A stretch of 64,000 bases of DNA. Origin: Rhynchobatus australiae (lineage: Eukaryota). The translations under genes were made by a program, and so were the position numbers. The stretch is from positions 23,733,942 through 23,797,941 of the forward strand of contig JAUZTB010000087.1 of assembly GCA_034780895.1 (NCBI GenBank), in the 5' to 3' direction. Below, piece by piece: positions 1 to 64,000 of the stretch. How positions within the stretch are numbered: the stretch's first letter is position 1; each line of letters opens with the position of its first letter. Under the pieces are notes generated by a model. It saw only the letters and a list, made by a program, of their open reading frames with translations, did no database searches and had not been told where the DNA came from.

Positions 1-684
1 TTTGGGAGGACAAACCAGGGTAGGAAATACACAGTGAATGGTAAGGCACTGAGGTGCGCAGTAGATCAGAGGGACCTGGGAATACAGGTCCATAGTTCCT
101 TGAAAGTTGTGTCACAGATAGATAGGGTCATAAAGAGAGCTTTTGGCTTTGGCCTTCATTAATCAGGGCATTGAGTACAGAGTTGGGATTTTATGTTATG
201 TTGAAGTTGTACAAGACATTGGTGAGGCCAAATATAGAGTATTGTGTGCAGTTCTGATCACCTACCTACAGGAAAGATATCAATAATCTTGCAAGAGTGC
301 AGAGGAATTTACAAAGACACTGCCGGGATTTGAGTTATAGAGAAAGGTTGAACAGGGTAGGACTTTATTCCATGGAGCACAGAAGAATGAGGGGAAATCT
401 TGTATGCAAAATTATGAAGGGTATAGTTGGGGAATAAAGCCTGCATGCATTCACCCTAAGGTTGGGTGAGACTAAAACTAGAGGACATAGGTTTAGGGTG
501 AAAGGTGAAATACATAAGGGGAATCTAACGGGCAACTACTTCACTCAAAGGGTGGTGCAAATGTGGAACGAGCTGCCAGCGGAGGTGGTGGATGTGGGTT
601 CAGTTGTAACGTTTAAGAGAAGTTTGGATAGGTACATGGATGGGAGGGGTTTGGAGGGATATGGTCTGGGTGCAAGTAGATGGG
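1..684 (+). mobile_element. CR1-clade LINE, 3' part of ORF2 (degenerate)
   Basis: Typical CR1 C-terminal motifs (LYKTLVRPxxEYCVQF; TRGHRFRVKG...FTQRVVxxWNELP) with stops and frameshifts; runs into an N gap. Confidence 0.9.
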
Positions 685-784
685 NNNNNNNNNNNNNNNN
701 NNNNNNNNNNNNNNNNNNNNNNNNNNNNNNNNNNNNNNNNNNNNNNNNNNNNNNNNNNNNNNNNNNNNNNNNNNNNNNNNNNNN

Positions 785-2259
785 GAAATCACAAAGGAGC
801 TCCAACAACTCCTGCCCTCTCCGCACTGCACCACAGGTTCTCTCCTATGTCAGGTGCCGAAGCAGCTCCACTCTGAACGATGGAGTCTGCCTCCACTGGG
901 AAATGATGCCCTCCCATCACTTTTGGTTCTTTTGCCAACTGCCTTCGTTCTCTGTGCCCTGGTCCTTTCGCCAGTGGGAAGAGACTCTCTCTCTTAGGCC
1001 GTCAGTACCCTTCATGGCTGTAAATCCCTCCATCAGCTCCTCTCCCACCCCACTTCGGTGCCAAGGAGAACAAGACCAGCCTCTCCACGAAAACCGTCCC
1101 TCATCCCCATATCATTTTAGTAAAGTGGTGCTGGGGGGATGCCGCGGGAGGGCCAGCGAGGAGGGAGTGCCGGGCTGCTGGAGGGTTGGTTTTTCAGATC
1201 AGATTTTAAAGCAAGGCCACTTCTCGCTTTGGTGCTGATAAAAGATGCAAGGTCACAGATGGAAGGAATTGGCGTCAGTTTAACTGCAGTGGCTGGGAAA
1301 GTTTCTCATGGCAAAATGAGAAGATCCAATGTAAACTAGTGGACACAGTTCCCAAGGGTCCCAATACAGAGAGATCTGGGGGCTAAAGAGGCTGTTGAAA
1401 GTGGAAGGGCAAATTAAGAGGGTGTCTAAGAAGATAATTTCTCCAAAACCATCACATCTTCCCCAAAGTTCAGCGCCCAGAACTTAGGTTCCTGCAGGTT
1501 CACCACTATCAGACCCACTGTCGGTCCCCAGATTGATCACGTTCTGCAGTAAAACACCTTTGACCATGGTCAGTCGGGCAGCGGGAGGCACACAATATCC
1601 TGGAGGCCCTGTGGGAGAAGGAGATGGTGGATCCTGTGGGATGGTCTCCCCAAGGATCAAGGCCATTTGGCAGAAAGCCTCGACACCAGAACTTTCTAAC
1701 TAGCACAAGACCCTGCTTGGCTGCTGGGGAGAGGGGCCACGCCCGTCAGATCCTTCGATTCCACTGCACGCTACCCTGTGATCTGGAAAGGGAGTCAGCG
1801 GTCTTTATCCAGTTTTGTCTCAACACATGACTCTGTGCTCTCCAGAGCATTCCCAGAGATACACACCGGGATAAACATCGACCACTGCTGGGAGAACATT
1901 AACCGCACTTTATTCAGCCCGAAATTGGTGGTCTGCTAATGCAGGGAGCTGGCCGTGGCTGAATGCTGCTGACTGGCATATTCCAGGCTGCAGGAGCGTG
2001 TGCTGAGGGACATATTGAAGCTTGGTGCGGCCAATGCAAAGGCTTTGTGGGATCCTGCTCCCCCTGGACACTGAGGGGCTGGGTCCAAAATAACAGCCCC
2101 TCAGACACTTCACTGATGCAATGTTTAAGGATGAAGCATTAATGGCATTGGCTTATTCTAAAGGGAATGTATTGAATTGCTTGGTATAGTGAACAAAATA
2201 TGTCTCAACTGTAATTATTGTGTATATTAATGAATAAAGTATATTTTTGAAAGGAAAAA
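785..2259 (+). mobile_element. Tx1-like (L1 clade) non-LTR retrotransposon relic, internally deleted
   Basis: 1500-2050 reads as a degenerate Tx1 ORF2 C-terminus (LEALWEKEMVDPVGW; IWQKASTPELSN; LRDILKLGAANAKALWD), ending in ATGAATAAAGTATATTTTTG plus an A-rich tail. 785-1250 only weakly resembles the endonuclease region. Confidence 0.65.
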
Positions 2260-2261
2260 CC

Positions 2262-2910
2262 ACGTGTCCAAGTGGCGTCACAGGTAGATAGGGTCGTAAA
2301 GAGAGCTTTTGGCACTTTGGCCCTTCATAGATCAGGGCACTGAGTACAGTTGGGATGTTGCTTTGAAGTTGTGTTGGTGAGGCCGAATTTGGAGTACTGT
2401 GTGCAGTTCTGGTCACCTACCTACAGGAAAGATACCAATAAGCTTGAAAGAGTGCAGAGAAAATTTACACGGTTGTTGCTGGGAATTGAGGACCTGAGTT
2501 AGAGGGAAAGGTTGAAAGATAGGACTATATTCTCTGGAGCACAGGGGAACGAGGGGAGATCTCATAGAGGTATACAAAATTATTAGGGGTATACAAAGAG
2601 TGAATCATACAGGCTTTCCCACCTTAGGTGAAACTAGAACTAGAGGACACAGGTTTAGGGTGAAAGGTGAAATATTTAAGGGGAATCTGAGGGGAAACTT
2701 CTTCACTCAGAGGGTGGTGTGAGTGTGGATCAAGCTGGCAGCAGAAGTGGTAGATGTGGGTTCAATTATAGCATTTAAGAGAAGTTTAGATAGGTACATG
2801 GATGGGAGGGATTTTGGAGGGATTTGGTCCAGGTAGATGGCACTAGGCAGATCAGGTTAGCTTGGACTAGATAGGCTGAAGGGCCTGTTTCTGTGCTATA
2901 GTACTATATC
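2262..2910 (+). mobile_element. CR1-clade LINE, 5'-truncated 3' end
   Basis: Same family as 1-684 and colinear with it; ends in the GGCTGAAGGGCCTGTTTCTGTGCTATAG 3' tail. Confidence 0.9.
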
Positions 2911-2959
2911 TTGCATCTCTGTGTCAGAGAAACTAAGGCTATAGGTAACCATGATCCAA

Positions 2960-3620
2960 GTCCCTCAACCTATAACATTCAAATTCAATCTAGCTCTCAA
3001 AGATCCAACAAGCTCAGATTCCTTTGAATAAATCTTTACCCTTTTTTTCAACTGCTTGATTTGCATTCCACAGTGGGCCATCATCTTTGTTTTCCACCAA
3101 CGATTCCACCTACCTCAATTCTCGAAGGAAATAGACTCTGTCCTTTGTTGGCTCCATGGGAACAGAAAACTTTAACTAAAGTTACATAAACTAAACTAAC
3201 AAATTTTTGGAATCTCTTCAAATCCTTATTTTCTTCCAACCCTCCAAACTACATTTTTCCCACATGAGGAAACTACTTTTTCCTGAATCAGGATATTCTG
3301 CAATCCCATCAGACTGCTGATACATTCAGAATATGAAAGATGTTTTTTCCCCCCCACACACACAGTAAACAAATTATCCTTTGCACTTTACCATCAATGA
3401 AACCCCTTTTAACAATACAATGTTATTAATTAACAAAGCATGGTGTAATAATGCTACTTGTACATGGTTATAAACACCATCAAAGAAATCATAATATGCA
3501 ATAGTACTGGTCCACCTCCGATGGAGAATATAGTCAATCTCTTGTCCATTGCTCAGTCAGAGATCGTGAAGTAGGTCTCAACAGCTCCTTTCCTATCCCC
3601 CTCTTCAATCATGTTACCTT
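2960..3620 (-). mobile_element. Possible old L1 ORF2 (endonuclease-proximal) relic
   Basis: Minus-strand remnants EIDYIL (cf. RIDY) and LWNANQAV..GK (cf. LWEAxKAVxRGK); purine-rich minus strand; highly degraded. Confidence 0.35.
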
Positions 3621-3959
3621 TCTTTTAGTGCCATCCCCATTCCTCATCACTTCCATATTTCCTCTCCTATTTTTTTGCTCCATGATATATTCTCTGCTTT
3701 CCCTTGTTCTCTAACTGTGCACATCTCTCTTCCTTCTCCTTTCATCATCTCAGTCCTACCTGCTTGGCCCAAGATGAAGGTCTCTTCAATCTCCATCATT
3801 TCCTACCTCACTCACCTACATATACCATCTTGTCTTTCTTTACAAGAGTCTATTCCAACACATATTGTTTGGAAAGGAAAGAATTGCCTTTTCTCTGAAA
3901 TGTGTTCCCAGTCCCNNNNNNNNNNCCCTGGCATTGCATGCCATTTAGTAGTGGGAGAG

Positions 3960-4500
3960 GCCGCTGGAAAAATACCATTAACACTATTTCTAAGATTCAC
4001 CGGAAGGATAAGCAAACCTCTCCCAGGCTAAAGTCCCCAGTACTGAGGCTCTGGGTACACTCAGCTGGCCATGTCGAGCCGACCACCTGGTTCTCATGAC
4101 TGACATCAAACTCCCAAAACAAACACACTGCTACACGCTTTGAAATGATAGGAGATTGCCAGGTGGATAGAGGAAAAGATTCAATGATGTGTTCAAAGTT
4201 TATTTGATGAAATGCAACATCCCCACTGGCTCCTGGGAATCTCTGGTCCATGACCACTCAAATTGAAGAAAGAGCATTTAGGTTGGTATCGAGAGCCTTG
4301 AGGCCACACATCTAAAGCATGTAAGTGGCGGAACGAGCAGAGCACCTCACAAACTGTTCATTTGCCTGCCTTGTCAGCCCCTAAAATGGAAGAGGCTGCA
4401 GCTCTCACATTGACCTCATTCGTTACCTCAGAACCCACAAAACTAGAGTAGATGCAAGACGTCATTGATCCCTAGGGACCGCCTATGAAAATGATAGAAG
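3960..4500 (+). mobile_element. RTE-clade LINE 3' fragment
   Basis: Degenerate AGHV...KLPKQ...PGG*RKRFNDVFKVYLMKCNIPTGSWESLVHDHS, characteristic of the RTE RT C-terminus. Confidence 0.8.
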
Positions 4501-4740
4501 TGGCTGTACAGTACACTTTGCTTCTGGAACAGAATAAGCAGCCACATCTACACTGACTGAGGATGAATTTCAAGTCAATGGAACTAAATTTCAGAAGAAG
4601 ATTAGAGTTTATAACTGCTACAATACAGCATAAGAGTAGGCATTTGGCAAGATTTTTCCTTATTGTTAAAAGTATTGTGAGAAACTAAGTAGATTTCAAA
4701 ATTAACTGATGCTTTAATTTAAATGAAGTAATATGAAATA

Positions 4741-5480
4741 GGGTGGCACAACGGGTGGAGCTATTACCTCACATGCTAGAGACCTGACCTTCTGTGCCGT
4801 CTGGGTGAAGTTTCCATGTTCTCCCTGTGATCAGACTGGTTTCCTCCAGGTGCTCTGGTTTCCCCCCACATCCCAAAGATGTGTGGTAGAATCTGGGCGG
4901 AGTTGATGAGAATTGAAAATAGGATTAGTACAAGATCAATGTAATAGAGCTACAGAGTCATACAGCACAAAAACAGACCCATCACATCTATGCCGACCTT
5001 TTTGCCCATCTACACTAATCCCACTTGCCCGCACCAGAACCCAATCCTTCTAATGCCTTGTCTATNNNNNNNNNNNNNNNNNNNNNNNNNNNNNNNNNNN
5101 NNNNNNNNNNNNNNNNNNNNNNNNNNNNNNNNNNNNNNNNNNNNNNNNNNNNNNNNNNNNNNNNNNNNNNNNNNNNNNNNNNNNNNNNNNNNNNNNNNNN
5201 NNNNNNNNNNNNNNNNNNNNNNNNNNNNNNNNNNNNNNNNNNNNNNNNNNNNNNNNNNNNNNNNNNNNNNNNNNNNNNNNNNNNNNNNNNNNNNNNNNNN
5301 NNNNNNNNNNNNNNNNNNNNNNNNNNNNNNNNNNNNNNNNNNNNNNTTACATACTTCTATAAAGTCACCCATCAGCCTCCTTCACTTCAGGGCAAACAGG
5401 TCCTGAAGCAAAAGAGTGTAAATGGGTGGTTGATGGTTGGCACAGCATTGATGGGCCGAAGGGCTTGTTTCCATGTTGCA
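4741..5480 (+). mobile_element. V-SINE (HE1-type) with CR1-derived tail, interrupted by a minus-strand CR1 insertion (~4945-5403)
   Basis: tRNA-like head GGGTGGCACA; V-domain GTTCTCCCTGTG...GGTTTCCTCCAGGTGCTCTGGTTTCC...CCAAAGATGTG. The tail resumes at ~5416 and ends GGGCCGAAGGGCTTGTTTCCATGTTG. Confidence 0.75.
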
Positions 5481-7130
5481 CCTCACAGTTTGTTTTGGAG
5501 GTCAAAAGGAAACGAGCCTCCAGGACCACTGAGAAAATCTCAGCAACTATCATCCTAGACTCCCCTCTTCACCTCCCCACTTGTTAGACCTGCAAAACCC
5601 CTGCCCCACCTCTTATCTTCGAGCTGTTGATGGTTTTCTGGGCCATATTTTAACCAGTGAGCCACGAGTTAGTTGCTTCTTTGTAAATGGTGTAAATAAA
5701 ATGAAAAACAGAAGTTAAATTAATGCCAGCCCCATTTACCTAAAATCCATTTTCAATTAAAGTCAGTCTCAGATTTTATTTTCCTGTTGAAACTGAAGTA
5801 ATTATATGATTCTGAAATATGTAAACATTTACTTTGATGCTAAGATATACAGATGCTGGGGAGAAAAAAGGCAGAGGAAAATATTTTCAATGAGTATTTT
5901 GACCAATTTAAATAACAGAACAATAGAATCTAATTATGAAATAACAACACTGTGAATAACTATGACAGCACCTCTTGTGGGTATAGCAATAGCNNNNNNN
6001 NNNNNNNNNNNNNNNNNNNNNNNNNNNNNNNNNNNNNNNNNNNNNNNNNNNNNNNNNNNNNNNNNNNNNNNNNNNNNNNNNNNNNNNNNNNNNGTGGGTA
6101 TAGCAATAGCTAAAATGATTTTAATGAGGTCACAAGACATGTAATTAACTATTATTCCATTTTTTTTTGCAATTACTTATTAATTGTACACAACTGAAAC
6201 TATTTTACAGATATGCATTCGTGCAAGTTGTTCCATTACCCAGGTTTTTTCAACATATACAGTACTCCTATCAAGTTTGACTTCACCTGGAGTATGATTT
6301 AATAAAGCCAGTCCTTACAAGTATTCACATTATTGGAAGAATTAAAAATATATATATTCATCAAGGTAGAACAATGATGTAATTTAGTTAATGCTTACAG
6401 ACCTTTCACTGTTCAGTATGGCAGTGTTTGTAACATTAATTATCTACAAATTAAAGAGGGCTGCTCAGAAACAAAATGAATTTTGAAACAAGTTTATACA
6501 GTCCATATAGGCTTCCTCCCATCTTCCTGAGTGTTACTCCAAAAGAACAATTTCAATTGCCTTAACAAAAAGTGACACCACCAGCTTTCTAATTGATAAC
6601 ATTTGTGCAAATCCAGAGCTAATCCCTACTGATTCTGAAAGGCTGGCACTAAACTCTATGCGTTAAACATATGTGGCTCCATCACCAGAGAAGTGTTCAG
6701 CAAACCCATCTACACATGCTATGTAAATACCTGACTGAACTGGACAAGAAAGCCAGAATGCCAATTTCACAAGTAAGTTAAAGGAGGAAGAGGAAATATT
6801 TGCTGACACATCTATAAAATAAATAATGGACAGAGATCAATAATCATGTGAAATTAAAAATACCCCCAGGTAAACTGGCAACAATAGATACCAAAAGGCT
6901 TGAAGGAAATAGCAGTTTTACAATATACATATGACTCCTTTTTCAATCACCCTGTAAGAGTCCCACAAGAGGGGAAAAAGCACAGCTGAAAATCATAATG
7001 AGAAATGAGCCAAAATAGATATTGGGAGAGNNNNNNNNNNNNNNNNNNNNNNNNNNNNNNNNNNNNNNNNNNNNNNNNNNNNNNNNNNNNNNNNNNNNNN
7101 NNNNNNNNNNNNNNNNNNNNNNNNNNNNNN

Positions 7131-8030
7131 AAGGAAGGGAATCTTGACAATAGGGATCACAGCATGCTAGGATTTAAATTAAACACTGAACAAGACCAAA
7201 ACAAAATAACATATTTTTATTTTGTTTTTTCCAAAAAGCTGATTTTATGGGGATGAGAACAGAACCAGATCAAGCCAAAAGAAAAAAAACAGCAAATGAT
7301 GAATTGCAACAACTGTGGGAATAATTTAAAACAGTAATCAATAGAGTTCACAAGGAAGATACCACACTAAAATCTACATACAGACCAGTAATTACATACA
7401 ATGGATTAATAAAGAATAAGGGCAAAAGTGAAACTAAAGAAATATACTAAGTACACAGCAACAATGATGAGAAAGATAAAATGAATACAAGGGATTTACA
7501 GAGCAACTCAATAAAAAAACTCAGAAAGCAAGGAGTAAATAAGAAAAGTAATAATCAAGCAATATTAAAAAGATATGATATTCTACAGATATATAGATGG
7601 CAAAGATAAAAATCAGAGCAATGTAAAATCTCTAAGGGATATGCATGATAATCTTACAGGTGGTAATTGTGAAGGCAGAAATATTAAATAATTGGTTCGT
7701 CTCATTATTTACTAGAGACACTAACATGGCAGGAATGATGTTAGAAGAGTTCATTTTTAAATACGAAACAAATTCAAGACAGGAAGTTAGGGAAGAAATA
7801 ATAGTGGCATTGTAAAACATACATGCTTCAAATAACTTAGTTAGTAAAGTTAGCCCAAAGACTTGTAGGAATAAAATAAGTCTAGGGAATTGTATACTAA
7901 TTAGGTTAGTTTGGATGAAAAGGGCGGATAAAGGAACCCTTATTCATAGATGTCATGGAAAAATATCTAGAAACTGAAGATGTAATGAGCAATATGACAT
8001 GCCAAATAGTCACGGTGTTAAGTCAAGCAC
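7131..8030 (+). mobile_element. Old CR1 ORF2 fragment
   Basis: GNLDNRDHSMLGF (cf. SDHN), WINKE and AEILNxxFVSLFT remnants; A-rich sense strand. Confidence 0.6.
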
Positions 8031-8089
8031 CACAGCAGAAGGTCAGATGCACTAGCACGTGACTTCCTACTTGTCCTCACATAGAGTAA

Positions 8090-9200
8090 CTACATAATAA
8101 TTAAGAGCAGGAGTAAACCATTTGACTCTTCAAGCCTGCTCTACCATTATTCAAGACCATTTTGCCTCAATGCCGTTTATCTACACTATCACCACTATCT
8201 CAGTTGAATGAACTGGAATAACTGAGTCTCCAAAGATTCACCATCATCTGAGTGAAGCTATGTCTCCTCATCTCATTCTTAAATGGCCTACTGCTTATTC
8301 TGAGACTTTGAACCTGGTTTTAGATTCATCAGCCAGGGTAAACATCCTCCCTGCATTCACTCAATTGAACCCTGTAAGAACTCTGCAGGTCACCTCAAAT
8401 TCTTCTAAATTCAGTTGAATGCAGGCATCGTCTATTCAGTTTGTCACATGGCAAACCCACCATCCCAGGAACCAGTCTTAGTTACAGACCTTCTGTATCA
8501 TTTTTATAGGTCAGAAGAACAAATCTTGTGAGTGCAAATCATCAATGTAACCAGTGGAAAAAATATTTTTTGCAATACTAAGATCCATTGAACACTACTA
8601 TTTGTCTTTACTCGAGGAAGTAATTTTTCACTTAAAGTACTTTGTACTTAAATCTTCTCACAATAAAAGCCAACATACTATTTGTCCTCTTAAATGCTTG
8701 CTACATCTGCATATTAGCTCTCAGTGACTGGTGTAACCATGTCTCTTAGAGCTTCAGCATTTCTCAGTCTGTCACCTGTTAAAAAATAGTCTACTTTTCT
8801 GTTTAGTTCTTCTAGATTATCTCATATTTTCCCATATTAGATTCCAACTGTCATGTTCTCACCCTTTTTCTTAATTTGGTTATCCCCTCTAAAGCCTGTT
8901 TTACATTGTCCTCATTTCTCACATCTCTACCTAATTTTCTATCAGTAGCAAACTTAGTCTCCTCCACCAAATCAGTGTTATAGATTGTGAGTAGCTGGGA
9001 TCCAAGCTCTGATCCCTATGGTACCTGATTCTTAATCAATGCCAATACATTAACCACAACTCCACCTTGGTGCTTTGACCTTGTTGACCAATCTCTGTGT
9101 GTGATACCAGATCCACTGGTCTCTATTCTACTAGACACATCCTCAAAAACCCTGATCTTAGACTTCCATGCATGAGTGGCTCTCTAGTGACCTGCCAGCT
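8090..9200 (-). mobile_element. CR1 LINE fragment
   Basis: Reverse CR1 3' tail (AGCAGGAGTAAACCATTTGACTCTTCAAGCCTGCTCTACCATT) followed by reverse RT-region sequence. Confidence 0.75.
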
Positions 9201-10460
9201 AAAGATAATTCAACCCAATATAACAGTTAGCATAGATTTCAAAATGGAGAGTCAGGCTTTGTGAACCTTACTGAATTCTTTGAAGTGACAGAAAGTGTAG
9301 GCAAAGTTAATGCAAGGAATGTAATAGACTTTAGATTTTTAAAGGTATCCCATGGTGGACTTGTAACAAAGTTGAAGTCAAAGGATAAGCAGCAGAAATT
9401 ATAGCAACTCAGCTAAAACACTGAGATCTATTGAACACTACTTCTTGTCTTTACTCGAGTAAGTACTTTTTCACAACCACTCTTTATTATAAAGAGAAAT
9501 AAACAGTGGTTGTGAAAAAGTACTTACTCGAGTAAAGACAAGAAGTAGTGTTCAATAGATCTCAGTGTTGCAAACAATATTTTTTCACTGATTACATTGA
9601 TGATTTGCACTCAGATATTAGTAGTATAATTTAAAATTTTGTAGACTATAATTATGACAGAACAGGTTGCAGCAAAACACAGGAAGACATTACTGAATAT
9701 GCAGAATGTAGTGCAATTGTCAAATGAACTTCCATCTGATGAATATCAGCTGGTGTATTTTGATTGGAGGAACAAGGAAGCCAAACACTTGAAAAATAAA
9801 TAACATAGAGAAGCAGAGAAATCCCAGAAAGCTGTGATCCAGTTGCATAAAAAAAATCTAAAAGAAATGGATTTAAAAATAGAAAAGTTAAGTTAAACTA
9901 GTATGGAACTTTATTTGGGCCATATGTATATTGGAGTATTGTGAACAGTTCTTGTCATCATATTACAAACTAGAGGCATTGTTTAGAAGTACAGATCAAG
10001 CTACAGAAAAGACTTACTGGATGATACCAGAAATCAGAGGTTCTATCAATCAGAAAATTCTGAACATGCTTTCCGTACTCAAATCTTTAGTTTTTGAGAA
10101 AAATTAGTGATCCCAAAGCTGACTTTGTGGGACCTCCAAAATATCCCTCTAGTCTGAGAGACAATACTAGAGGGCATGGCTTTAAAATAATGGGTGGGAA
10201 GTTCAAGTGAGATATCAGAGGGAGTTTTTTTTACCCAGGGAGTGGTTGGGGCATGAAATGTGCTGCATGGGGCAGTGGTGGAGGCAGATACATTGGTCAA
10301 ATTCAAGAGGTTGCTAGATAAGCATATGGTGAAATTTAAAATAGAGGGATATGTGGGAGGAAGGGGTTAGATAGTCTTAGGCGAAGGTTAAAGGTCGGCA
10401 CAACATTGTGGGCTGAAGGGTCTGTATTGTGCTGTATTGTTCTATGTAATCTATGTAACT
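9200..10460 (+). mobile_element. Old CR1 RT fragment followed by a younger CR1 3' end (~10165-10460)
   Basis: Remnants of NLTEFFE, LDFLKVSH and the QGSVL/IYIDDL region; then TRGHGFK...FFTQGVVGA and tail GGGCTGAAGGGTCTGTATTGTGCTGTA. Confidence 0.7.
9417..9569. repeat. Perfect 65-bp inverted repeat with 23-bp spacer
   Basis: 9417-9481 is the exact reverse complement of 9505-9569, checked base by base. Confidence 0.95.
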
Positions 10461-10611
10461 GTCACCATTTGAAAATGCAGCAAACACTGCAGAGAATAGT
10501 AATCCAGGAGCAGTTCTGATTAAAGATCATCAATTAGAAATATTAACTCTCTTTCTCGCTCTACAGATGCTATCTGGCCTGTTGTGTACTTCCAGGGTTC
10601 TTTGTTTTCAG

Positions 10612-12020
10612 ACTTGGATAGAATAGTAACAGACTTTAAGATAATTGAGACAGACTGATGAAATGGCCAAACAGATGGCAGTTGAATTTTAATGCAGTGA
10701 CATGTGAAGTGATTCATTTTGATAGTGAGAATGAAGAAAGGGTATATAAGGTACAATTTTAAAGGGATGCAGGTACATTGAGAGCTGGTGTGGGAAAGTG
10801 GGACACAGTGTGCATAAGTCTATACAAGTCAATGAATGTGGCAGAAGCCTATTGAAAGGGCTTTTATAAATAACTGCCATGGATTATGGGGGATTACAGA
10901 GGATATACAGTACAGAAGCAGGCTTTTTGGCCAAATTAGTCCATGCGGACATTTATGCTCCAACTGAGTCTTCTCTTGGCCTTCTTCATCTTTCAGTGTA
11001 ACCCATTATTCTCTTCACCTTCATATGCTTGTCCAGCTTCCCCTTAAATGGATCCACCACTCCCTGTGGGAGCATGTTCCACGTTCTTCCATTCTTTGGT
11101 CCAAGGGTTTTCTTCTGATTTCCCCATTGCACCTGTGGTTGACTACTTATATTGAAGTCCTCTAACTATGCTCATCCTCACAAGTGGAAACATTCTCTCC
11201 ATATCCACAATTTTAAATACCTCTTAGGTTACTCCACACCCTTCATTCCTCAAGAGAAAGCAGGCACATCCTGTTCATCTTTTCTTGATGTAAATGCCCT
11301 GGAACTCTGAAATCATCCTTGTAAATCTTCTTGGCACTTTCTACAGTGCCTCTGTGTCCTTTTAAAAATATAGCAACCAGCCCAGTATGTACTGTATGTA
11401 CTAAGCTCAGTCCAGTCAAGGTGTGAAACAAGTTTAATGTAACTTCCTTACTTTTAACCCTCTCCCTCTAGAAATAATCACTAACATCTGGTTTGCATTT
11501 TTTCTGGTCATGCCTCTCCACTGCTCCACCCCAGCATCCCCACCAATCCCACAGCCACAATTTTGTTCATTGCAAATTTAGAAATTATGTTTTCTTTCCA
11601 AAATCTAACTCATTAATTTATTATCAATAAAAGGAAGTTATGCTAATAAAACTCTCTGGTTAGGCCCTGGTTGGAGTATCCTATTCTTTAGGATAGACAT
11701 CAAGGCCATAGAGAGAGTGTTAAAGACATTTGCTAGAATGATATCTGGGAGTTTAGTAATGTGGAGAGATAAGAGAAACAGGACTTGTTCTCCATAAAGC
11801 AGAGAAAGTTAATGGATAATGTGTTAGAGGTGTTTAAAATCCAAAAGACTTCCGACAGAGTTAAGATAGTGACTGAAGTATCAACATACAGAGGAAGAGT
11901 ATTTAATGTAATTAGCAATAGAATTGAATACAAGATAACAAGTGAGTTGTTATGATCCAAAAGGTAATGGATTCCAGTGAGTGGAATCATTTCAATGTAG
12001 AGAAACTGTTTCAAGGGACA
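10612..12020. mobile_element. Nested degenerate CR1 fragments (+ 10612-10880, - 10895-11500, + 11630-12020)
   Basis: LMKWPNRWQLNFNAVTCEVIHF RT motif on the plus strand, an inserted reverse CR1 3' end, then resumption of plus-strand CR1. Confidence 0.6.
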
Positions 12021-13047
12021 CATTAATATTCAGTAATTTAAGTATTGGATAATTTACATTATTTTAAATTAATTGACCAATATTTGAATNNNNNNNNNNN
12101 NNNNNNNNNNNNNTAAATTTTAAGAATTTTATATTTTTACTTGTTTCATTGTTTTATTAATAGTTTGTGAATGTTTCTGAAAGTCGTGGACATTCAAATT
12201 TTTCAGCTGGCTAAATATGGTGGTGTGAGTTAGCTAGCTGTCAAGGTTTCCATTCAACTGTTTTGTATACAAGGCTTGTTCTGGCCCAGGCTTGTGATGT
12301 CATCGTGTTATTCAAGACTCTGCAATTTAGGCTTGGGAACACTCTGGGCAACCATCTGACAGCAAAGGATCTGAAAAAGACCAAGTTTGTTCTTACCACA
12401 CATGTCAATGGCTTGTGCAGGCAACTCGCTGCTGGTAGCAGACTCTGTGTCACTGAAACTGAAAGATAGAGGCTGCAAGTTTTCATAACTTGAGAAGTTA
12501 AATTGAACAATGCTACAAGTCCAGTTTAAGAGCAATTATACCATATCTATTGATCGAATGCAAGCCACACACAAAATATCATACTGCTTGCTGCATATCC
12601 AGAATTTCCAGCCACTGGTGAGCCACTCACTCTCATCATCGACTTACACAAAAAGGTACAGACTTGCAGAGCAGATGATACACACTGTGACTGCAGTGAT
12701 GGAAGGAGTGAATATTTAGGATGGTGGAAAGGGTGCCAATCAAGTGGGCTGCTGTGATGTTTATAATTACCTTTATTATTCCATTGTNNNNNNNNNNNNN
12801 NNNNNNNNNNNNNNNNNNNNNNNNNNNNNNNNNNNNNNNNNNNAATTGAGAGGGTAGTTAAGTGAATGAGTCAAGGGATACATCTAGGCCACGCTTGGGA
12901 AGGATTTTCTTCCTTTAAGAGCCAGATGAATTTTAATGAGAACTTGATAGTTCCATGGTCAACAATGCTGGTACTAGCATTTTATTCTAGATTTACTTAA
13001 TAAGTTATTTTAATTCTCCAGCTGCCATGTTGGAATTCAAACTCATA

Positions 13048-13339
13048 CAGCACGGTAGCATAGCAGTTAGCATAACGCTATTACAGCACCAGTGACCCTG
13101 GATCAATTCCAGCCGCTGTCTGTAAGGAGTTTGTACGTTCTCCCTGTGACTGAGTGGGTTTCCTCCAGGTGCTCTGGTTTCCTCCCACATCCCAAAGATA
13201 TATGGGTTAGGAGTTGTGGGCTTGCTATGCTAGGACACATGTGGGCTGCCCCCAGAACACTCTATGTAAAGATGCATTTCACTGTGTGTTTCGATGTACA
13301 TGTGACTAATAAAGAAATAAAATCTTATCTTATCTTATC
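13048..13339 (+). mobile_element. Full-length V-SINE with Rex1/Babar-like tail and (ATCTT)n end
   Basis: tRNA-like head with degenerate A/B boxes, V-domain, tail ...TTTCACTGTGTGTTTCGATGTACATGTGACTAATAAAG...(ATCTT)3. Confidence 0.85.
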
Positions 13340-13508
13340 ATGCTGTCGAATTTGTTGAATGATATAGGAAATACCCTCTGTGCATCCACCCTGTCAAGAC
13401 CCCTCAGGATCTTATACAATTGTTGCCTCTCATTCTTCTAAATTCCAGAAGAAAGAAGACTGACCTGCCCAACCATTCCTCAAAAGACAACCTTCCCATT
13501 CCAGGTAT

Positions 13509-13807
13509 TAGATAAGATGAAACATCTTTATTCGTCATGCGTACATCGAAACACACAGTGAAATGCATCTTTCGCATAGAGTGTTCTGGGGGCAGCCCGC
13601 AAGTGTCACCACACTTCCGGTGCTAACATAGCATGCCCACAACTCCTAACCTGTACGTCTTTGGAATGTGGGAGGAAACCAGAGCACCTGGAGGAAACCC
13701 ATGCTGACACAGGGAGAATGTACAAACTCCTTACAGGCAGTAGCTGGAATTGAACCTGGGTCGCTGGTGCTGTAATAGCATTACACTAACCACTACAGTA
13801 CTGTGCC
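13509..13807 (-). mobile_element. Full-length V-SINE, same family, inverted
   Basis: Its reverse complement aligns along the whole length with 13048-13339. Confidence 0.85.
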
Positions 13808-14189
13808 TGACCTAGTAAATCTCATTCTAGGCATTAGTCTAATAAACCTCCATCTCCTTGCTGTTCCAATGAAGCTGAAGAAGCAGTGCCTTGCGTTTCA
13901 AGTGGCAACAGTGCAGCCTTCTGGATTTAGCAACACGTTCCAACAGTCAGCACTTCCACCATGTTTGGTTAAGCTATTCAGCAGTATTTTTTTCACACAA
14001 TTCTGATCCCTCTGCTTACACTTTCTGGAGATTGAGCTCACAATTAGCATGCTACCCCTTTATGGCATCACCCACTGTGTCTTGGATTGCTGCTGCCTTC
14101 ATCCAATCTCAGCTTCTTTTCTCTTCTCCTTCCTACATTGAACCTCTTGCTCCCTTACCAACAATCAGCGCGTGCTGAATCTTGTCTAA

Positions 14190-14550
14190 GATTTGGCACT
14201 CCTCTGCACAAGCTGCTTCATTTTTCTGGGGAGATGTGAATGGAATTGAATGCTGTGCAATTATCCCCACTTCTGACCTTAATACTTGAAGGAAGGTCAT
14301 TGATGAAGCCACTCATGATTGTTGAGTTTAGGACAAAGTCCAGAGGAACACCAGCAGTGCTATCCTGGAGTTGAAATAATTGACTGCTAACAACCACTGC
14401 CATCTTTGTGTGATATATAATCCTAGCCAATTAATGCTTACCTTTTGATTTTACAAGGTTTTTTTGATGCCATTCCAGATTAAAAGCTGCTTTCATACCA
14501 ATTGGTAGTCAGACTCACCTTACCTCTGAAATCCAACTCTTTTGTCTATT
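14190..14550 (-). mobile_element. CR1-like LINE RT fragment
   Basis: Minus-strand AGVPLDFVLNSTIMSGFINDLPSSI (cf. GVPQGSVLGPTIFSCFINDLPS). Confidence 0.7.
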
Positions 14551-14559
14551 TAGACTTTG

Positions 14560-15230
14560 TTGGAGCAGCCTGCTGATGGAATGCACAATGAAATGATCCG
14601 ATACCTGGGTGTCCAAGTCTTGCACAAAGCCTCAAGTCCGTCTCTCTATTTTAATATAGTGACCTGTTCCACTTCAACATGTGGTGTCAGCCATCATTCA
14701 GCATCCAATGACAATACCCCATTGTTATGCTAGCAAAGAGATCCAACACTTAGACATGGCAAAGGAAGCTCATCTTCCAACCTTGTGGAGAATTGAGAGC
14801 TGTGATCATGGTTTTAGATACTAGTGTGCAAAGGGGTTTGGATGAGTCAGCAATCTATCCACCAATACATTCGAATTGCTCAGGAGTGGCTGCATGGGAG
14901 GGAAAGTGACTTCAAGGAAGATAAATTCATCATCTTCTCTCAGGATAGCAGCATTCCCCACTACCAGACCACAACATCCTTGCTGTTGCCTGTCAGTCCA
15001 TCAGTCCAGACTGCCATCCATCACAGCAAGATGGCGCAGTGTGAAACCAAAACTTCTAAGCCCAAAACCGCTCGAGATTATCCTTCAAAGCCATCTGATG
15101 CCTCCAACATTGCATGACAGCAGCCTTCCACTGGCCACACAGTAGTCACTGGATCAGCATTGTACTGAGGCATTGGGAAAGATAAAGGCCCAGGACCCAT
15201 GAATATATAAGAGTGGTGAACTTTGCAGGG
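14560..15230 (+). pseudogene. Probable remnant of the second (accessory) ORF of the Harbinger element
   Basis: Coding-like S/P/T/Q-rich frame at 14824-15117, convergent with and adjacent to the transposase. Harbingers carry a second Myb/SANT ORF, but the Myb domain itself is not visible here. Confidence 0.4.
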
Positions 15231-15394
15231 TTTTGCATTATGTAATGTTTGGAGTGATGATTTGGTGCTGGGCTTTATTCTGTCATCATTTTCAACCAAT
15301 CATTAGGAACATAGGGCTGATAAGAACAGAACTGCAGTGTAAAGGGACAATTGGGATTACCATGAACAATTTGCAGTCTGATCACTTAATCATG

Positions 15395-16412
15395 CAAAAC
15401 ACAATCAAAAAGGGATTTCCATTGTTGCCACCGCTCTTCCTTCCCTTCTTCATCCTCCTCTTGATCCTCCAGTCGTTGGCAAAGGCTGAAGCCACATTTT
15501 TGCCAACTGTGGTGCACAGAACGGATGACAGTGAATTTGGGGATCCATCCTGCTGCATACAAGACACTCAAAAACAGTCGGTGCCACCGAAAGGTTGTTT
15601 GGGTGTGCCAGTGATCTGCTCCATGAGGTGACAGGTTAGTGTATCATTCTCATTGCAAAGTCAAGACCAAGGTTGAACTTGGATAACTCTTGTCTCCAAA
15701 TATCTCCCCTTCCATCTAACAGGATGAAGATGAAGAGAACAGTGGACTGTGACTAATTGATTGCAGTGACTGTGACATAGATATTAGGTGTTTTGTGTAT
15801 GGTCATAAATCAACTACACACTGTAACATTCCAACATTCAAATGTGGATGCCTCATTGTGATGTGGGTGATGTCAACAGTAGCCTGTGCTGTTGGACAGC
15901 CCACAATTCTGGCAGATCCATGTGCTCTCTTCTATTCTTTCTTCTTTGTGACTCTAAGAAGGAGATGGGCTCCATGCTATTGGACAAAAGACCTTCTGTG
16001 ACCTCTGTAATGCAGCGGTATGCTGCAAACTGTGAACCATTGCCAATTTCCCCTACACGACTCTGGAGAGAGCCTGGACCATATACATTGCTAGCAATAA
16101 TCTTAACACCTTCCAGCAATAGCATTCTGGCACTGCTCCATGACTATAGTTTGGCAAGAATTTATGGTATAACTCTTATCAGCATATTCCTTCTAAAGTG
16201 CTATGGCCCAAAGGATTGCTCCTCACTGAGATACGTAAAAGGGGAGTACTCCCTAAACACACTTGCTGAATCAAATCTTCTAACCGAGAACTCTTCCTGC
16301 CTTCTCCCTCCTCCCTCCAACCAGGTTTCGCTGTTCTGCATGTCCTCATGCTCCTCTCATCTTGCACTGTTAGTGAATGGTTATCAGGCCAGCCAATTCT
16401 ATAGGCACCCAA
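15395..16412 (-). pseudogene. Fossil PIF/Harbinger (HARBI1-like) DDE transposase
   Basis: Across stops and frameshifts, the minus strand gives in order: VFREYSPFTYLSEEQ; VKIIASNVYGPGSLQSRVGEIGNGSQFAAYRCITEVTEGL (HTH); RAHGSARIVGCPTAQATVDITHI (cf. GFPxVxGAIDCTHI); NE...MEQITGTPKQPF (cf. IEQTIGxLKxRF); LYAAGWIPKFTVIRSVHH; acidic tail EDQEEDEEGKEE. The middle of the DDE domain appears deleted. Confidence 0.85.
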
Positions 16413-18439
16413 ATTCCATAAAGTTTAAAGTCAACCTATGCTCATATCCATCTGCAACTAAAACTATTTCTCAGTGTAGAGAAAGACTAACTCATAATTT
16501 TTCAACCAGTTCTCCCATATATCAACCACAAANNNNNNNNNNNNNNNNNNNNNNNNNNNNNNNNNNNNNNNNNNNNNNNNNNNNNNNNNNNNNNNNNNNN
16601 NNNNNNNNNNNNNNNNNNNNNNNNNNNNNNNNCAGCACTCCCATATATCAACCACCAACCAACTCTAATTTATTGAAGAAGCCTTTAAATACTACAGGCG
16701 GGGCTCCTTCTGCTGCTAAATTCTCCCTGCAAGCTGATCTGCATTACTGAGGTTCAAATTGACAATGCCAGCATCAAATTCAAGTTGCACAGTGATTGGC
16801 CTCGCACTCTACTTCTAATGTGAGCATCACATGTTCTAACACACTTACCAGTAGGGCAGTCTATATGATCCACACTACAAGTGTGCACAGCTGGACTTTA
16901 AATTGGCAGTGAATCATCTGCCTTGGATTCTTAAACAGCTAACGACTGTAAATATGTTGTTCAGGAGCATTGTGTTGCCAGTGGCAATTTTTCTAGGCTT
17001 CCATTCAGTTGTTTCAATATAACCTTTGGAAAATGAGTTCCTTCTCTTAGCAACAAGCAATCTGCTGGAGGAACTCAACAGGTCAATCAGCATCTGTAGG
17101 AGAAAAGGAATTGTTGATGTTTTGGGTTGATGCCCTGCATTTCTGCTCTTGTTTGCTGCATCATGAATGACTGTGAACACTCCCCTATTATCAAGGCCTC
17201 CAGACCCGCTGTATTATCCATGATGTTGTTATCCAGAGTTATAAATCCTTTAGCAGAGAACAGGTGCTGATATCCCCTGTAGGTACCAGGGATTTATATT
17301 GGAGTAAATCATTGTCTGACTCTCAAGTGGAGGAGGTGCTTTGATGGATGTGGTGCAGGATGGTGGTGAACCTGGGACTAACTTCTTCAAAACAGGAGTT
17401 ACAGCCTCCGGTACAGTGAAACTCAAATTTCTAGCACCTCCACTCATAGCTTTTGCAAGGGAATTTTTCCCTTTGTACAAATATTAAAATTCTCTGTTGC
17501 TTTTTATCCACAAGAATATCTTAACCTCCTTTCATACACTCTAAAATCTGTTCCTTATATGTGATTGTAACATCCCGTACTAAGACCCTCTATTTCCTGT
17601 TCTAGCATCCTATGCTAAGATTCTTTTTTTAATACTGTTGTGATATCTGCTTTCCTTCCTCATTGATATATTCCATCTTTCCATGTTTTTGTTATATTTT
17701 GGAACATGATATATTTTGTGATTTAATATCCTTCCTGTGAACATTTTCAAAAGCCTTGGCTCCATCATCTGTCAAATATATTTCTGAGATAATCATATTT
17801 AAATAAGTGTTTGCTAGAACATAAGAAATATGAACAGAAGTAGGCCATCTGGTCCATTGAACCTGCTACACCATTCAATAGGATCATGGCTGATCTGGCT
17901 GTGGACTCAGTTCCATCTACCTGCCTTTTCCCAAAAAGGTATGGTTAAAGTAAGCAATGTGGTGAATTTTGGCTTATGTATTTAATGTCACAATCTGCCA
18001 GGGAGTGCATTGCAGAAGAGCAGATGGAAGTATTGGATGCTATCTTTTGCTTCCACACTGGTAACAGGCAGACTTGGAACAAACTGGAATTTTGGGCACA
18101 AACTGCCTACAATTTATCAATCAACCTGTGCAATGCAGGTTTCCACTTGGTGCTTCATAACCAGCCCTGCAAGTTCCCTCTCTCAACATCTACACCAAAT
18201 CACGTTCCAGCAGGAATCACTAGCCAATTAGCAAAGATGGATTTTTCATACTGACTTTATTGCTAGTCAGGTTTGCTATGAAATTAGCCAACTCGGCCTG
18301 CATAAGCGATCAACAGTTTGTAAACTGACAGATTCAAGATGATACTTCACAATGAACCTTCCCACTTAGTCTTTGGCAAGATTCTGAGGCTTTCTATTTT
18401 TATTTCTATTCTCTGTATATTTCTTTTCTTCACTCTGGG

Positions 18440-18950
18440 GCTGGTAAGATTACACCTGGGCTATTGTGCAGAGCTCTGGTGTTCCTACCTAAGGAAGAAT
18501 ATACTTGTGATAGAAGGCAGGCAGCAAAGGCACCAGATTGATTCGTGAGATTGGAATAATCCTATAAGAAGACCCTAATCAGAATGGGCCTCCACAGGTG
18601 GTTTAGAAGAATGAGAGTTGATTTCTTTGAAAGATACAAAATTCTTATTAGGCTTGACAGTTATGAGGCATCCAGAAGCAGTGATCACATTCTCAAAACA
18701 AAGGTTAGCTATACAGGACATAGATGAGAAGAAATTTCTTCATCCAGGGTTTAGTGAATACATACAATCCTCTGCACAAAACAGCTGTGGAGACACAGTT
18801 GTTGAGTATGTACAAAACAGAGATCAATAGATTTATTTTTTATGTCAAAGGAATTGGGGTTATTGCAGGAAAGTACCCCTGAGGTAAAAGATCAGCCAGG
18901 GTCTGACAGAACAATAGAGAAGGCACTCCGCTTTCTTCTGTTTCTTGTGT
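18440..18950 (+). mobile_element. CR1 3' fragment
   Basis: LVRLHLGYCAELWCSYLRKNILVIEG motif and GAGGTAAAAGATCAGCCA-type 3' UTR. Confidence 0.75.
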
Positions 18951-19859
18951 TGTCCATTCTGCCAAGGTCTCCCCTCATCCTCCATTGCTGAAGGTTCTGA
19001 TCCTGTTGAATTCAATGGGTACTGGTTGCTCCTGATACTTCATCTTGGGATCCTTTACACTGAACCCTAGTACTGCCATGGGACCCTTTGACCACTGAGG
19101 AGCAAGAGAAACCTGGATTCTGCCCTCTGTCTGTTGACGGTTCTCCAACCCCAAACTGACTCGATTGCGCTTTCTACTGATGCTACCTGAGCTGCTGAGT
19201 GCTTCCTGTATTTTGATGCTGTCCTCCCCTGACATCCACATCAACAGGCTTCCTGCTGAGGTCATCGGGTAATCATCAGGAAGATCTGCCTGGTGTCCAC
19301 CTTCCAAAAATGGGAAACTGAAGCCAACTGCGCGCTCCTCCAATTGCCCATCTGGGATCAGATAACCCAGATCGGATGTGGAATCAACGATTCACTGTTA
19401 TTGGGACATCAAGGGAACCAGTAGCTTACATTTTCCCATCAGTGCTATTTTAATGTCAGCAGCAACCCCTGTATTTCAAAAGGTTTACCACAGGCATTAA
19501 AATAATCCTGGCATATATTTAATTTTAAACCAGTTGCAGCTGCTGTTAAACTAACATGGATGCTAAAGCGTGTATTACCTTCTTTAAAATAAACACAATT
19601 TAATGTGTTTAAATCTCTGTCAGTCTTACAGAGTATACATGCCAATCAGGAATATTCCCCTGAAGCTGATCCTGTGCACGGTTGCAGGATGTGCTGCTGT
19701 GCAGAAACATTTATACTTCCAGGAGCGATATGTCCGGAAAACAGCCAGTTATGTTGTATAATTTGAAGCAAGTGAGTCTGCAATGTAAAGGCCGTGTACT
19801 AAACCCTGTCCTGAGGCCTTTTAATTCCTTATCATTCAGTCTGGTAATGCTAAATTTTT

Positions 19860-20860
19860 AAGGATCCACTCATTCTGCGACGTGAGCAATGCAATCTCAC
19901 ATCGCAACCATGCACAGCTACACAAACATACAAGGAAATGAACTTTCTGCTGCAGGGGGGTCACCCCGACTTTTCCGGTCACGTGGGAACGTGGCATTTC
20001 CAAATTTGGTCACACAAAGGCCGGGGCACCGCCAGATCAAAGAGAACCGCCGTCTGCAGCTTTCCAATCCCATCCTTGTGGTTAAAAACATGACAACAAC
20101 GCGATCGTTTTCTCACGCCACACGCAATCTCCATCTCCCCCGCAGTCCTATACATTCCATACTAAATGCAGCACAATCAGCTCCTTTATTCCGATGGAGC
20201 CCTGCAATTAGATTCGTGCAACCCCCCCCCCCCTCCCCATGTTTAGGAAGGGGAGTGGGAAACTAATGTAGGAAAGGCGTGAAGCGGCGGCTACATGAAA
20301 GCGGTCTCAGCCTTCACATTAATGAGACCCTTTGTTTCCTGGCTGCGCTGCAACAGGTTCCTTCACATTTGCCAACGAGGGATTTTTTTCTCTCTGTTCC
20401 ATGTGGGAGGGCTGGAAATCTCAGTTTCTGTGACTCCCCTGTGCGAGCAAAAAAAAAGATTTACAGAGGAATTAATGTTACACAGAAATGCCAATCGCAG
20501 TGTTAACTTTCTCTCCCTTGATGAACGATACATCTAAAGATTACATTTTTCCACGACATTATGTAAGAGAGTCCCAGGCATGTGTATCTCCGGGCCGACT
20601 CCTTCCTGCGGGTTCAATCCCGGTTATAGTGTTAAAAGTGATCTTACAAACTGTGAGGAATCAGGGTATTTAGGGGCAAAGGAAACTTTTCTGACTCAGT
20701 CGATTCTATATGCAAACTTTTAAAGAAAATCATGTTTTTACAAACAAACTCCCGTCTGGAAGCAAAGTGATGGGAAACGCCATATTTTAAAATCTTTGGA
20801 TATAACAAAAAGGTAATTGTTGGCAGTGGGGGGTTTCGAATCTCATTCGGCGTTGGACTA
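19860..20860. promoter_or_regulatory. Candidate upstream enhancer (RBPJ/TCF/RUNX/ETS cluster)
   Basis: Local CpG enrichment in non-repeat DNA. CGTGGGAA 19982-19989, TTCTCACG 20110-20117 and GTGGGAAA 20255-20262 (RBPJ); AGATCAAAG 20034-20042 (TCF); TGTGGTT 20077-20083 (RUNX); TTTCCGGT near 19972 (ETS). Confidence 0.6.
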
Positions 20861-21002
20861 GGTTAAAGGCTATTTGCTATTATTTCCAGAGTTTAATGCA
20901 CACCATCGAATAGAACTTTTCCTGTGCACTGCCAAATTCTAAGTTTGTGATTTCTGGAAGTAAAAGTATTTTATTATTTAAAGAATCTGGAGAATTATCT
21001 CT

Positions 21003-21190
21003 GTATCTTGGCCAATTGTTCAACCAATCATTCATTAAAGGAGATTATCTGCTCATTATCATTATTGTTGTTAGTGGTCTTGCCACACACAAATTGGCTG
21101 CAGGTTATCTGTACTACAGTATTGACTACATATCGCAACGTTATCCCGAGGTTATGAACGGCACTGTACAAATACAAGTGCTATTTTAAA
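21003..21190 (+). mobile_element. DeuSINE/SacSINE1-like SINE 3' half
   Basis: TTGGCCAAT...GATTATCTGCTCATTATC...CAAATTGGCTGC...GAGGTTATGAACGGCACTGTACAAATACAAGT resembles the Deu-domain and tail; a related copy lies at 49445-49640. Confidence 0.6.
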
Positions 21191-21639
21191 GAAAATAATG
21201 GGCCATTACAATTGTTGAATCAGCTAGCATTTTTGTCAACTACAGGAGCTTAAAATAGTATTAAGAATCTTTCTGGGTGTCCATAAAAGTGTCCATCTCT
21301 GCATGTGTATGAGAATATATATGCAAATATGTGTGTGCCCCTGTTTGTGTCCATCTGCGTTTGAATGTGGAATTTATATTTGAATGTGTCTGACCTGTGC
21401 TTATATGTGGTGTGTCTGTGTGTCAGTCTTTGCTTTGTATATTAATGCTTTGTTTCAGTCTATCTGTACAAATCACTGTGTATAAATCTGTGTATACTTA
21501 AGTCTCTAGCTATGATTCCATTTGAATGTCTAGGTTGGTGTAACAGCACATGTGCAAGTTTCTATATAAAATGTGAATTAGTGTGGATGAGTCAGTTGTG
21601 TACTTGTGTTTGTGTTGTGTTAATTAGTGGGATTGTGAT

Positions 21640-23540
21640 TTATCATTACTAGACTAGAAGTCTTGAGACCTGGGCTAATGATGCAGAGGCATGAGTTCAA
21701 ATTCCACCACAGCAATCGGGGAGTTTAAATGAATTAATCTGGAATAACAAGCTTCCACTGGTAATGGTGAACATAGTCTGCCATACCAACTCATCTAGAT
21801 CACCAATATTCTTCAGAAATTAAAACCTGCAATCTAGTCTGAGTTTTAATTCCAATCTAGTTGATGCTTCTTTGTCCTTTGAAATGCCCTACTAAGCCAC
21901 TCTATGATATCAAATCATTGCAATAAAATATAACAATACTTCTGGTAACAGCTAAGGTATTGCATTCAACAGCTATAATTCACCCAGTCAACTCTGCAAA
22001 ATCCTCTTTATGTTGTGATACAGATACAATTATACAATTCAGACAATGTTTCAGACTCCTCCAGTATCATCTTCTGGTAGGTTCTGTACATTGGCAATGC
22101 AAACCATCCAGAGGCAGTGAATGGCACAATGGTGTGCAGTTGGGAATACAGCCCAGATAATAGCAGCTCCAACAAGACACAAATAGTTCATCTAAGAAAC
22201 AGCAGCAGGCATGGAGCTAAAGAATCCGAAAATCAATCAGACTGAAGCTCTGTAGTCCTACCTTATTTAATCATGAACGGTGGTGAGCAATCAAAACAAC
22301 TTTTATGAAGATAAGTTTCCTTGACAATTCTCATCTTCATCAATGGCAGAGCATATGTTGTGACATGAATGACAAGGATGAAGCATTCCCAGCTACCTTT
22401 GCTTGAAATGTTTATGTAAATTATCCATTCTCAGTTCCTCCTAAGGTTCCTATTGTCACAGAAGCTGGACTTGATGCATTCCACATAATGTCAACTGGCT
22501 GAAAGCAGTTGGCACAGCAAGGGCTGTAGATCTTTACAAGAGCTCAGTTATGGTGCTCTAAAACTAGTAGTGCCTTTCCACAGATTGTTCTATAACATCT
22601 ACATAGCTGGCATCTACCCAAAAAAGTGGAAAACCATCCAAGCATATACTGCTACAAAAAGTAGAACAAATCCAACCTGGCTAGTTATCACTCTATCTAT
22701 TTTCTCTTAATCATTGGCAAAGTGTTGGAAGGTGTTGTTGACTTTCTTATCAAGCAGCACTTACTCATCCATAAACTGTTCACCAATGCTCAATTTATGT
22801 TCCATATGATTTCATTACAACCTTGGTCCAAATGCTAAACAGGTGAATTCCAGAGGCAACATGAGACTGTCCTTGACATAAAGGCAACATTTACACAAGA
22901 ATAAGAAGGATGAAGGTTGTCATGATTTTACAGCTCAATCATTTCATCCCCAGGACATCACTGCTGGAGTTCTATAAGTAGTATCCAAGGTCTAACCATC
23001 TCAGATGCTTTCTCTCCACCTTATGGTCAGAACTGAGGATAACCTTATGCAGTATTGAGTTGCATTGGTAGTCTGTGCTCACATGCAACCAAACTGGAAC
23101 AACATTCAGGTCTGGGCTGTTGAACTGGAAGTGATATTCATGTCAAACAAGTGCAGATAATGACTTAAAGGGAGCTTCACTGTCTTCATTAGACATTCCT
23201 TGGATTTATGATCCACAGCCATTAACACAATGGGTGTTGCAAAATACCAGAAACTTAACTGGATGTGTTACCTAAATATTCTGATACAAGTTCAGGTATT
23301 CTTTTGGATTTACTGCATTTACTTGCAAGTTATACAGCATCATGACTTGGACAGTTATCACTACTCCTTCACTTTCTGGGGCAAAATCCAGGACTTCTTT
23401 TTCCAAGCGCATGGTGGTTTCTAACCACCACAAGAAATGCAAAGGTTCAGGAAAGTGACAAACCACCACCTTCTCGTCTAATAGGGCCAGGCAGTAATTA
23501 CTGCCAATGATGTTCAAATGTCCATGTATGAATAATGTAT
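21640..23540 (+). mobile_element. Composite element: tRNA-like SINE head plus internally deleted CR1-like body and 3' tail
   Basis: Head with GAGTTCAAATTCC B-box; RT remnants at ~22600-23160; tail CCACCACCTTCTC...GGGCCAGGCAGTAATTACTGCCAATGATG. Confidence 0.6.
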
Positions 23541-23616
23541 TTCCATGTAATTGCATCTCAAGACGCAGCATAAGGTCAAGTATTTGAATGTGTTTGCATC
23601 AATGTATGAAAATATA

Positions 23617-23620
<4 letters not shown>

Positions 23621-23660
<40 letters not shown>
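23621..23660. repeat. (TG)20 microsatellite
   Basis: Perfect dinucleotide run. Confidence 0.98.
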
Positions 23661-23661
<1 letters not shown>

Positions 23662-24364
23662 TCAAATGCATTTTATTAATTTTTCATATTGTGAATGTGA
23701 GTGTATTTTTATTGNNNNNNNNNNNNNNNNNNNNNNNNNNNNNNNNNNNNNNNNNNNNNNNNNNNNNNNNNNNNNNNNNNNNNNNNNNNNNNNNNNNNNN
23801 NNNNNNNNNNNNNNTTTGTTTATAAATGTGTCATCAGACATTTTTCTTGTGAAACTCCTTGTAAATATGTGAGTTATCGACGGCATGATTGATTGAATGC
23901 AGTATTCACAAGTTAGTACACTTTTTATACATGGGGCCAGAGGTTCACCAAGGTCATGATGAAGTTGTCAGTTTCCTAGTAAAAGGGTACTAACAAAAAA
24001 AATCACTGCTGTTCTGCCTTTTCATAAGTTCCATCTGCAGCGCAGGGTCTTCCATGGAGGTGAAGCAATTGCCAGGACCAGGAATTGTCAAGGAGGGAAA
24101 ACGTGTCTGTGAACTGGGGCCATTTAGAGGGCCATATATATTCTTCCTACATTTTTTGGTTTGACAATCCATCTGTTATTCAGATAAAAAGTTTAAAGTT
24201 GATCAGGTGAGTATTTTTAACATAAAAATTCAACTATCCCTTGAAAACACTCCCAAAACATCAAAAATATGCAGGAGCAACATTTGGAAGCAATTCACAG
24301 ACTTACACGTTTTCTGCCTATACCACTAAGATGTGCATTGCAGTTTGTGTGGAAGTTTATGTAC

Positions 24365-24560
24365 GTCAGTTACTGCTTGCCTATCCCTAATTGTCCTTGA
24401 GAAGGTGAGGTGAGCTACCTTCTTGAACCACTGCAGTTCTTCCAGTGAAGGTACCACCAAAGTGGTGTTGAATAGGGAGTTCCAGGATTTAGGTCCAATG
24501 ATGATGAAGGAACGGCAATTTATTTCCAAGTCAGGGTGGTATGTGACTTGTATGTGGAAC
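24365..24560 (-). mobile_element. 3' tail of the CR1-like/SINE family also seen at 37655 and 23460
   Basis: TTGCCTATCCCTAATTGTCCTTGAGAAGGTGAGGTGAGC matches TTGCCCATCCCTAATTGTCCTTGAAGGTAGTGGTGA at ~37692. Confidence 0.75.
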
Positions 24561-26399
24561 GGTACAAGTAATTGTTTGCATGTGAGTGTATGCACTTGCA
24601 TGCACATTCTTTGTGAGAATGTGGGAGTGAATAAAACTGAGTGATAATATATCAGTATGCTTTTGTCTATAGAAAAACAGATGCTGCTTCAAAAGTATCC
24701 GTGATGTGTTTCATAATATACTTTATTGTTTGTTTACATCTCCATAAAGTAAACATACATTTTTCTGTTTCAATAGTGCTATATCATTGAAAGTTATTGT
24801 TGTTTGTTACTGAGGCTACGGTGCATTAGCACTCCTTATCATCTTTAATCCCTGAATGGTCTTCAATATAAGCAATTAATGCATTCTGTCCCTCACCTTT
24901 CCTCCACTGTCCTCCCTAAGGTAGTAACCTCTTAGGGTTCCAGTCAGTTTGTCTACAGTGATCTTCCCTCCCATTTCTCCTTAGTTACCAAGAGCTTGAC
25001 CCAATTTTCCATACATGTTATCCTTTTTCTCCAATGTAAGCTGGTCCTAAAAAAGTTTATCCATAAGCTTGTGTGCACTAAGATCTACTCTCCTGAAACC
25101 ACATATTTGATTAAAATGTCTAACATCACATTACAAATGAATGGAAGATTACTGAAACTGAATGCCAGGAAACCAAAAGCATCAACTTCCATTTCTACCA
25201 GACGGACAGCTTTAAGCTGGAAGCTCTTTAGTCCAGACCCCTCTTTGAATATATCCAGCAGTTCTTAACTCCGGTGTATTCTTTGATTTTGTGCTGAGGT
25301 TGAAACTCGTACTCAGCCGCCTAGTTCCATTTTACTAACATCACTTATTTCTGACCATGCAAATATTAATTGTTGCCTTCATCACCTGCAGGCTCATATT
25401 CCCTTTTGTTCTCTTCTCCATTGCCTTCTTCATCCCGTCAAACTCTGACTTTCCCAAAATTCCATCTGCATTTATACCATAATAAGTTAGAACCATAGTG
25501 TCACAGAATCATTGAGTCATACAGCATAGAAACAGACCCCCTGGCAGATAGCATCCACTCCAACCGCCAACACTGCTCCTATTTATCCTCTCACCATTCT
25601 TTCAATCCTCGCTCTCATCTGTAGTACACTCCATACCATATACATTGATTTCAAAATCCAGCCCCCTATATTATCTTTCTCCCCAAGGTCATACCCTACC
25701 TCTGTCTCTGACTTCCAGCAGTTCTGGTTCTCAGTTCACACACACTGTGTCTGAAAACTTGGCCTCCAGTCCATCCCATCTTTCTGTTTCTTCAACAGAA
25801 GCAACTCTTCCAGCTAGCACAGGGCTGCAGTCCAAGTTTTTCTTGTCAAGCACATCTCTTCCCATTGGATTAAATTTATTTTCCTAACTTAATTATTCTT
25901 ATTGTTCTGTTTTAATTTAGAGTTTCCCAACTTCTTACTCTCTTAAAGTGTATGTCCATTAATGTATCTGTGTGAATGTGTTTGTCTGTGGAATTTAAGT
26001 GTGAGTTTGTGTGTAATTGTATCTCTGCCTGTGTTTGTCTATATTTAAGTTCGAATGTGTATCACTATATCAGTGTTGACCAATGTGTTTGTGCATGACT
26101 ACATCTATGTGGCTGTGGGTCTCTATCTCTGAATGAGTGAAAATGTATCTGGGTGTCTGCTTGTGTGACAGACTTTCTCAAGTGTGAATCAGTCTGCATT
26201 ATTAGTCAAAATGGTCCATTTTAACCCTCTCCTTTTTTATAGCAAAAATACCAAAACCTACCAGGCTTTTAACAATTCAAAGCTAACACGTTAAAGAATT
26301 TATCCAATTCCAGAAAAAAAGTCAGATAATCTACTGTTCAAAGTGAATTCCAGTTTATTGAGCTATACAGGGAGCACTTTCATAGGCAATGGGGAGAAT

Positions 26400-27007
26400 G
26401 TATACTCGTTATTTGTAAGGGGACGCGTGGGTTCACTGGTTTTCGCCAAGCCTATGAATATGGGATTTAAAAACAGCTGCATGTAAAGATTTTCCTTTAA
26501 GGGAGGGAGGCTGGTTGCAAGGGTAGGGACTTATTAGGAAAATGATGATGATTTTAAAGTGTTTGGTTGATGAAACAATTGAATTCCCCCTCCCGTCAAT
26601 GAAGCTGTCAATCAAAAGGCGGTGCCCTTTGATGTTGAGGAGCCGTCGCCTTGGTCCTAAACACAAACTGCTTCAGATCTTTCTTCTCTCCCTGCTGCCG
26701 TACTTTCACTGAGATTTCTTCCTCGCTCTTTCCCTCTCGCTCCAACTGATTGCAACTTTACATTGCATTCCCCAGGCCGGCTGTCTGCAACAAGCGGCGC
26801 AAGTCCCGGGCAGTAACTTTGTACAGTGGAAAGTGAAGGAGTGGGAGAGAGGTGGGGTGGGGGGAGGGGGGAAAAGAGGANNNNNNNNNNNNNNNNNNNN
26901 NNNNNNNNNNNNNNNNNNNNNNNNNNNNNNNNNNNNNNNNNNNNNNNNNNNNNNNNNNNNNNNNNNNNNNNNNNNNNNNNAAAAGAGGAGAAAACATCCC
27001 AAGGAAA
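26400..27007 (+). promoter_or_regulatory. TCF7 proximal promoter / 5' UTR with Wnt-response element
   Basis: CpG-enriched and repeat-free. CCTTTGATGT at 26626-26635 (TCF/LEF consensus); CTGTCAATCA at 26605-26614 (reverse of PBX-MEIS TGATTGACAG); G-tracts at 26843-26871. The TSS cannot be placed. Confidence 0.7.
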
Positions 27008-27202
27008 ATGCCGCAGCTGAACAGCGGTGGAGGGGATGATCTGGGGGCGAACGATGAAATGATCTCCTTTAAAGACGAAGGGGAGCAAGAGGAGAAAATC
27101 TCCGAGAACGCTCTCACCGAGAGGGACTTGGCAGACGTGAAGTCATCGCTAGTCAACGAGTCGGAGACTAACCAGAACGCGAATCCTGCATCCGATCCAG
27201 AG
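27008..27202 (+). CDS. TCF7: TCF/LEF transcription factor (most likely TCF7), coding exon 1, beta-catenin-binding domain
   Basis: ATG at 27008 gives [65 protein letters not shown] (195 nt, 65 codons), the canonical TCF/LEF N-terminus. Ends at donor GAG|GTGAGT, phase 0. Confidence 0.95.
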
Positions 27203-27330
27203 GTGAGTGAATGAAGGAGTTTGATCCTTGCAGCATTCATGGATTTCCAGGCTACTAGGACATGCGCGTACATTTACCCTCGCCAAGACCATCTCACGCA
27301 AATTCTTCTTTCACATGATCTCTTTAACAG

Positions 27331-27397
27331 GCGATCACACGTTCTCGGGACAGTCAAAGAATTTACCAAGATAAATCCAAAGAACACATCGATGACG
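27331..27397 (+). CDS. TCF7: TCF7 coding exon 2
   Basis: Acceptor TCTTTAACAG|GCG; 67 nt encoding AITRSRDSQRIYQDKSKEHIDD plus 1 nt; donor G|GTAGGT (phase 1). The 67-nt size and phases match exon 2 of TCF/LEF genes as I recall them, and the frame joins exons 1 and 3. Confidence 0.92.
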
Positions 27398-27537
27398 GTA
27401 GGTTGGCTCCTGGTCTTTATTTTTGGGAGAGCCCCACCATTTAGAAAATCCTCCTTTTACTCGCCAACCGCTTGCAGCAACGTTTTGTGAATGTCAGCCG
27501 GGCATTAAAACTTTCCCCCTTGTTCTCTCCCGTGCAG

Positions 27538-27650
27538 TTACAAAGCAGCGTCAAGATGGAGGTATGTTCAAAGGGACAGCCTACTCGGGGTATCCCCACT
27601 TTCTGATGCTCCAGGATCCCTACCTGGCCAATGGATCCCTCTCTCCCTCT
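27538..27650 (+). CDS. TCF7: TCF7 coding exon 3
   Basis: Pyrimidine tract and CGTGCAG|TT acceptor; 113 nt encoding (V)[37 protein letters not shown]; donor TCT|GTAAGT (phase 0). LMLxDPYLxNGS without the IPDLTS/ART residues of TCF7L2 favours TCF7. Confidence 0.92.
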
Positions 27651-29039
27651 GTAAGTGCTGGGCACTTTGTAGACGTTGCACATTGGTACCTCTCGGGATC
27701 GCACCTCTCATGATGTTTTGTTTTGAAAGTTGGGATGGGAGGGGGGAGGAAGAATTAGTCATATTGCAGGAAATAAACCTCCATCAACGGTTCGTCCTGA
27801 GGTTACATTCAATTTGAGGGGTCGGTGATCTTTTATTTTGAATGTGCTGATGCTTTATTTCGGAATGTGACCTCTTTTTGTCTGGTAAATGCCATGGTGA
27901 AATTATACGGAATTTATTCCCAGTTATTAATGTCTTTTGACATATTTCAAGCCAGTAAGAATAGGATAAAAAAGCATCACTTGTGGTTGCTGCCTTGTGC
28001 CTGGCGAAGGTTGCTGATCAGCTGCTGGGTTCATCTGTGCTGCTGTATCCGTGTGAGGAAACGACGCCAGAGATTTGTCAGTGTGCGTTTCAAGTTATCC
28101 ATTGTTTTTTGTTTGTGTGTGGTAGGGATGGGAGGGGGTGATGGCAATTGATTTTGGATCATTCTCTCTCCGATCTGTCAATAGTTATAAAATAAAGCCA
28201 ACTGCCACAATTTGTACGTTAAACATGCCTGCCGAGTAGGCTAGGAAGGAGCCTTGTCTTGAAAGCCGAATAGTACTGTGGAGGGACTACCAATAAAATA
28301 TAATCCAGAGCAAGCCCCGCATTATTTTTACACAGAATCTGTCTTCAGTTGGAGGTTTGGGGAACAAAAACAGTTGTAATATTAGTTTCGTGTAATTTCA
28401 TGTTTTCTGGGCGCTAATAAATCTGAAAAATAATAGTTTTCTATCAGTGAATTGTAACCAATTGTTTCCTAATATCTAACTATAGCAAATTTTAAACACA
28501 ATTCAAAAGTAGAGAAAATGTTTTATGGAATTTTGTGTGATATCTGGTTCCTATGGGGAAAATATCTACACACTGAGTATAGCATAAAAATGGTATAGAA
28601 ATAATCTTTACCCAGTTCACAGTGTGTGGTGTTGAAACATACTGTACTTGTTTTGCCCAACATGATTTGCATTTCAAAGTAATATCCCACCGGTCTTTCT
28701 CCTTGATGTGTCAACATTTAAATCAAGCAATCAGCACTTTTCTGAATAATGCTGTAAATTTCAATCTAAGAAACAAAACATTTGGAGACTAAGGAAGTCA
28801 CTTTCTGAAAAGCAATAATAGAATCAGTTTTTTCAAATGCATTTGCTTAGGTTATCACTACATTAGCAAAAGGCTACCTTTGTTATGTTTAAGGCAGAAG
28901 GTATAATTGGACCCTGTCTTACTTTTTCACTGTTTCTTCTAGTTGATGGAAAGGATTGTGAAGTCTGCCCACAAACTTACATGACAAGAATAGGTACTAT
29001 GGACCCAACAGCTGTCAACTAGTCAGCTTTCCCTCATTT

Positions 29040-29300
29040 TCTTTTTTTTCAAGAAGTTTGCTTATCTGATATCAGATAAATGCTCTGTTGAGCATTTCCA
29101 TCCAAACAGTCAAACCTCCTCAACATGCTGCTGTGTTCTGTGTCTTGTACTGTTGTGCAATGTGGTTTGAGTGGTTGTCTTTTTTTCCTCACAGCGGAGT
29201 CAAATGGAANNNNNNNNNNNNNNNNNNNNNNAGCTGGAGGGCTGGAGGGCTAGAGAGGTGATGGGCGGGACGGGGAGGGGGTGGAGTTGGGGTGGAATTA
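29040..29300. promoter_or_regulatory. Candidate intronic regulatory element (GATA palindrome, RUNX, GC boxes)
   Basis: TTATCTGATATCAGATAA at 29062-29079; TGTGGTT at 29161-29167; GGGCGG and G-rich tract at about 29263-29295. Confidence 0.4.
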
Positions 29301-32300
29301 GATCAGACACAATCTTTGTTGTTAGCTTAGTAACATAACACAGGCGCTGTTGGAAAAAAATGGCATTACTGTTTAATAACTGCTTACAGGCTCAGAGTTT
29401 CCGTGAATTAGACACACTGTTCATTTCATACAGACTGACATGAACTGTCAGAAATCTCATTCAAGGGGCAGTCTTGCTTTCAGTGTCCCTTTTCAAAACT
29501 AAATAGTTAAAAAAAGGCTGGGAATAACTATGGCTATTTTTATCCTTTGATTCTGGTTTATATTTTTTAAACTGCTTTTATTCAAAAATCAATGTTGATA
29601 TAGGAGTCTGATTTTAGGTAAGCCACTGAGAGTGTACAAAATGAAGGAAGTGGATTATTATTAGACACAGGCAATTCAAATTGAACATTTCAACTGTGTG
29701 CAGTTGGTTCAGTTTCCTCACACAATCAGTCTTGGTATCTTACAAAGCTAATTTCCACAATAACAATACAATTTAAACAAAAATATCTCCAGGAAATAAC
29801 ATGAAAAGTAATGACTTTTTTGTGCAATTTGTTTATTTTCATCTGTGGAATTCTCTCTGGGCTATGATTGTACAGCTGGAGCCCATGTCAACAAAGATAA
29901 AATGGTAGTTCTCTCTGTTTAAGCCTTGAACATTGCATTAGACAATGATTTCATGCAAGTCTTTACATTCTTGAGCCAGACTTGGTTACAAACATTGCTT
30001 TGGATCCAGTTTTTATGGTAACAATTAACCTTGAATGAAATTAGTTCAAACTCCAAAATAAACTTTGGGAAATAAGTGAGGACAGTGATTAGACATTTAA
30101 AAAAAATCCTGTAAGTTGATGAGGGTGGGAGTAACAGAGGAAAAAAAAGATGGGATGTATGAATCAGCAAGAAACAAAAGTCATTTAAAGTGTTATAAAT
30201 GTATAAAATTACAAGAATAGGATGGGGATAAAAGGCAAGATTAGTCAAGCAGAATAGTGAATTTAATGTTTTCACTTAAATTGTATGTTTAAACTTTGTT
30301 GATAGCATAGAACTAACAATACTGATCTAAGACAACATTTGTCACAACCATATCTTTGTTAGATTAATATTATGTTTTTGTTTCAACAATATAGTATTGA
30401 ATTTGAAATTCTTTTACAAAAAAATGGCCAACTGAGATTTCCTAGAATTCCCTGTGACTACCAGCAGGCTTGGGGAGTTAAAACAAAACATTAACAACAA
30501 GACTTCCTGTGTTCTGAAGGACAAACTACACTGAAAACATAGTGGACAAAAAATTCTGTGATAACTCGTATGTTTGTCCACAAAACAGAAAGGAGATACA
30601 TATCTATTTTTGTAAAAGTAGCTTAAAAACTATACAATTAAGTTNNNNNNNNNNNNNNNNNNNNNNNNNNNNNNNNNNNNNNNNNNNNNNNNNNNNNNNN
30701 NNNNNNNNNNNNNNNNNNNNNNNNNNNNNNNNNNNNNNNNNNNNNNNNNNNNNNNNNNNNNNNNNNNNNNATACCCTTGGATTGTAAATGCTTCAATGTA
30801 AAGTTTAGTAAATGTCTGCAGATGTACCAATGCACAAAATCCACAATTTCTGCAGCAAAAAGATTTTCAGTGTTTCTAACTTCTACCCTTGTGATAAGTT
30901 GCCTTTGAAGGATCCAGGGTATACTTAAGTTGAGATATTCAAACTAATTTCTAATAGCTGCATGCTCCTGGCACTAAATTGGCAGTCTCACAGGTAAAGA
31001 TGGTGAACTTGGCGAATGGAAATATTATAGGTTGTTTTGTAGAGTTTGAGGTAAAGGCTTGTTGATGCAAAGAGATAAGGACAATAGATACAGGATGACC
31101 AGAGAATGCATGTTAAGAATTAACAAAAATAATTTTTAAAGTAATTTATTCTTTGCACTGGTTTGTTTTATAAATAAACATTACAGAAGTGTCCTGTCAG
31201 GCTTATAGATTATCAATTTTCTGTTTAAAAATATTGAACATTTAGAGCAAACTAATGCTTCCTATTCCATGTATGTTCATTTCCTCTAGTCCATAATACC
31301 TCAGACGGGACAAAAAAACTCCCTGTCCCTGACAATGGTTGCCTACAACTGGGCTAAGGGGTAAGACGATGCAGTTCAATAATCCACATTGATTTGCAAT
31401 TGTCCTCCACCTCCCCAGTGCCACCCACAAATTTACAGAAAACATCTTGCTTTTATTCAGCATGTCTCCAAATGCTTCCACTAAGAATGAGTGATGAACA
31501 AAATGGTCAGATAGATAGAACATGGCGAGGGTGGGGAAAATCACAGGTTTGTTTTGCCTGAAACAGTAGAGATGGTGTATAATTTGCAGACAAAAACATG
31601 TAACAGTTTCTCATTCAATGCTTGGGCAAGCTGTAGTTTAGAACAACAGTGCTTGATTTGAATGACTACAATAATTCACTTGTAAAGAGACATTTTTTTC
31701 TACTCTTTTGCAACAAGTTGACAGTACTTTGGTTGTTCTGATTGACAAATCTGCTGGATTGAATCCAGGCAGACCAGGCTTGCCATTTTAAAGTCTCCTG
31801 AATTGTGAACTGTAGCAGTTTTGTTCAAATTGCTACGCTGCTCTGGTTCCATAGTGCATAAAAGGCTATGTTACTCTCCTGCATCCCACTATCATACCAG
31901 CATTTTTTAACTAACCATTTGAGCAATGTAAGAAATATAGCTTTTTGACATTATCTCATGTCTATCCAATTAGTTAAGCCCATTACACTAACCCAACACT
32001 TCAAACTGTGAGACCCAATTAGTTTCTTAGGAGAGGGGGCGCATTATTTACATGGTGCTTTTAATGCAGAAAAATGTTTCCAAGTCACCTCAGACATCTG
32101 GTGAGGCCAGCTGTGTTGAATCTACAAAAGTGATCATTAAAAAAGTTTTCTTTTTCCCTCTAAAGGATCCTAAAACATACTTAGATATTTTGATTGGACG
32201 ATTACTGGTTTGGGAGTGAAGCAAAGGCTGGAATAGGATTGAATGGAGAACTAACGTGAAATCAGTGATGTGTTGTAAATAAATGTTCAAGGTGGGAGAT

Positions 32301-33274
32301 CTGCCCCAGGATAGGCTTTGGGTCTTACATCTACAGAACTGGCAGCAAAGGACACCTGCTGGTCCAGACCCTCCTAAAAATGTCAAGCCTGGACATTTTT
32401 GCCCACCAACTAGAAGGTACTTTGGGGAAGGTGCCTGAGAGGATGAGATGCACACAGACCCACTCACAATAAACAAGGTACAGCTTCTCAAGGNNNNNNN
32501 NNNNNNNNNNNNNNNNNNNNNNNNNNNNNNNNNNNNNNNNNNNNNNNNNNNNNNNNNNNNNNNNNNNNNNNNNNNNNNNNNNNNNNNNNNNNNGAGAGGA
32601 TGAGATGCACACAGACAGACTACAACCTGTATTTTTTTTGGGATGAGATGGGAGCAGTGGTCTATTTCTTTCTGGATCCACATTAAGATAAATGGAAAGC
32701 TTTTATCTCCTCTCCTATGGCCTCCTGCATTCTCTTTAGGTCTGCTGGTAATATTTCATTGCAATGGCCCTTCCCACCCCACCCCCCCCCCCCAACTAAA
32801 ACAGACAGTTCAGGTATGGTGCTTATTCTGGGTATCTCATTGCAATATTCCTGGGGTTTAATGGCCAATTCAGATGTATTTTCTGGATGATAAAAAGTTA
32901 TTTATCCATTATGGTCACCAAGCTTTGGTGTTGGAAATCTTAGCATAGATTTATGTGATTCCCTTTGGATTTATACTTTGGTGTTTTTATTATTTATCAA
33001 AATATCATTGATCACACCCATAGAGATGTGAAATGAAGTTAATTTCATTAGTAAAATGTTATGCTGAGCTTTCCATTTTATTTCTGCAAAGACAAGACAA
33101 TCACATAACTTCCAGTATTATTTCACCTCTACAAAATATTGCCATGGTGACAAGCAGACAATTATTACTGATCCTAAAATTTTCTCATGAAGATTTTGAA
33201 GATCAAACTAACTAGAGGATCTGTGCTTAATAGGAATTTGTGGCTGCAGTTGGAATAATTTTTAGAAACACAGG

Positions 33275-36200
33275 GAGTAGGAAAATTAACCTTTTGAGCC
33301 TTTTCTGCCCTTCAGTAAGATCATCACAACTCTGTGACATAATTCCAAATACTTTTCTCTATACCCCTTTTAATACCTTTTAATGATCAAAAATCTATCA
33401 ATTTCAGATTTAAAATTAATAATTGACCTAATGTTACTTGGCATTTGCTGAGGAGAATTTCAAATTTCTGTCCCCTCTGCCTGTGTAAATATTTTCTTCT
33501 CAATCCTGAAAGGCCCATTCCTAATTGTAACCGAGTCCCAGGCACCCCAACCAGTAGAAATAGTTTCCTTTTTAAAATCCATTTAATTCTGTTTAATATC
33601 ATGAAAACTTCAAACAAATTATCCTTTAACCTTTTAAATTCCAGAGAATGTATTCCATGTCTGTGTAATAAATAAAGAGCATGCTGGAAATACTGAGCAG
33701 ATCAAGCAGAATCTGTGGAGAAGTAACATTTTAGGTCCACTTCTATCTCAACTGATGCTTTCCAGCATCTGCATTATTTTATTTTTCTGTTTTAGTTTGT
33801 GTCTCTCCTTAATATTTAACCTTTGGATTTCAGGAGTCATTTTTGTAAATCTACACCACACATCTGCCTTTTTCTGACAACAGTTCTGTAAATAAATTGA
33901 TTTTAATATCCCTTGGTAGTTTTTTTATATTCCCCTTTTGTAACTGGCACTATTCATTTTAACACTGTTTCCATGTGGTTCCCTCAGTTGCCATGATCTG
34001 CTGTAGTTTTTCTCTTTCTGTGTACTGTTAATTTCACGTTTTCTCTTAACTCTTTGGTCACCCATGACCTCTTATAAGAAACTGTAGCTCTTGCCCTTTG
34101 GAGGTTTAAACTGGTTCCCTCTAACATTAAATTTATTTTTTAACACTTCCTATAGCTTCAATAGATAAATGTTGGCTCTCAGACATTATTGTTTCAGCAA
34201 ATTATCCTCTGTTCACTCCAAAAGTTTGTTACCTTTCAGTCAGGAGCTGCCCAAATTTATAGAAAAGTTGAAATCCCCCCCATTAAAGGCATCTTGCGTT
34301 TGATACACAGAATCACAGAGTCATACAACACAGAGATGGGCCCTTCGGCCCAACACATCCATACGAACCTTTTTTCCCATCTGCACTAATCTCATTTGCC
34401 CTCATTAAGCTGTATCCTTCCACGCCTTGCCTATTTAAGTCTAAATGCATCTTAAACATTGTGATTGTATCTGATTCCACCACCTTCTCTGGCAGGGATT
34501 CCAGGTATCAACCACTCTCTGAGTGAAAAAATTCCCCCTCAGGTCCCCTTTAAAACTCCTTCCTTTCACCTTAAACTTATGTCCTCATGTTTTTGATATC
34601 CCTATCCAAGGAAAAAGATAGAAACATAGAAAACCTACAGCACAATTCAGGCCCTTCAGCCCACAAAGCTGTGCCAAACATGTCCCTACCCTAGAAGTTA
34701 CTAGGCTTACCCATAGCCCTCTATTTTACCCAGCTCCAAGTACCTATCCAACAGTCTCTTAAAAGACCCTATCATATCCGCCTCCACCATCATTGCTGGC
34801 AGCCCATCCCATGCACTCACCACTCTCTTGAGTAAAAAAACTTGCATGCTGGTCACAGCCTTCCAATCAGAAAAACATCCTTCCACCACTATCCTCCGCC
34901 TCCTATCACGAGCCAGTTTTGGATCCACTTAGCCAGCTTGCCTTCTGGACCAGCTTACCATCCAGAACTTTGCCAAGTGCCTTACTGAGGTCCCTATAGA
35001 CATCATCTACCACCCTGCCTTCATAAATCTCCTTTGTTACTCTCTCAAAAAAACTCAGATCAGTGAGACAGTATTTCCCCAACATGAACCTATGCTGACT
35101 ATTCCTAATCAGTCCCTGCCTTTCCAAATGTACATTAATCCTGTTCCTTAGGATTTTCTCCAATAGTTTCCCTATCAGTGATGTAATTTCTGCATTTATA
35201 GACCTGTACAGCATGGAAACAGGCCCTTCGGCCCAACTTGTTAATGCCAATTGTGTTGCCCAGTGAGCTAGTTCCATCTGTCCACATGTGGCCCATAGCC
35301 CTCTAAACCTATCCTATCTAAACCATTTATGAATAAGAACATTAAATGTTGGAGCATAAGCCTGCTCTGCCATTCAGTAAGATTATGGCTGATCTGATCT
35401 TTGGTTCAACTCCATTCTCCTGCTAAATTGCTAGAACCCTTGATTTTGCCATCTACAAAAATCCATCTGGCTTGGGCTTAAATATACTTAATAACTCAAC
35501 GTCTCTGGCTCTCTTAGGCAGAGAATTCCAAAGGTCCACAGCCCTTTGAGAGAAGAATTTTCTTCTCATTTCAGTCTGAAGTGATTAAACCCTTGACTGA
35601 GTCTATGCCCCCAGTTCAGGATTCCCCTTCCAACAGAATCATCCTCACACCATCTACCCTGCTAATCTTATGTTTCAATGTGATCACTTATCATTCTTCT
35701 AAACTCCAGAATGTATAACAATTCTGCTGAATTTTTCTTCAGTGGTTAGCCTCCTCACCCCGCAAATCAATTCAGTGAACCTTTGTAGCACTGTCTCAAA
35801 GGCACGTGTATCGTTCCATAAATAAGGGGATCACAACAGAATATACCTCTCCCCAGTTACAGACACTGGGCAGCCTATTCCCTATCAGAGGAGTTTAACC
35901 CTCTCACCCACCTCTCCCCATTTACACACACTGGGCAGCTTGTTCTCTATCGGNNNNNNNNNNNNNNNNNNNNNNNNNNNNNNNNNNNNNNNNNNNNNNN
36001 NNNNNNNNNNNNNNNNNNNNNNNNNNNNNNNNNNNNNNNNNNNNNNNNNNNNNNNNNNNNNNNNNNNNNNNNNNNNNNNNNNNNNNNNNNNNNNNNNNNN
36101 NNNNNNNNNNNNNNNNNNNNNNNNNNNNNNNNNNNNNNNNNNNNNNNNNNNNNNNNNNNNNNNNNNNNNNNNNNNNNNNNNNNNNNNNNNNNNNNNNNNN

Positions 36201-36900
36201 NNNNNNNNNNNNNNNNNNNNNNNNNNNNNNNNNNNNNNNNNNNNNNNNNNNNNNNNNNNNNNNNNNNNNNNNNNNNNNNNNNNNNNNNNNNNNNNNNNNN
36301 NNNNNNNNNNNNNNNNNNNNNNNNNNNNNNNNNNNNNNNNNNNNNNNNNNNNNNNNNNNATACCTTACACTCAGTCCCTTCATTAGTCATTAATATAGAT
36401 TGTAAATAGTTGAGGCCCCAGCACTAATCCCTGAGGCATCCAGTTGTAGCTTACTAACTTGAACATGATCTGTTTATCTTTATTCATTTTTTCTCTATTA
36501 CAGTGCCCTCTATACATGTGAATATGCCACCATCATTCCCACGAGCCCTTATTTTTCACAGTACATTTTATGTGGCACATTTTGGAGATTCAAATACATG
36601 ACATCACTGTCCTCTTGTTAACTAAATACTGAAAAATATTCTAAAAGTTCATTAAACATGCTTTCATAAAGCTCTGTTGACACTGCCTAATCATGTTCAG
36701 CCTTCCTAAGCACTTGTTTATAATTTAAGAATGGATTCCAGAGTTTTCTTGACAACTGATGTAGCTTTATAGTTGGCTGTTTCCTCTCCCTTGTTATTTG
36801 AATAGCAATATTACATTTGGCATCGGTTAGGACTTTTCCAGAACCTAGGCAATGCATCCACCATCTTTCAGTACCCTATATTGCAGTCACAAGGTCAAAT
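33275..36900 (-). mobile_element. Cluster of stacked or nested minus-strand CR1 fragments
   Basis: Successive reverse CR1 3' tails at ~33275, 34305, 34618, 35195 and 35333, plus an RT piece at 34845-35180 (LLEKILRNRINVHLERQGLIRNSQHRF). Confidence 0.8.
35845..35953. repeat. 65-bp-unit minisatellite running into an N gap
   Basis: ACCTCTCCCCAGTTACAGACACTGGGCAGCCTATTCCCTATC at 35845 recurs at 35910 as ACCTCTCCCCATTTACACACACTGGGCAGCTTGTTCTCTATC. Confidence 0.8.
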
Positions 36901-37654
36901 GAATTTGTAAGCCCTTGATACAAATACTTTGCGTGATACTTTTTTCCCCAGTGGAGTGGTATGTTTTAAATTCTTCATTTGTTTTTCCCCTGTTTACTTA
37001 CTATTTTGGTGCACTTGTGTCTCAGAATCATCAGATCTAAGAATTGTTATGCCACAGAAAGGGACCATTCATCCTACTGAGTCTGTGCTGGCTCCTAGTA
37101 GAGTAATCCCATCAGTCCTGCCTGATGTCCCCATAGCCCTGCAAATTATTCTCTCTCCAGTGGTTATCCAATTCTCTTTTTGAAAAGTCAAATTATTCTA
37201 TGTGTTAAATGCCTCAGTCTCCAGAGAGCAGCAGTAGTCAGTTGGACTTTACCTGAGCTTTAATCTGTGACAAAGTTTGCAGAAAAGTCAGCGACTTGCA
37301 GAGTATTGGGCAGTCTATGGGATGTCACGGTCAGTTGAACACATCAACAGGATGGGCAGAATCGCCATTCCTCTTCATGCTTTGAGACACAAGTTTTCCA
37401 GGCTATTCATTAGGTTCTGTCCTAAAAATATTTACACAGGACTCTCACTCCCTCCTACTTCAGCCTGCAGCCTCTCCATCCTCTCATTTATCCCTATCTA
37501 TGCAAGGCACTGGAAAGCAACAATATGAAATACCCACCATCCAATACCGCCAACAAATCATTTGCTTAATGTCGTTTCCATTTTCTTATTCCCGATTATT
37601 AACTCCTGGATTTAGCTTTTAGATGACAAACAATCACTTATATTTTGTTTAGTT

Positions 37655-38690
37655 TTGGGATGATTGACATTACTGGCAAAGCCAGCATTTATTGCCCATC
37701 CCTAATTGTCCTTGAAGGTAGTGGTGACTAGTCTTCTTGAATGGTTACGGTCTTTCTGGTGAAGGTTATCCCACAATGCTGTTGGGTAGCAAGTTCCACA
37801 ATTTAGACCAATGACAATGAAGGAACGATGACGTGTATCCAAGTCAGGATGATGTTCAAATTGGATGGGTCCCTGGAGGTGGTACATTACTTTGTATCTG
37901 CTGCCCTTGTCCTACTTGAAGTAGATGCTGTCAGAGTAGCCAGGACAAGTGAGTCTAGTGCATTGCTGATGGTGGAAAGAAAGAATGTACGGAGTAGTGG
38001 ATCAGATGCATCAAGTAGAATGCTTTATCCTGCAAAATGTTGTGCTTTTTGGTGTTGTTGGAGCTGCGCTCATCCAGGCAAATGGAGAGTGTTCCATCAC
38101 GCTCTTGACTCGGGCATTGTAAACAACGAAAAGGCTTTGGGATGTTTGGAGGTTAGCCACTCACCATAGGACACCCAACATCTGCTCTTGCAGCTATAGT
38201 ATTTATTTGGCTGGCCCAGCTGAGTTTCTGGTGAGTGGTAACCCTCAGGATATTGATGCTGGGGAACTTGGTGGTGGAAAGGCCCTTGAATGTCAAAGGT
38301 AAGTGATTAGACTCTCTCTTGTTAGAGATGGCCATTGCCTGCCACTTATGTAGCGCAAATATTTTTCTGGCAAGTTATGAGCCCATGCCAAAATGCTGTC
38401 TAAGTTTTGCCATAAGCAGGCATAGCCTTTTCCATTTTCTGAGTAGTTACAAATGCAATTGAACATTGTGTAGTTATCAGCAAATATCCTCTAGGACACA
38501 GCCCTGGGGAACTCCAGCTGCTGACTGCTTCCAGGCAATTTTCCAGGACAGTTAAGAGTCACACGCTGCTGTGGGTCTGTAGTCACATATAACTGAACCA
38601 GTTAAAGGTGGCAGATTTTCTTCCCTGAAAGATGTTAGTGAACCAGGTCTTTTCATGACAGTCCAGTAGTTTTGTAGTCACTATCGCTGT
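37655..38690 (-). mobile_element. CR1-like LINE 3' portion joined to a SINE-head-type segment
   Basis: Reverse 3' tail at 37655-37740; ORF 38153-38335 (ISNKRESNHLPLTF...INILRVT...LSWASQIN); 38540-38690 matches the head region of 49110-49320 in reverse. Confidence 0.7.
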
Positions 38691-39469
38691 TTTTTTTGTT
38701 ATTCTCAATTTCTATACTTATGCAAATTCTGACAATCTGCTTTTATGCTTCCCACAGGTTTACTCCCATATTCTTCTCTTCTCCTTTATCATGTTTTCTG
38801 TCAGCCTTTGGTGATTTCCAAAATTTATGGAGAGCAAACAGTCCTGTTCCGCACAAACTCCCACATTCTGTAATTCAGATGTACAACCTTTGCTGCCGTA
38901 GCTTGATCTATATTATTTATATTTTACTTGGAGTCCATTATAAAAACTTAACTTAAACACACTAGTTTTAACTCATCATTAAGACACTGGAGAAAATTTT
39001 AAATGCTGAGCTTGAAGGGAAGTGAAGGCACCTCTTCCCCCACTTCAAATATCCATTCAAACCAAACTCATAACTTCACCCAGAGTTAATTTCCCAGATA
39101 AGACACATAAAATCATGTTTTTATACTTTACACAATTCAGTTTCAATAAAATAAAAGAACAAAATGTCATATGGCTCATCAGCCGATGACTTGTGCCTTA
39201 TGCCGAATTTCCCAGTAGCAGGCCTTCAGATAAAATAGTATTCTCCTCTTAAGTTGCATGAATTCTGTGATTTTTGTTCTGCATCCAACATGAACCTGAT
39301 GAGCCTCTCACATGGAGGAGCCCACACGTACGTAGCACATAACGTATGAATGGGAAACCAAATGTGCTTGGGAGACCTGCTTTAGTTGTGAGCCACCTCA
39401 GAATGGTCCTTTCAACGACTTTACTTTCCTGTGTGTCCTGTGGGACGCAGATCCCTGCCTACCTTGTAT

Positions 39470-40560
39470 CAGTTGCCACTACCCATAACCTCTATAGCTA
39501 CACACAACCCTCCCCTGTCACCATGATCGCCTAATCCAACCCCTCCTTAAACTGGTCCCAACTATTCTCCCATAACCCGATTACAGGCTCACAGCCCCTC
39601 CCTACAATGTTCCCATATGTAGTCCCATCAATTGTTGCATCCCTTTGACCAGCAACACCCCAGTGATCCTAGTGCCTGTCAACCATCCCCCATCCCAGAC
39701 TGGAAGCTCCTCCAGCTATTGGCATCCTCTACCACCATTCCTCCCAACCATTCACAGCCTGACTATCATTTCGCCTGGCTGCTGATCCCCTGACTAGTGA
39801 TATCCTTGACCACCAATATACCAACTACTTGAACCTTCAACTGTCCATTTCCATATCTAGTGAACCCCTCCCCCAATTATTAATCTCCCCACCTGACAAT
39901 CCCCCAGACTAGCAATCTGTCTGACTATTGACACACTAGCTACTGAACACCCCCACAACTATTCATCCTCTCCAACTAGCAACTCCCTACTACTGACTAC
40001 CAAGCATCCAACCATTGACCCCGCGCCCCCGACAACCATCCTGCCTGATCACAAATCCCGCTCCTCCCTCCAGTTTTCATGATCCCAACAACCAACTGCT
40101 CAACTTCCATTTCCCCAATCTATGGGCCCCCTGATTACTCGCCCTTCTCAATGATAGATTACTCAACTAACAATCTGCCCAACTACAATCCACAGACACA
40201 TAATCTCCTGTTAAAACTTTCAAGTTTTATCTATTCCTAATCTCCCCCGCTAATTTAGATGACATATCCCCCAACTACTGATCACCATAATTATCGATTT
40301 TCCCCTAACCTTCCCCTGACTACTAAATCTCCCCTCATGATTCCTGACCCCACCTGATTACTGATCTCTCCATCAATCCCTGACATAATGCCCAGTCACC
40401 AGTCATTCTTAACTCCCCTCAGCTACTCAATTCGTCTCAACCACTGATTACTCCCACTAGCAGAACTCTCCAACTACCAGCCATCTGAGTACTGATCTTC
40501 CAACTACCAACCACCCCATGATGATCAACTTCACGTCTGACTACCAATCAAACCTAGTAC
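39470..40560. repeat. C-rich degenerate tandem repeat (~16-18 nt units, CCCCAACTACTGATC-like)
   Basis: About 1.1 kb with strong C-over-G skew and recurring CCC(C/T)(A/G)ACTA(C/T)TGAT variants. Confidence 0.7.
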
Positions 40561-42139
40561 AGCTGTAGCTGTCAGGATGTAAAGTTATTGAGACTTTCCA
40601 GTATCAACGTGAGATCTGGATTAGCAAGTAGCTTGAACTCCCAAAAATAAAGAACTTGCTAAAACTAAGCCCCCAGAAAATTCTCTTGATCAAGGCTCAA
40701 GATTGATAAGTGCTAAAATCAAGAAGCAATCCCCCCAGGCTCCATCCAAATGTGATGCAAAAAACCCTGTCAAGGTCCACTGCCACACAATCTTATTCTC
40801 AGTAATTTCAGGACCAACTCATTTACATTCTTGAATCTTCCACCTTCAAAAGACAAGCAATTATAATATGTATCATATAGAAGATTGCAATTTGCCACAT
40901 TCTGCCTCTGAAGGGGTTAATTTTTGATTTGCATCAGAGCTACTAGTCTAGCTTCAATTATAGTTTAATATAGATTGGAAACATATTAAATCTGTAAACA
41001 ATTATATTCTTATTTCTTCAAGCAGTGAAGTCGATTAAAGACTCACGTTGTGAAACATTAAATTGGAGACAGTAAAAGTACAGAACTCCCCCAACAAATC
41101 TACAAACTGTTCCAGAAGNNNNNNNNNNNNNNNNNNNNNNNNNNNNNNNNNNNNNNNNNNNNNNNNNNNNNNNNNNNNNNNNNNNNNNNNNNNNNNNNNN
41201 NNNNNNNNNNNNNNNNNNNNNNNNNNNNNNNNNNNNNNNNNNNNNNNNNNNNNNNNNNNNNNNNNNNNNNNNNNNNNNNNNNNNNNNNNNNNNNNNNNNN
41301 NNNNNNNNNNNNNNNNNNNNNNNNNNNNNNNNNNNNNNNNNNNNNNNNNNNNNNNNNNNNNNNNNNNNNNNNNNNNNNNNNNNNNNNNNNNNNNNNNNNN
41401 NNNNNNNNNNNNNNNNNNNNNNNNNNNNNNNNNNNNNNNNNNNNNNNNNNNNNNNNNNNNNNNNNNNNNNNNNNNNNNNNNNNNNNNNTTGGTTGTTGTC
41501 TAAATATTGAAAGGTTTTACAGTCAAACTCCCAGCACTGCGTGCCTGCCATCTGCACATACCTAGGAAAATTAACAAAATCTGATTGTCTCCAGAAAGCA
41601 AATAGCTCAAAGTGATCCCAGTTACGCCACTGGCTCGTCAAAACCTATGGGTCAGGTCTATTCTGGCCAAAGTGTGGAATTATTTTGGAGATATCTATCT
41701 ACGTACCTACTCATTCTGTCCTTCTCTCCATTCATCGGTCTATCCATTTCACTTGGTCTCTATTTTCTCTGATGGTTCGTTTTTTAAACTTATCCATGTA
41801 CTTGTTTTACTGACTGAAAAAGATCCCCTTTTCTACCTCTCTCCACTACTTGTGTCTCTAACATGAATCTGCAGCTGCTCTATGGATAGCTTTGTGGGAT
41901 CAGAAAGATGCGCCTCTGTAAACATAGTCCATCTTTAGTCCCCAGACCAGGAATGAGTAGGGAGTGGGTAATGATAGTAAAGGTTTGAAAACCAAAAGTT
42001 CCCAGCATGAACTGAGACAGTGAAGGAAAACATGAACTGNNNNNNNNNNNNNNNNNNNNNNNNNNNNNNNNNNNNNNNNNNNNNNNNNNNNNNNNNNNNN
42101 NNNNNNNNNNNNNNNNNNNNNNNNNNNNNNNNNNNNNNN

Positions 42140-43320
42140 AGAGGCTGTGGATGTTGTGTATTTAGACTTTCAAAAGGCCTTTGACAAGGTGCCGCACAAG
42201 AGGCTGATTAATAAGATGAGAGCTCATAGAATTTCAGGAAGGATATTGAAATGGGTGGAGCATTGGCTGATAGGCAGAAAGCAAAGGGTGGGAATAAAGG
42301 GATCCTGTTCTGGTTGGTTACCGGTTACTAGTGGTGTTCCGCAGGGGTCGGTGTTGGGGCCACTTCTTTTCACCCTGTACATCAATAATTTGGATTATGG
42401 AGCAAATGGTTTTGTGGCTAAGTTTGCAGATGACACCAAGATAGGTGAAGGAGTAGGGAGTATTGAAGAAACAGGAAGGTTGCAGAGAGACATAGATAGT
42501 TTGGGAGAATGGGCAATGAAATGGCCGATGAGATTCAATGTTGAGAAATGTGCTGTTGTACACTTTGGAAAAAGAAATATACAGGCAGATTATTATCTAG
42601 AAGGGGAGAAAATTCAAAGTACAGAAGTACAAAGGGACTTGAGGGTACTCATGCAGGATACCCTTAACCACCAGGTCGGATCGGCGGTAAGGAAAGCGAA
42701 TGCTACGTTGGCATTCATTTCTGAGAGGTATAAAGTATAAAAGTAAGGAAGTGTTGATGAGGCTCTGAGGGGCACTGGTGAGGCCTCATTTGGAGTACTG
42801 TGTGCAGTTTTGGGCCCTGTATCTTAGGAAGGATGTACTGATGTTGGAGAGGGTTCAGAGGAGGTTTATGAGGATGATTCCTGGAATGAAAGGGCTTACA
42901 TACAATGAGCGTTTGTTGGCTCTTGGACTGTACTCACTGAAGTACAGAAGAATAAGAGGGGACTTCATAGAAACGTTTAGAATGTTGAAAGTACTGGACA
43001 GAATAGATGGCGCTAAGCTGTTTCCCTTGGTGGGTGAGTCCAGGACCAGAGGGCACAATTAGTGGGTACCGATTTAAAACAGAAATGAGAAATTTCTTTA
43101 GCCAGAGGGTAGTGAATTTATGGAATTCTTTGCCATGTACAGTAGTGGAGGCCCAATCATTGGAGGCATTTAAGGAAGAGATAAATAAGTATCTTAATTA
43201 GTCAAGGGATATGGGGGTAAGGCCGGAAATTGGAGCTAGAAAGGAATAGTTTTTCTCTAGCTCATGGAGCAAACTCGATGGGCTGAACGGCCTACTTCTG
43301 CTCCCTTGTTTTGTGATCTT
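42140..43320 (+). mobile_element. CR1 LINE reverse transcriptase region and 3' UTR (relatively young)
   Basis: ORF 42147-42740 has DVVYLDFQKAFDKVPH, SGVPQGSVLGPLLF and KFADDTK; ORF 42778-43062 has [11 protein letters not shown] and ERVQRRF; few disruptions. Confidence 0.95.
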
Positions 43321-43887
43321 TTGGGACATTACGAAAATATATTAATATTGGGATGAGGGCAGAAAGTGATACTAAGGTAAAAGATCAGCCATAATGTTAT
43401 TGAATGGTGGAACAGGTGTAAGGGTTGAATGGCCAACACCTGTGTCTATTTCTTATGATGCAGGTAAAGTTGGACTTCAGTTGTAGCATAATCTGGCCAC
43501 TGGCTTTCAGTCAACTGCTCTAGTACCTCATGCTATGGCTCAATGTTAATGTTTGTTTTTTAAATTTCCATTAATATACATGCAGATATTTTACTATATT
43601 AAAGACACTATTGTTTTGTTCTTATTCTGATCGTGAATTGTAAAGTCTGCATTACACTCCGATTGGTTCTCTCTACCATTGACTTCTTGGCTGCAGTAGC
43701 TGCCAATTTGCCTGTTTCATTTTAATGGAATTTCACACACTAATTCCAGAACACCGATTGTCTATATGAAGCAGTGACAGTAGAAATGTCTGTTCACATT
43801 AATGGCAACTTGTTCAGATAATAAAAATGTCTGAAACCATCAAATGTTACTGAGACGGAACATCTGTGAGGTTTCTATTTGTCCAAT

Positions 43888-44765
43888 ATACACCGCTCAT
43901 GAATGTGTGGCCAGATTCTACTCTAATTCCATCTACAAGTTTGCAGATTATACCACCGTAGTGGGCTGTATCTCAAATAACAATGAGTCGGAGTACAGGA
44001 AGGAGATGGAGAGCTTAGTGTCATGACAACAACCTGCCCCTCAATGTCAGCAAAACAAAAGAGCTGGTCATTGACTTCAGGAAGTGGAGCAGTGCATATG
44101 CTCTTGTTTACATCAATGGTGCTGAGGTCGAGAGGGTTGAGAGCTTCAAGTTCCTAGGAGTGAACATCACCAATAGCCTGTTGTGGTCCAACCGCATAGA
44201 CGCCACATTTAAGAAAACTCACTAGCACCTCTTCTTCTTCAGGAGGCTGAAGAAATTTGGCATGTGCCTGTTGATGCTCACCAATTTTTATTGATGCACC
44301 ATAGAAAGCATCCTATCTGGATGCATCATGGCTTGGTATAGCAACTGCTCTGCCCAAGACTCTACGAAACTGCAGGAAACAGCACATCACGCAAACCCAC
44401 CTCCCCTCCACGGACTCTGTCCACACTTCTCGTTGCCTCGGTAAAGCAGCCACCCATCCCAGATCTTCTCCCATCAGAAGGTACAAAAGTCTAAAAGTAT
44501 GCACCACCAGACTCAAGGACAGTTTCTATCCCACTGTTATAAGCCTATTGAACTGATCCCTCACAATCTATCTTGTTATGGCCTTGCACCTTATTATTGC
44601 CTGCACTTTCTCTGTAACTGTAACACTTTACGCTACATTGTTATTGTTTTCCCTTGTACTACCTCAATACATTGTTGTAATGAAATGATCTGTACGGATA
44701 GCCTGCAAAACAAAGTTTTTGACTGTACCTTAGTACATGGGACAATAATAAACCAATTTAACAAT
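43888..44765 (+). mobile_element. Rex1/Babar-clade LINE, 5'-truncated
   Basis: HECVARFYSNSIYKFADYTTVVGCISNNNESEYRKE, LNVSKTKELVIDFRK, ERVESFKFLGV and IESILSGCIMAWY; tail GTACATGGGACAATAATAAACCAATTTA. Confidence 0.9.
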
Positions 44766-45230
44766 TTTTTTTTACCAATTTATTTTGCACAGCCAGTGAG
44801 TTAATTTTGTGAAATTACAGTGCTGTTCTGCAAGGCAATACAGCTCAAATTAGTCACCAAGAAACTAATTCTCTTGATTCTTGTCAATTGTATTATTCTT
44901 ACACACAGTTAATAACTAATATGCCAAACTGTTACCAAATTCAATTCTTCCTTCAGCTATTTTTCCTCCTCTGCTTGAAATATCACTGCTTAGTGTGCAT
45001 TGCTTGGCTCATGCAGGCCATTGAAGCCAACTATAATATTCAACTGAGATTAGCTGAATAAAGATTGAACCTGCGATTTTCTGGCTTGGAAAGCCTTATA
45101 AACCATCAGGGTTATATTAAGTAAGTTATTNNNNNNNNNNNNNNNNNNNNNNNNNNNNNNNNNNNNNNNNNNNNNNNNNNNNNNNNNNNNNNNNNNNNNN
45201 NNNNNNNNNNNNNNNNNNNNNNNNNNNNNN

Positions 45231-45470
45231 AGTACGATAAGATAGACTCTTGACCTTACAATCCACCTCGTTATGACCTAGCACCTTATTGATTACCTGC
45301 ACTGCATTTTCTCTGTAACTGTAACACTTTATTTTGCATTCTGTTATTGTTTTACCCTGTACTACCTCAATGCACTGTTGTAATGAATTAATCTGTATGA
45401 ACAGTATGCAAGACAAGATTTTCACTGTACCTCGGTACATGTGACAATAATAACCCAATTTAAATTTACA
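45231..45470 (+). mobile_element. Rex1/Babar 3' UTR copy
   Basis: Aligns with 44570-44765 (GCACCTTATT...TCTCTGTAACTGTAACACTTTA...GTACATGTGACAATAATAA). Confidence 0.85.
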
Positions 45471-48400
45471 AATTTTCATGAAAAGACTTACCTCATTTAC
45501 CTAAATTAGTTGCATGTAGGTTGATCTGAAGCTTGAGGAGTCCAAAGTGTGCTCAGGAATACTGCTGAAGATTTTATCAGCTTAAAAAACCTTTAGTTAT
45601 CCTGCTGCTTGACTGCTTATTAATCTAGGCATTGGCTGTAGGATTATTTAGGCTCATAGGTGAGTGGACTGTGGTGAGGAGTAGGGATGCAAACTGATTT
45701 ATCACCCTACATGTCTATCTCAAAGCAATCACATCAGATGAAACTATGTCCATTGAGATCCCCAAACTTGGCAAAGGTCAGGAACTGAGACTGGTTATCA
45801 GGTCTGTCTGGTCTCCTTGCTCCAAAATGCAGTCTTTTTGAACTTGGGTCAAGCACAAGTCTATATTCTTAACAATTTAAATCAGCAGTTAACACAGTTA
45901 TTATTCCTAATTAACTTAATGCATTCACACATACTCAACAAATTAGGCATTAAGGGGATTTTTCTCTGCCTTTATAACTAATGAAATTGTGGTAACCTAA
46001 TCTGATAGGCATGGCATATTTCCCTTCTTCTGTTTGAATTGTAAATCTAATAGGGACTCTGACCATTCCAGGAAGAACATCAACCATGTAAAATGTTAAC
46101 ATACATACAGTATCTTTTTGTATTTAATCTCAGCCTTTTCAATGATACTGTAAATGTTTCTGATCTTTTTTAATGATTTTACCAGAGGAAGAAATCACTT
46201 AAAATAAAATGGTAGTTTCAAATTTCATAAAGATATATAAAAATTTGAAGCAATCTTTGCAAGGAAACAAGTTTACTTTTACTTTGACAAAGGTAGTAAA
46301 TGCTTTGATTTATGACATAGCACATAGCTTCGCTGAGGCTGCCTTATTAACTCTGTAAAACCTGNNNNNNNNNNNNNNNNNNNNNNNNNNNNNNNNNNNN
46401 NNNNNNNNNNNNNNNNNNNNNNNNNNNNNNNNNNNNNNNNNNNNNNNNNNNNNNNNNNNNNNNNNNNNNNNNNNNNNNNNNNNNNNNNNNNNNNNNNNNN
46501 NNNNNNNNNNNNNNNNNNNNNNNNNNNNNNNNNNNNNNNNNNNNNNNNNNNNNNNNNNNNNNNNNNNNNNNNNNNNNNNNNNNNNNNNNNNNNNNNNNNN
46601 NNNNNNNNNNNNNNNNNNNNNNNNNNNNNNNNNNNNNNNNNNNNNNNNNNNNNNNNNNNNNNNNNNNNNNNNNNNNNNNNNNNNNNNNNNNNNNNNNNNN
46701 NNNNNNNNNNNNNNNNNNNNNNNNNNNNNNNNNNNNNNNNNNNNNNNNNNNNNNNNNNNNNNNNNNNNNNNNNNNNNNNNNNNNNNNNNNNNNNNNNNNN
46801 NNNNNNNNNNNNNNNNNNNNNNNNNNNNNNNNNNNNNNNNNNNNNNNNNNNNNNNNNNNNNNNNNNNNNNNNNNNNNNNNNNNNNNNNNNNNNNNNNNNN
46901 NNNNNNNNNNNNNNNNNNNNNNNNNNNNNNNNNNNNNNNNNNNNNNNNNNNNNNNNNNNNNNNNNNNNNNNNNNNNNNNNNNNNNNNNNNNNNNNNNNNN
47001 NNNNNNNNNNNNNNNNNNNNNNNNNNNNNNNGCTGAACAACTTTAGAGCAGTTGGTTTTGGTGCTATGGTTCTGGTTGAGTTCTTTTTACTCATTTTGTG
47101 GGTTTGCTTAACAACCATAGAGCCAGTATTAATTGGCCATCCTCTGATCAAATGGACAATTGGTGCTGAATTACTGTTAGAGGCATTGTTAATCTCTTTA
47201 GAACCTTACAGGCAGCTTTCCTTATGACATAGCACAGAGTAGTCCACTCAGGAAATATCATTTTGGATCCTTCCAGCTGGTTGGTGTCTCTCCTATGCCT
47301 TCTGGAGACAGGTTTTGTATCTCTCCTATGCCTTGGTACTAATTAAGCAAAGCCCGACCAAACTGAACTGATCTAATCCCTCCGATGTTTCGAGGGTTTA
47401 AGTTCAAGAATCATTTTGTGAACCTTTTGTTCTAGCATGGAGCCTGGATAAATAGGTACACAGGTCAGAGGCAAGGGGATAACACCATCTAACAAGAGTC
47501 CAAACAGGAAGCACATCCCCACAAAATGATCCCCATTCTACATTGCTAACCGCCTAAGCATGGAGATGATTGTGTGTTTATTGCTGCATGTGGTGCATTA
47601 AGAGAAACATGAAAGGGATAAGCTCAGTCATGGAGACAGGCATCTCCAGAATGGTTATGTTAATAGAGACTGGAAATAGTCTCTGCATTTTAAATATGTT
47701 AAAACTAGCCACATCAAGTATTTTAAATTGGCTTTGAACATGGGATTTTTTTTCGCTCTGCTATTATGATGCATATTTGCTAATTATTTCTAAAAAGCGG
47801 ATGGTATAGCTTGTGTTCCTGCCAAGGATCATCAGAGGCCAGAATACCTAGCTTGAGGGATAGCTTTGAATGTCGTTGGGTTTTCAACCTTTTCAGGAAA
47901 AAAAGGAAGGAAAAATATTTTTGAATTTAAATTTGAGAAGCAGACACAATGATCAGATATTTTGTTTGGAATTCACTCAGAGATTCAAAAATGTGACTTT
48001 TGCCGTTTTTGAATACACTNNNNNNNNNNNNNNNNNNNNNNATGGTATATTTTTAATTTACTCTCAGTTTTCCCCTTTGAACAACTCTCTTTGTGCCACA
48101 TATTTATTCTGCTGGTGGTGGGAAGGTGGTTGGGAGCTGGGGAAGGGAAGATGCAGGGATGTGGCCTGTTCTGTCTGTGTCCCAAGCCCCGTCAGAGCCA
48201 ATGGGTAATGACAGAAAAAAATTTAAACATGAAAACATTTTCTCAACGTGGTGCAAACTGTGTCCTGTAAGTCCAGTGCAAATACATTTAAATATTTGTC
48301 TTAAATTGCTTTATTTGTAAAATTATTGTTTGCTTAGAATTGTTTGTCGGCAGCTGCAAGGATTGACTATTCAGTTTGATAGATACACCAGAAGGGGTAG

Positions 48401-48540
48401 AAGATATTACTATATCTACTTCTTGAACTTAGATTATCAAAAACATGGGGAAATTAGAAGCTACAAAAATAATCCCACTATATCATAGACTTTCCCAGTC
48501 TTTCTGCGTTGAAATATTGTTAGTGACCTCTTTAGGACTC

Positions 48541-48835
48541 AAAATCAGAATCAGATTTATTATCACTGACTTGTATGTCATGAAATGTGTTGTTTTGCGG
48601 CAGCCCTAAAGTGCAAGTAATAAACTTACTATAAATTACAAAATAAATAAACAGTGCAAAAAAAGGAATAACAAAGTAATGTTCATGGGTTCACGGACAA
48701 TTCAGAAATCTGCTGGCAGAAGGGAAGAAGCTGTTCCTAAATCATTGAGTGTGGGTTTTCAGGCTCCTGTACCTCCTCCTTGATGGTAATAATGAGAAGG
48801 GGGCATATCCCAAATGGTGAGAGTCCTTCGTGATG
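48541..48835 (-). mobile_element. Rex1/Babar-like LINE 3' end (different subfamily, TCTGAT-type tail)
   Basis: Reverse strand encodes SLLPSRRRYRSLKTHTQ*FRNSFFPS and ends GTGATAATAAATCTGATTCTGAT. Confidence 0.75.
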
Positions 48836-49109
48836 AATTCTGTCAACTGATGTCTGAAATTTCCATAACTTACTCACAATATCCCTATAAAACAAAAACA
48901 GATAACATAATCATAAAGAACCAGGCATAAGCCATCATGCATTTTGAAAACTTGTTTATGATCACCAAGGAGGTACAACAGAGTCACAGACACTCCCAGT
49001 GTTATGAGCGCTACTGCCAAACCTCCAACACATGGCAACACTTTCAATCGTATTCAACCATCATCATGTGTGACATTGCAATCAACACAATTATACGTGT
49101 AATCAAGAG

Positions 49110-49410
49110 ATCTGGACTAATGACTAGTAGACAGAGTTCAGAATCCACTATGGAAGCTGGCAAATTTAAATCAGTTAATTGTATAAATCTGGAAGAAAAG
49201 AACACTACTAGTTACAAAAACCCAATAAGGAGAAATATCTGCTATCCTTCCCTGACCTGGTCAACATGTGACTCCAGGCCTACAGCACATTGGTTAACTT
49301 TCAGCCACGCTTGAAAGGCCAACTAAGGAAGGGCATTAAATGCCCAGCGGTCTAAGGAACACAAAGAACTGGCTGACTTTGCCAGTGACACCACAACATA
49401 TGAATGAATA
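49110..49410 (+). mobile_element. tRNA-like SINE (same head as 21640; related reverse copy at ~12845-13045)
   Basis: CTGGACTAATGA...GAGTTCAGAATCCAC...AATCTGGAA...ACATGTGACTCCAG...TGCCAGTGACACCACA..ATGAATGAATAAA. Confidence 0.65.
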
Positions 49411-49444
49411 AACAGAGAGGAAAAGAATTGAAGAGGACCAGTGG

Positions 49445-49640
49445 TACCCTGGCCAACATTTATATTTCAGTCAAATCACTAAAACAGATTAAAGAATTAT
49501 TTGTCATGTTGTGACAACTTTGCTCTGTGCTAATTGGTTGCCATGTATCCCCATATTACGACAGTGGCTGTGCTTCCCAAAGTACCTCATTGACTGTGAG
49601 TGCTTTAGGAAGTCCTAATATCACAAAATATTTTACATTA
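49445..49640 (+). mobile_element. DeuSINE/SacSINE1-like SINE 3' half
   Basis: CCTGGCCAACATTTAT...CACTAAAACAGATTA...TAATTGGTTGCC...AAAGTACCTCATTGACTGT. Confidence 0.65.
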
Positions 49641-50667
49641 AGGCATTTCTTTATTTCTGAAGTTATATTACTGAAAGGTTAAAATGTTTATATTTAACCC
49701 TTCATTGAAAAATGTTCCCAGAGACAATTCTGAGTTGTTTCTGAATTACATTTACTTTACATGATACCATCTGTTCTTGGTTTTACATACTGTGTGTTCT
49801 ACATTTTTACTGGATTGATTTTTTAAGAGATGTTTCTGTGCCATTGTGTTTATGCAGAGCTTGCTTACGAGCATAAGATAGTTAATAGTGTCAAAAGTAG
49901 GAGAAGAAATCAGAGAAGCTTACAAGGGATTTCTCATCAAAATGTTATCTTAAAGTTATAATGTAATTTTACCAGGTTGGAGAGGCATGCATGGAGAAAC
50001 TGAAAATGCTTTTGCTGGCCCAGAGGTTCATATGAAGTCATAAAAAGTATATCGAAAGCAAACAACTATGCTTGGTATTTAAACATTGACAGCTTGCAAT
50101 CTGGCATTACCTTTCTCAGCAAAGGAGGGCACATATTGCTGGTGATTAAGCTTTGTCTGAGTAATGATAAAGTTATCTCATTCTAACAAAATTCTGCAAT
50201 GAACTCTTTCCTTAGCATAGTTAATGATATGTTTGCCTTGGTCAAAGGATCAGTAAAGAGTAGGATTCAAAGTGACTTGATGCACTGTACAGTTTGAAGA
50301 GGCAAACAAAATTATCTGTGGGGAATGTGACTGCATTCTCATGGCAATACCACATACCTGTTCAACTGTTATGTGGAATATAACTGGGCAAATAAAGAAG
50401 CCAAAACTGTGGTAAAGACCTGTGCTGTGCGGATGAGTAAGGACCCTCAGAACCTTTGATCTGGAGCATTTTTATAGAGGAGGTTGTAGGGAATGACTTT
50501 ATTTGGTCAAATCCATAGCATCATGACTGACATTTGGAATTCTGACAATATGGAGCACTGGATTTGGAAATAATTTGTTGTGAGTCCTTGTGTCCTTCCT
50601 CAAATTCCTCCATTTTATAATTAATGCACAGCAGATAAAATGAATGTGACCCACAATGTAGTTCATC

Positions 50668-51255
50668 AGAATATAGAACAGGACAAATATCTGTGCTGAC
50701 CATGATGCCAATTTTAACTAATCCTATCTGCCTGCACATGGTCTGTATCCCTCCATTCCCTGCCTGTTCATCTACCTACCTAAATGCCTCTTAAGCTTTA
50801 CTATCATATCCGCTTCCACCACTTCCCCTAGCAGTATGTTCCAGGCACCTACTGCTCTCTGTGTGAGAAACCAGCCTTGTAGATCTCCTCCTTTAAACTT
50901 TCTCCTCACCTTAAGCCATGTCCACTAGTAATTGACATTTCCACCCTGGGAAAAGGATTCTGTCTACCTTGTCTGTGTCCCTCATAATCTTATATACTTC
51001 TAGCTGGTCACCTTCAGCCTCCAAAACTCCAGAGAAAACTATCCATCCTCTCTTTATAGCTAATACTCTCTAATCCAGGCAACATCCTGGTGAACCTCTT
51101 CTGCACCCTCTCCAAAGCCTCCACATCCTTCCTATAATACAGCATCCAAAGTCACACACAATATTCCAAATGTGGCTGAACCAAAGATTTAAAGAACTGC
51201 AACATGACCTCCTGCCATTTATACTCAACACCCTGACCAATTAAGGTAAGCATAC
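50668..51255 (-). mobile_element. CR1 3' fragment
   Basis: Reverse of ERVQKRFTRMLPG (CCAGGCAACATCCTGGTGAACCTCTTCTGCACCCTCTCC) and a CR1 tail. Confidence 0.85.
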
Positions 51256-54199
51256 AAGTATTCCATGTAACAAAAATTTTACAGTGCAAAACTAGTTAAA
51301 TCAATCAATGCCATGCTTGTGCTACTATGATACTTGCTGTATTCTAATACACTTCAATACTCTGCTGTACTCAAAACACTATGTTATACAGTACTAAGCA
51401 TTCAATTTCATACTGAATAAACTGTTTGTTTGCAGTTTCTCACGCTAAGTAGCATTCTGCCAAGATCAAAAATAACACTTCATTATGCGTCTTGATCACT
51501 ATCTGCCTCATTCACAATGTTGGGAAATAGCTCACTTAACAATGGAAAACAGTACACATGAAGCAATTTGCTACAGAGCTCAAATTCTTAAACTTCTGAA
51601 CCTGAATTGAAAACAATGTTACCATTAAAATATCCTTTCACAATGATTTCTGGTTAAATTATTCAAGCCAATGGAAGAAAGTATTTGGGGCCAACTGAAA
51701 TAAAAGGTGATATTGTTTTTGCTGCTCTATTATCAACTGTTCAATTTCTGTGACTTGTGTTAAGCTCCGAGTTACACTTCATAAAGCAGCATGTAGCCTT
51801 AAAAGCCAAACACTAAAACGGAGGAATTTTAAGACACTGAGGAAAATGAAGAGACTGAACTCAGCTCATGGACAATGGGATGCCAGTTAAGGACCATTCT
51901 CAATTGAACAGCACCTTTATGGTGGCACATTAATTAAGTTAAATATACTTACGATAGCCTTGTTAAATAGGTATGGCAAGTTAACACTTGTTTCAAATCC
52001 CATACTTTTCATCTCACACGAATCATCACCAATTAAAATTTCATATTCCAGTAAGGAAGAATTTAAATGACTCATTCAACAACAGGGACACCCAAACACG
52101 CTCAATACCTTCATTAAATCAATGAATGTACTATTGCCTCTTAACGTTTTTGAATGGCTGTGACTAAAGCATAGAAACACATCCACATTTGCAAGTCTCA
52201 AAACTTGTTTGAAAATTCATTGTTGAGGAGCTCAGTTTGATCAATAATGCATAAACAAGACATTTGAGAAATACATCTCAGGCGCTTGAGACTTGAGAAC
52301 TGAGGTGCCAGTTGGTAAAAGGGTGTACACAGCAGTACTGCTGCAGTTTCACCAAGTAGAAGTGTGAGACTTATAGCATACAGCATGGAGCAAGATCCTT
52401 GTCCAAGCAAAATTACCATCTCTGCCAGGGTGCAACATTTTCAGAACAAAGTGGTAAGAATCCTGAAGACCATGACCAAAAATACGGTCCCAAAATCTTC
52501 CAGCATACCACATCATCAAACTGCAAAAATTTAGAAATGAAAACAATATTTTCACTAACATTCACCAACGTTCCTTTAAGATAAATAATATAAACCATCA
52601 AAGTGATGATTCTAGGCAATAATCCAATTCCAGGATTCAGCCAAATAAACCACAAGAGCTTAGCTCACAGAACTGCTGACATCATCTGTACTCTTCGTGC
52701 AATTCATAAGCAGTGATAATAGCATCCTTAAACACTCATTTCCCAGCTCCTGGTGAATTACGAAGGCGTCTTCCTCTCTATAATTATCATGATACTGGGT
52801 TTCCTTTTGTGTAAGCCACTACTGTCTGTCCACGAAACCTTGAATAATTCTGTTCCTCAAGTTATATATTCTATCATTCTGCCCTAAATCAAACTTGAAA
52901 TCTATCAGGATAGTTGGAATAGTAGATTGCCATAACGTAACAACAACATTTATATAGCACTTTCAATGTAAACATGTCCAAGAGCACCTGGCAGATAGAG
53001 TTCAGAAAACATGACTTCTCTGGAAGGAAAATACTATAACAAATTTTGAGCTTTCTAAGTGGAATTCAGCAAAAGATGTGATTGTGATCGAGTGTGCAGA
53101 GGAGATTCACTTCGATGTTACCTAGATTGGAGGCCTTCAGTCATGGGGAGAGATTGGAATGATAGACTGGGCTCATTTTCCCTGGAGAGCTGGAGGCTAA
53201 GGGCTGACCTGATATAAGTATATAAGATTATGAAAGGCATGGATACAATAGATAGTCAAAATCTTTTACCCATGANNNNNNNNNNNNNNNNNNNNNNNNN
53301 NNNNNNNNNNNNNNNNNNNNNNNNNNNNNNNNNNNNNNNNNNNNNNNNNNNNNNNNNNNNNNNNNNNNNNNNNNNNNNNNNNNNNNNNNNNNNNNNNNNN
53401 NNNNNNNNNNNNNNNNNNNNNNNNNNNNNNNNNNNNNNNNNNNNNNNNNNNNNNNNNNNNNNNNNNNNNNNNNNNNNNNNNNNNNNNNNNNNNNNNNNNN
53501 NNNNNNNNNNNNNNNNNNNNNNNNNNNNNNNNNNNNNNNNNNNNNNNNNNNNNNNNNNNNNNNNNNNNNNNNNNNNNNNNNNNNNNNNNNNNNNNNNNNN
53601 NNNNNNNNNNNNNNNNNNNNNNNNNNNNNNNNNNNNNNNNNNNNNNNNNNNNNNNNNNNNNNNNNNNNNNNNNNNNNNNNNNNNNNNNNNNNNNNGTGCT
53701 TGTATATTTCCCACTCCCTTTAAACTCACAGGGTTCTCTGGAACATTTAGAACACTACTGTCTAACATGAAAAAAAAATGGAAATAAAGATGTATTGAGG
53801 TCTTAGCAGGAATAAGATCCAAAAGTCTGGAAAATTGACTCGTCCGGCACCACCAAAGTCCCAAAGATGCTGGATTATTGGAGTTTTACAATCTTGCCAG
53901 AATAAGGGACTGAAGGTTCTTGCTGGAATTCCATCTGCGCGAGATTCTTGTAACCTGTAACTTCAAGGTATTGTATTGTGTTTCACATTCCAACATTCAA
54001 GGCTGCTTTGAGTGTGAGCATTAGCTGTTCGCTGGGGACTACTCACATGTTTCCTCTCGGAGGCTCTCAGTGACTTTGCCGTGTAATACAACAGAAGTGA
54101 TCCAGAGAGAATGATCCAGTAGCGAGTCCATGACGACAACTGAGAGGAAATAAAAGGTTCTTCAATGTTAAACCAAACACCTTGAGCCCTGGCTGACGG

Positions 54200-54580
54200 T
54201 GTGTAGGTTGGACCGCAGCCATCTCCCCTCCCTCCGCAGTTCCCATCTCCCCACCCCACCTCCCTTCCATCTTCCACCTTCCTGTCCAATCAGATTCCAT
54301 CTTCTGTGGCCCTTTGTTGCCTCCTCCTATCAGCTCCCAGCTCTCGCTATTTCTGCTCCCCCCTCCTCCATCTGCCTGTCACCCCTCCTCACCTGGATCC
54401 ACCTATCGCCTGCCAGCTCTTGTTCCACCCCTTCCCCTATTTATACTGGCTATCTCCACTCTTTCTTTCAGTCCAGATGGTCTCGACCCAAAACTTTGAC
54501 TGTCCATTTCCCTCCACAGATACTACCTGACCCGTTGAGTTCCTCCATCATCTTGTATGTTGCTCCAGATTCTAGTATCC
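54200..54580 (+). mobile_element. Penelope-like (PLE-derived) terminal repeat fragment with decayed hammerhead motif
   Basis: Pyrimidine-rich body, then CAGTC-CAGATG-GTCTCGACCC-AAAAC-TTT-GACTG...CACAGATACTACCTGACCCGTTGAGTTCCTCCA. Related short copies at ~10512, 17050 (-), 19130 and 33680. Family assignment is by recall. Confidence 0.55.
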
Positions 54581-55129
54581 CTCTTGTGTCTACATATTTA
54601 ACCCCCTGCATCTCTGTGGAGTCTCTCTCACTTGCTGGAGGGTCCCACCCTGGATGCCCGATAGGTGGGATTCTCCCTGTGCCGTCAGTGAGAGGAATCT
54701 CCCCATGACCCTCAATGATCATCGGAATTTAAGGTGTACGAGGAGACCATTCATGCTGGCATAAAGGGGCTACCTGGTACTATCCCACCTCCTAACTCTC
54801 AGTCTGTAATCTTGTAGGTCACACACCAAGTGCCCATCTGAGCACCATCAATGCAAATGGGGGGCTTCTGCTTCTACCAACCTTTAACACAAAGAGTTTC
54901 AAACCCTCACTGTCCAAAAGAAAAAAAAGTCCTTAAACTTATTGCCCGCTGCCAGATCTTTACCCATTTGCTGAAGGAAATGGTTCCTTCCCATCTACTC
55001 TTTCCAGGCCTCTCAATATTTCAACTACATCTTCCCATTAGAACAAAGCTGGGCTGGATAATGTAAACCACCTGATTTAAAATGGTCCATCAACCCAACA
55101 GAACCTCAACCTGTCAGGTATTCATTCTC

Positions 55130-55870
55130 ATAAGAAAACATGGAACAGTACGGCAAAGGAACAGGCCCTTCAGCCCATGACGTCTGTACTGATCATGATG
55201 CCAAATGAAGCTAATCTCACCTGCCTGCACATGATGCATATCCCTCCAATCCTTTCATGTTCAGGTGTCTGTATAAATGCATCTTAACCTGCCCCGCACA
55301 TCTCCCTCAAACTTTCCCTTCTCACCTAAAGCTATGCTCTCCAGTATTTGACATTTCTACCCTGGCAAAGAGACTCTGGCTGTCTACCCTATCTATGCCT
55401 CTCATAATTTTATAAACTTCTAACGGGTCTCCGACTCTCCAGAGTAAGCAATCCAAGACTCTCCTTATGGCTAATACTCTCTAATCCAGGCAACATCCTG
55501 GTGAACCTCTTCTGCACCCTCTCCAAAGCCTCCACATCCTTCCTGTAATGTGATAACCAGAACTGCACACAATACTCCAGTGTGCCCTAAGCAAAGTTTT
55601 ATACAGCTGCAACATGACTTCCCAACTTTTATACTCAACACCCCAACCTGTGAAGGCAAGTATGCTGTATGCCTTCTTTACCACAATATCTACTTGTGTT
55701 GCCACTTCAGGGAGCTATGGACTTAGCTCCCTCTGTACACCAATGCTTCTAAGGGTCCTGCCATTTTACTGTATGCTTTCCTCTTGCATTTGACCTAACA
55801 ATCTTCTCCAATACTTTCCCTACCACTGATATACAGTAAGGCTCATGATCCTATAATTTCCAGGTTTGCC
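55130..55870 (-). mobile_element. CR1 3' fragment with internal deletion
   Basis: ORF 55481-55705 (VVKKAYSILAF..GVEYKSWEVMLQLYKTL); same family as 50668-51255. Confidence 0.85.
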
Positions 55871-57999
55871 TCAATTCCCATAATCCAGATGAGATAAAAA
55901 CATCGTAAATCTATTTGCCACTAAACTGGAGCATTTATCCAAAATAAAATTCTGCCCTTAGGTGAATGTAATAGTTATTGGCTGCCACAGCCAACTGTGT
56001 GAGCTGGTTGCCAGCTGGCCCATCTCCACGAAGCAATATGTCACACAGATGGCATGATTAATACAGATTAATTAGGCTGCAGTGAATCTGTAAATGTTGG
56101 CTTTGATGCTTGGATACCAAACACAAAATACAAATTTTATTTGGTCATTACCTAATGACCTTTATGTCAACACTTCTGTGTATTATGAAACTGCAGTACT
56201 TGTTCCACTACCCAGATCAATAGGAATGTGTTCAGACAATTCAGTGAAACTTTATTTTGATAATTTATTTTATTTTCCTCTTGCAATTTTTCTCCCTTTA
56301 CTTCTTGAAGATGGAAGATTTGTGTTGGTGGATAGATTCATGGATACTGCTTTAGAATGCTAACTCACCAACATACCCACTTTACAGGAGTACCTGCATT
56401 TAATCTGAATGAGAAATGTGTCATCACCTGGTCTGATCATTCATGTACTCTATTTCCACACAAGGGGACCTATGCAGAAATCCCCATTAAGATCAATTGC
56501 CTTTGCTGCTCTGGGTTTGAGAAAGAAATACATTTCAATGGAGAAAACATCTTGTCAGTGTGGCTTGGTAACACTGCAATCACCACTTCTATCAGTTTGT
56601 TTTTGTTTTGTTTTTGCAATTATTTATTTGCCTCTGATTGAAATGCAGCAACACCCATAATCTGAACCATGCACCTAAGTAATTTGCTGTAAAACATTTA
56701 TTTTCAATACAATGCTGGATACAGTATGATGTCAAGTTTCCACTAGTTGCAAAGAATATTGAGAATTTCCAAATACAAGTTATATCAAGTGCATATTATG
56801 TTTGTAATATTGAATGTACTGGTTTAAGAGTCATTAATGTGATAAAAATGTGGCCTTACCCCCAGCTTGAATGAGTTCACCAGTTACCCTGATTGTGGTC
56901 TTTGAGGGGTCTCTTAAAAATATATACTATTACCTTATTAGGTAAAATATGGGAACTACAAGCTTATATCAGTAAGACTAGTAAATCCTTCTAAAGTTAT
57001 TTTCAGTTATTTAAAATTAGTCTGGTCAGTTTGGTGTAAGTGATGGAAATGTTTCAGGAATATTTTAATGCAAGGTGGAAATACTAATCAATACTACTCT
57101 AAAATGCTGCCTGATTGTATTGGATGTTGCAAGATTTGTGGTTTTGCAAATGGTATAAATGGAAACTCTAACTGTAACTTTGGAACACCAATGGAATTTG
57201 CTCTCAACTGAACCATTGCTTCCAAAGCAGAAACTATATAGCACTAAGGGGTTAAATGTGTTTCCAACTTGTTCCTAGGGAGCGACAAAATCAAAGCTTT
57301 AGCTGAGACCATAATAAGAATCTGCTAAGGTCCTCGAGCCTATTGTAGCAAGATGAATTGCTATTTATGAAGTAACTAACAGCTGTATTAGAGATAGATT
57401 CCTAGAATAGCACTAGAATAGAATCTTGTGTAAGGGAAAAGCAAATGCCTGTATTTTTATTTGTATCTAGTCATTGCAGGTCTGTTGCCCAGGATAAGCA
57501 AGACCTGGTCTAGGTAAGGTGCCCGAGATTCCAACCACTGACTTCACTTTGATGATATTATATCTAAAAAGATCCAGTAGCCCAAAAAATCAGCTATCTT
57601 TTCCTGATTTTTTTTCAGTATAGTTCTCTGTAGGCTTGAGAGTGAGAACATTTAGAAAATTCTGGAAAAAGTTGCTGTGATGATATTTTGCATAATCCAT
57701 GAACTCTTTGTGTCACCCAATTTCTTGATTGTCTCTCAAGTGCTTCAATGCATACAACTTGCAAAACTATTATAATATTTTGAGACAAAAACTAATAGAT
57801 GTCCAGCTATTCTGGCAACTATTCAGCATTTTCCATTTTATTTCATCAATCTTTTCTCCATGTTGATCCACTAGAAACTCAGCATCATGTTCAGACAAAT
57901 GCCTATCCCTTTAAATTACTAACTGGATCTGCTAGCAATGAAACAGCACAGGAAGGTTTTCCTCTTCATGTGCTCGATTTTCTGGTCATTTATCCATCC

Positions 58000-58345
58000 T
58001 GGTTGTAAGAGAGGTTGTCCTATCCTAATTGGTTTGCTCTTGGGCCTGGCCAAGGGGGACGTTCACGGGTCTAGCTGGTGGGCATTCGAGTTCTGCCCGA
58101 GCTGATTGTCTGCTCCTCTTCCAGGGTTATGTCCATGCCCGTGTGTCCCTGGAGAAGGAGCACGCTGTATCCAGGGGTACAATGGGGGATTTCCAGGACT
58201 GGTGGGTGCCACAGGGGCTCAAATGCATTCTGGATAGCAATGACCGTGTTATGATTTGAAGCTGTAAATACTGTGAATTTTGGAATACTGTAGTATTGTA
58301 ATAATGTGATGCTGTAATCACTGAATAAACCTCCTCTGGAAAAAC
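58000..58345 (+). mobile_element. Tx1-like non-LTR element 3' end
   Basis: LLLGLAKG then ARADCLLLFQGYVHARVSLEKEHAVSRGTMGDFQDWWVPQG*, followed by AATAAA and an A-rich end. Confidence 0.7.
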
Positions 58346-60427
58346 AAGGGAGGTTATCCCAGAATTAAAATTAAAAATATTACTGCGTGTTGACCAACTG
58401 TAAAGATATTTTGGATTTAAACTATTTATTCCAGTGAACTGACAAGATCACTAAAGACAGATCTTCTTACATAAGTAGAATTCGTGGAACAAAGGGAAAG
58501 AATTTGAGGAGAAAGTGATTGTTGATAGAAATGGAGACATGAAAATATTGGAAAGATATTTAAGTTGTTTTGTTGAAAGAAACAAACCATAAATCATGAA
58601 GCTGACATTTTTGCTGTCTGTAAACCATCATTACACCAGGATTCTGACCAGAAGCTGGAAGCTTTCTTAATAATTTACAGTGCCTCTCCACGAAAGGTCT
58701 TATGGGGAGATTCTTGTGATATGGGGACACTTTGGTCCATTTATTTGACTCTGAGAAAACATCTGCAAACTGGCAAGAATTAAGTCCCAGAGGGAAAATG
58801 TCTAAACATTATATTCAGTGCTGTTTAAAATTTAAATCAAAACCAAAAATACATCTAATTTGCATTATATAATTAATGTGCTGCATAGCATTTCTGCTCA
58901 CTGTTACATGCAGTGAAATAAAATCTCATTCTGGATTTCAAAGATTATACAAAGAGGAAAATTATTTCTGAAGGTACAAATCTTTTTGTTTTTATTTCTA
59001 AACATTTACAAAGCAAGTCTTCCATTTTAGTTGAATTATGCAGGGTTTGCACAACGCAGAATACTATAGTTAGTTTATTTTTATAGCTACCATCGTACAC
59101 ACTTAGATCTTCAAGTTTAGGTTTGACAATAGCCAATTGTTGTACCCAAGTCCACATACCTGTCTGTAAAGTTAAACAAGCACATCTAACTTTAAATTAG
59201 TGCAATAATAGTGACTAAATAGCAGCTTTGACTTGAAAGACATAAATCCTTTGGATATGTGGTGCAGAGAGTCCCCTGTTAAGGGTTACAACTTTTTTTC
59301 CAATTCCAAGCATCGTATCACGTCTTTGAACTACTTCAGTGATCATTGGCACAGCCTGTTATCCACTTGCACACAAGTGCAAAACCAATTATTAAACATG
59401 ACCTGCACTTCCATGCCTGATTAGTGCACAGTGTGAAATTCAATTACTGACACATCCATTCCTCAACTCCCAGTGATAGGCCACTTGATTCAGATCCACA
59501 ACTTGAAACAGCCATTCCCATTAAGGATTCTGCCATGGTGGGAGATCAAGCAGGTAAGTTTGTGGCTCCAATATAATTCCTGCAATTACAGGCAGATAGT
59601 GTGCATTGTGCGTAACTTGGCTGAGTGCCCAAGAACCATGCTGTTCAACTCCCTGTATGTCAGTGTGTAAGAAAATCATTTGCCCACAGTCCTGGCATAA
59701 GCTACCACAGTTTTCCTGCATGGCACCAGTTAAGCTGGCATTTCTTTGTTCATTGATTTGGTAGTTAGAGAATTGCTATGAAGTGCACTAATATAAATAT
59801 CTCACTGGGGACAGGATTGAACTCAGCTGAGAGGTCCTCCAAAATTGAATTGCCTGCTGAGAACATCTTGCAGACACGAAGGAAGAAAGACCATTTCCAT
59901 TTCATGGTCATCGATAGCTCTCTCAGTGTATGTTAATAGCTCTGGAGGGGAGGGGTGGAATGTGGAGAAGGTGTAGTGGAGGCCACTCCTCTTCGCCCAC
60001 CTTCCCTTCCCCCACCCGTACTGAGCTAAATTCCTGCTGTAAAATATTTCCCAGCTCGGTACTTACCTCTTTGTAAACGTTTAATTGGTGAACCTTGACC
60101 TGTTTCTCGTGACTGGCTTAATTCAGAAATGTAGAAGTCTTCTCGCCAATCCACTAAATCAATTAGGTTGGGAAAGAGTAAAATTAGAAATAATGAAATT
60201 AAAATAACTTTCCCAGCTTTCCAATAGCTTAAGTGTGAGGTTTAATATCTTGTCAATTCCCTTTTCACCGCTGCTATTCTTCCTGTGGAACATAAACAGT
60301 TACTGAGATAAAGTTACTTGATGGGAGGCACCTTCCGATACTTGACCTAAGAGGCCATTCTTCATGTTTTGATTTCAAACAATGACTGAATATATGTGGA
60401 AGTGGGGGGATGTTGCTTGTAAGCTCA

Positions 60428-60890
60428 TAGCAGCATAGAATTATTAGTGAAAAGAAGGTGGTTATTTGCTCGATCAAGTCATTGGGGGCCCATGGAACAA
60501 TCAACCTAATTGGTTCCATTCCCCTGCTCTTTCTCTGTTGCTTTTCAAATCATTTTTGTTCAGGTGCCTGTCCAATTCCATTTTGAAAGTTGTGATTGAC
60601 TGTTTCTCCACTTATACAAGCAGTGAGTTCAAGGTCATAACTATTCTTGACATAAGGAACTGTTTTCGTGGAGTTCTCTGCCCCAGTGAGTGGTGGAAGC
60701 TGGATCATTAGAAGTATTTAAAGTGGGGGTGGATAAATATTCGATAGATTGAAGAACAGACAAACATAGACAAATGGCACAGAAGAGGAGTTGAGGACAG
60801 TGTAGATCAGCTATGATCATATTGAATGGTGAGGCAGGCTTGAATGGCCTGATGGCCTACTTCTGGCCTAATATTTTTCCTATGATATTT
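60428..60890. mobile_element. Two short CR1 3' ends back to back (- 60428-60660, + 60680-60890)
   Basis: Reverse tail with AGAAGGTGGTTATTTGCTCGATCAAGTC; forward tail AGATCAGCTATGATCATATTGAATGG...ATGGCCTACTTCTG. Confidence 0.6.
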
Positions 60891-61964
60891 CCATTGAAGG
60901 AAGTCTGAATAACTGAGGCTTAGGAATAAAATCTTCATTTACAGAATGTGGCTGTCACTATGGAGCTGGAGATGTTGGAGTGAGAAGATGTGGGAGTGAG
61001 ATGTTAGAGCCGCAGGAGAATTAAATGCTCATTTTCAAAGGCCCTCTGGATAGTTTAGGAAAAGCAAGGAAGATCCAGGAAGAGACAAAATTAATATTTT
61101 GGTTTGGATGACATGCAGCACTCAGTAAGAAACTATAGTGGTTGCAAAGGATGCTATTTTCGTACAAGCAGAATTTGGGGAACAAACAGGAGTAAAAGCA
61201 GAATAGGTTTGAAGGAGTCAAAGAGACAAAGCAAGATCCCAATGTCATTTCTGATTGGAAAGGGAAACAGAGAAAGAGAATTACTAATCAGACTAGAAGT
61301 TTTTATCTTGTTCAGGGCATGTTCCAACCACTGACTTGACAAGTCAAAGGGTGAGTTCTGCTGCTAGTGTGGAGGTGAGGTACTTTGAGATGTATTACAC
61401 CTCTATTCCAGAACCGGCTGAGGTAGAATAACATCTCACGTCATCTGGAGCTCACGTGGTCTGAATCTCGTTCCGCTGCCACGGAGACCACACTTATGAA
61501 AACAGGTCTAAAATGAGTAACCCTGGCCAAGCAGCTGGTTGAATGGTGAGCAGGTTGCTTATGTTTTGACTAGTCTTTCAATTGAATGAAAACTCGGAAC
61601 GCTCAGTGGAGGAGAACACATCCACCACCACATTTCTCAGGCACTCATTTCATATCTAATACCAATCAAAGATTTGCGGCAGTTCCTTGCACCTGAGATG
61701 TCACTTGCAGATCCTAAATTAGGGGGTTCAGTCAAAACCAGAGCAGCACATGCGAATGAAACGTATCTTTCATCAATCAAATCTACCAGAGCACATGGCA
61801 GAGTTAATAATAGTTTGACATATGACTATGCTCTCCAGTCGACATAGGAGAACCTTCCCATAGAATGCAAAGCAAATTCAGGAGAATCTGTAATAAATGT
61901 TATACAAAGAGGAACCTAAATAAGGCAAATGGTATTTCTCACTTCCCAATGTATATTCAGATGA

Positions 61965-64000
61965 TTATAGAACATAGAACACTACAGCACAGTACAGGCC
62001 CTTCAGCCACAATGTTGTACTGACGTTTTATCCTGCTCTAATATCTATCTAACCCTTCCCTCCCACATAGCCCTCCATTTCTCTATTATTCATGTGGCTA
62101 TCTGAAAGTCTATAAATATCCCTAATGTATCAGCCCCCACAACCTGAGCCAGCAGTACGTTCCACTCTGTGTAAAAAAAAACTTGCCTCTGACATCCCTC
62201 TTATACCTTCCTCCAATCACCTTAAAATTATGCCCCTCATGTTAGCCTTTTTCACCCTGGGGAAAAAATCTCTGACTGTCCACTCGATCCATGCCCCTTA
62301 TCACCTTGTACACCTCTATCAACTCACCACTCATCCTCCTTTGCTCCAAAGAGAAAAGCCCTAGCTCACTCAACCTATCCTCATAAGACATGCTCTCCAA
62401 TCCAGGCAGCATCCTTGTAAATCTCCTCTGCACACTCTAAAGCTCCACATCCTTCCCATAATGAGGCAACCAGAACTGAACACAATATTCCAAGTGTTGT
62501 CTAACCAGAGTTTTATGGAGCTGCAACATTACCTCATGGCTCTTGAACTCAATACTCAGACTAATGAAAGCCAACACACCATATGCCTTCTTAACAACCC
62601 TGCAACCTGCATGGAAACCTTGAGGGATCTATGGACATGGACCCCAATTTCACCGTTCCTCCATACTGCTAAGAGTCCTGTCATTAACCTACTACTTGGC
62701 CTTCAAATTCGATCTTCCAAAGTGTATCACTTCACACTATTCTGGGTTGAACTCCACCTGCCACTTTTCAGCCCAGCTCTGCATCCTATCAATGTCCTGT
62801 TGTAACCTTCTATATTATCCACAACACCACCAACTTTTGTGTCATCTACAAACTTACCAACCCACCCTTCTACTTTCTCATCCAAGTCAGTTATAAAAAT
62901 CACAAAGAGCAGGGGTCCCAAAGCAGATCCCTGTGGACCACCACTAGTCACCGACCTCCAAGCAGAATACACTCCATCTGCAACCACCCTCTGTTTTCAA
63001 TGGGTGAGCCAATTCTGAATCCACACAGCTAAGTTTCCCTGGATCCCATGCCTCCTGACTTTTTGAATGAGCTTTCCATGAGGAACTTATCAAACACCTT
63101 ACTAAAATCCATGTACACCACATCCACTGCTCTACATTCATCAATGTGCTTTGTCACATCCTCAGAATTCATTCAGGCTCATGAGGCACAACCTGCCCCT
63201 CACAACACTATGCTGCTTCTCCCTAATCAGCCTAAGCTTCTCCAAATGCCCATAATTCTTGTGTCTAATAATCTTCTCCAGTAATTTGTCCACCACTGAA
63301 GTAAGACACATTGGTCTGTAATTCCCAGGGTTATCCCTACTCCCTTTCTTAAACAAAAGGAACAATATTTGCCATCCTCCAATCATCTGGCACTACTCCT
63401 GTGGCCAGTGAGGACACAAAGAGCATCGTCAAAGGTGCAGCAATCTCTTCCTTCGCTTCCTGTAATAATCTTGAATATATCCCATCTGGCCCTGGTGACT
63501 TATCTATCTCAATGTTTTTCAAAAGTTCCAGCATATCTTTCCTCACATCAACATGTCCTAGTATATCAGTCTGTCGTATGCCATCCTCAAACGTCAAGGT
63601 CTCTGTCTCTGGTGTATACTGAAGCAAAGTATTCATTAAGGACCTCCCCTACCACTTCCAACTCCTGGCACTTGTTTCCTCTTTTATCCCTGATCAGTCC
63701 TACCTTCACTCTCGTCATCCTCTTATTCTTCACATGTGTGGAAGACCTTGGGGTTTTCCTTGATCCTACTCACCAATGCCTCCTCATGCACTCTTCTAGC
63801 TATCACTGAAGTGAGACTGACTGGCCTATAATTCCCAGAGTTATCCCTACTCCCTTTCTTAAGTCCATTCTTAAGCTCCCTGCTGGCTACCTTGTAACTC
63901 TAGCTCTGTCTGATCCTTGCTTCCTAAATCTCAGATAAGCTCATTTCTTTCTCTTGAAAAGACATTCTATGTATCTTGTCAACCACTGTTCCTTCACTCT
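61965..64000 (-). mobile_element. CR1 LINE ORF2, about 2 kb 3' portion with RT
   Basis: Frameshifted pieces: [64 protein letters not shown] and QRRFTRMLPG; tail at 61965 is the reverse of (TTCTATG)n. Confidence 0.95.

Follow-up and report, generated by a model that had tools for sequence, protein, structure and literature searches.

The TCF7 locus and the region upstream of it

The window, by which we mean the whole 64,000-nucleotide stretch of Rhynchobatus australiae DNA that was analysed, contains the first coding exon of a TCF/LEF gene and a non-coding candidate enhancer upstream of it. On the contig (C87), a VDAC gene on the minus strand at 23.535 Mb, the TCF gene on the plus strand at 23.761 Mb and SKP1 on the minus strand at 23.957 Mb follow one another. 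This VDAC-TCF-SKP1 order, which we take to match that around human and other mammalian TCF7, identifies the linked gene as TCF7. The genome contains four TCF/LEF genes, the other three on C17, C64 and C75, and the identification is to be read alongside the 90% identity of exon 1 to that of the C17 paralog and the presence of a further SKP1 gene and a further VDAC gene, at 0.3 and 0.55 Mb respectively from two of the other paralogs. The second SKP1-family gene, at C64:130.137 Mb, lies 0.3 Mb from a LEF1-like gene and is probably a retained duplicate. Two C-clamp exons are predicted for TCF7, one with CRARF and one with RKKKCIRY, ~170 and 181 kb past the ATG; for TCF7L2, two C-clamp first exons have been described (PMC9303524). 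The features of the region are as follows, in window coordinates.

19177-19550, no strand: block A, a second conserved block, single copy (22 differences in organism F and 23 in organism H over ~374 positions; 1 genome match)
19635-20184, plus: segment also carried as a passenger in two pogo/Tigger elements (the C118 and C135 copies)
19823-20490, no strand: block B, conserved non-coding candidate enhancer (on a collinear contig in organisms F and H)
19973-19989, ETS minus and RBPJ plus: ETS core, E-box and RBPJ site 1 together (motif scan)
19973-19978, minus: ETS core CCGGAA
19980-19985: E-box CACGTG (motif scan)
19982-19989, plus: RBPJ site 1, CGTGGGAA (motif scan)
20028-20051, minus: Wnt response element (WRE) CTTTGATC at 20035-20042 with its helpers (motif scan; definitions from PMC4267635)
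20028-20033 and 20046-20051: helper sites ACCGCC (consensus RCCGCC), 1 and 3 bases from the WRE
20034-20042: TCF site AGATCAAAG (motif scan)
20077-20083, plus: RUNX site TGTGGTT (motif scan)
20110-20117, minus: RBPJ site 2, CGTGAGAA (motif scan)
20110-20135, minus: RBPJ site 2 plus the 16 bases next to it (20120-20135), similar to the flank of the mouse Notch site (comparison by eye)
20255-20261, plus: RBPJ site 3, the 7-mer GTGGGAA (motif scan; within the block covered in organisms F and H)
26588-26719, plus: TCF7 promoter module with its own WRE and helper at 26618-26634 (nhmmer E 1.4e-5)
27008-27202, plus: TCF7 coding exon 1, beta-catenin-binding domain (PF08347, E 1.8e-25)

Block B (19823-20490) is the candidate enhancer. 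It falls inside the ~210 kb interval between VDAC and TCF7, and the TCF7 ATG at 27008 lies 7.0 kb away, so the placement 7 kb upstream of TCF7 in an earlier sequence-only reading holds and gene order supports the name of the gene. The motif scan found RBPJ sites 1 and 2, the TCF site, both ACCGCC words, the RUNX site and the E-box exactly where that reading had put them. Its count of three RBPJ sites is right in number, but the third is a 7-mer, one base shorter than had been proposed, and, being preceded by A, is weaker than sites 1 and 2; the proposed ETS site is likewise present, but its flank is not optimal. RBPJ site 2 is 26 bases away from the RUNX motif and 67 away from the TCF motif. 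GATA motifs, at chance level here, are absent from the 300-base core and occur once at the edge of block B (19829) and once in block A.

The proposed CpG enrichment is also borne out, with observed/expected ratios of 0.56-0.74 across 19501-21000 compared to mostly 0.05-0.4 elsewhere; the GC content of this CpG-retaining stretch is 0.38-0.49. Elsewhere in the window, an inverted pair of common-repeat copies, 170 bases apart, was seen at 13042-13337 and 13505-13814.

Conservation of the element among relatives

Part of the region 19600-20700 was present in nine organisms, of which C, D, F and H were aligned at a floor of 80% identity; the shares of the stretch found in B, E, G and I are 0.61, 0.13, 0.12 and 0.06. 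The distant relatives F and H each have one collinear contig across 18941-21122, in which block B differs from the window at ~6% of positions (43/668 in F and 40/668 in H; 27 gap letters), while the alignable flanks differ at ~13% (62/468 in F and 63/471 in H; Fisher P 1.6e-4 and 2.4e-5 against block B, a comparison that excludes block A and in which the block limits were drawn from the same data as were tested). Three intervening stretches, including 19551-19822 and 20491-20755, fall below the 80% floor in both organisms. In the closer organism C, 2 of the 35 differences listed fall in 19823-20237 (P 0.0003), a value that becomes P 0.07 (8/41) in the worst case in which 6 further differences are counted inside that interval. 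These divergence data indicate that block B is under constraint.

Block A, further upstream, contains TGGGAA at 19311 (plus) and 19433 (minus), AGATAA at 19360, a RUNX core at 19487 and E-boxes at 19531 and 19537; it shares its first 40 bases with a high-copy repeat.

Block B as a whole is conserved in F and H; RBPJ site 1 is broken in two of the four aligned relatives. Among the 40 of 166 differences listed, from which the states of motif letters were taken, a G to A change at 19987 breaks this site in organisms C and D, with F and H sharing the letter of the window. At 20028 organisms D, F and H have G in place of A, which still fits the helper consensus and is neutral to the reading.

Two other readings of the element were considered and rejected. 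A 126-codon frame, which runs across the element and is open in the C118 copy as well, was discarded as a coding remnant, as its differences are spread evenly over codon positions (23, 21 and 27 of 86 each); it gave no protein homolog among 11 candidates of 69-221 residues and no Pfam match. A structured RNA was discarded as well, with no Rfam matches at E up to 1 and a fold z of -2.0 against 20 shuffles.

Motif excess over chance and the WRE-helper arrangement

The density of motifs was compared with 5000 dinucleotide shuffles of 19823-20490, a null model applied post hoc to a motif set picked after the sequence had been seen. Under it, three RBPJ 7-mers have P 0.002, the joint occurrence of three RBPJ motifs with TCF and RUNX has P 0.0006, and the WRE with helpers on both sides, the strongest single signal, has P 0.0002. 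Single RUNX (P 0.54), ETS (0.47) and GATA (0.38) motifs in block B are at chance level. The dense module described from the sequence thus stands for RBPJ and for TCF with its helpers, which exceed the shuffles, but not for RUNX and ETS taken singly.

All four motif classes, under strict patterns, occur together in just one 300-base window of the 64 kb, that of the candidate. Among all 300-base windows from the VDAC gene into TCF7 (264 kb; 226,577 non-N bases) the candidate cluster ranks second, behind one with five RUNX words, and other windows come near; among the top 15 it alone has retained CpG (15 compared to at most 5 in the others). A separate 300-base window at C87 ~23,712,070 (L065), 48.9 kb upstream of the ATG, has three RBPJ and two RUNX motifs and is CpG-poor; it competes with the candidate as a possible equivalent of the mouse -31 kb enhancer discussed below.

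Elements used by C-clamp forms of TCF consist of the WRE CTTTGWWS and a helper RCCGCC, 1-11 bases apart (Hoverter et al. 2014, PMC4267635). In the ~640 kb examined, four WREs have a helper within 17 bases, and all four lie beside a TCF/LEF gene: one in the candidate element, one in the promoter of TCF7 and one close to the start of each of two paralogs. The 160 kb scanned downstream contained no further case. Given the use of such sites by C-clamp isoforms (PMC4267635), this distribution points to TCF feedback. The TCF7 promoter module has a homologue in the promoter of the C17 (TCF7L2-like) paralog (L068:879-1008), both with WRE and helper, and to judge from this homology the module has apparently been kept since the vertebrate genome duplications. 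The candidate element was also considered as a genome-duplication copy shared with the other TCF genes and rejected, as the 60 kb upstream of each of the three (C17, C64 and C75) contained no match to the core. Another WRE flanked by helpers on both sides was seen at L079:5182 (C64), ~4.3 kb upstream of the LEF1-like ATG, and its region gave no significant alignment with the window element.

CpG retention spans ~1.5 kb, and each of the remaining three WRE-plus-helper sites lies at or near the start of a TCF/LEF gene. Both observations would also suit an alternative promoter free of methylation, or a non-coding first exon further upstream, belonging either to TCF7 or to a non-coding RNA. We regard this as improbable, since 19000-21200 is without a TATA word or a consensus splice donor, a separate promoter module exists at 26588-26719, and the GC content is low for a reading of this kind.

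Copies of the element carried by a DNA transposon

A genome search with the window core returned two diverged matches away from TCF genes, at C118:7.39 Mb and at C135:54.29 Mb, the latter in an LRRFIP intron. The window element is not a high-copy repeat, and both other copies, at 71-80% identity, lie inside the ends of a DNA transposon. The description of the region as non-repeat DNA needs qualification, in that 19635-20184 recurs in these two transposon-borne copies.

The terminal word of the transposon family gave 169 matches compared to 13 for a control, and TA precedes 17 of the 30 family ends that were fetched. As for the passenger copies themselves, TA is found before the left end at C135, and the other three ends are decayed. 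A DDE_1 (PF03184) transposase relic (E 2.2e-10) was present in a 2.5 kb family member (L146), and we take the family to be pogo/Tigger on the basis of DDE_1, the TA flanks and a CAG start. Two pattern searches for more copies, whose counts are lower bounds, returned the three known copies only or five extras at control level that did not extend.

Profiles of the transposon ends, which exclude C118 and C135 though they were partly built from loci reached through them, scored 128 and 22.9 bits at the two ends of the C118 copy and 42 and 42 bits at C135, compared to at most 1.1 bits in the surroundings of the window core. Nor was the core present at any of the 34 further family loci that were examined, a set made up of 30 of the 169 matches, read ~1.5 kb inward, and 5 longer stretches, minus C118 itself; one of these loci is a long member that bears a transposase. 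Both results argue against an old insertion of a loaded transposon at TCF7, later exapted as an enhancer, in which the window copy would not be the donor. The presence of two of the three copies inside transposon ends, and the decay that the ends of a very old insertion can undergo, favour such an origin; nevertheless, the profile finds nothing near the window core even though 20184-20490, the place expected for the right end, is conserved, and we consider the insertion distinctly improbable. Most likely, on the comparison of the copies, ~550 bases were captured in a single event from the TCF7 element by an old pogo/Tigger transposon, which then carried them to two places where they decayed. 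A match to a repeat family, named earlier as a result that would speak against the enhancer, was found only in reverse, as the transposon appears to have copied the element and not to have supplied it. Organism F contains a joint with the C135-type deletion, that is, one passenger-type copy, and the capture therefore likely predates that split.

Two further assignments at the passenger loci were rejected: the high-copy sequence next to the C118 core was inserted separately and does not belong to the copy, and a long hairpin at C135 reduces to pairing of the terminal repeats alone, self-alignment being no better than for shuffles. No convincing Pfam match to a gene was obtained within ~130 kb on each side of the C118 copy (frames of at least 62-75 codons). 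Other observations from these loci are a nested element inside the C118 transposon copy, 228 bases long and bounded by 28-base inverted ends (L005:5540-5767), a CpG-rich, promoter-like stretch following a CA repeat 32 kb from the C118 passenger copy (L096:3100-3800), and the old pogo/Tigger family itself, with MITEs of 220-250 bases and the decayed transposase-bearing member (L146:3221-5770, L115-L144). Mid-sized family members of 390-1250 bases may carry further passengers.

Slow evolution of the TCF7 copy

The decayed passenger copies are a built-in outgroup for judging constraint on the TCF7 copy. Over the 133 columns that the copies share, 4 changes are private to the window copy, compared to 21 in C118 and 18 in C135 (P 0.0007 and 0.003), so the window copy has evolved about five times more slowly than the passengers. 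CpGs number 8 in the window copy and 2 and 1 in the passenger copies; none of 13 aligned window CpGs is kept in C118, where 7 of the 13 read TG or CA, and in this comparison the helpers and the E-box look to have been lost from the passenger copies by CpG decay. The RUNX core GTGGTT, the best-kept motif, is present in all three copies, and the C118 copy retains TCAAAG from the TCF site as well as TTCTCA from RBPJ site 2. These remnants suggest that the arrangement of sites probably predates the capture and that the TCF7 copy alone has been maintained.

This rate difference bears on whether the cluster is a chance assembly of motifs in neutrally evolving, locally unmethylated DNA. Such a reading can draw on the post hoc nature of the motif tests, on the higher-ranking window in 264 kb and the others near it, and on the slower mutation of CpG in unmethylated DNA. 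Divergence is, however, two- to three-fold lower across species and the relative-rate gap is five-fold, differences that the protection of CpG by itself would probably not produce, and we hold a chance cluster to be very improbable.

A candidate enhancer proposed to integrate Notch and TCF inputs

Taken as sequence, 19823-20490 is a genuine and conserved regulatory candidate of a familiar type, and it probably works as an enhancer of TCF7. The three RBPJ sites with RUNX and ETS point to early T-lineage use, RBPJ, RUNX and ETS being a haematopoietic combination. In the proposed mechanism, RUNX and ETS factors would open the element, RBPJ together with the Notch intracellular domain would switch TCF7 on from two or three sites, and TCF7 protein that includes the C-clamp exons would bind the helper-flanked TCF site and so sustain its own expression. 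We give about even chances to this reading, in which the candidate would integrate Notch input and TCF feedback as an enhancer of TCF7 whose most probable place of action is the early progenitors of the T lineage.

TCF7 is among the targets of Wnt signalling, and fish express it in their fin folds. The element could be a Wnt/beta-catenin feedback enhancer with Notch as a co-input, active in embryonic tissues (for example tail bud, fin fold or gut) and not in lymphoid progenitors. Helper sites placed around a TCF site are a layout typical of Wnt feedback elements. This reading would fit the WRE and its two helpers as the strongest single signal (P 0.0002), the restriction of WRE-plus-helper sites in ~640 kb to four places at TCF/LEF genes, and the use of helper sites by C-clamp isoforms at Wnt targets, as described in PMC4267635. 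It accounts less well for the haematopoietic combination (three RBPJ sites, RUNX and ETS), for the RUNX core as the best-kept motif across copies, and for the mouse element known as region 3, which is likewise bound by TCF-1 and whose Notch-site flank matches the window at 12 of 16 positions. We consider an exclusively embryonic Wnt role rather unlikely. The lymphoid and Wnt-feedback uses are not exclusive, and were the element to serve Wnt feedback instead, it would be an ordinary conserved enhancer.

Comparison with known systems

The passenger copies resemble the multicopy Pack-TIRs of animals, of which 4 were reported among 281 unique cases (Tan et al. 2021, PMC8277862), in having host DNA between TIR-transposon ends, two copies on other scaffolds, a parental copy without ends and a GC-richer donor. 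They differ from the cases described there in being very old (71-80% identity compared to the 90% cut-off of that paper), in having a non-coding candidate regulatory element as cargo and in the passenger-type copy found also in organism F; neither 'shark' nor 'enhancer' occurs in the main text of that paper.

Compared with the C-clamp WREs as described in PMC4267635, the candidate matches the WRE consensus exactly and has two perfect helper words, 1 and 3 bases away from it, and the linked TCF7 has predicted C-clamp exons. Unlike those elements, it is set among RBPJ, RUNX and ETS motifs and is a distal candidate element.

The first step of T-cell specification in the mouse, in which Notch turns on Tcf7, goes through one 1 kb element, region 3 of the -31 kb Tcf7 enhancer (mm10 chr11:52,313,783-52,314,831; Harly et al. 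2020, PMC7099406). Like region 3 as reported, the candidate is upstream of Tcf7 and has RBPJ, RUNX and TCF motifs within ~100 bases. The right arm of the 57-base mouse repair oligonucleotide (PMC7099406) matches window 20120-20135, two bases from RBPJ site 2, at 12 of 16 positions in a comparison made by eye; by the same means its left arm gave no convincing match at the window. This match, the one sequence link to the mouse, is a lead and falls short of proof. With a window 16-mer of equal composition as proxy, the chance of such a match is 0.002 under genome composition, 0.007 under local composition and 0.056 over all 98 RBPJ 7-mers of the 264 kb. Block A, a second conserved block further out with RBPJ-type words, may be the analogue of the Lmo2/RBPJ site reported at -35 kb in the mouse (PMC9582733). 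The candidate differs from region 3 in its distance (-7 kb compared to -31 kb), in its three RBPJ motifs and helpers on both sides of the TCF site, and in the 300-base core being free of GATA motifs, of which region 3 as described has several. The broken RBPJ site 1 in two relatives and the competing cluster 48.9 kb upstream of the ATG also weigh against the T-lineage and orthology readings. On these sequence likenesses, orthology of the candidate to the mouse -31 kb enhancer is a tentative proposal that falls short of an even chance.

A literature search at the level of titles and the beginnings of abstracts returned nothing on a cartilaginous-fish TCF7 enhancer. At stake is the age of the Notch-to-TCF7 wiring, which could be a mammalian feature or could date to the origin of adaptive immunity in jawed vertebrates, and a conserved candidate of 670 bases with defined sites makes this age testable. 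Were the orthology true, the mouse Notch site would survive in this fish as RBPJ site 2, the transposon-borne copies would preserve a record of the ancestral element, and the direct Notch-RUNX-TCF wiring of T-cell specification would be as old as the jawed vertebrates.
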